DNA of 42,462 bases from a virus (taxonomy: Duplodnaviria; Caudoviricetes), in the IMG/VR virus record IMGVR_UViG_3300007508_000012, positions 1 through 42,462 of that record; one strand, 5' to 3'. Below the pieces are notes generated by a model that saw only the letters and a list, made by a program, of their open reading frames with translations, was not told the DNA's origin and did not search any database. Within the stretch, counting starts at the first letter, position 1. Every line of letters starts with the position of its first letter. Below, piece after piece: positions 1 to 42,462 of this stretch. The position numbers and the translations under genes are program-made.

Positions 1-795
1 AAGTTCAGAAACACTAGAAATATTAACTCCCCCTGAAACATCACGTACCGATAATGAAGGTGGAAGCGATTCCCAAGAAGTTGTAGTACCATTTGTAGAT
101 AAAAATTTTCCAGAGTTACCCGTTTGTGCAGGCAACCCTCCACCGCTGGTAGCAAATGTATGACCTGTATGGCCAGAGATATTAGATGCAGTAAATGTTT
201 TATTAGCCGCATCATACTCAACAGTTACCTCATGAAAGTGACTGGCAGCAGTGCTTGAATGGACTGCAATATTCCCGCCATCTTTAATAAGATTATAAGC
301 TTGTGGACCCGATAATGAAACAGAATGTACGTGTCCATTAAAATCTGTGAGCTGGAAAACTTCTCCCCCAGAGAATAGTACTCCGTTCTGATAGAGATTT
401 CCTGTGATATTAATACTACCACCGACAGTGAGTTTATATGTAGGATCTACAGCAGTATCAATAGCAATACTATTGAAGTGACCAATATTCCATTGTTGAG
501 TAGTAGAACCTAGATTAAATGTATCTGTCGTGTTTGGTATTAGATTAGAATTGATATCTGCACCAAATACAACATTATCTGTATCTGCATCGCCCAGAGT
601 AATATTACCATCTGCAGTAATATCTCCAGATGCGTGAATATCACCATTTACGGTGAGTGTATGAGTAATGTTTGATGTGCCGATACCAACTGATACGCTG
701 GCGTCAGTGATTATATTACCGTTTGACGGATCTACTAATAATGCACCATCTTTTACATCAAGACCGTGCTTAATCTTGAACGCTTTATTTGCCAT
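1..795 (-). CDS. Tail fibre/adhesin-like structural protein, 3'-truncated by the window edge (>=265 aa; not in the supplied ORF track)
   Basis: ATG at 795-793 preceded by GGAGG/AGGA; read by hand as MANKAFKIKHGLDVKDG...TLGDADTDNVVFGADINSNLIPNTTDTFNLGSTTQQW...GHVH...HFH...LPAQTGNSGKFLSTNGTTTSW... and open at base 1. Shares a module with the 2354-aa fibre. Confidence 0.85.
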   Translation of the reverse strand, partial: MANKAFKIKHGLDVKDGALLVDPSNGNIITDASVSVGIGTSNITHTLTVNGDIHASGDITADGNITLGDADTDNVVFGADINSNLIPNTTDTFNLGSTTQQWNIGHFNSIAIDTAVDPTYKLTVGGSINITGNLYQNGVLFSGGEVFQLTDFNGHVHSVSLSGPQAYNLIKDGGNIAVHSSTAASHFHEVTVEYDAANKTFTASNISGHTGHTFATSGGGLPAQTGNSGKFLSTNGTTTSWESLPPSLSVRDVSGGVNISSVSEL

Positions 796-833
796 CGCTT
801 CCTAACCTCCACAATTGGCTATTGAATTTTTAT

Positions 834-846
834 GGGGATAATCCCC
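834..846. other. Short GC-rich hairpin in the intergenic gap
   Basis: GGGGA-TAA-TCCCC (5-bp stem) in an AT-rich gap. No U-tract follows on the coding strand, so it is not a canonical terminator. Confidence 0.35.
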
Positions 847-853
847 TCTTATA

Positions 854-1153
854 CTATTCCAAAATAAATGCCTTAGATACTGGAGCCTCCTTCTGTGCAT
901 TAATTTGATTAGTTAAAACATCATCCCAATTATTATCATTTTTAGTACTTTCGGCAATTGCTAATACTTCTTCTTGTGTATATGCATCAAGTTCCTTCCG
1001 GTCATCTTCTGCAACCAATACCTCCATATCAATATATGCTCCATATGTCTTATCACCATCAACTTCAGTTGCTGATAAACCAACTACCCACGATATTACC
1101 TTACCCGATTGTTCTTTTGATTCTACTCTAGACCAATTATAATCAATAGCCAT
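854..1153 (-). CDS. Small acidic fibre-associated protein (putative tail fibre chaperone/adaptor)
   Basis: 99 aa, AGGAG Shine-Dalgarno, directly follows a fibre gene. Function inferred from position and size only. Confidence 0.5.
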   Translation of the reverse strand: MAIDYNWSRVESKEQSGKVISWVVGLSATEVDGDKTYGAYIDMEVLVAEDDRKELDAYTQEEVLAIAESTKNDNNWDDVLTNQINAQKEAPVSKAFILE

Positions 1154-1162
1154 TTATTTCTC

Positions 1163-3337
1163 CTAAACTTTAATAGATGTTTTCGTTAATTTCAGTTTTG
1201 AATTATCTTCAGTTGCTACACATTTCAGTTCTACATTTCCTGCAGCCACTGCAACACTATATGATGCGATTATATCAGATCCAGTATGAATCAATCCATA
1301 CTCAGATACAAAAGCATCAAGATCATTATGAATAACTATCAACTCAGATGTTTGATATTCACTTCCTGAAGCATTCTTTACTTGTACTAAGTATTTAGTT
1401 GATCTGGTATCTGTAATAGCAAAAGAATCTACAACACTTTCAACAATTCCTACTGTTTGTTCTGTAGGATCATATGTTTCGTGTTGAGATGAGATAATTG
1501 ATCCATCAACTCGTAAATTACCGACAATATGTACTTTTTCAGTAGGAACATCAATTCCAACACCAACATTACCGTTAGCTTTAATCGTAGCAGCTTGAGT
1601 TCCTGCTGTCTTAAATGATATATCTGTATCAGATCCTAGTACTGTATCACCATTAGTATTAAATCTTAACTCTGAATTTGTGTTTAGATATACACCATAT
1701 CCAGAATCTACTTTAATATTACCACTATTAATGTCTAATTTTGCATTAGGATTTGTTTTACCTAGTCCAACGTTTCCACCATCTGCAACATATAGTACAG
1801 ATGTTCCATTATCTTGAACATCTAATATTCCATTAACACCAGTCTGATTAATCGTTGTTGCAACTGATGTTCCAGTATTAGTGATAGATAATACATCAGT
1901 GGTTTGATCAACAACATCAACTGCTGTAATTGTTCCTTGTACTGTTAAGTCTCCAGCAACTGCTACATCACCAGCAAAATTTGATGTTCCAGTAGCTGAT
2001 ACATTGATATCTTTATCAATATTTAATTTTGATGTAGCAACAGTATAATTAATTGTAGCTTGCGCTCCACCGAATGTGTCTCCAATAGTGATAGATCCAC
2101 CATCAACTTTTACATTTCCTTTCGTGTGGAATATTTCATCTGGAGCGGGGACACCTATACCTAGTTTATTATGTACATATACATTACCAGAAGAGTCAAC
2201 TTTAAATCTATCAACACTATTCGTATTGAGTACAAACGTATCAGATAGTGATTTAGTTACAATTATATTTGTCTGTAATTCTGTTCCTACTACAACACTA
2301 GTATCTGTTTGAATACTTTGTGTGGAATGAATATTACCCGCAACATCAAGTTTTGTTGTAGGATTTTCTACACCAATTCCAACATATCCAGATGATGTGA
2401 TTTTAAATTTCTCTGATGTAGTATCACCCCAAACAAACGCAGTTGATGCACTACTAGTTGTCAATTTGAATTCTAAATTATTCTCTAGATTAATTGATAC
2501 TAATGCTGTTGAATTTTCAAGTTTTAATAGTGCTGATGGGATTGTTGTATTATCTTTAACGTGTAAAGAAGCATTAGGATTAATATTACCGATTCCACAA
2601 TTACCACCTGATGTAACTGTGAAGTGTTCTGTTCCATTAGTCTTTATACCACATTTATTTGTACCAGTTACATCAACAATAAAGTCTGTTCCACTACTTA
2701 CACAAGAACCAGCTTTGAAATCAGTGATTGGTCCAGTAGATTCTTGACAGCGTGTATATCCATCATAGATATGTACACTTGTTGCTGGTATATCAATACC
2801 GATTCCACAATTACCTGCATTATCAACTACTATCGCATTATTACCACCAGTAGAAATATTGATTTGATTTGATGCATTAATTGTTATAATTGATGAAGTT
2901 GCATTAGAAGATATTGATGCTGCTGTACCATTAAATAGTATGTCGCTGTCAGCAGATAGTTTGATATTACCATCAACTTCAAACTTCTCTGTTGGCGCAT
3001 CAATTCCAACACCAAGATTACCTGTAGTAGTGATAACACATTGTTGTGTACCACTAGTGTAGAATGATAACTGATCTTCATCACTACCAGGTGATGATTC
3101 TGGAATAATTTTTGTGTCTAAATCAACATCACTTAATGAGCTGATTGGTTGCCAGTCAGTCCCATTAAAACCCTCAAATGATGCAAGAGTTGTATTATAT
3201 CTAATAGCACCTTGAGCGGGAGTAGCATTTCTTTCAGCAGTGGATCCTACAGGAACGATTAAAGAATCAGTTCCCTGAATATCTACTTCTGATCTAGGTG
3301 CGCTTCTTCCGAATGCTACATTTGATAAAATTTTCAC
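1163..3337 (-). CDS. Tail fibre/adhesin-like virion protein with GxVGIGxxxP repeats
   Basis: 724 aa, GTG start with GAGGA SD and upstream late promoter. About 7 copies of G(N/Y)(V/C/L)G(I/V/L)GxxxPxxK(L/V)xV, an N-terminal VPVGSTAER...GAIRYN module and a C-terminal KYLVQV...SELIVIH...SEYG domain. Confidence 0.8.
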   Translation of the reverse strand: MKILSNVAFGRSAPRSEVDIQGTDSLIVPVGSTAERNATPAQGAIRYNTTLASFEGFNGTDWQPISSLSDVDLDTKIIPESSPGSDEDQLSFYTSGTQQCVITTTGNLGVGIDAPTEKFEVDGNIKLSADSDILFNGTAASISSNATSSIITINASNQINISTGGNNAIVVDNAGNCGIGIDIPATSVHIYDGYTRCQESTGPITDFKAGSCVSSGTDFIVDVTGTNKCGIKTNGTEHFTVTSGGNCGIGNINPNASLHVKDNTTIPSALLKLENSTALVSINLENNLEFKLTTSSASTAFVWGDTTSEKFKITSSGYVGIGVENPTTKLDVAGNIHSTQSIQTDTSVVVGTELQTNIIVTKSLSDTFVLNTNSVDRFKVDSSGNVYVHNKLGIGVPAPDEIFHTKGNVKVDGGSITIGDTFGGAQATINYTVATSKLNIDKDINVSATGTSNFAGDVAVAGDLTVQGTITAVDVVDQTTDVLSITNTGTSVATTINQTGVNGILDVQDNGTSVLYVADGGNVGLGKTNPNAKLDINSGNIKVDSGYGVYLNTNSELRFNTNGDTVLGSDTDISFKTAGTQAATIKANGNVGVGIDVPTEKVHIVGNLRVDGSIISSQHETYDPTEQTVGIVESVVDSFAITDTRSTKYLVQVKNASGSEYQTSELIVIHNDLDAFVSEYGLIHTGSDIIASYSVAVAAGNVELKCVATEDNSKLKLTKTSIKV

Positions 3338-3366
3338 TGATAATGTTCCTCGTATATTCCTCTAAA

Positions 3367-3374
3367 TATTTATA
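3367..3374 (-). promoter_or_regulatory. T4-type late promoter (TATAAATA)
   Basis: Exact gp55-sigma consensus on the - strand, intergenic, 30 nt upstream of the GTG at 3337. Confidence 0.8.
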
Positions 3375-3391
3375 GTGTATGTCAAGAAACA

Positions 3392-4099
3392 TTATTTTAA
3401 TTTTTCAAATTGCTCAACATCTATAATGTCTTTACTTAAAGATAAATATCTTACTAACCATCTTCCCTTTGGAGCTGTTGTCTGTTCACCATTTATAAAT
3501 GCTTTAACTCTAACTACTTGATTGTTTTCATCACCATCAACAATCTCAATTTTTAAGTCTGAATCTTGTTGTATCTCAATTTTTGATGATGTTAAGTCAT
3601 TAAACTTCATATCAACATTTTTGCCCATATTCTTAACATACATATCACTATTAGTATTCACTAAATTTTCATATTCATCTATAATCTTGATTGAGAAATT
3701 AAATTCTCCATCTGATGAAATATAAGAATCTGACATGTCATTGTATACAACACCTGCTTTAGCTTGTATATCTAACTTAATCAATCCAATGGTTTCGCTA
3801 TCTTCATTCCAAGTTGGCCACGCATCTAACCTTGATGTGTCAGCATATTTAAGTCTTTCGAAAGACTGTGCATCAATCTTACCTAAGTATAAACACTCAC
3901 CATCTTCTGAATTAGCATCTTCAAATTCAAATGGCATTGAAATAAATCCAATAATTAGTTTACTTATTGGATTGTATATGATAGAATAATAGTTATTAGG
4001 TGAATAAGTTTCATTTAAGTTTTGTGGCTCACCACGAATATCATCCTCAATCATCTTGAGAATATGTCTTTCTAGTGCATTTTCATATATTTTTAACAT
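3392..4099 (-). CDS. Hypothetical acidic protein following a fibre gene
   Basis: 235 aa, AGGAG SD overlapping the upstream stop. No motif recognised. Confidence 0.6.
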   Translation of the reverse strand: MLKIYENALERHILKMIEDDIRGEPQNLNETYSPNNYYSIIYNPISKLIIGFISMPFEFEDANSEDGECLYLGKIDAQSFERLKYADTSRLDAWPTWNEDSETIGLIKLDIQAKAGVVYNDMSDSYISSDGEFNFSIKIIDEYENLVNTNSDMYVKNMGKNVDMKFNDLTSSKIEIQQDSDLKIEIVDGDENNQVVRVKAFINGEQTTAPKGRWLVRYLSLSKDIIDVEQFEKLK

Positions 4100-4108
4100 T
4101 GCAACTCC

Positions 4109-5731
4109 TTACATTTTCCATCCGATGACTGAAACAGATACAGCACTCTGAGAGTACATTCTATAGTTACCACTTTCAGAAAAGTTGATTGTCCACGCAT
4201 TATTACTATTTCTTGTTGTAGAAACTGTTATAGATGTTGCCGCACCACCATATGATTTCTTCCAAAGATATGATCCTCGTAAAGCTGCACTACACTTAAA
4301 TGTCCATCCAGTAGTATTTGTAACACCAAGAATAGAACTAGGTGTTATAGATAATGTCGTATTTTGTTTCCATCCAGAGATATCATAATTCTCAAACTTG
4401 ATATCTTCCACTTGTCCAGTTGGTTTATTCTTAATTTTATTCCAATCGATTTTAGCATCTGATTCAATGATAGTAGAACCATTTACTGTCACAGTATCAG
4501 CTTCCATATCACCAACAATATCAACACCATCACCAAGAGTTTCAAATTTCTTGATACCATTATGATAAAGTCTAACACCAGAATTATCTCTGCCCTGGAA
4601 TGCTATATCACCTGATGATGTGAATATTTCTATTGTTCTAGTACCACCATCATTATGACCTCTAATGAGACCACGATTAATACCATTCTCAGTAAAATTA
4701 AGACCTGGATCAGATCCAGTACTATTTAATTCAACATATCCAGTAGTATTAGATGGCTTTAATGAAGCACTACTAAATACCAATTCTCCAATTGAAGAAA
4801 GACTAACATTTGATATATAATGACCATTGAATGAAACTGTTCCATTAATAGCAGTTCCAGATGAGTTTACATAGTTATCCCAGAAAATTGTAGATGGATG
4901 CGTGTGATTACCCCAAGCAACTCCCGAATTTCCAGTACCACTCATATTCTTTGTGGCAGCATCTCCAAGACCTAGCGAAGTCCGTGCTGTTGCACCACCT
5001 TCTGTAGTCCACGTAGTTCCGTTTCCAACAACAAATTGACCATCTCCAGCATTGGTTGATAGTACATCTAAATGTGTACTATACGCTTGAACATCACTTC
5101 CGATAACTAACCCTAATCTTGATCTAGCATCACTACCAATTGATGTGGTCCACGTAGTTCCATCTGCAACAATAAATCCATTATTTAATTTTGGTAAAGT
5201 ATCAATCTTATCAATGTGGGAAGAGAATGCGTGAATATCAACACCATATGTACAACCAATAGTGGCTCTAAATGTTGCATTCTTTTCGTTTGTCCAAGTA
5301 CCATTTTTAAATACTAGTATATCACCATCAGTTGATGAATCTGATTTTGTTGAGATTTGAGTCAACCCCCAATGAAGGGGTTGAGCATCAATTGTAGATC
5401 TAACTTGAGAAGGTGTTTGTACTGCCCATTGAGTACCGTCAGATACAATAAAATTACCTAATGCTTTATCTAATGTAGAGATCGTATAAAGATCGTCATC
5501 ATATTGTTGAACATCAGTACCAATAACGACACCGAGAGCAATTCGTGCCGCTTCAGTAGTTGCTCCACCAGTTCCTCCAGATGATACTGGAATTGGAGAT
5601 GATAATCCTTGAATCGTTCCCCCAGTGATATCAACATTTGTAGTAATTTTATTTTGTGTCTGTGTAGATAATTTCGTCCAAGTGACCGAATTCTCTTCCA
5701 GAACTTTTGTCGTTACCTTTTGTATAGGCAT
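4109..5731 (-). CDS. Tail fibre protein
   Basis: 540 aa, AAGGAG SD. PVSSGGTGG..AARxxLG motif, ~4 tandem GxF(I/V)VxDGxxW...RxxLGxxIGxDVQAY repeats, a WGNHTH motif and a distinct C-terminal beta-rich domain. Confidence 0.8.
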   Translation of the reverse strand: MPIQKVTTKVLEENSVTWTKLSTQTQNKITTNVDITGGTIQGLSSPIPVSSGGTGGATTEAARIALGVVIGTDVQQYDDDLYTISTLDKALGNFIVSDGTQWAVQTPSQVRSTIDAQPLHWGLTQISTKSDSSTDGDILVFKNGTWTNEKNATFRATIGCTYGVDIHAFSSHIDKIDTLPKLNNGFIVADGTTWTTSIGSDARSRLGLVIGSDVQAYSTHLDVLSTNAGDGQFVVGNGTTWTTEGGATARTSLGLGDAATKNMSGTGNSGVAWGNHTHPSTIFWDNYVNSSGTAINGTVSFNGHYISNVSLSSIGELVFSSASLKPSNTTGYVELNSTGSDPGLNFTENGINRGLIRGHNDGGTRTIEIFTSSGDIAFQGRDNSGVRLYHNGIKKFETLGDGVDIVGDMEADTVTVNGSTIIESDAKIDWNKIKNKPTGQVEDIKFENYDISGWKQNTTLSITPSSILGVTNTTGWTFKCSAALRGSYLWKKSYGGAATSITVSTTRNSNNAWTINFSESGNYRMYSQSAVSVSVIGWKM

Positions 5732-5784
5732 ATTAACTCCTTCCTAATTTAAGATATCCTCCCATAGAATATCCTATAGAAGCT

Positions 5785-5818
5785 AACAAAGAGTGAAGCA
5801 TAGTGCTTCACCCTTGTT
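5785..5818 (-). terminator. Probable intrinsic terminator after the 551-aa gene
   Basis: On the - strand: GTGAAGCA-CTA-TGCTTCAC (perfect 8-bp stem, extendable with G:U pairs) followed by TCTTTGTT, just after a tandem TAA TAA. Confidence 0.65.
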
Positions 5819-5825
5819 ACACTTA

Positions 5826-7481
5826 TTAACCAATTATAGTTACTACATATTCACCAACTGCAGGAGCTGATGCAAATTCAAATGTTACTGCATTTGTACC
5901 AAACGCTGCATCTACATACACTTGAGCATATGGAGCATTTGCTTCTCTAATAGTACAAGTAACATCTCTTGTGTTCAAGTTATGAGTTACTGAAATTGAA
6001 GTTGCTGTACCATCACCAATAGTAGATGTAATCTTGTTTGTTAATTGTGCAGTAATAAATTGAGCTGTGTCAATCTCACCACCAGTAGTTGTCCATCTAT
6101 TCGCTGTTTCGTCATATTCTAAAATTGCATCTTGTCTAGTAACATCGTTGCCACCAAAACGCTTGATAGAAATACCACCATTAGTGTTAGATAAATGAGC
6201 AGTATTATCATCATTCAATAGAATGTTATTATCACCTACATTTACTGTAGTTGAATCAACTTGAGTAGTAGTACCCTTAACTGTTAAGTCACCCCAAACA
6301 GTAATGTTCTTTGAAGTACCGCCACCAAACGTAGTAGAATCACCAACTGTTAAGTGACCATCAATCTGCGCATCACCACGAATTGTAGTTGTATGTGATG
6401 GAGATGCTAATGAAACTGTTTGTGCAACATCAAGTTCACCATTAAGATCTGAATCACCAGCAACATTCAATGATGTATTAAGATTTACTGAATCAGTAGC
6501 AGATGAAATACCAACCGTTAAGTCTTTCTTAACAACTAAACTAGTTGGAGTTGCATTAGAACCAATAGTTGTGTCACCATAGATTGTAGTAGTACCAGTA
6601 GAAGTATTTAATTCAACTGTACCAGATACATCCATATTACCATTATGATCGATTCCAGCATTAACAGTTACAGTGTCTGAGAACGTTGCTGCCTCGTCAA
6701 CTTGTAGTGTACCACGAACTGTTGTAGCTACACCAGATGCTGCTAATTTAACAACTTCAGAAACGTCTAATTCGCCATTAAGATCAATACCACCACTTGC
6801 ACCTGAATTATCAACAGTAAGTTTTCCGTCAATCGCAATGTTTCTAATACGTTTACCAACTGCACCAGTCAAGTCGTGATTTGCATCAACAACTATAGCA
6901 CCACCAGATAGTTTACCAGCCCCTAGATCGTATACTTCAACTTCACCACGAACTACAGTATCTAATGTGTTAATCTCTTCAGCAGACGGAAGTACTACAT
7001 TATTATCAATGTAGAGTTTCTCCATAGTAATAAACAACTTCTTATTTGAATGAAGTGTTGTATCACCATTTAATGAGACTGCACCCGTACCAGTACTAAA
7101 TGTGTTAATTCCGTCAACTTCAACTGAACTATCAAGTAAGATTTTAGTCGCTGCTTCAATCTCAAATACTGCACTATCAGTAATCTTGCCACCAGTAGCA
7201 CTATTAGATTGTACTGTAGTTCCGTGTGTAAACGTATTATCCTGATCTAATGTAATATTCTCGTGGAATTGTACATTAGCGTTTAGTTCAACATCTACAA
7301 GATTATCGAACGGGTTTGTAATATCTGACCATCTAGTTCCGTTATATACCCAAATGCCATGATCTTGACTATTATAGTAGATCTGACCTTCGACTGGGGT
7401 TGATGGAGCAGATGCCAAAAAATGAACTCTTGCATTCTGCAATTCGTTCTTATTTAGATCTATATTGTTTAAAAATAACAT
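5826..7481 (-). CDS. Fibre-like virion protein with C-terminal HNL-type adaptor domain
   Basis: 551 aa, AAGGAG SD. N-terminal MLFLNNIDLNKNELQNA...PVEGQIYYN, beta-repeat stalk, GDLTVKGTTT...DNNILLN module shared with the 2354-aa fibre, C-terminal IGDG...VTHNLNTRDV...FASAP...YVVTIIG. Confidence 0.75.
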   Translation of the reverse strand: MLFLNNIDLNKNELQNARVHFLASAPSTPVEGQIYYNSQDHGIWVYNGTRWSDITNPFDNLVDVELNANVQFHENITLDQDNTFTHGTTVQSNSATGGKITDSAVFEIEAATKILLDSSVEVDGINTFSTGTGAVSLNGDTTLHSNKKLFITMEKLYIDNNVVLPSAEEINTLDTVVRGEVEVYDLGAGKLSGGAIVVDANHDLTGAVGKRIRNIAIDGKLTVDNSGASGGIDLNGELDVSEVVKLAASGVATTVRGTLQVDEAATFSDTVTVNAGIDHNGNMDVSGTVELNTSTGTTTIYGDTTIGSNATPTSLVVKKDLTVGISSATDSVNLNTSLNVAGDSDLNGELDVAQTVSLASPSHTTTIRGDAQIDGHLTVGDSTTFGGGTSKNITVWGDLTVKGTTTQVDSTTVNVGDNNILLNDDNTAHLSNTNGGISIKRFGGNDVTRQDAILEYDETANRWTTTGGEIDTAQFITAQLTNKITSTIGDGTATSISVTHNLNTRDVTCTIREANAPYAQVYVDAAFGTNAVTFEFASAPAVGEYVVTIIG

Positions 7482-7491
7482 TTTGCTCTCC

Positions 7492-7776
7492 TTAATTTAA
7501 ATATGCTTTCCCACCAAACGGATCTTTAAATCTAACAATTAATCTGTCTGATGTTATATATTGTACATCTCCAATCACCCAGTTTCCACCACTATCAACA
7601 CACATAACTGATGGATATTTATCTAGTTGATGCTCAATATCCCATTCGGTGGACGCTGCGGCCTGAGTAAAAATAAACGATTGTGACAGTGGTCCTGGTG
7701 GACCTTGTTTACCAACCTCAATAATATACGTTGGGTCCGGTTTTACAATTACTGTAATCTGCTCATTAGTCGCCAT
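7492..7776 (-). CDS. Small virion adaptor-like protein (WxIxHxLxxxPxV domain)
   Basis: 94 aa. A short collagen-like QGPPGP is followed by FTQAAASTEWDIEHQLDKYPSVMCVD, similar to the C-terminal domain of the downstream gene. Confidence 0.6.
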   Translation of the reverse strand: MATNEQITVIVKPDPTYIIEVGKQGPPGPLSQSFIFTQAAASTEWDIEHQLDKYPSVMCVDSGGNWVIGDVQYITSDRLIVRFKDPFGGKAYLN

Positions 7777-7798
7777 TATCGTATTCCAACTTTATTAA

Positions 7799-7806
7799 TA
7801 TTTATA
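7799..7806 (-). promoter_or_regulatory. T4-type late promoter (TATAAATA)
   Basis: Exact consensus overlapping the stop codon of the 114-aa gene, 23 nt upstream of the ATG at 7776. Confidence 0.7.
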
Positions 7807-8146
7807 TCTTAGTGATTTCTGGATTTAGTCTAACGCTACCCTGTAGCACACGTTTTCTATCACCAGAGGCGAATTCAATTTCCACATCATACAAAGCACT
7901 TGAAAAATTCAAATCCGATGTTTGATTATGAGTTAATGATATGATTACAATTCCGTCTGAAACTGGAGATGGAATTTCTGTAGTAAAATCTACGAGAGCA
8001 TTTTTAGATCTCGGTGATTTTCTTATTTGTGAATATGCAGAGGCACCAGCTAGACTCATTGGAGATCCGTCCGGTTGTTTTAACTCAATCTGAACTCTAA
8101 ATTGAGAACCCTGTTCAATTTCAAGATCATATGTTTGAGCTGTCAT
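7802..8146 (-). CDS. BppU-like Ig-fold baseplate/fibre adaptor protein
   Basis: 114 aa with YDLEIEQG..F...LxG...SQIRK...G.V.ISLT..QT..L....YDVEI.....RVLQG.V..PEIT. Coupled to the upstream fibre by a TAATG overlap at 8146. Confidence 0.65.
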   Translation of the reverse strand: MTAQTYDLEIEQGSQFRVQIELKQPDGSPMSLAGASAYSQIRKSPRSKNALVDFTTEIPSPVSDGIVIISLTHNQTSDLNFSSALYDVEIEFASGDRKRVLQGSVRLNPEITKI

Positions 8147-11100
8147 TATTTATTCCTCTTTTTTAATTCTTCAATTTCTAATGCTTGAGCCTCAACTTTA
8201 TTAGTTAATTCTTTAACTGCTTCAATGAGAGGTGCAACTAAGTGACTATATGCAACCCCATTTGCTTCCCCATCTTCATCAGTATTAACTGCATCTGGAT
8301 AAATTTCTCGAACTTCTTCGGCAATAAGACCAACTGAATGTTTTCCACCGTGTTCTTCATCAAAATCAAATTCTACACCACGTAATTTATTAACATTCTC
8401 TAGAGAATTTTCTAAAGTTGATATATTAGTTTTCCATCTACGAGAAGATGATTCTGTAACTTCACCAGTGATATCAATGCCGGAATATGAGGTTGATAGT
8501 TTATCGGCTCCTCCATAATAAAGACGGGTCCAGGCGTCATCTGCAGCATAAAGGATCCAACCATAATCTGCACGAATACCAGCACCACCATAGGCATAGT
8601 GTATAAATTCTAATTTACCACTATGAATTGAATATCCAGCCCAACCATTTTTTTCATATGATACATTAACACTTCCATAGCTACCTAAAGATGTATTTAC
8701 CCTACCACCATCATTAGTATAATTAGTGATATTTCCACTATGAATGACTGAATATACCTCACTAGAATCATCCTCTATTATAAACTGTTGATCAATTACA
8801 TCCCACCCAAATGTTCTCCAAGTACTATTAGAATCATCATAGTAGTGACTCAGCGATGATTCTAATGCCGAGATATTATTCCCACCAATATATAAATTAC
8901 TCTTAACTGTTAATCCGCCAGAGATTACACCACCAGTGAATGGTAGATATGGATGAGAATGTTCTAATGCATATCTTCCATCAAGATCAACTGTTCTCTC
9001 TGCACCATCTGATCGGTGTAAAGTAAGACGACCATTTCCAGTATCAAATAATGCCATATAAATATAATAGTTATCAGTCCAAGAAGCTGGAACATTTGTT
9101 GCTTTAGCGCAATTTAAATTACCAGATGCATCAATTGCCCAATGAGTACCAGAGCCAGTATCAATTCCAAGTTTTCCTGAAATTATTAATCCACTATTAT
9201 CTGTTCTATATCTTTCATAACCATTATAGTATCCTGTTAGAACACCATTGCCCATCTGTAGATGTATAAGTTTCGAATTAGTTTTGTTATAGAAACTTGT
9301 ATTTCCATAACCACTTGTATTATAGAATTCCCAAGTAGACTGATCAGCAGAGAGATCTTTAACATATAAATTATCATCAATAGTAACTGTACTAGTTGCT
9401 GAACGTAATGTTAAGTTGCTACCACCACTAGATGTAATAGTAGTGCCATCTAATGATAGTTGATCAAAGTAACCATTCGCACCAGTAATATTACCACTAG
9501 ATACTAAATCATAACACGTTAAGCTATCAGTAACTTCAACTTTACCAGCCCCATTTGCATTGAGATAAAGACTTTGATTCGATCCTGTACTACTAATAGT
9601 AGAAGTAGATAGTGACATACCCATTATATAAGCAGTATTATCTACAGTTAATGTACCATCAATAATTGTATTAGTATCAATCTTAATTTTACCACTTCCG
9701 TGAGCATCAATATGAAGATCGCCATTACTATTTTGTGTAGTAATAGTATTACCATCAATCTTAATATTATCAAGATATGTAATACCATCAACATCAAGAG
9801 TATCATCAATAGATACTACACCAGATCCATTTGCTGATAATTCAAGATTACCATTACTATTTTGTGTAGTAATAGTATTACCATCAATCTTAATATTATC
9901 AAGATATGTAATACCATCAACATCAAGAGTATCATCAATATTAATAACTCCACTTCCGTTAGCAGAAAGTGTTAGACTACCATTACTATTAGTTGTTGAA
10001 ATTGTATTACCATCAATACGTATATTATCAACATCTAATCTAGCACTAATTGAAACATTATCAGATGTTGTAATATCATTTCCAGCTGCATCTAACGTTA
10101 GATCACCAGATGTTGTTGAAATTGTATTACCATCGAGTTTGATATTATCAACAGTGATATAAGTGTTACAATTTACACCATCAAGCAACTGAATAATGTT
10201 GCCACCATCAGCATAAATTTGAAGATCTGTATTGTTGATTGATCTAATTGTATTACCATCAAGTTCAATATTATCAATTCTCATATATGGAGCTGTAATG
10301 TTTCCACCTAATGTAATACCACCAGCATTGATTGTACCAGCTACATCAACATTTCCAGTTGTCCAAAGATCGTGTAGATAAAGATCTCCAGTACCCATCT
10401 CAATGTTATAATCATTAGTATTTATCTTGGTATAAGTATGAATAGCATCATTAAGTATTGCAATCTTTGTTGCATTTTGTCTCTTAATAAATACGTCACC
10501 TACTGCACCAGACTCAATAACAATATCACCACTAGAATTAGCAACTTCATTACCAAATAGTGCAATTGTAGCACCTCTCGCATTAGTTACATCTCCACCA
10601 CCAGCAATTCTAAGTGCTTTATTATCACTTCCATCAGCTGTGTTATTGTAGATATCAAACCAATTTCCACTCGAACTACCAACTATTGTTGAATTACTAG
10701 ATCCATTAAATGCTATACTATTTTCAGGACGAATAACACCATTCACTTCTAAATCAGAAGCGATAGATGCATTAGAACTAATAGTTGTTGTACCATCAAT
10801 TGTTGCTGTTCCATCAACATTAAGATTTGAATCAACATCTAGAGTCTGTTTGATATTAACATTATCTTCAATAACAACATTATTATTGCTAGAATTAATT
10901 GTCAATCCACCAGATGTTGTTGTAATTGTATTACCATCAAAATTGATGTTGTCAACTCTAAATTGACTAGATGCCTTCCAAAGATCATCAGCTTCAATCC
11001 ATTGTAATGTTGCATTAGATAAATCACCACGTTCTACTTCAAGACCAGAATCTAATGTTGGTGTTCCTGTAACATTCTTATTAAGAACTACAATATTATC

Positions 11101-14100
11101 TTCAACTGTCAATGTTGAAGTATTTAATGTTACTGTATCACCGTGTACTGTAAGATTACCATCAATAACAGTATTTCCAGATACATTTAGATTATCATTA
11201 ACATTAACATTACCACCATTTGAATCAAGATTTAGATCACCAGATAATGTATCAATAGTGTTTGTATCTAATCTAATATTATCAACTTCTAAATTATTAC
11301 TTGTAATTCTTAATCTATCATTTGTCCAAGTACCACGTGTTTGTCCACCAATTACAAAGTATAACTCATCATCATTTTCACAATATAATTTAGTGTTAGC
11401 ATCACGATCAAAGTAGATTGGATATCCTTGTTGAGATTGTGTATCATCAACAAAATAATCATCGTGCATACCAAGCGATAGACCACCAATTGGTATAAGA
11501 GTAACACCCGCATCACCCCAAATTGTTAATGAACCACGAACCTCTAAATCATCTTCAACTTTAACTGTTGAATGTTGAGTAATAGAATTTACTGTTCTTG
11601 ATCTTGATCCAATATAAATTTCTGAGTTATAATCCATTCCAGATGGATCAGCATTATAACCAATATTAATTCTTTCTGCGCTTGCTGCAATATCAGCGAT
11701 ATCTCTAGAACCAGTATCAATCGTAATATTTCTACTAGCACCGATTGACAAATCATTTGAATTAGCACTAATGAATTGATTATCATTTACCCAAGTCAAT
11801 TTAGCATTAGCTGACATATCAATATCACCTTCGATATCAATATCACCCTCTAAATCAATCTTCGTATGAACATATAGATTTGCAAATTTTTCATCTGCTG
11901 TACCCAAGTCAATTTCATTATTTGCATTAGGTGTAATAGAAGAAACAAAATCACCTTTAGGATCGATTGTTTGTGTTCTATCGTCACCAAGAATAACGTT
12001 ATTATGTACAGTTAGATCTATATCAATATCAGTAGATCCACCAATATTTACATCACCAACAATTCCAGTACCACCAGCAACTCTTAATGACCCAGATGTA
12101 TTATCTATTGAAGCTGTAGTATCGTGAATTTCAACATCATCTAAATATGCTGTTGAATCAACATATAGATTTTTAAATTCTTTTGTTGAAGATCCAAGAT
12201 TAATTGCATTATCTGTATTCGGCTCAAAGTGACCATTAGATTGTACATTTAATCTTCTAACACCATTTGTCCAGAATTCTAATACATCTTGATCTCCACC
12301 TGTAGTTTCTTCAGCTCTAATGAATGTATCATTGTCTGTATCTCTAGTTCCCTCAAGAGATCTAAAGTTTACTCCATCAAATCCTTCAAAATTAGATGTG
12401 TCAGTATTAAATCTAATATGACCAACTTCAGCTAGAGGTTGTGACCAATAACCAGTAGTCCATACACCACCAGACAGTAAGCAATTTTCTTGAGTAGTAA
12501 GAGCATTTCCATCAACATCATATGGCATTACACATTGATAATTAATTGAGTGATTTTCTGCCCACGCTCCCCCTGATCCTTCACAAGATGCTTGTGTATC
12601 AGCTAAAATATGACATTGACCTTCACCTAAGCAGTTTGTTTTTGTGTCAATCTGAGAATCACCAGTTACACTATACCAAGTTTGATCTGGATTAACAGGA
12701 TCTGCTTCTGATTGATAAGTGTGACCAGTAGTAAGTGTACAAGTACCCCAGCGAGCTGGTGGTACTGTAGCATCATCACTACCATTAATAAATTCAGAAT
12801 GATTTTCGTGCCAAGGCTCGATAGATTCGGGACCAGTCGGTAATACTAAACCACCATTACCACCGATCTTAATATTCGCTACACCTTTATTAGCAATAAG
12901 TACTAGATCTTTATCATCATCTTTAATTGTGAATGCTGTATTTCTAACAGTGAATCCATCAAATGATACTTCACCCTCAAGAGATAGATTGTTTTGTGCA
13001 ATAAAGCTAATATTATAACCACCAAAGTTAATATCACTTTCACCAGAATTAACATCCATATCGTGACCAACCCCACCAGCCATATTTGATGTGATTGTTA
13101 CTGCATTTTGTGATTGTAATGAAGCTGTCTGAATAGCTGTTAATGTTACGTCAGTACCATCAGCAGTATATGTAGTTGCATTAACATCATAAATATTTGT
13201 ATTCGATACATAAGAATCAGCATCAACATTCACTAATGTTGTTACATCATTACCTAGATTTACTGTACCAGAGTCTGAATATATGTTTAATGTAACATCA
13301 CCATATACATCATTTCCATTTGCCCATACATTATCAACATTTAGCTTTTCACTAATATTCCAGTAATCACCATTTGTATCATTTACCCAAGTGATAGTAT
13401 GATCAGTGTCACCGTGTAGAGTAATACCGCCGCCATTTGCTGTTGTATCAGTTGGTGTAGTTACATTACCAAGTTCAATGTTCTTATCTTCTACGACCAT
13501 TGTTGCAACTTCAATAGTTGTAGTATCACCCTGTACTATTAGATCTCCAGTGATTGTTACATTATCACCAAAAGTAACTTCTGATGATGAATGTCCGATA
13601 GTAACAGGAACCCCACTAGAATTTGTACCTATATTGATTCCAGTTGTACCATCAACAGTTACAGTATCACCGTCAACATCAACATCACCGAACGCATTTA
13701 ATTCTAGATCTCCACCAGTGGATTCAATAGTTGATGTATTAGTACCAGCTACATTGAATGTAGTAGCATCAATATCAATAGTTGTTGCATCAACATCTAG
13801 AGTTTGGCCTGATGCATCAATAATTGTTGTCGCATTATTACCTGAAATAGTGACACCATCATCACCAGAAATAGTTAATCTTCCAGATGATGTATTAACA
13901 CTTGATGATTGATCACCGGTGATTGTAGTAGAACCAATAGAGTGAATATCAATATTATTTTGTGCTAATACATTAACATTAGTAGTTGTTTCACTACCAC
14001 CAATATTTACTAATGATGTTCCATCTAATTGAATTGTATCAGCATCAATATCTACTTCATTACCAGCAGATATATTAACATCAGTAGAAGTCGCACTAAT

Positions 14101-15210
14101 ATTTACTGTTCTTCCAGCAGTGTTATTGATATCTTGATTGGCATTTTCTATAATATCTTGCGAAGTAGTTGTTGTCTCTGATCCAGTAAATGATCCAAAT
14201 GAATTAATACCATATGCTTCAAGATTACCATTAATAGAATTAACTTTGATATCACCATTAATAGCTACAATTTCAGTATCAAATTGTGAACTTATATCAA
14301 CATTAATTCCAGATGTTATTGTAGTTGAAGCAGTTGAATTCACATCAATAATAGTACCATTGATTGTAACACCACTATTTTGAATTTCATAATCATTAGA
14401 AGAAATTGTTAGCATTCCTCCAACTGTAATATTAGATGCATCACCAACATTAAAGTTAAACGCATTTGATCCAGCAACATTAAATATACCATCATCTGTA
14501 TCAATTGACACTTGATCCATTCTAGTATGACCATCAACCCATAAATCTCTCCACTCTTGAGTAGAAGAACCTAAGTCGTATGTATCATCATTATCTGGAA
14601 TAATATTTGAGTCGATATCAGCGCCAAATACAACATTATCGGTATTAGCATCACCAAATGTAATTGTTCCACCAGTTCCTTCTTGTGCTAAGAAATTAAT
14701 ATCACCTTTAACATTAAGATTTCCAGCAATACCAACGCCACCATCTACAACTAATGCACCAGTTGTATAAGATGTTGATTCTTGAGTACTAAAAACGTGT
14801 ACTCTTGACATTGAATGATCGAGTGCAGGAGTTCCAGCAATTGTTTCACCACCAGTCACTTCAAGAATTGTTAGATTATTATTCTTGAATTTTGTTTTAT
14901 GAGGAGTCCAAATATGTCCCGAATTTTCACACGATTCTCTATGCGGATGTGTAGATGACCAAGTACCATTTGCCTGTGAACAAGTTGTTGCTGTTGGTAA
15001 TATACCCTCATCTAATAAGACAGAACAATTTCCTGCTGTATTCCAATCATCACACGATCCAGATGCAATAAATAATCCATTTAATTGATCTTCAGTATCA
15101 ATTTTAAGACGATATTCATCTACAGTGTCCATTATTTTATTTGTTTCAGATCTCCATAGATCGAATGTGTCATCAACTGTAATTCTTTGTAAGTAATGTG
15201 TCCAGGCCAT
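8146..15210 (-). CDS. Very long tail fibre with C-terminal intramolecular chaperone (peptidase S74-type)
   Basis: 2354 aa. N-terminal DTFDLWRSETN anchor, extensive beta-repeats including ~9 DNIxxDGNTI units, and C-terminal SSSRRWKTNI...LRGVEF...GLIAEEV...YP..V...Y..LVAPLIEAVKEL plus coiled coil (8146-8451). Confidence 0.88.
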   Translation of the reverse strand: MAWTHYLQRITVDDTFDLWRSETNKIMDTVDEYRLKIDTEDQLNGLFIASGSCDDWNTAGNCSVLLDEGILPTATTCSQANGTWSSTHPHRESCENSGHIWTPHKTKFKNNNLTILEVTGGETIAGTPALDHSMSRVHVFSTQESTSYTTGALVVDGGVGIAGNLNVKGDINFLAQEGTGGTITFGDANTDNVVFGADIDSNIIPDNDDTYDLGSSTQEWRDLWVDGHTRMDQVSIDTDDGIFNVAGSNAFNFNVGDASNITVGGMLTISSNDYEIQNSGVTINGTIIDVNSTASTTITSGINVDISSQFDTEIVAINGDIKVNSINGNLEAYGINSFGSFTGSETTTTSQDIIENANQDINNTAGRTVNISATSTDVNISAGNEVDIDADTIQLDGTSLVNIGGSETTTNVNVLAQNNIDIHSIGSTTITGDQSSSVNTSSGRLTISGDDGVTISGNNATTIIDASGQTLDVDATTIDIDATTFNVAGTNTSTIESTGGDLELNAFGDVDVDGDTVTVDGTTGINIGTNSSGVPVTIGHSSSEVTFGDNVTITGDLIVQGDTTTIEVATMVVEDKNIELGNVTTPTDTTANGGGITLHGDTDHTITWVNDTNGDYWNISEKLNVDNVWANGNDVYGDVTLNIYSDSGTVNLGNDVTTLVNVDADSYVSNTNIYDVNATTYTADGTDVTLTAIQTASLQSQNAVTITSNMAGGVGHDMDVNSGESDINFGGYNISFIAQNNLSLEGEVSFDGFTVRNTAFTIKDDDKDLVLIANKGVANIKIGGNGGLVLPTGPESIEPWHENHSEFINGSDDATVPPARWGTCTLTTGHTYQSEADPVNPDQTWYSVTGDSQIDTKTNCLGEGQCHILADTQASCEGSGGAWAENHSINYQCVMPYDVDGNALTTQENCLLSGGVWTTGYWSQPLAEVGHIRFNTDTSNFEGFDGVNFRSLEGTRDTDNDTFIRAEETTGGDQDVLEFWTNGVRRLNVQSNGHFEPNTDNAINLGSSTKEFKNLYVDSTAYLDDVEIHDTTASIDNTSGSLRVAGGTGIVGDVNIGGSTDIDIDLTVHNNVILGDDRTQTIDPKGDFVSSITPNANNEIDLGTADEKFANLYVHTKIDLEGDIDIEGDIDMSANAKLTWVNDNQFISANSNDLSIGASRNITIDTGSRDIADIAASAERINIGYNADPSGMDYNSEIYIGSRSRTVNSITQHSTVKVEDDLEVRGSLTIWGDAGVTLIPIGGLSLGMHDDYFVDDTQSQQGYPIYFDRDANTKLYCENDDELYFVIGGQTRGTWTNDRLRITSNNLEVDNIRLDTNTIDTLSGDLNLDSNGGNVNVNDNLNVSGNTVIDGNLTVHGDTVTLNTSTLTVEDNIVVLNKNVTGTPTLDSGLEVERGDLSNATLQWIEADDLWKASSQFRVDNINFDGNTITTTSGGLTINSSNNNVVIEDNVNIKQTLDVDSNLNVDGTATIDGTTTISSNASIASDLEVNGVIRPENSIAFNGSSNSTIVGSSSGNWFDIYNNTADGSDNKALRIAGGGDVTNARGATIALFGNEVANSSGDIVIESGAVGDVFIKRQNATKIAILNDAIHTYTKINTNDYNIEMGTGDLYLHDLWTTGNVDVAGTINAGGITLGGNITAPYMRIDNIELDGNTIRSINNTDLQIYADGGNIIQLLDGVNCNTYITVDNIKLDGNTISTTSGDLTLDAAGNDITTSDNVSISARLDVDNIRIDGNTISTTNSNGSLTLSANGSGVINIDDTLDVDGITYLDNIKIDGNTITTQNSNGNLELSANGSGVVSIDDTLDVDGITYLDNIKIDGNTITTQNSNGDLHIDAHGSGKIKIDTNTIIDGTLTVDNTAYIMGMSLSTSTISSTGSNQSLYLNANGAGKVEVTDSLTCYDLVSSGNITGANGYFDQLSLDGTTITSSGGSNLTLRSATSTVTIDDNLYVKDLSADQSTWEFYNTSGYGNTSFYNKTNSKLIHLQMGNGVLTGYYNGYERYRTDNSGLIISGKLGIDTGSGTHWAIDASGNLNCAKATNVPASWTDNYYIYMALFDTGNGRLTLHRSDGAERTVDLDGRYALEHSHPYLPFTGGVISGGLTVKSNLYIGGNNISALESSLSHYYDDSNSTWRTFGWDVIDQQFIIEDDSSEVYSVIHSGNITNYTNDGGRVNTSLGSYGSVNVSYEKNGWAGYSIHSGKLEFIHYAYGGAGIRADYGWILYAADDAWTRLYYGGADKLSTSYSGIDITGEVTESSSRRWKTNISTLENSLENVNKLRGVEFDFDEEHGGKHSVGLIAEEVREIYPDAVNTDEDGEANGVAYSHLVAPLIEAVKELTNKVEAQALEIEELKKRNK
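9722..9940. repeat. Exact 90-bp direct repeat, period 129 bp (9722-9811 and 9851-9940)
   Basis: Both copies compared base by base; each encodes IDDTLDVDGITYLDNIKIDGNTITTQNSNG. Confidence 0.95.
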
Positions 15211-15215
15211 CGTTT

Positions 15216-15419
15216 TTATTCCTTATTGATAAGTTGCGATACGATCTCTCTTAACTGTTCAATCTCGTTCTTCATAATATTTATAGTGTCTTGATTAGAT
15301 TTATTCTCTAGATATTCGTTCCTTCTATTAATAACTCTCTCATATTCTAAATCGTCTGTGAAAATGAGAGCATTACTATTAGAATCTCTATACCCATTCA
15401 TTCCTTCTATTAATTTCAT
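15216..15419 (-). CDS. Small coiled-coil virion-associated protein
   Basis: 67 aa with RDSNSNALI..D..EY and a C-terminal heptad repeat. Size and position after the DUF4815-like gene match the arrangement in marine T4-like phages as I recall it. Confidence 0.65.
   Translation of the reverse strand: MKLIEGMNGYRDSNSNALIFTDDLEYERVINRRNEYLENKSNQDTINIMKNEIEQLREIVSQLINKE
15278..15285 (-). promoter_or_regulatory. T4-type late promoter (TATAAATA) for the long fibre
   Basis: Exact consensus inside the 67-aa gene, 68 nt upstream of the ATG at 15210. Confidence 0.55.
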
Positions 15420-15420
15420 A

Positions 15421-18400
15421 TTATGCTGTAATTGCTATTGATCTTAAATTCTTTACTATAGGAACATCTAGAGGATCTTCAGCAACAATTTCAATTTTCA
15501 CTCTAAATGTTGAGAATGAATTATGAGTAAATGCTGCCTTTCTATGAAGATCATCTGTCTGTAAATCTCTTAAATATGATGGTACACTTGGAACTAGTTC
15601 CCATTCACTAAATTGTTCTCCAGGGTGAAGTACTACAGAAGATGCTGTTAGTGAAGAATCTCTCATAATAAGATCTCCCACTTCAGGATTACCAGAGCCA
15701 CCATTACTAGATCCAGTATGTATATCTTCAGCAGTTAGTTCTTTACCGAGATCAGTTTGTAGCATCATTGGTTTCCATTCTAATTGAGTTTCATTAGAGA
15801 TAACTCTTGCTAGTGGTGCTGTAATATCTGCACCTTGACCCTGTGAATCAAACTCTACGTGACGAATACCTTCACCATTAACATACATTGGATGAATCCA
15901 AATCTTTTTAGGAGTAGATCCATCATTATTATGTGTCAATATAAATCCTTTATCATCCTCTGCCGCATCATTAATTTCAGATAGATATAATCTACCCTTA
16001 ATACCGTGATGATCCAGACTAGTAGGATCTGAATCTTTATACTCAGTGATTTCATAAGATTCAATAATAGCATAAGAATCCCAAGTTTGTGTTTCTGCTT
16101 CATATGCTGAGTATGTTGGTTCAGCGTTATCACTAGTAGTAATAACAATAATATTTCTATATGATTCTAATGCCAGATATGTTTGTGCAATATCAGAACG
16201 ACAATCAATTTCAATATATTGTTGTGGAGCACCATCTGTGTTATAATAGAATCTTACATCTCCACCACTAATACCTTCCATTACGGATGCGTATATACGT
16301 AGTGAATTTGCAGGTTTATTAAGTGTAACTGGTTTAGTAATGTATATACCAGGAATACGATCACCAGCAATCAATTCTCTTCCGTCCCCAGCAAATACTT
16401 TTGCTTGATTACCAAGATATTGAGTACCACTTAACTTCTCATAGTAATGAGTAAGATTATTTTCTAATATAAGATTTGTTCTTTCTCTTGCAATGAATGG
16501 AGTTATGTTATCATATTTAGATGCCAGCGTACCTCTCAAGAAGATTGGTTTAGCTTTCATTCTTTCAATTTCAGTTGAATCAGTATTACTAGCTTCTGAA
16601 TCAATGAATGACATTCTTCCATTGAAATTGTCTTTAACACCAGCTTTTAATGTCGTCCAATTAAATCCATCTGTACTCCACTCCCAACCAATTGCAGTAT
16701 TTTCTGGCTCGGCTTGAGTTGTGTTTAATAGATATGTTGTTGCATCAATTCCTTCAAATAATTTATAATCATCAAATCCTGCCCCTATACCAACTTTAGG
16801 TGTTAGAATTACTTGTGCAAGTTTATCATTATCAAATTTACATCTATTCATCTTAAACATCACATCAGATTCTTGCATTGGATTCCAAGTAGAACCATTC
16901 TGAGACTTAAACATCACACCAATATATGGTTGTTTAGTGATAATATTTCCAGTAGTAACATCAGACTGACCAATTGTTGATGTGAATACTTCATATTCAT
17001 CACAGTCTGATAATAATACAAAACAATATTCTTGAGCAAAGTCTAGATATATTGGGGAAGTAAATGAGAATTTAGTACTTGATGGTACTACTCCAGCATC
17101 ACCAGAAGATGTTACTTTATCTGGATGCAAATTAACAACAGAACCTGGTATTACCATATTAGTAGGAATACCATTTTGCATAGTTCTTAATTCTAATGTC
17201 ACATTAGTATTTTTATTAGGACTACTTGTTGATGGTTTTCTTGAGAACCAGCATTCAATGGAAGATAGATATAAACCCTCTTCGAGTGCCCTGTGCTTAA
17301 TATCACCATTATTATCTCTAACATCTTCAACAAAGTCTGTCAAGAAAGATTGTGCTAGAGGATCTGACCAACGAATGGTTCTAGATCTTGAATCTGTTAC
17401 AATTTGTTGTGTAGTTCTTTCTCTAGAAATCCACTCTTGTTCAACCATTGGTACATCATAAGAAAGAATTGTATCTCTCTTGGTTTGCATAGTACCGAAC
17501 GCTGTATAGTTTGCTTCACCAGCAGTAGTATCAGATGGAGATTGAATTCTAAGAGTCTTTGTACCGACAGAGAATATACCACCTGGCATATGAAATACAC
17601 CTTTAACATTTCCTGATGAGTCAGTTGATAAATGATATTTTTTAGATGTATCATTATCAATAGGATATTCACCAAGAGAATATTTACCAGTAGTAGTATC
17701 ATTCATCATCATATTAATACCATCCCAATCAACAACATCAATTGCTTGTTGACTAATAATCTTATTTGACGGTACTATTTGATCAACACCCTGTCTAGGT
17801 GATGTTATCATTTCCGATAACTCCCAAGGAGTTCTAATTCTTAATTTTAGATCATTTGACTGTGAACCAAAGGTTTTACTTTCCCATTCACTACTCCAAA
17901 TATTCTTCAAGTATGATTTATTAAATCCTTCAGGACCAACAATCTGACTTAAATATATGATAGCTTCACTATTTGCACTATCAGCTACCATACCCATAAT
18001 ATATGCATATGTACCTGACCAAACATCATTGTATATTGTACCAAGACCAGCAACATTCCACTTCATTTGCTTTAAGTTTGCAAATCCGTGGAAATTATCT
18101 CTTCTCGCATCATATGGGAATGTTTTGAAAATCGACCCACCACTATGATCCTCTATTGAAGTATCATTACTATCATCATCAGTGATATATGTAGAAATCC
18201 AAGAATTAGTTAATCTCTCCGATACATAATCAAACGTTTCTTGCCAAGACCAAGTTTTATAATTTGCAATCTTTACTTTGATATATGGCGCTCCAACAAT
18301 CGGATGATTCGCAATATTAGTATCATCTAATTCTTCCACTTTACGTTCATTTAATGTAGGAATTGAATGAGATGTATAATTGATCATATTGATACCATCA

Positions 18401-21400
18401 AAATAGATATCAACAATTTCATTTGGTTTGAATCCAGTTCCCTCAAATTCAATATCCATTGATCTCATCTTATTAACAACTGAAACATCAACAACATAGT
18501 TACCAATATTTTCTTTAACATTGCTTGATGATATCTGATTAATGATACCCTCTTCAGTTGTCTCTAGAGTTTGTACACCAGATCTAGTTGATGTTTGTGT
18601 AGCACCATTCCAATTTCCACCCTGCCAATTACCCCACGAATCCCAAGAAGTACCAACAATTCTATCACTAGTATTTTGTACATCCATAGTCAATGCAAGA
18701 GGGGCATTTAGAGCATTCCACATTTCTGTTGTATCACCCTGATCCATTTCAACAGTCAATGGTGAAATATCTCTAGTTTCTACCCACGAATCACTTGATG
18801 GAGTCAATTCTAAGAATCCAGCATATCTAAACACATTGTATGGATTAATATTCATTACACCACTTGAATATGTTTGTTCTAAAATTGGAACTTCTTTATA
18901 AGTTAAAGTATATGTTTTACTTGTTATTTTGATACCACCATCATCACTAGATGATGTTGCATTATCATACATTGTATTGTTGTTATCAACTACACCCGTA
19001 AGAAAGTTTATACCAGTGTCCATAGAATAACCATCTAGATCAATTGTAGTTTGACCATCATAAATTGAAGGATATTCTAATCCAGCATTACTAGTCTTTA
19101 ACCAAGAATGTTCGAACTGAACATTATTTGCTTCTGCCGGGGATGTTAAGAATCCACCCGAAATAGAACACCAATAATCACCATTAGTGATATCACCAAT
19201 TGCATGACTAGTAAAATTATCTGTTAGAATACCATTCTTAAATGCTTCCATAGTACCCGTAGCATCATTAATTGAAGTTTCTAATGCAGATTTTTCTAGT
19301 AATGATAATGATGTATAGTATTCAAGTCTATTAATTCTTTCTTCTAGACTTCCAATATCAGCCATTGTATAACGCTTATAATCAATAGCATTAAATTTAA
19401 TATCAGAGCCGTGTCTTAGATAAGGTGGAATAGTCATTGTATATAATGACAATGTATTCACTTGATCAGCAGGTGGCTTAGGATTTAGTGCTGGTATTCC
19501 ATTTAGCGTTGTAATTGTATTATTTGTTGTAAGAACTAGTTTATCTATTCTGGACATATAATATTCATATGAAATAGATAGAGAAGATTGAGGAACAACA
19601 ATATCAGTTGTAGATTCATTAGAAATAGGTCTCAAATCAACACAATCTCGAAGAACAAATTCTTTTCCTGAATTCTTTGATATATATCTGACAGGAGTTG
19701 TCTTATACTCATCTGAATATGATCCAACAGTTAATATACCACTATTATTTGTACGAGTAAAGTATGTGTAGGACACCGTTACTGAAGATCCTAAATCACT
19801 ACTAACATCAGAACCAAGATAAACGAGTCCACCAGATCCATATACTAAATCTCTTTGACCATTATCTATTGAGAATCTATGCGACATCTCTTCTCCATTA
19901 GAAGAAATAATAGACTTAACGTGATTGATATCAGCTTTAGATAATGGAATTCTATTACCTTCCATTGAAGAAACATTAACAGTTTCTGTAAAATCAAAGA
20001 TTTCCGTCTTTTCAATACCACCAATGTTTGATTGTTTAACTTGATAATATACAGATAAATTACCTGTAGGTTCATTAGGAAGTGTAAACGAAAGCTGTGT
20101 GTTAGGATTCACATTGGCTGGTTGAAGATCAACTTCCCAAATTTCATTATTATCATCAACAACAATGATGTATTGATTATCACTAATAGATTCTGTGTTA
20201 GTATCATTTACTGTAACTACAGCACCACTACCAGAAGAATAATTTACATTATCTTTCACACGATTAACATATCTTGTAGCTGTAGAAACAACTTTAATAT
20301 TCTCTTCTGGAAGATCGAATACTAAATTACCAGAGTAGTTTCCTTGAATACCATTCTGAATCTTAATATTTGGACCACTTTCAGCTCCAGTCGCTTCATC
20401 AAAATATTGAAGTTCTGCTACAGAGTTATTAATAACAGTCTCATTACCACTCTCAAATGGATACTCAAAATATATCTCATATTGAGAAACTCCAGATGCA
20501 GAAGTACTAATTCTTCTAAAGTTTCTAACTTTTGCTACACCAATCTTGCCGCCAGTTGAATTCTTTATATTATATTTGTGACCATTTTGAATCTGAGGAA
20601 ATCCACCACTAAATGTATCTTGAACATATTCAAGTCCTGTAGAATGTGTTCCATCAGTCTTAATAGCTTGTGTTAAAAAGAATGGTCCATATTCAACTTG
20701 AATATCTCTACCCACAACAGATGTATAATTATCTTCATCATTTTCATCAATCAATGGAGTATATACATATTCAGATGATGATCTACTAACTCTATATCCG
20801 AACACATATGCAGTACCAGGTTCAACTTTAAGACGAACTTGATCTTTGTTATATAGTGGATCATTACTAGTCTCTAAAATATCAGGATCTTTATCGATTG
20901 TTGCTGTAATTGGGAATCTTCTTACAACATAATTACCAGATTCATCATATGTTCTACGTGCAAGTGTTCTATCTAATAAACTTGCATCCTTCTCTGGTTG
21001 AGATGGAAGAGATATAATTTGACCCTTTTTAGTTTGAGAAATAGAGACAAATTTTGATGATGGATATTCTTTTAGTGCATCATTAGAAGTTGTTAGATAT
21101 AGATTTGCTCTAACTCGATCAGCACCTGGAGCATTAAAGTTATAGTGTCCTGATGCTGGATCATTTAATGACATTTCATCACCAGCTTTTACAATCTCTT
21201 CTACTAATACTAAACCTAATTTAAGTTTATCAATTGTTTGATCGTGGTCTGCAATTATCTCTTGTGGTTGTACATAATGAAATGAACCATCCATATAGAA
21301 TACGCCAGCATCAATATATGCTAATGTACCTTTACCGATAGCATCTTCTTCATTAACAATCTTTGTATTGATAATAACATCCGATTCAGTCCAAATACTA

Positions 21401-21819
21401 TCACCGATAGCAAATTCACCAATTGATGTATCAATATATTCGAAGAATACATATTTAGAATAGTCTTTCTTCTCTTTGATTGTACCATCTTCATTATAAA
21501 ATGTGACTTCTTTACCAATATGAGTTACTTTACATTTTGCTTTATTTGCACCATTAGTAAATACTAAACCTACATATTCGTTGGTTGGAATTCCAGCTAC
21601 TTTGAAATATTGACGTTCGCCAGAACCAATCTTGCCACCTTCAATCTTATCACCATTTACGAAGAATGCTTTGGACACTCTACGTAATTGATTCTTGAAC
21701 ATAGATTGAATCTGTGTTAATTCTCTAGCTTGAACTGCACGACCAGGATTGAATACAATCTGAGTAAATCGTTTTGTCTCATCAAAATCATCATAGTATG
21801 GTTTAATATTTAAATCCAT
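15421..21819 (-). CDS. DUF4815/VrlC-like large baseplate-associated structural protein
   Basis: 2132 aa with DLNIKPYYDDFD...FNPGRAVQARELTQIQS, APGADR, LARRTYDESGNY, RYTMADIGSLEERINRLEYYTSLSLLE, FKNGILTDNF, NINPY, DPLAQSF, MFKSQNGSTW and terminal PIVKNLRSIA motifs. Confidence 0.88.
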   Translation of the reverse strand: MDLNIKPYYDDFDETKRFTQIVFNPGRAVQARELTQIQSMFKNQLRRVSKAFFVNGDKIEGGKIGSGERQYFKVAGIPTNEYVGLVFTNGANKAKCKVTHIGKEVTFYNEDGTIKEKKDYSKYVFFEYIDTSIGEFAIGDSIWTESDVIINTKIVNEEDAIGKGTLAYIDAGVFYMDGSFHYVQPQEIIADHDQTIDKLKLGLVLVEEIVKAGDEMSLNDPASGHYNFNAPGADRVRANLYLTTSNDALKEYPSSKFVSISQTKKGQIISLPSQPEKDASLLDRTLARRTYDESGNYVVRRFPITATIDKDPDILETSNDPLYNKDQVRLKVEPGTAYVFGYRVSRSSSEYVYTPLIDENDEDNYTSVVGRDIQVEYGPFFLTQAIKTDGTHSTGLEYVQDTFSGGFPQIQNGHKYNIKNSTGGKIGVAKVRNFRRISTSASGVSQYEIYFEYPFESGNETVINNSVAELQYFDEATGAESGPNIKIQNGIQGNYSGNLVFDLPEENIKVVSTATRYVNRVKDNVNYSSGSGAVVTVNDTNTESISDNQYIIVVDDNNEIWEVDLQPANVNPNTQLSFTLPNEPTGNLSVYYQVKQSNIGGIEKTEIFDFTETVNVSSMEGNRIPLSKADINHVKSIISSNGEEMSHRFSIDNGQRDLVYGSGGLVYLGSDVSSDLGSSVTVSYTYFTRTNNSGILTVGSYSDEYKTTPVRYISKNSGKEFVLRDCVDLRPISNESTTDIVVPQSSLSISYEYYMSRIDKLVLTTNNTITTLNGIPALNPKPPADQVNTLSLYTMTIPPYLRHGSDIKFNAIDYKRYTMADIGSLEERINRLEYYTSLSLLEKSALETSINDATGTMEAFKNGILTDNFTSHAIGDITNGDYWCSISGGFLTSPAEANNVQFEHSWLKTSNAGLEYPSIYDGQTTIDLDGYSMDTGINFLTGVVDNNNTMYDNATSSSDDGGIKITSKTYTLTYKEVPILEQTYSSGVMNINPYNVFRYAGFLELTPSSDSWVETRDISPLTVEMDQGDTTEMWNALNAPLALTMDVQNTSDRIVGTSWDSWGNWQGGNWNGATQTSTRSGVQTLETTEEGIINQISSSNVKENIGNYVVDVSVVNKMRSMDIEFEGTGFKPNEIVDIYFDGINMINYTSHSIPTLNERKVEELDDTNIANHPIVGAPYIKVKIANYKTWSWQETFDYVSERLTNSWISTYITDDDSNDTSIEDHSGGSIFKTFPYDARRDNFHGFANLKQMKWNVAGLGTIYNDVWSGTYAYIMGMVADSANSEAIIYLSQIVGPEGFNKSYLKNIWSSEWESKTFGSQSNDLKLRIRTPWELSEMITSPRQGVDQIVPSNKIISQQAIDVVDWDGINMMMNDTTTGKYSLGEYPIDNDTSKKYHLSTDSSGNVKGVFHMPGGIFSVGTKTLRIQSPSDTTAGEANYTAFGTMQTKRDTILSYDVPMVEQEWISRERTTQQIVTDSRSRTIRWSDPLAQSFLTDFVEDVRDNNGDIKHRALEEGLYLSSIECWFSRKPSTSSPNKNTNVTLELRTMQNGIPTNMVIPGSVVNLHPDKVTSSGDAGVVPSSTKFSFTSPIYLDFAQEYCFVLLSDCDEYEVFTSTIGQSDVTTGNIITKQPYIGVMFKSQNGSTWNPMQESDVMFKMNRCKFDNDKLAQVILTPKVGIGAGFDDYKLFEGIDATTYLLNTTQAEPENTAIGWEWSTDGFNWTTLKAGVKDNFNGRMSFIDSEASNTDSTEIERMKAKPIFLRGTLASKYDNITPFIARERTNLILENNLTHYYEKLSGTQYLGNQAKVFAGDGRELIAGDRIPGIYITKPVTLNKPANSLRIYASVMEGISGGDVRFYYNTDGAPQQYIEIDCRSDIAQTYLALESYRNIIVITTSDNAEPTYSAYEAETQTWDSYAIIESYEITEYKDSDPTSLDHHGIKGRLYLSEINDAAEDDKGFILTHNNDGSTPKKIWIHPMYVNGEGIRHVEFDSQGQGADITAPLARVISNETQLEWKPMMLQTDLGKELTAEDIHTGSSNGGSGNPEVGDLIMRDSSLTASSVVLHPGEQFSEWELVPSVPSYLRDLQTDDLHRKAAFTHNSFSTFRVKIEIVAEDPLDVPIVKNLRSIAITA

Positions 21820-21834
21820 TGTATTTTCCCTTTA

Positions 21835-22800
21835 TTAAAATTCTACGATAAGTCGAATTTCTTCAACTTGATCATCCGAACGATTTAGTGGTAATCTATT
21901 CTCAAGATAGAAAATTGAACCAGAATCTTCTTTTAGTGTTGGAATAATATATTCTCCCTGCGCATTAGTCAGAATATATTCATCAGCTACAGTTTCACCA
22001 TAATGAATAAAGTCTCTAGCTAATGCAGTATCGTTTTGATATTCAGCATTTAATTCTGGATCAAGCATTAGTGCAATTTGTCTAATACGCTTATTAGGAA
22101 TAAGTGAATCATCCAATTTCTTTTTCATCATTACGTGTCTACATTTAGCGATAGAAATTGCATTTTCTTTACCATATGTATTTTGAAGAATTGTTGTTCC
22201 AGATCCAAAAGGTACTGGAAGATATAAACTTGTCATAAACTTTTCACGAATGAATTCATTCATGTCATACAAGAACTGCCAAGAATACCCATCATCATAG
22301 TGAAATAGACCAGGAAGAATGTTTCCTGGATTATTTGTATCTTCTACATTACCTTCATATCCTACTGGCTTATATGTAGAATCTGATTGTTCAGTTGTAC
22401 CTGCAACATAACCAACTTCTTTACACTCATAAACATAATATTCATTATTATGAATTGATACAACAACATCGCCAATGTTATACATAAAGTTAGATTGATA
22501 ATCTTTACGAATTAGTACAGGAGAGATCTCATCACGATAAATACGAATTGCAGAGATAATATTATCCCAAAAATCATAGATGTGTGTTGGATCATCAGAA
22601 GATGGTTCGGGCACCTTAAATGCTCTATCATATTCTGGACGATTATTAGCATCATTCGGCCAAGCATCCTGTCGTCCAATCCCTAGATAAACGTGTCGAA
22701 TATCTGATTCAGTTGTGTTTTCGTCTTGAGTATAATCAATAGAATCAACAAAGTTGATCGTATGAATTGTTCTAAATTCCGCCGTTACTACACCAGGCAT
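21835..22800 (-). CDS. gp8: Baseplate wedge subunit gp8-like
   Basis: 321 aa with YLGIGRQDAW, VYEC, DGYSWQFLY, RQIAL..DP and C-terminal SGSIFYLENR.PLNRSDDQVEEIRLIVEF; follows gp6-gp7. Confidence 0.85.
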   Translation of the reverse strand: MPGVVTAEFRTIHTINFVDSIDYTQDENTTESDIRHVYLGIGRQDAWPNDANNRPEYDRAFKVPEPSSDDPTHIYDFWDNIISAIRIYRDEISPVLIRKDYQSNFMYNIGDVVVSIHNNEYYVYECKEVGYVAGTTEQSDSTYKPVGYEGNVEDTNNPGNILPGLFHYDDGYSWQFLYDMNEFIREKFMTSLYLPVPFGSGTTILQNTYGKENAISIAKCRHVMMKKKLDDSLIPNKRIRQIALMLDPELNAEYQNDTALARDFIHYGETVADEYILTNAQGEYIIPTLKEDSGSIFYLENRLPLNRSDDQVEEIRLIVEF

Positions 22801-22815
22801 ATGTTATTCCTCATT

Positions 22816-25800
22816 TTAATCTTCTTTAATAGCTTTGATTATAAAACTTGTATTAGCAGAAATATAATCACTTAGTCTTAAATTATTTATATTGATTATT
22901 CCAGTATTATAATCAATTGTTCCTACTGGATTCCACTTTTTAATCGTAAGTCTACCAAATGGATCGGTTAATAAATTATAGAATCCTTCTATCGGTTCAC
23001 AAGTAGTTGCATTCATAAAGAATACAAATCCTGTAGTGATAGTTTCATCATTTCCTAAATAAGTCCAATACACCTGTCCTTCTGAAAGACTAACATTTAA
23101 ATCATTATAGATAGGTGATATTGTCTTATTATTTATCTGTCTTGCTTTATAATATGCCCACTCTAAATTTGCACCATCCCAATACTTAACAACATCATCA
23201 ATTGCATATTCGATTGATGAATTCCATAACCTACCTTTCGTATCGAAAAGAGAGTATCGAGTAATACCATCAATGGAAGCGACTTCTGATATATTTATAG
23301 TAGTATCTTTAATAGCATATTTATTCCATATTCCATTATATGTGTTACATACACTTTCTGACCAACTATCTACACCAATAGGTAATATATAATCACATTG
23401 TTCAGTTGTGTAATTCCAGCTACCAATTGAACCTGATGCTGCCAAGCAATTAGATTTATTGATTTCTGATCCACCCAAATCTACTAAACACTCTCCAAGT
23501 TCTATAGTATATGTAGTATCTTCAGTCTTAATAGGAACAAGTCCCTTAATAAATGGATAATCTGACGGGAAGAATGAGTTAGTTTCAGTCTTAATTTGAA
23601 CAATCTCATCGGGTCTAATGTTTTCATCATATGCATTTGTGGGAGATAAACAAGTCCAAGTAACTTCATTATCCCAAGTTTGTGCATTTCTACCCAGTTT
23701 CCAGATCGGCTCAAATGTACCAGAATTACCTTCGTGAGAAGTTGGTTCTGTCCAAGTTTCTCCTGCATCAATACAATCACTCTTATCAAATATTGTTGTA
23801 TCGCTACAATCTCCAATCATATTAGTTGCAATACATCTGAAGTACTTATTATATACGATTGGAACTCTTTTCCAAATAATCTTGATGGCTCTATCGTATC
23901 TAATAATCGCAGATCCAATCTCATCAAACACTGGTGTTACAGGTCCATCTTGAATGAATCCACCCATTTCAACTTGATCAAAATCTGGCATATGAGAATC
24001 TAATTGTGCAGATAGTCCACTATCATAAATTTTCTCTACAACAAATGCTGATGTTGGATCGTCTGGAGCTCCAACAACATCATCTACTTGATAAGTTGTA
24101 TTTGGTCTCCAGAGAGATGTTTTAGATGAACTCTGGAATATACCATCAATCCAAATACTAATGATTGTTTGATTGAATAAATTAACTGATGGTACTAATG
24201 ATGAAGATCCATCAAAGTCAAAGTAATCAATAGTAGGTTTAAGAATTACAAAATCTGTCAAATCAATTACTATTACACTTGTATAATCTTCTAATGAATT
24301 AATAGTAATTTTATTATTATCATAATCATATACACATTTCTCTGGAGATTGATATACACCATCAGCATATACTTCTATATTTGAATCATTTGTAAGATCA
24401 AAGTCTAATTGAACTTCTCCATTAGTAGAAGAATATTTATTGAATGTAGGCAAGCTCCAGCCTGAAATCGGCATACCAGTAACTAGTTTATAATGCTCAA
24501 TAGAAACTTCTGCTCCATCATTAATACCAATGAAGTCTATATTATTTCCTTGCTCATCAATTACATATCCTCTCCAAGTGTTACCTTGACCTTCACATCC
24601 AGCTCTATAATTTTGATCAATTCCATTGACTTGAGTATTAGTAATGTCAACATTATTTGAGTTATAGCAACTAACAGGACTTTGTAATATACCATCTACA
24701 TATACTTTAATATATGAATCACTTTGAATGTCACCATACATTGCAATACTATCTTCTCCATATGCCCAAGTATATCCCGCAGCTTCACATAATCCCTTAT
24801 CTTGATAGTCTGGATTATTCCAAACATCTGTTCCAGTATTATCTATACAAGAATCACTATTTCCACTCCAGACAAAGTTCTCTGGTGAATAATGAACATA
24901 TTCCATATAGTCTGGATCAATAGTAGTAGTCTGTAAAGTTACTCTAGCATCAATAATTTCTGGTTGATGATCAATCAAAGTAATCTTATTTTCTTTTCTA
25001 TTAATTGCGAATACGTGATTCAATTGATGCGAAGTTGCTTTTACAACATCATCAATATTATATGTTGTTTGTGGTGTCCAAGTTGGAGCAACAACTTCTG
25101 GAAGATTTAGAGATACATCATCACCACTACAAGAAGCAATCTTTTCGTGCATCAATTCTGATATTTTAATATTTACTTTAGGAACACCAGGTGGTAATTG
25201 TTGCATTGTAAATCTACCCAATACAACATCAAATACTACAGTCCAATCTCTACATAAACTATGGAATGTTTGTGGATTAATATAACCACCAGAAGCTGAT
25301 GGAGTCATATTTAATTCATAATCTAAAGATACATCAAATAATGCACCAACATTAATTGTAGAACCAAGATTATATCTACCAATCAATTGCATCCCAACTG
25401 GATGAACATTATCTTTAACAATTGATCTATATTCTGAAATCTGTTGATCTGAATCGATCATATATGAGAATTCTTGATAGATGAAATTATCCTGCATTAC
25501 TTTCTTAGAGTCCAAGAATCCATCTGTTGTATACCAGAATCCTCTTTCTTTAATTATACCAGAATCCTCTTCATATTTATTATTTTCTATACCAGTTAGA
25601 CGACCTCTTCTTACTTTATAACCCTTAGAAGTTGCTAATATAGAATCCCCATAAGCAGAAAGATTCTCACCAAATCTCTCATTTCTATCATAGAATTCAG
25701 CTTCAATTTTTTCTAATTGTGTTGGAACTATCTTAGCTAAATCAAATATATACACTGCACCAGCATTCTCAACAACTGTTGATTGATACTTATATTTCTT

Positions 25801-28800
25801 AGTTGAACGCCTTCTCCAATTTCTTCTAGTATCACCGTATGAAGATGTAGAACCATTATAACCAGGAGATCCTACAATCAAATACTTATCTGATATTTTA
25901 ACAGATGCTCCAAACTCATCAGCTGTGGTTTTTTCATTTGATGTTATTACACGATAGTTTACTTGACCACTTTCATGTGCAAAGTAGTATTCAATATTAG
26001 CACCGAGTCCTAATAATTCTTGTGATTGTGTTTCTGTACCTAACCAAGAAACATCTTTTTCAGATTCACTTGATGATCTAATAGAGAACATTTCAGTAAC
26101 ATCTTGTTCAATCTCACATTCATTTTGACTACCATCCCAATGTGATTGCTTAATGTTGAAAATCCAAGTGTGACCAGCATTATCACAACTCAATGCTGTA
26201 GTTAATGTATCGTCAGTTGTCCAAGTATCTACATCACCACCGTTGTCAACATAACATTTACCACCAATATCATTTGTACCACTTAGTGCCCATGTTGGAG
26301 TTTCACAACTACCTTGTGTCCAAGTATTACCAGAAATTTGTTCACAACTTGATCTTGATGTATGAGTCGCATACCATTCACCACCATTAGCAACACAATT
26401 TGTTGCAGTAGTATGAGTCTCAATCCAATTTCTACCATCATATTCACAAGTAATTTTATCATAATGATTAGCTTGCCATACACCATAATTAGGAAATGAT
26501 TCACAAGTTGATCTATCAGTACTTTCTCCATCAGAACAAATACCATTCGTTTCCCAATCATCACAATATGTACCAGTAGAACAAGAACCATCATAATCAT
26601 AATCAGAACAATATGATCCAGTGAACTGACAACCAGTTGCAGCACCAGACCACGTTCCAGCGTAATGATGACAAGTTAATTGATCGAATGATTCATTAGT
26701 TTGTATTGTTGTTACTTCTTTGATACCTAATATTTTACCAGAGTAAATATTGAAATAGATATCATCATTTTCACCAGGATCTTTCAGAAAGATATCAGCC
26801 TGTTTCTTATCATTTTCATAATCTAAATCTGATGGATCAAGCGTTAATATATTTGTATTGATGATATCGATCTTAGTATCAGTTGTCTCTGAACGTTGCC
26901 ACTTACCATTAGCATTCTTTATTAATGTATGAACAACACCACAATTATCATATGTACCATATGTTTCATTAGGCGATCCAATAGCAATAGTATCACCCGA
27001 CCCACACATACAAATAGAAGAACCAAACTTTGCTCCTTGTATTGGAGATTCAGTTGTGATATCATATTCATATGAGTTTACGTCAGTGTCACTAGGGGAA
27101 GATTTTTGAGACCAGTATCCATTACTATTCTCTCTATAAATAAAGACTTTACCAACTCCACTTGTCAATTCAAATGTTCCAGTTCCACCAATAACTTCAC
27201 TTCTAACATTTGCATTTGGAGCTCCAATAGCAAGTTCTTTTGTTGTTTGATTGAATGAGATAGTATATCCAAATTTTAGATCTGAAATATGATCCAAAAC
27301 CGGTACCCATATACGCTCCATTAAATATCCATCCGCCCAACTATTTCCAACTTTCTTGAATAGATATACTACACCACTATTTTTTACTGATCCTTCAATC
27401 TCAACATCTTCGTTTGGAGCGCCAATGAATATATAATCATTAGATATTATAACTGAATAGCCAAATTGTCCTTCAATTTTAGCATTAATATTTGGAGATT
27501 GTAATGTGCGCTGAAGTTCCCACGTTTCTCCCTTATCACTTGTCTGATAAATGTATGCTTTACCAGATTTTTCTAATGAACCATCTTCGTTTGGAGCACC
27601 GATAACAACTACATCATCGTATGAAGAAATAGCTGACCCAAATTGTGTTTTCTTAGGATTTGTAACATAATGACTAGGGAATATTTTTGAATGAAGTTTC
27701 CATAATGCACCACTTTTCTTTAATATATGTACAGTAGAAATTCTATCAATATGACCTAATTTTGTTCCAGCTTCTCCAACAAATGCTATATCATCTTCAA
27801 AATTATTAACATCATTGGCTTGCAAAATATTAACATAGCTACCAAATTCTTCAAATGATACAGAATCTTCTTTTTGTATAAGATCTTGTGAAATTCTCCA
27901 ATTCTCTTTATTGAGAACTAATTGCTTAGATCCAATATTCTTGAATGGATATACTATTCCTGTATTTTTAGAATATTTTGGGTGTCCAGCAAATAGATAA
28001 TCATCTTCAATATGAATTGTTTTACCAGTACAAATTTTCTCTAAATTATCAAGATTTGTTGCACCAGCAAAATGATTATGATCTGGATTTGGATTATCTA
28101 CTATATATACACGTTTCCAAGTATTTCTAACTCTATTAAATACATATACACTTCCCTTATTAGATTCGGTTGGTGCAGCTACAGCTAATTTATCAACATC
28201 AAATTTATTTCCATCATCATCTACAGGAGATTCGAATATATATAATGCTGAACCAAATCCAGGAGTTTTCTTATCCCATTCTGCATATAATTTAGTTACA
28301 ATCGAATATTTGAATACTCCATTCTCAACTTTATAATTATCATATGCATATACTACACCTCCATTAACACTTGAAGGCGTTTCTTGATTTGGTGATCCAA
28401 TCATCATATAATTTTCTGTCATCATCACTGACACACCAAATTTAGAATTTAGTATTGTATCATTATTTGTGATATTAGCTGGACCTAGACGATTAATATT
28501 TGTCCATTCGTGAACATCATCTTCTTTCCAATAAATGTGTACAGATCCGATACCAAAATCTTCTGGCTTCTTATAAGTTGTTGGATCATTTTCCCAATTT
28601 GTTAATGATGTAAAGTATGTTTGATAATCATTATCACCAATACCTTTCGGCTCACCAACTAATAATATGTTTTCTCTAATATCAACTGATGCACCAAACA
28701 TAGCTTTTTCAATTGATCTAGCTGGATTTATTGGAGCATTACCAGCAACTGCTGTATCATAATAAAATTTTCCATCTTGAACTATAACTTGTTCACCACC

Positions 28801-30978
28801 TGATGCATTTGCTAATGTTATTGTATCATTAGCATAATCATATGTAATATCAGATGGATTAACTAATACATCATCCATATGAATTGTTAATATTGATGTT
28901 GAATCAATATCAAAATCAGTTGTGAATGATGAAGTTCCTGCAGGAATCGTATATTCGTGATGTTGTGTTGTTGTATCAAGATAATATAGATGTACAGATC
29001 CAGCTTGCTCTTTCATTGTAGCTTCTTCATATCCAACAGCGTTTGAATATGGCGCACCAATAGCTAATCTAATCTTGCCACCAGTAGTTCCTGCTGTACC
29101 ATCATATGCTAATTTGAGCGAATAACCAAATCCATATTGTTGTTCACCAATAATATAATCAGGATCTAATACTTGTTGTAGTCTCCAACCAGCATCTTCT
29201 TCTCTTTTAGAATAGATATAAACGTGTCCTACAGATGAATTATCCATCACATCTTGATAAATGTTTCCTGGCGCGCCTATAGCCAACCAACTCATTGATC
29301 CATCAGACTCAGTTTTATCTAATAATGATACTCCAAATCCAAAATGTTCATTATCATACTTATTATATGTTTTAGATACAATAGTATTATTCCATTCGTG
29401 ATAATAATCAAAATCTATAGGAAGTTGCAGTCTACCAGTATTTTCATTATCGACCCAAGTATCAGTAGCATAATCATAGGTCTTGTTTGTATCATCTTCA
29501 ATCCACTCAGACCCATTAAATCTATATAAGTATACTGCACCAGCATTGATATATCCATCAGTAGATTCAATATTCAATACTTTATTAACTGTAACAGGAG
29601 CTCCAGTAGTTTCATCAATTGATTTATCAACTTCAAATGAATAGATCCAGTCACCACCGACATTATTACAAGTTTCAGAATCATTAATTACTGATCCATC
29701 AAGATTTGTTTCTGAACAAGTGGGATCATATATTGATACTACATTGAAATATTGATTACCTCCACCTAAACCAGATTCGATCTTCAATACATCATATACT
29801 TTTACACTACCAGTATCTACGTAATTACCTGCTTGATCTGTTGTCTTAAATTCTGTTTCATTAGCAGTACCAATAACATAAAGCGGATCATCGTTATTTT
29901 GTATGTGTTGGGTTGTCTCTTCATCGTGTCGAATTTCTTCTTCTGATGGTGCACCAATCACCATCAAGTCGCCACTTCTGTCCAAAGAATAACCGTGTGC
30001 AGAATATGCTCTTGCATTTTTCTGTCTTAGATTATTTTGACGAACACCCCATTTATTTTTCTTAGAGATGATTGTCGCATTATCAACTTCAGTCTCTTTC
30101 ATTTCATCTGGATCAATATCATCAATCTCAAGATTTCTAATGACAATACCTTCACCAAATTCAAAATCACCACTAATAGATTTTAGATAAAGAATATTAT
30201 TATCTTCCTCAATTAGTCGTGTCTTATCATTGGATACAAATGCTCTTGCTCCAGAGATAACACCAACAATTTCTTGATCATAGAATTTCTCTAATTCTTG
30301 ACCTTTCTTATCAACAACAATATATGATGTATCATTCCATCGACCATCTGATGCTCTTAAAATATCTACTTTAGGATAATAAAAATCAATATCATCTTCA
30401 AATACAACATTAAATAGAAATTTATATGATGCTTCTGTACCCTTTGCTTTGTAAAATTCACGAATATTCTTTAAGATGAGTTTGACATCTTCTTTAGTAA
30501 GATCTTCTCTTAAAGGAATGTTTGGAATATATTGCTTCTTATACTCGGCAAGATAATCATCGATCATATTCTTATCGATATCAGTTTCTTCAAGCATATT
30601 AGTTATCATACGATAAATTCCGTATGATGTTGGATGATATGTTACACCAGCATCCCAGTCTGGAATATTATCATCCCAAGCTGTTATATAATCTTTAAAT
30701 TCCCAATATTCACTACCATTCAATCCTGTTGGATGATTGTAATCGTCAGATATATGTGTTTGTTTACATGCAAATGCAATAGCAATACTATCATCACTAA
30801 TTTCTGTCGTATTAACGATTTTGATTGTGTCTTGAGAAATGTATTCCTTTTCAATAAACTTAAAATATCCACCTATAAAATCTACAAATAGTGGATGTTC
30901 TTCTTTTACAAAATCAGGAACAAATCTCTCAGCAAGTATTGATAGTTTTTTTGAGCTAGACTGTAAAGAAATTGTCAT
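22816..30978 (-). CDS. gp7: Baseplate wedge initiator gp7-like, expanded with FG-GAP propellers, Cys modules and CBM-like domains
   Basis: 2720 aa. gp7-like core segments (PDFVKEEHP.FV.F..YF; KNIREFYKAKGTEASYKFLF; YYPK..ILRASDGRW; GFLDS...QDNFIYQEFSY.I.S.....YR..VK..VHPVG) flank many FG..V.....LxIGAP...GxVYIY repeats; lies between gp6 and gp8. Confidence 0.8.
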   Translation of the reverse strand: MTISLQSSSKKLSILAERFVPDFVKEEHPLFVDFIGGYFKFIEKEYISQDTIKIVNTTEISDDSIAIAFACKQTHISDDYNHPTGLNGSEYWEFKDYITAWDDNIPDWDAGVTYHPTSYGIYRMITNMLEETDIDKNMIDDYLAEYKKQYIPNIPLREDLTKEDVKLILKNIREFYKAKGTEASYKFLFNVVFEDDIDFYYPKVDILRASDGRWNDTSYIVVDKKGQELEKFYDQEIVGVISGARAFVSNDKTRLIEEDNNILYLKSISGDFEFGEGIVIRNLEIDDIDPDEMKETEVDNATIISKKNKWGVRQNNLRQKNARAYSAHGYSLDRSGDLMVIGAPSEEEIRHDEETTQHIQNNDDPLYVIGTANETEFKTTDQAGNYVDTGSVKVYDVLKIESGLGGGNQYFNVVSIYDPTCSETNLDGSVINDSETCNNVGGDWIYSFEVDKSIDETTGAPVTVNKVLNIESTDGYINAGAVYLYRFNGSEWIEDDTNKTYDYATDTWVDNENTGRLQLPIDFDYYHEWNNTIVSKTYNKYDNEHFGFGVSLLDKTESDGSMSWLAIGAPGNIYQDVMDNSSVGHVYIYSKREEDAGWRLQQVLDPDYIIGEQQYGFGYSLKLAYDGTAGTTGGKIRLAIGAPYSNAVGYEEATMKEQAGSVHLYYLDTTTQHHEYTIPAGTSSFTTDFDIDSTSILTIHMDDVLVNPSDITYDYANDTITLANASGGEQVIVQDGKFYYDTAVAGNAPINPARSIEKAMFGASVDIRENILLVGEPKGIGDNDYQTYFTSLTNWENDPTTYKKPEDFGIGSVHIYWKEDDVHEWTNINRLGPANITNNDTILNSKFGVSVMMTENYMMIGSPNQETPSSVNGGVVYAYDNYKVENGVFKYSIVTKLYAEWDKKTPGFGSALYIFESPVDDDGNKFDVDKLAVAAPTESNKGSVYVFNRVRNTWKRVYIVDNPNPDHNHFAGATNLDNLEKICTGKTIHIEDDYLFAGHPKYSKNTGIVYPFKNIGSKQLVLNKENWRISQDLIQKEDSVSFEEFGSYVNILQANDVNNFEDDIAFVGEAGTKLGHIDRISTVHILKKSGALWKLHSKIFPSHYVTNPKKTQFGSAISSYDDVVVIGAPNEDGSLEKSGKAYIYQTSDKGETWELQRTLQSPNINAKIEGQFGYSVIISNDYIFIGAPNEDVEIEGSVKNSGVVYLFKKVGNSWADGYLMERIWVPVLDHISDLKFGYTISFNQTTKELAIGAPNANVRSEVIGGTGTFELTSGVGKVFIYRENSNGYWSQKSSPSDTDVNSYEYDITTESPIQGAKFGSSICMCGSGDTIAIGSPNETYGTYDNCGVVHTLIKNANGKWQRSETTDTKIDIINTNILTLDPSDLDYENDKKQADIFLKDPGENDDIYFNIYSGKILGIKEVTTIQTNESFDQLTCHHYAGTWSGAATGCQFTGSYCSDYDYDGSCSTGTYCDDWETNGICSDGESTDRSTCESFPNYGVWQANHYDKITCEYDGRNWIETHTTATNCVANGGEWYATHTSRSSCEQISGNTWTQGSCETPTWALSGTNDIGGKCYVDNGGDVDTWTTDDTLTTALSCDNAGHTWIFNIKQSHWDGSQNECEIEQDVTEMFSIRSSSESEKDVSWLGTETQSQELLGLGANIEYYFAHESGQVNYRVITSNEKTTADEFGASVKISDKYLIVGSPGYNGSTSSYGDTRRNWRRRSTKKYKYQSTVVENAGAVYIFDLAKIVPTQLEKIEAEFYDRNERFGENLSAYGDSILATSKGYKVRRGRLTGIENNKYEEDSGIIKERGFWYTTDGFLDSKKVMQDNFIYQEFSYMIDSDQQISEYRSIVKDNVHPVGMQLIGRYNLGSTINVGALFDVSLDYELNMTPSASGGYINPQTFHSLCRDWTVVFDVVLGRFTMQQLPPGVPKVNIKISELMHEKIASCSGDDVSLNLPEVVAPTWTPQTTYNIDDVVKATSHQLNHVFAINRKENKITLIDHQPEIIDARVTLQTTTIDPDYMEYVHYSPENFVWSGNSDSCIDNTGTDVWNNPDYQDKGLCEAAGYTWAYGEDSIAMYGDIQSDSYIKVYVDGILQSPVSCYNSNNVDITNTQVNGIDQNYRAGCEGQGNTWRGYVIDEQGNNIDFIGINDGAEVSIEHYKLVTGMPISGWSLPTFNKYSSTNGEVQLDFDLTNDSNIEVYADGVYQSPEKCVYDYDNNKITINSLEDYTSVIVIDLTDFVILKPTIDYFDFDGSSSLVPSVNLFNQTIISIWIDGIFQSSSKTSLWRPNTTYQVDDVVGAPDDPTSAFVVEKIYDSGLSAQLDSHMPDFDQVEMGGFIQDGPVTPVFDEIGSAIIRYDRAIKIIWKRVPIVYNKYFRCIATNMIGDCSDTTIFDKSDCIDAGETWTEPTSHEGNSGTFEPIWKLGRNAQTWDNEVTWTCLSPTNAYDENIRPDEIVQIKTETNSFFPSDYPFIKGLVPIKTEDTTYTIELGECLVDLGGSEINKSNCLAASGSIGSWNYTTEQCDYILPIGVDSWSESVCNTYNGIWNKYAIKDTTINISEVASIDGITRYSLFDTKGRLWNSSIEYAIDDVVKYWDGANLEWAYYKARQINNKTISPIYNDLNVSLSEGQVYWTYLGNDETITTGFVFFMNATTCEPIEGFYNLLTDPFGRLTIKKWNPVGTIDYNTGIININNLRLSDYISANTSFIIKAIKED
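22884..22891 (-). promoter_or_regulatory. Possible T4-type late promoter (TATAAATA) for gp8
   Basis: Exact consensus in the gp7 3' end, 84 nt upstream of the gp8 ATG; could be chance in AT-rich DNA. Confidence 0.45.
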
Positions 30979-30990
30979 TTTTTATTTCCA

Positions 30991-32736
30991 TTATTGCATT
31001 TGATTAAGTGTAATATTTAAATCATCAAGAATAATTAGATTATTCTTCTTTGTATATACATCATCTATAGCAGTATCAGCATACAATCTTAATGTAGAAC
31101 CATCACTTATCTTAGGAGTAAATCTTTGAATAGATATCACACCATTTTCATAATCTATAGATCCCTTTTTCTCTTCAACTATATTATCCAACTCATCTCT
31201 AATAACTAAATTTCCCGCACCATCGTCAGTAATTCTAAATTTATTACCGTCAATATCAGTGTAAATTTCTGATGAGAAATTAGTTTTAGTAATAGCATTA
31301 TCAAAATCCATTGTATAAATTCCTTGTTGACCAGAATCTATAATCAATTCTTTATATATAACCAGTTCTGTCAAGTTATTTGAAATTGATGAATCTGCAC
31401 TATCAATAATAGATAATATTTTTGAGTATTTTAAAAAGCTATCGAATCGATTCAATTCAGATATAAAATAATCTCTAACATTATCTTCAATCAGACTCAT
31501 AATCTGATTAGCACCAAACTTTGATTTATTTGGATTATAATTTACTGTTGTGTCAATAATAACGAATGTGTATGATGGAGATAAAATCTCTGGTACTACT
31601 GCAATCATATTATACTTATTTAGTATATCTTCTTTAATGTATTCTTCTTGCTTGGGGGATAAACTTAGTTTATTCTTTGGCTTGATTGAGATGAATACTT
31701 TACCATATTCAGGTGGATCATTATCTTCTCCACCCCAAACATTAATAGATTCAATATTATTGAACTTATTCATCAGTACTGAGAAATAGTCTTGTTTAGT
31801 AACAGCTCTACTTTGCATCTCATAATTCTTAGGAGCAACTAATTTAACAGAATCGATTGATTCTCTATTCTTACCATCATATGATGGTGTTAATGTCATA
31901 ACAACCATATCACTAGAAGAGAATTTATATCCATTATTATCATACACATCATCTACAATCTCGAAATAATAACACTCATTTCCAGTTTCACCAGTAGTCG
32001 ATAAATATTCAACAACAATACTATCTTCATTGATCGGATCTTTACCGACAATTCCCTTTCCAAAGTAGACTTCCATTTGATAATTTTCGATCTCTTGAAG
32101 GAAATATACCTCTGATAAACTAGTTAATTCCACAATATTATCAAAACGATCCCACGGCTCACTAGAACCAACAGTTAGTGTCATATTACTAATATCAATT
32201 GTTGGATCACTAATAATGAATTTTTGTTGTTTATTCGATTGATCATAAGTCCAACCAATACTCTTTTGTTCACCTTGATATACATTGATATCAGATGTGA
32301 ATAGTCCATTCTCATCCTTTTTGATGATTAATGAATCCATTAATACAAAGTTGAATGACTCTCCCTGATCACCTTTCTTCTTACCAGTGAATCTAGTTCC
32401 TTTTGGAAAATTGATTGATGTAGTCTCTTCAGTTGTAACATTAATTGTTACATTGATTGTTGCAATAGAGCCTTCACTTTGATTAGGAAGATAATTGAGT
32501 TCTTTTGCTTTTGATATTACTGAATTTCTCTGTGTTGAACTATCTAGAAACATTTCATTAGCGATCATATTTCCATAGAAACCCATATAGTGTGTATTAT
32601 ATGATAAAACATCTAATAAAACACTTAATGCGCTTCCTTCAAAATTATAATCTTGAAACTCGTTTTGCGTTTTAAGAAAATTTTTAAGATTGCTTTTGAT
32701 TGAATCAAAATCAAGATCTGCTAATTCTAACTTCAT
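30991..32736 (-). CDS. gp6: Baseplate wedge subunit gp6
   Basis: 581 aa with LDFDSIKSNLKNFL..Q.EF.DYNFEGSALSVLLDVLSYNTHY, NEMFLDS, QSRAVT..DY and VWGGEDNDPPEYGKVFISIKP. Confidence 0.95.
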   Translation of the reverse strand: MKLELADLDFDSIKSNLKNFLKTQNEFQDYNFEGSALSVLLDVLSYNTHYMGFYGNMIANEMFLDSSTQRNSVISKAKELNYLPNQSEGSIATINVTINVTTEETTSINFPKGTRFTGKKKGDQGESFNFVLMDSLIIKKDENGLFTSDINVYQGEQKSIGWTYDQSNKQQKFIISDPTIDISNMTLTVGSSEPWDRFDNIVELTSLSEVYFLQEIENYQMEVYFGKGIVGKDPINEDSIVVEYLSTTGETGNECYYFEIVDDVYDNNGYKFSSSDMVVMTLTPSYDGKNRESIDSVKLVAPKNYEMQSRAVTKQDYFSVLMNKFNNIESINVWGGEDNDPPEYGKVFISIKPKNKLSLSPKQEEYIKEDILNKYNMIAVVPEILSPSYTFVIIDTTVNYNPNKSKFGANQIMSLIEDNVRDYFISELNRFDSFLKYSKILSIIDSADSSISNNLTELVIYKELIIDSGQQGIYTMDFDNAITKTNFSSEIYTDIDGNKFRITDDGAGNLVIRDELDNIVEEKKGSIDYENGVISIQRFTPKISDGSTLRLYADTAIDDVYTKKNNLIILDDLNITLNQMQ

Positions 32737-32737
32737 T

Positions 32738-33136
32738 TTATCTTATCCTATGTAAAAATAGTGTCATAATCATTGGTTCAATAGTGTTTCTTATAGTGAA
32801 TTCAATAGTTATATTGTAACCGTGCCCATCATTTGATGAAATAATTTCAACATTATGTAATGTAACTCTCGGTTCGAAATTCGTTATACAGGCTGTAATA
32901 TGATTTTTCAATAATATTCTAGTATTGATCGTATCTAATTCAAATAACAATTCTTTCACACCAGATCCGATCTCTGGATGAAAGAGTCTTTCACCGAAAT
33001 TTGTCATTATAAGATTTCTTACAGATGTTTTAATCGCATTTTCATTATATTTTCTTACAATATCTTTAGTATTCGGATGCGGCTTAAACATCATATCTAT
33101 ATCTGAAAATAATCGTACTGATCTTTTAATGGCCAT
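32738..33136 (-). CDS. gp25: Baseplate wedge subunit gp25
   Basis: 132 aa with FSDID..F..HP...DI.....ENAIK.SVRNLI.T..GER.F.P.IGS....LLFE...FEPRV. Confidence 0.95.
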   Translation of the reverse strand: MAIKRSVRLFSDIDMMFKPHPNTKDIVRKYNENAIKTSVRNLIMTNFGERLFHPEIGSGVKELLFELDTINTRILLKNHITACITNFEPRVTLHNVEIISSNDGHGYNITIEFTIRNTIEPMIMTLFLHRIR

Positions 33137-33163
33137 TGTATTAATTCCTATTCCTTTATCAAT

Positions 33164-33171
33164 TATTTATA
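33164..33171 (-). promoter_or_regulatory. T4-type late promoter (TATAAATA) for the gp25-gp6-gp7 unit
   Basis: Exact consensus, intergenic, 28 nt upstream of the gp25 ATG. Confidence 0.8.
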
Positions 33172-33177
33172 CTTGAT

Positions 33178-35235
33178 CTACATCTTTTCTGGAAATGTAT
33201 ATGCTCTCCTATCGTTATGAGCAAACACATTATTACTACCAGTTGTTATCGTGATACCACATTCATATGAATCACCAATTCTAGCTATTGGTTTATTATT
33301 AACGAATACAGTCGGAGAGCCATTAATCAATTTTGTTATATGTTCTGGACAGCCTGCAGGGGTTGGTTCATATGGATGAGATGTATTCGTATCACTTTCT
33401 CTATGGACTGAAATATTATTAACGAATACATTATCACTACCTGTTGCAGTTCTCGGAATAACACCACAATGATGTTCACTCACTCTATCATATCCTTTTC
33501 TTGCAACAGACGCTTGATATCCATGAGCCCATATATCTCCAGGATCATCTGGTAGAAGTGCATCTCTATTACTACTACAAGCTGAATGAATACTACCATA
33601 TATAGAATCATACCAAGATTGAATGAATTCAACTTTTTCATATGATAACACCTCTGGAACAAAGTTTGGAAGTTCTTTCAATACATCTAGCACTGTCGCC
33701 CCAGGCCCTCGAACGATAATTTCTCCAATTAATCTCATCAACCATTCATCTTCAAAAAAACTATTATCATTAAATATTTCCCATATTGGAAGATAAGAAC
33801 CATCTAGAGGATTATAAAATGGTTTGAACAATTCTAAAAATGACATTACCCCACCGCCAGATAATGAGTAATATTTAAGATCTCTCATCCAAGATGGAAT
33901 ATATACATCGTTATTTGTATCAAGAGCATATTTTTGAATATCTATAATATCAGATCCATTTATTTCTGGTACATCATTTCTTTCAAGTGGATATGTTGTG
34001 CCTAATCTATGACCATTTTCGTGAAAAAGTAGTTGTAATATTTCTGTTCCGGCATCAATATTATCACCTATTGGCATAGTAACTAGAAATGCATCTATAT
34101 TTCCCATATACATTCCATTGACTGCAGCAATATTATCACCATATGATAGTGATGTTCCCCAATACCAATTTGTTTTAATTCCCTTTACACCAACATATAT
34201 TGGTACAGCAGGTGCAGGAAATACTAAATCTCTATTATTCCAAATATCAAAAAAGTTGTATTTAAGACTTTTTAATGCTTCAATAATATAATTAGCTATA
34301 TGCTCTTTTGCTGCATCAAGACTTTGTAGATGATCTGAATAAGGATAATTATTTCCGCTACCCAATTCAGCCATTGCTATTGTAGGGGCCAGTGGTGTAC
34401 CTAATCCACCATATATATCATCTCTTCTATACCAAACTAAATCTCCAGAATAAAATGAAAAAAATGAATCTGGATAATCACCATCTGGATAGGATCTAAC
34501 TTCGGATTCTATTCCATCATTTTCGCCAATATCTCTAATATTTTTCCAATTGAGATTTTTTATATATTCACGTAATTGTTCTTCTTGATCTTGTGATGGA
34601 GCTCCACCACAGCTCATATCTATTAATGGGCACGGCCAAGCATCTGTTCCATTAGTTATAATTTCTTCTAGTCTATCTGCTCTAGCATTATTTCTATTTT
34701 GCCAGGATGGAGTCTGTTGGTTTACAGTCCAAGTTCTTAGATTATTGATTGCTGCTGGCCAATCACCAGTTGTCATTTGATTAGTAAAATTTGGAAAGGA
34801 GTTATTACTACCAAACTGATATATCATATCATACCAGACTGTTTGCACTTCTTCTTGCATATTCTCGAATGTACAATTGTTTGTTGGATTAGCATCATTC
34901 CAATAAATTGTTGATTTATTCAAGAATATTGTATAAATCCAATCCCATAATAGATCGGATTCTGTAATAGTCAATGGATACCAAGTTGGGTTGGCAGCCA
35001 CTATTTGATTTATTTTAGAATTTACGTGTGAAGATGATCCAGTGATATGTTGAAATATTTCTACTTTATCACGTAATGTTTTATTGGTTTGTTGTTCTAA
35101 AAGATCAAACTCAGATGTAGATCTAGCATTAGTATTTACACCAGGGCCTATACTAACTTTACCCTCATCAAAATAAGGATTTAATCCAGGGCCTTCATTC
35201 CCTTTAATAAAATTAATATCAATATTAATAGGCAT
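33178..35235 (-). CDS. PAAR spike-tip protein (gp5.4-like) fused to an N-terminal T4-lysozyme/pesticin-like muramidase and a central HExxH putative metallopeptidase
   Basis: 685 aa. aa 1-~198: EG......YxD.G..SIG.G, DMIYQFG, GDW..A..NL, RA.R. aa 405-409: HENGH. Last ~100 aa: ARKGYD...GSDNVFVNN..VHR.SD...H...H....GSPTVFVNNKPIARIGD...CG.....GSNNVFA. Confidence 0.85.
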   Translation of the reverse strand: MPINIDINFIKGNEGPGLNPYFDEGKVSIGPGVNTNARSTSEFDLLEQQTNKTLRDKVEIFQHITGSSSHVNSKINQIVAANPTWYPLTITESDLLWDWIYTIFLNKSTIYWNDANPTNNCTFENMQEEVQTVWYDMIYQFGSNNSFPNFTNQMTTGDWPAAINNLRTWTVNQQTPSWQNRNNARADRLEEIITNGTDAWPCPLIDMSCGGAPSQDQEEQLREYIKNLNWKNIRDIGENDGIESEVRSYPDGDYPDSFFSFYSGDLVWYRRDDIYGGLGTPLAPTIAMAELGSGNNYPYSDHLQSLDAAKEHIANYIIEALKSLKYNFFDIWNNRDLVFPAPAVPIYVGVKGIKTNWYWGTSLSYGDNIAAVNGMYMGNIDAFLVTMPIGDNIDAGTEILQLLFHENGHRLGTTYPLERNDVPEINGSDIIDIQKYALDTNNDVYIPSWMRDLKYYSLSGGGVMSFLELFKPFYNPLDGSYLPIWEIFNDNSFFEDEWLMRLIGEIIVRGPGATVLDVLKELPNFVPEVLSYEKVEFIQSWYDSIYGSIHSACSSNRDALLPDDPGDIWAHGYQASVARKGYDRVSEHHCGVIPRTATGSDNVFVNNISVHRESDTNTSHPYEPTPAGCPEHITKLINGSPTVFVNNKPIARIGDSYECGITITTGSNNVFAHNDRRAYTFPEKM

Positions 35236-35239
35236 TTTT

Positions 35240-36946
35240 TTATATTACCACATCAGATTTTTTAACCCAGTCAAATCCATTCATATTATAACATTCAGCT
35301 TGTTCAATATCTAAATATGTACGAATCACTCCATCTTTATTTACAAAGCAATCACCTTTTGGTAATATAGCATCATCTTCATACACTTTCACTGTCCAGG
35401 AAGACCACTTTCCAGCATACTTTTCACAAGTTGCTTTTCCTTTTGGATATTCTCCAATAATTAATTTACCATATTTCTCAAGTATAACATTTTTAACTTT
35501 TTCACTTGCTCTAGTGAAATCACAAAACGTTTTTTCTGATGTATTTAATGGTACTGGTTTCTCTTCTTTCTTAGGTTTAATATCTGTTACTTGAGTTGGA
35601 GTTCTTAAACAAGTATTATCAAATCCTTCTTGAATCCATTGTGTCTGATACGCTTCATCTGCATCTGCATTTTTGATATTAATACTAGAACTTGAATCAT
35701 TATCTTTAACGATTTTACCAAATAGAGTATGAACTTGTTCTTCAGCTTCCACTAATGATGATTTTGCTGCACCCTCAAATTTACTAACATCTGGAGCCCA
35801 ACTTTTCCATTGTGCTACCTCTGCATCTGAAATTTCTCTACATACCCATTTACCATTTGAATTTAAGCATTCATCTTTTCCTGATGCGAATGGATCACCA
35901 CCTTGACATACACAAGATTGATTTGTTGATACTAATGCTTCTTGTTTCTTATATTTACGACAGTCAGCAGGATTTGTCCATTGATCAACATTAACAATAT
36001 CATCCAATTCACTAATAGAATGATTAACACTTTGTTCTGAAAATTCAACATCCCAAGATTTAATAGATTCTTGATGCACTTTAGGTAATGACAAAAGAAT
36101 TTCTTGTGAATCTAATGGTCGTAAATTATCAATTGATTTTGGTACAGATCCAATTGGTGTTGAAGATTTATTACCAGCAATTGTATTGATTGTCGGTATT
36201 TTAATACCATCTTTGAATAAATTTCCTGAAGATTTATCAAGAAATGAACTAATAGTTTCTTGCATTTCATTTGTTGAAGATGATGATTCAGGAATTTCAT
36301 TCATATTTGCGAATGGTCCACCAAGAATAGAAGTTGTAAATTTTTGCATACTTTCTACTTCAGCTGCAGATACTTCTCTACATACCCAAGAACCACCACT
36401 AGATAAACATTCATTCTCTCCTGATGCGAATGGATCACCACCTTGACATACACAAGAAGTATTTTCTTTTTGAGGTTCTGATACTACAATATTTTTTTTG
36501 AATGACTCTGATGATACCTTAGATGATAATACTGATTCTGATATATCACTATCAAACTTATCGAATATATCAATAAACGATCCTTTCTGATCTTCTGGAA
36601 TAAATGATGATAATTGTTCTCCCTCTGATAATTTCAAATTATCAGAAATGATATCTTTTTGAGAGAATATATTTTCTAATCCAGACGATATTCCAGGATT
36701 AGTTTTTATATTACCACCTAATGAATTCGTGATAGATGACTGAAAAGATGAACTATCACTAAATGAGGGTAATGATTCTTTTGAAAATCCAAATGACTTA
36801 CCAATCCCTTCGATATCAAGTGAACTGCCCTCACTTAATGCTCCGCCCCAAGATTTATTAGACGATATATGTTCACTTAAAGATGAACTTGTAATTTTAT
36901 CTTTAATAGAAGCAGAATTTTTAATTATATTATCAAAAAAACTCAT
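35240..36946 (-). CDS. Unknown Ser-rich protein with Cys-rich repeats in the spike cassette
   Basis: 568 aa between gp5 and the PAAR gene. Low-complexity Ser/Lys/Asp N-terminus, two SCVCQGGDPFASGxxECLxxxGxWVCRE units and two further C...G.W units. Confidence 0.7.
   Translation of the reverse strand: MSFFDNIIKNSASIKDKITSSSLSEHISSNKSWGGALSEGSSLDIEGIGKSFGFSKESLPSFSDSSSFQSSITNSLGGNIKTNPGISSGLENIFSQKDIISDNLKLSEGEQLSSFIPEDQKGSFIDIFDKFDSDISESVLSSKVSSESFKKNIVVSEPQKENTSCVCQGGDPFASGENECLSSGGSWVCREVSAAEVESMQKFTTSILGGPFANMNEIPESSSSTNEMQETISSFLDKSSGNLFKDGIKIPTINTIAGNKSSTPIGSVPKSIDNLRPLDSQEILLSLPKVHQESIKSWDVEFSEQSVNHSISELDDIVNVDQWTNPADCRKYKKQEALVSTNQSCVCQGGDPFASGKDECLNSNGKWVCREISDAEVAQWKSWAPDVSKFEGAAKSSLVEAEEQVHTLFGKIVKDNDSSSSINIKNADADEAYQTQWIQEGFDNTCLRTPTQVTDIKPKKEEKPVPLNTSEKTFCDFTRASEKVKNVILEKYGKLIIGEYPKGKATCEKYAGKWSSWTVKVYEDDAILPKGDCFVNKDGVIRTYLDIEQAECYNMNGFDWVKKSDVVI
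35816..36457. repeat. ~100-bp imperfect direct repeat, offset 540 bp, with a 39-bp exact core (35879-35917 and 36419-36457)
   Basis: The core TCCTGATGCGAATGGATCACCACCTTGACATACACAAGA is identical in both copies; the remainder is diverged but alignable. Confidence 0.92.
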
Positions 36947-38161
36947 TTACCTGTCCTTATTTAAGTGAATATGTCTAGCTGTAATTTCAGTATTAAGAAC
37001 AGAATCTATTTCTATTCTTTCGTTTACATCGTGTGTATATTGTCCATAATTGTGTATTTGATAATCTGATGTAGTATCAATGAACCAAGCACCCTTCCCA
37101 TTTGATTTATCATTTGATCGACTTGACCCAATACTCCAATTCATATTACCATCTACTTGAACGTTCCAATCACCGTGAATATGTTGTTGTAGTGTACCAC
37201 CAATTTCTAAAAAGCATTGTTTATCAACTTTGATGTTAGCATTACCTTCAACATTAATCGTTAAGTTTCCACGATCACCACTAGGTTCTTTTGCAGAACC
37301 TTCAACTGTATCTTTAATTAGAATAAAAGTATCACCACATATGATCTCATAATTATTGTTATATACTTTACGTACCATTTTACCATCAGGATACATTTCA
37401 AAGAATGTTCCTGATCTATGACATAAATGAATTCTTTCGTGTTCTCTAGTATCATCAAACTCCATTACGTGACCACTTTCAGTTTCAGTAACATGATTGA
37501 AAGGATATCTAGCATTATAGGGTGAATGTGGTTCATTCCATAATTGATCACTACCAAAGAGCATTTGATTTTCAGAAAGCGCAAATCGTCCTTTAGTATC
37601 CCAACTATCTTTCTTTCTTCTTGCTAGTGTTTTATGTTCACCTAATTTTGTCTTATATTTTTTATGAGTTTCTGGATCTACCCATTCATCAATTGATTCA
37701 TTTCCACTCTCTGGATTAATTCCTCTAGCTAATCTATTTGTATCTGGTTCGTTGAGATGATCTTTTCTAGGATATATTTTATTTGGATCATTAAACCCAT
37801 CATCTCTTGCTGGCTCTGTTGGAATTCCAGGTAATGTTCCAATAATGATGGGTGATTGAGCCATATCACCATCAAGAAAATATCCAATAACGTGTGATCC
37901 CTCAACTATTCCAACAGGCGCTTCACCAACTCCACTAATTGATGCTGATGTAACGGGCATCATAACTTGAGCCCAAGGAAGATGATCAGTTGGTATACCT
38001 TCTGTTTCAGTTGTTGAATTTCTTCTAGAAGAGTGTAATCCAATAACTCGTACTTTAACTCTTCCTAATCGTGCAGGATCATTTCTACTTTCAACAACAC
38101 CATGAAACATTGAGAAATTTTGTATATCTTTAAATTGTGATGATAAAAAACTATCTGACAT
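36947..38161 (-). CDS. gp5: Baseplate central spike gp5-like (OB-fold plus short beta-helix, no lysozyme domain)
   Basis: 404 aa with GVVESRNDP..LGRVKVRVIGLH...LPWA..MMPVTSA..SG.G, EPDTNRLARG, YPFNHV.ETESGH..EFDDT...ERI...HRSGTF.E..PDG, beta-helical repeats and a terminal IHLN. Confidence 0.92.
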   Translation of the reverse strand: MSDSFLSSQFKDIQNFSMFHGVVESRNDPARLGRVKVRVIGLHSSRRNSTTETEGIPTDHLPWAQVMMPVTSASISGVGEAPVGIVEGSHVIGYFLDGDMAQSPIIIGTLPGIPTEPARDDGFNDPNKIYPRKDHLNEPDTNRLARGINPESGNESIDEWVDPETHKKYKTKLGEHKTLARRKKDSWDTKGRFALSENQMLFGSDQLWNEPHSPYNARYPFNHVTETESGHVMEFDDTREHERIHLCHRSGTFFEMYPDGKMVRKVYNNNYEIICGDTFILIKDTVEGSAKEPSGDRGNLTINVEGNANIKVDKQCFLEIGGTLQQHIHGDWNVQVDGNMNWSIGSSRSNDKSNGKGAWFIDTTSDYQIHNYGQYTHDVNERIEIDSVLNTEITARHIHLNKDR

Positions 38162-38165
38162 AATA

Positions 38166-39407
38166 TTATCCTTTACTCATATCATAAAACGACTCTTTTC
38201 TAAGTTCTAGATTTGTCGTATGGGCAATCTTTCCTGGTTTATCTGATGGAGTTATAGTATGTGTAACTGACCATATCAACCACTTTCCTGCATATTGTCT
38301 ATCATATAAAACTTCTTTAGCATCTCCTGATGGTGTTGTATTAGATGTTGATTTTAGATTTAATGATATTGGAGCTCCAAGTACAATGAACGTATTACTA
38401 CCTAATGTAACATTTAATATATGTTGATTCCAGTTGTACATTTTTTGTTCTCTCTGCATCATATACTCATCAACTTTATTATATGGACTTTCTGGTATTT
38501 TCGGAAACATATTGAATGCTCCATTACTAATACTTACATTATCACTAGAATGAATTGGATTTTTACCAGAGACTGCCCCTGAATTATTATAATTATTCCA
38601 TTCAGAATGATAATCTAATGTATGATGTTCTATCTTTTTCTTAATTGGATTATATGTACATAGATTATTTTTCAATGCTCCCTTTCTTTGCGCTTGTAAT
38701 GCATCACCACATTTTACAATAGAATATCCTAATGCTCTCCATCTATTACCTAGCATTTTATTACTATCAGCTGTGTTAAAATTTATTGCAGCAATTGGAT
38801 CTTCTGAAATTAGTGAAGATAATGTGACAAACATATATCCAAATCTATTTTCAAAAAATACATAATCTGTATATCCGTTAGTAGATATTGCAGTTCTTAA
38901 AAGAAATTTGATTGCTGCCAGCGGAGATAAATTTGGTATAATAATTGTCTTTGAGTATTTGGATAACTCAGCTCCAACCATCCCATCTGTATCTCCAAGT
39001 GCTTCATAACAAATTTGTTTAACAATTTCAGATTCAGTTTCTACATATGATTTACTAATACGTATATTAGAATTAATATATTGTATAGGTGATATTAAAT
39101 CTAATCTTAAAAATTTTCCACGATTGATCTCAGTTTCTGATGCACTATTTATTTTGAATGTTTTTTGTATCTCTGGTGCGTTTTCATCTGATCGAAATGC
39201 TATGTATAGATATTCATCTCCGATTATGGGTAGTTCAGCCCTTAAATTTTGTTGTTCATCTCGTAATATTAATTCACCATATGTTGGACCATCAATAGTT
39301 TCTATTATCGAAATGCTATTCAATATATTTGAAACGTCAATATGCTCTCCATTAAATCGCACAAGACTTAATGCTGTTAGATTTCCATATTGCTCAATTA
39401 ATGCCAT
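38166..39407 (-). CDS. Baseplate hub protein (gp27/GpD-like)
   Basis: 413 aa with ISIIETI, LPIIGDE, RISKSY, IIPNLSP..AI, YVFFENRFG..F and YAGKWLI.SVTH.I; lies between gp53 and gp5. Confidence 0.7.
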   Translation of the reverse strand: MALIEQYGNLTALSLVRFNGEHIDVSNILNSISIIETIDGPTYGELILRDEQQNLRAELPIIGDEYLYIAFRSDENAPEIQKTFKINSASETEINRGKFLRLDLISPIQYINSNIRISKSYVETESEIVKQICYEALGDTDGMVGAELSKYSKTIIIPNLSPLAAIKFLLRTAISTNGYTDYVFFENRFGYMFVTLSSLISEDPIAAINFNTADSNKMLGNRWRALGYSIVKCGDALQAQRKGALKNNLCTYNPIKKKIEHHTLDYHSEWNNYNNSGAVSGKNPIHSSDNVSISNGAFNMFPKIPESPYNKVDEYMMQREQKMYNWNQHILNVTLGSNTFIVLGAPISLNLKSTSNTTPSGDAKEVLYDRQYAGKWLIWSVTHTITPSDKPGKIAHTTNLELRKESFYDMSKG

Positions 39408-39409
39408 TA

Positions 39410-39898
39410 TTATTTACTCATTAATTCATTAAATTGAGAAACAAATGTTGATAGATATTTCTTATTCAATATTTTTAAGTTGCGTTTTGCATCATTTATA
39501 AACATTGCATTCTCTAAATTTGTTATTGGTATTGCGTTTGGATAATCAGCATCTACCATTCTTTCATTATTAGGATCTTCATAATGATGAAGTTCATTAT
39601 GTTTACCCTTACCATAAATTTCAGTGACATACTTAAAAACTTCATCTTCTTGTAATACCCAATCATAATATGGGTCAATAACATTATTCATTAATAGTAT
39701 AACCCAATAGTATTGTGGATCACCATATATATTGTTCGACAATTGTTCAGGTGTCATAAATTCTTTTAATATGAACTCATAAAAGTATGATGTATTGTTT
39801 ATTATATCTTGTAAAACAATAGATCTACTAATGATATTTGTCGCATATTTACCATCATATCCATTTATTGTGAAATTTTTGAAATAATTTTTACTCAT
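39410..39898 (-). CDS. gp53: Baseplate wedge subunit gp53
   Basis: 162 aa with YFKNF, TPEQLS..IYGDP.YYWVILLMNNVIDPYYDW, HHYE and NDAKR.LKIL. Confidence 0.92.
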   Translation of the reverse strand: MSKNYFKNFTINGYDGKYATNIISRSIVLQDIINNTSYFYEFILKEFMTPEQLSNNIYGDPQYYWVILLMNNVIDPYYDWVLQEDEVFKYVTEIYGKGKHNELHHYEDPNNERMVDADYPNAIPITNLENAMFINDAKRNLKILNKKYLSTFVSQFNELMSK

Positions 39899-41067
39899 TA
39901 GTAACCTTCCATTAAATCATCTTTAGTTATCATATCAACTTCTTGGAATCTCAAATCCATCTGAACATCTACTGGAAAACCATTTTCAAATGTTGCCCAA
40001 AGTGCTTGTGGTGTATAGTTTACACTCACATTAGTTAATGCGCTCCAAGTAGTCTTAAATAATAATGAATTAACTTCACCTGAACTATCTCCACTCTTAG
40101 TATTACCAAAATGAATTTTCCATAATTCAGGATATTGTAACAGGAATCCAGCCGTATCTTTTATTATTTGTGAGGATGAATGATATCTAAATAGAAAAAT
40201 AATTCTAATCACCTCTTCAACTTCTAATTTTGAAGTTGGTTGAAATCTAAATGACATTTCAAATTGTCTTAGATTTGTTCTTTTAAATGTTAATCCTAAT
40301 CGTGGATTTATAACTTGACCTATAGATTGCTCTCTAGATCTAAGAGAAAGACCTTCTGATACTTTTGACACCATCTGACCTATTAGTTGTTTCCCTATAA
40401 CCTCGACTCCAGCTGCTAAAGATGATCCTGCTTCTTCACTTTTAGGATTAAAAAATGAATTATGATATACACCTTCCGATTCATTCCATCCGTGTGCAAA
40501 TGCATTTGTCAATTGACCCGGTTGATATAATGATATTGAAGATAATGGTTTTAATGGTGGAATAGCTCGTAATTGTTCTTCACGTTTTTGATTTGCATTT
40601 AAATTTTTCTTTGTATCATTAACATATTTATTATATGCTGAAACTGAACCATTTAATAAAGCTAGCCCACCCGCGGCCTTTGCCATCGTACTTACCCCAG
40701 TAAGTCCTACTCGATCAAAGACGTAACCAGCGCCGAGAGCGGCACCCCCAACAATAAGACTCGTTCCAACTGATTCTGTCGCCTCTTCATCAGTCTGAGG
40801 ATCCGATGATCCAAGTACCGTTTCTGTTACTTTACCAACACCGGCGAAATGATCCAATACTTCGTTTAAATTGAAATTTGCATTACCTGTTGCTTGCCAA
40901 GTTTTATATCTTTCTTGTGCAATATCGATTGGTGTATATGAAGAAAAATTGACATAATGACCTGTTTCTTCAATATTTTCTGGATAGTGAAGCATTATAT
41001 TTTCCTTGAACTTCTTGCCATCAAAGAAATAATCTTTCACTACATTATCAAATGTATTCTTTCCCAT
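39898..41067 (-). CDS. gp48: Baseplate tail-tube cap gp48-like (start revised from 41115 to 41067; 389 aa)
   Basis: L.YP, ISLYQP, INP...L.F....LRQF...F.F.P.S..E...V..II..FR, YP..W.I and LTNVSVNYTP...F.NG.PV...M.L.FQEV motifs. The ATG at 41067 has an AAGGT SD and lies downstream of the late promoter; 41115 lies upstream of it. Confidence 0.85.
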   Translation of the reverse strand: MGKNTFDNVVKDYFFDGKKFKENIMLHYPENIEETGHYVNFSSYTPIDIAQERYKTWQATGNANFNLNEVLDHFAGVGKVTETVLGSSDPQTDEEATESVGTSLIVGGAALGAGYVFDRVGLTGVSTMAKAAGGLALLNGSVSAYNKYVNDTKKNLNANQKREEQLRAIPPLKPLSSISLYQPGQLTNAFAHGWNESEGVYHNSFFNPKSEEAGSSLAAGVEVIGKQLIGQMVSKVSEGLSLRSREQSIGQVINPRLGLTFKRTNLRQFEMSFRFQPTSKLEVEEVIRIIFLFRYHSSSQIIKDTAGFLLQYPELWKIHFGNTKSGDSSGEVNSLLFKTTWSALTNVSVNYTPQALWATFENGFPVDVQMDLRFQEVDMITKDDLMEGY

Positions 41068-41094
41068 TTTACAATACCTTATGTGAGAGTTACG

Positions 41095-41110
41095 ATATAA
41101 ATATTTATAT
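41095..41110. promoter_or_regulatory. Divergent overlapping T4 late promoters in a 16-bp perfect palindrome
   Basis: ATATAAATATTTATAT contains TATAAATA on + (41096-41103) and on - (41109-41102), exactly at the switch in gene orientation. Confidence 0.85.
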
Positions 41111-41552
41111 GACATATAAGGGTAAATATCGTGTAAAGAATCCGTCTAAATACAAAGGTGATTCATCTAATGTTATATATAGATCGAGTTGGGAATATCG
41201 TTTTATGAAGTATTGTGATGGACATTCAGGAGTAGTTGAGTGGAATAGTGAAGAAATAGTTATTCCATACTACTCGCCTGTGGATGGAAGAAAGCATAGA
41301 TATTTTCCTGATTTTTGGTGTAAGATAAAGCAATCTAATGGAGAGATAAAAGAATTCTTAATTGAGGTAAAGCCACTTAAAGAGACTAGACCTCCTAAAA
41401 AGCGAAGTAGAACTACTCCACGATATCTACGAGAAGTGGAGACCTGGGGTGTAAATTCAGCTAAATGGCAAGCGGCTCAAGGAGTTTGTAAGAGAAAGGG
41501 ATGGGAATTCAAATTATTAACAGAGAAAGAGTTGATGCGTAATGGCAAGTAA
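41109..41552 (+). CDS. gp4: Head completion nuclease gp4-like (start revised from 41052 to 41109; 147 aa)
   Basis: MTYKGKY...NP.KYKGD...IYRSSWE..FM..CD....V..W.SEE..IPY.SP.D...HRYFPDF...LIEVKP...VN.AKW.AA, a TnsA-like PD-(D/E)xK fold. Confidence 0.93.
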   Translation: MTYKGKYRVKNPSKYKGDSSNVIYRSSWEYRFMKYCDGHSGVVEWNSEEIVIPYYSPVDGRKHRYFPDFWCKIKQSNGEIKEFLIEVKPLKETRPPKKRSRTTPRYLREVETWGVNSAKWQAAQGVCKRKGWEFKLLTEKELMRNGK

Positions 41553-42219
41553 AATAGAAGTAGGGACTGAATTAAGAGCATCCAATGGAAATAAATATCG
41601 TTGGCTTGGTGCTCAGTGGGGTCAAATTAATCCGAGAACAGATAAGACTTGGAGAATGGCAACAAAATCTATTGGTAAACAATTAACAAAAAAAGCTATT
41701 TCATCTAGAACAACAAAACAAGCAACTAATTGGTTCACAAATGTATTAAAAGATAATGCATATGAAAAAGTAACTCAACCAGAGATAGGTCATATGTATG
41801 CATATGTGTATAGCGCAAAAGGAGATGGTACTGATGCATTACCTTACTGGGATAAGTTTCCATTGATAATGTTAGTTGGACCAGCAAAGGGTGGATGGTA
41901 TGGAATTAATTTTCACTACTTACGTCCACAAATTAGACAAAGATTACTTGGTAAATTATTGAAATTTAGAAAAGATAGTGGACGATTAAGTGAGAAAACG
42001 ATATTACAATTATCTTGGAATGTATTAAATAGTGCTTCAAAGTTTCCTGAAGTTCAATTTAGCTTTAAACATTATTTAGCTGGTCATGTTAAATCTAAAT
42101 TGGTTGAAGTACCACCAGAAGAATGGTCACAAACAATATTGATGCCAACAGAGAAGTTTACTGGTTCTTCGAAGAATGATGTTTGGGCTGATGTTAAACG
42201 TAAAATGAGGAATATTTAA
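41542..42219 (+). CDS. gp2: DNA end protector protein gp2-like
   Basis: 225 aa with GHMY.YVY.AK....LPYWDKFPLI, GINFHYL.P..R, FKHYL..HVKS and W.....MP.EKF; overlaps the gp4 stop. Confidence 0.92.
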   Translation: MASKIEVGTELRASNGNKYRWLGAQWGQINPRTDKTWRMATKSIGKQLTKKAISSRTTKQATNWFTNVLKDNAYEKVTQPEIGHMYAYVYSAKGDGTDALPYWDKFPLIMLVGPAKGGWYGINFHYLRPQIRQRLLGKLLKFRKDSGRLSEKTILQLSWNVLNSASKFPEVQFSFKHYLAGHVKSKLVEVPPEEWSQTILMPTEKFTGSSKNDVWADVKRKMRNI

Positions 42220-42462
42220 ATGGGATTTTTAGATGAAGCATTAGCAAATACAGCAGGTATAATGAATGTTGCTGGTCCTGTTCTTGGTTGGGGTGTGTCG
42301 CAAGGTCATCCACGGGAGGGATGGAATCACGAACTCACAGAAGATGCAACAAGAAGTAGTGGCGGAACTATAGTATCTGCTGGTGCAGGCCCAGAACAAT
42401 GGACTGGATATACATCAACCGGAGAGGGTGATAGTAGAGATCCAGCAAAAGATGTAATACCA
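42220..42462 (+). CDS. Hypothetical protein, 3'-truncated (>=81 aa; not in the ORF track)
   Basis: ATG immediately after the gp2 TAA, with GAGG upstream; MGFLDEALANTAGIMNVAGPVLGWGVSQGHPREGW... open to the window end. Confidence 0.7.
   Translation, partial: MGFLDEALANTAGIMNVAGPVLGWGVSQGHPREGWNHELTEDATRSSGGTIVSAGAGPEQWTGYTSTGEGDSRDPAKDVIP

Follow-up and report, generated by a model that had tools for sequence, protein, structure and literature searches.

A probable PAAR spike tip loaded with a predicted lysozyme and a putative zincin domain in the tail region of an uncultured marine T4-like myophage

The window analyzed here, a stretch of 42,462 nucleotides (IMG/VR record IMGVR_UViG_3300007508_000012), is, as judged from its gene content, the tail region and part of the genome of an uncultured marine T4-like myophage. 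In the direction of transcription, genes for a tube cap, gp53, a tail protein, gp5, an orphan protein of 568 amino acids, the spike tip, gp25, gp6, a baseplate wedge protein of 2720 amino acids and gp8 follow each other (Table 1). The tail protein would be the hub according to its position. The motif TATAAATA, which we take to be the T4 late-promoter consensus, occurs twice. With about 33% identity to phages infecting Desulfovibrio, Synechococcus, Pelagibacter and Caulobacter alike, gp6 favors no one host. No family match was found for the 568-residue orphan, and its relatives come from the same phage only; its N-terminal half is Ser-rich, and an exact 12-residue repeat in it is the place where assemblies break. 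The large wedge protein (22816-30978, minus strand) contains FG-GAP repeats and Cys-rich segments and is followed by fibre-like genes for proteins of 2132 (DUF4815) and 2354 amino acids (Peptidase_S74 chaperone). In comparison with the contig L001, the tube-cap gene shows ten substitutions within 100 bp (40613-40713), near the end of L001, with five in the remaining 15 kb.

Table 1. Features of the spike and baseplate block and domains of the tip protein
Feature	Position	Strand	Remarks
TATAAATA, second copy	41102-41109	-	at the head of the block from gp48 to the tip gene
Baseplate genes: tube cap (gp48-like), gp53, tail protein phrog_350	38166..41115	-	upstream of gp5
gp5, central spike	36947..38161	-	404 aa; ends H397-I-H399-LNKDR
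Orphan in the interval between gp5 and tip gene	35240..36946	-	568 aa; 14 Cys; 12-residue repeat at aa 165 and 345
Spike-tip gene (lysozyme, orphan HExxH domain, PAAR)	33178..35235	-	685 aa, 77.5 kDa, pI 4.6
Pesticin-fold lysozyme	34642..35235	-	aa 1-198; profile, model, fold search
Orphan middle domain, putative zincin	33520..34629	-	aa 203-572
HENGH, candidate zinc-binding motif	34009..34023	-	H405-H409, then RLG; motif
FEDEW	33742..33756	-	aa 494-498; E495/E497 candidate third ligand; motif
gp5.4-type PAAR domain	33220..33513	-	aa 575-672; metal site H588, H620, H632, C659
TATAAATA motif	33164..33171	-	just past the tip gene
gp25, baseplate wedge	32738..33136	-	adjoins the tip gene downstream

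The exact tip protein is encoded on 20 contigs, and its 90% cluster comprises nine members, each of 685 amino acids, with 47 contigs in total. In all four of the runs examined (eight were listed; the four are marine or seawater metagenomes of two studies, which may be the window's own source and do not amount to independent replication), one contig extends across positions 30900-35908 with even depth and zero substitutions, arguing against an assembly chimera; codon 365 is slightly altered in one of the four. GC content does not shift within the gene, and nothing argues for a chimeric origin. All motifs named in a preliminary description of the gene lie where it had placed them, namely E14-x8-D23-x4-S28, DMIYQFG (residues 136-142) and GDWPAAINNL (157-166) in the N-terminal part, HENGH and FEDEW in the middle, and the candidate metal ligands within EHHCG (587-591), SHP (619-621), CPEH (629-632) and ECG (658-660) near the C-terminus.

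Residues 587-663 match the Pfam profile PF05488 (PAAR) with an E-value of 6.1e-11 and 42.8 bits against a cutoff of 27, and H588, H620, H632 and C659 fall on alignment columns that are conserved in 90% or more of 51 PAAR domains. The metal site of T4 gp5.4 is likewise formed by three His and one Cys (excerpt of PMC12407873). The gene is located between gp5 and gp25 in the spike and baseplate block, which is the position of gp5.4. Profile, model and fold search agree with the gp5.4-type tip with His/Cys ligands proposed earlier, and this domain is very probably the spike tip. Among the best 80 of 384 viral PAAR loci, two are the phage in question; 76 of the other 78 encode proteins of at most 135 amino acids, one (L116) has a C-terminal extension of 453 amino acids, and the last has an upstream open frame that appears spurious.

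Several PAAR genes in these collections have settings of their own. The near relatives of the PAAR domain (52-60% identity) in L116 (4998-6641), P0037 and P0111 carry a C-terminal extension of 450-560 amino acids with no family assigned, apparently common to all three, and in L116 the gene is found among head and neck-like genes, away from gp5. In L114, L117, L119, L123, L126 and L152, minimal PAAR genes outside the baseplate block directly follow ribonucleotide reductase-like and glutaredoxin-like genes, labels that were read from the sequences; the PAAR gene of phage MIJ3 comes after annotated nrdA/nrdB. In P0082, an intein with an HNH endonuclease splits the PAAR domain.

A search with the PAAR profile against longer proteins gave 278 matches, 120 of which were listed and underlie the figures given here. 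Besides the tip protein, 119 extended PAAR proteins were listed, with the PAAR domain N-terminal in 111 and C-terminal in eight. The combination of lysozyme, HExxH and PAAR put forward in the preliminary description recurs among these 119 in part, a lysozyme being present in one (P0128) and HExxH in none. Wall-hydrolase accessions were assigned to 20 of the 120 listed proteins, of phage or bacterial origin: five to PF05257, presumably CHAP, seven to PF08291 (M15) and eight to PF07486, which we take to be Hydrolase_2. P0128 (500 amino acids; a cluster of two members and four Logan contigs, known from the protein alone and of phage or other origin) shares 35% identity with the tip protein across residues 1-236 (E 1e-37), and 43% in the PAAR domain. 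No homology was detectable between the middle parts of the two proteins, 72 to 640 of 1000 shuffles scoring as high; their best local alignment, which is not significant, places IDFIQ of P0128 opposite HENGH. Since P0128 shares the lysozyme and the PAAR domain but not the middle, the layout lysozyme-X-PAAR occurs at least twice, with X differing. As predicted from these sequences, a lysozyme-loaded tip with a rewired active site common to one relative is a real, rare architecture.

The middle domain of the tip protein matched itself alone among 1.84 billion 50% representatives and in IMG/VR, and gave no match at E 10 in Pfam and NCBIfam. Nothing meaningful was obtained from PHROGs (best phrog_15386, of unknown function, E 0.004) or from the PDB sequences, and in the phage records two Streptomyces rows matched weakly (E 5). 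The single-sequence AlphaFold model is unreliable (pLDDT 33.6) and places a helix and strands ahead of a helix at residues 393-403; Foldseek found no match with it, which is meaningless on such a model. In the ESM Atlas, all rows with Pfam names are zincins, with a score of 0.90 to M85 and M26 for residues 300-515, although these rows have 109-128 of 256 features in common, fewer than the 170 usual for genuine members of a family, and a score of 0.9 is attained by 4-10% of shuffled proteins. Metzincins follow the pattern HExxHxxGxxH/D. HENGHRLGTTY has Tyr at the expected His/Asp position three residues after Gly, and residues 410-520 contain no His past HENGH; the domain is thus not a metzincin. 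The same segment contains seven candidate Glu residues, E495 and E497 and five others, and our suggestion of a FEDEW Glu as third zinc ligand is a guess. Taken together, a zincin fold appears fairly probable for the middle domain, and we slightly favor an active peptidase, which we call putative.

The most serious alternative is a tip with one enzyme, in which the middle domain would serve as a spacer or, as a degenerate domain of zincin fold, bind a receptor, the baseplate or peptidoglycan, with HENGH incidental or non-catalytic. P0128, the sole relative of the same layout among the 120 listed of 278 matches, is devoid of HExxH, and the peptidase lacks profile or fold support, the points on which the HExxH peptidase of the preliminary description fell short while its motif and the zincin rows of the Atlas spoke for it. 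In some cargoes of extracellular contractile injection systems (eCIS), HEXXH is not needed for toxicity (excerpt of PMC13266070). Moreover, all seven residues that vary among eight variants of the tip protein are located in the middle domain, at positions 365-522 (P ~0.015 under uniform placement), as would suit a surface that faces the host or is under relaxed constraint, the two fitting equally well. On the other side, HExxH arose in 0.485% of 100,000 shuffles of the domain, a chance of about 0.5%, and an HExGHxLG-like context in none of the 100,000, this pattern having been drawn up after the sequence was seen. In the 20 minus-strand open reading frames checked (13,321 amino acids), HExxH occurs once more, in gp5, and does not mark a peptidase there. 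The named Atlas neighbours are zincins without exception, and the middle of P0128 is not detectably homologous to that of the tip protein. We regard the one-enzyme tip as rather unlikely. A peptidase acting on its own particle, which would mature the tip or gp5 or free the lysozyme after entry, is quite improbable: the domain does lie between the lysozyme and its anchor, after a linker (residues 199-215) rich in Cys, Gly and Pro, and T4 gp5 is cleaved behind its lysozyme, but P0128 has the same layout with HExxH absent, and variation is concentrated in just this domain.

Regarding the variants themselves, Y365I (34141-34144) is a compound change of four nucleotides; four of the eight protein variants have it, as do L002 and run X7. 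A diversity-generating retroelement was considered as the source and set aside, the changes spanning about 470 nt in the middle of the gene and including this compound change. No claim of positive selection is possible in the middle domain, the variants being amino-acid sequences only.

At the N-terminus, residues 5-159 match the Pfam profile PF16754 (Pesticin; E 1.1e-7), and a lysozyme fold of residues 1-198 is practically certain. Profile, model and fold search thus uphold the N-terminal lysozyme proposed earlier, on a scaffold of the pesticin family instead of that of T4 lysozyme proper; the AF2 model, built on a pesticin-family alignment, leans towards that fold. The candidate catalytic residues E14 (35194-35196), D23 (35167-35169) and S28 (35152-35154) are of the T4 lysozyme type. 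E14 and S28 are the equivalents of pesticin Glu178 and Thr201, with Ser for Thr, and D23 stands in place of an otherwise invariant Pro, at the spacing of Asp20 in T4 lysozyme. N34 (35134-35136) sits where pesticin has Asp207, which is Asp in 55 of 56 relatives and is required in pesticin (excerpt of PMC3390615), as is the corresponding Asp in the pesticin domain of VgrG3cp (PMC9927483). As this Asp is Asn in the tip protein, activity hangs on D23, and the predicted active site of the tip lysozyme differs from the canonical pesticin type. According to pairwise alignments, P0128 (its N-terminus is misregistered in the multiple alignment) retains E14, Y21 and D23, whereas S28 is replaced by Thr and N34 by Arg. 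In a quick tree with long branches, this pair of lysozymes separates from 56 others (SH-aLRT 99). No further members of this subfamily were found in viral contigs and genomes, nor by the metagenome search, which had one ordinary pesticin-type gene among the matches listed. Word searches with the whole protein and the N-terminal domain returned the protein itself only or nothing and missed P0128, so that their blanks are weak.

Loss of the Asp that is essential in pesticin could mean that the lysozyme-fold domain is inactive and a peptidoglycan binder only. This appears still a little less probable than a peptidase directed at the particle, since D23 replaces the invariant Pro at the T4 lysozyme spacing and is retained in P0128 at 35% identity, and no other lysozyme was found in the tail region. 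We consider it probable that the tip lysozyme is active.

In gp5, the OB fold runs directly into the beta-helix region, with no lysozyme. A gp5 relative of 820 amino acids (L013:5203-7665), in contrast, has a lysozyme between the two, as in T4, and in addition an endolysin-like domain (phrog_894) past the beta-helix, so that its needle, and not the tip, bears two hydrolases. In a six-frame search of the window, which covers part of the genome, neither a second PAAR domain nor a second domain of the pesticin type appeared, and nothing matched the lysozyme of L013. The loaded tip gains support from a gp5 without lysozyme. The HxH at the gp5 C-terminus could recall the mark of self-capping, tip-less spikes (excerpt of PMC12407873), yet a gp5 that closes itself, with the PAAR fusion attached at another site or absent from the virion, is very improbable, the HxH being followed by five residues only and aligning with the ordinary xLxLN beta-helix ends of relatives whose loci encode small PAAR-like proteins, and the tip gene having an intact PAAR metal site and the gp5.4 position.

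All in all, we lean towards a single PAAR tip that caps the gp5 trimer and carries a likely active muramidase and a possible zinc peptidase into the periplasm. As gp5 has no lysozyme and the tip gene is fused to a predicted one, the enzymes that breach the wall would probably travel on the tip. The PAAR cone would sit on the blunt face at the end of the gp5 beta-helix. Such cones have their termini at the base, and the N-terminal cargo of about 65 kDa would bend back along the needle and occupy the room taken up in T4 by the three lysozyme domains of gp5. Contraction of the sheath would drive the complex through the outer membrane and bring the cargo to the periplasm; for the P2 spike, delivery to the periplasm by contraction was shown. 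There, the lysozyme would open the glycan via E14 with D23 and S28, and the middle domain, probably a second and interchangeable cargo, may cut envelope peptide or protein, i.e. cross-links or lipoproteins. The HEXXH domain of VgrG2b depletes membrane lipoproteins in vitro (excerpt of PMC6899460). Of the enzymatic tip cargo of about 570 residues proposed earlier, the lysozyme, the PAAR domain and the lysozyme-free gp5 fit, and the peptidase is a lead from a motif and a language model.

Phage tips are usually treated as minimal cones, with wall-cutting assigned to gp5. The tip gene and P0128 suggest that a lysozyme can change place, from the needle trimer to the N-terminal side of the monomeric tip, in a layout that leaves room for a further, interchangeable domain. 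If this relocation is true, the tip would be a cargo platform in phages as in type VI secretion systems (T6SS). The lysozyme itself is a natural test of whether the pesticin scaffold can work with an Asp in the T4 lysozyme position. The middle domain, if a peptidase, would belong to a family for which no homologues were detected, and would suggest that the marine host has an entry barrier made of protein. A bolder version, which we consider doubtful, is a modular effector with two warheads, a fixed, rewired lysozyme and a swappable cassette, here a new zinc protease family cutting a host envelope protein. If true, the protease would target a lipoprotein, a surface layer or an entry-blocking defence factor, the variable residues would track the host, and the phage would possess a system resembling polymorphic toxins with the cargo ahead of the PAAR domain.

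Among known systems, the gp5-gp5.4 complex of T4 shares the PAAR tip with three His and one Cys and a lysozyme on the spike complex, and in related T4-like loci the tip gene is also located between gp5 and gp25. In contrast, T4 gp5.4 is a cone of about 97 amino acids and the lysozyme resides in gp5, in three copies (excerpt of PMC12407873); the tip protein has one pesticin-fold lysozyme on the tip and an extra domain of 370 amino acids. The PF16754 domains of marine phages have the same fold and occur on their own or as the N- or C-terminal part of larger phage proteins, e.g. in a pelagiphage protein of 619 amino acids adjoining an internal virion gene. Unlike the tip lysozyme, they keep E-P-T-D in 55 of 56 cases, and tblastn found PAAR in none of 78 non-self loci. 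In the viral contigs L026-L105, the domain stands alone (about 175-195 amino acids), at the N-terminus of proteins of 600 to more than 1150 or at the C-terminus of proteins of 530-960 amino acids; by this distribution in the sequences, it is a mobile module. RB43 orf205w, a putative tip of about 690 residues on a T4-like spike, is not a PAAR protein, and its length indicates that size is no bar to tip cargo. Tail-tip proteins of phi29 (gp13, with M23 and, presumably, a lysozyme domain) and SHEF14 (ORF11, glycosyl hydrolase and CHAP) also combine a glycosidase with a peptidase, as far as the available excerpts describe them; they belong to podoviruses of Gram-positive hosts, are not PAAR proteins, and their peptidases are M23 or CHAP, not HExxH.

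The T6SS specialised PAAR proteins and evolved VgrGs likewise fuse enzymes to spike parts for periplasmic delivery (excerpt of PMC8651086), and their known cargoes include a pesticin-type lysozyme (VgrG3cp, excerpt of PMC9927483) and an HEXXH peptidase (VgrG2b, excerpt of PMC6899460). However, these effectors are bacterial, consist of C-terminal extensions with one enzyme per protein and come with immunity proteins, and the middle domain has no sequence match to them. A T6SS specialised PAAR effector was rejected as an identity of the tip protein: T4-like baseplate genes surround it, and NF033420 scores 46.8 bits against a cutoff of 124. PAAR toxins were surveyed in prokaryote genomes as C-terminal extensions (excerpt of PMC8651086); architectures with N-terminal extensions may be contained in the supplementary data of that paper or in the original PAAR paper (PMC3792578).

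No paper on a phage PAAR protein bearing a lysozyme or HExxH was found (PMC10715212, PMC9662197 and 10.64898/2026.03.11.711020 included, as available in part, with subscription journals thinly covered). To this extent the architecture is undescribed, as had been supposed, but enzyme-bearing tips are known as a class. One is that of Pseudomonas phage Milchi (XPP60747.1), with the same gene order as here, namely a gp5 in which Pfam finds no lysozyme, an additional gene, a PAAR protein with a wall-hydrolase-like domain, gp25 and gp6; the M15-like domain there has an E-value of 1.6e-4, below Pfam's cutoff. The PAAR protein of MIJ3 and PA5oct, in public records, has 340 amino acids. In Milchi and MIJ3, the PAAR domain is N-terminal and followed by one C-terminal domain, M15-like in Milchi and without Pfam match in MIJ3, whereas the tip protein presented here carries its cargo at the N-terminus, in the form of a predicted glycosidase plus a second domain.
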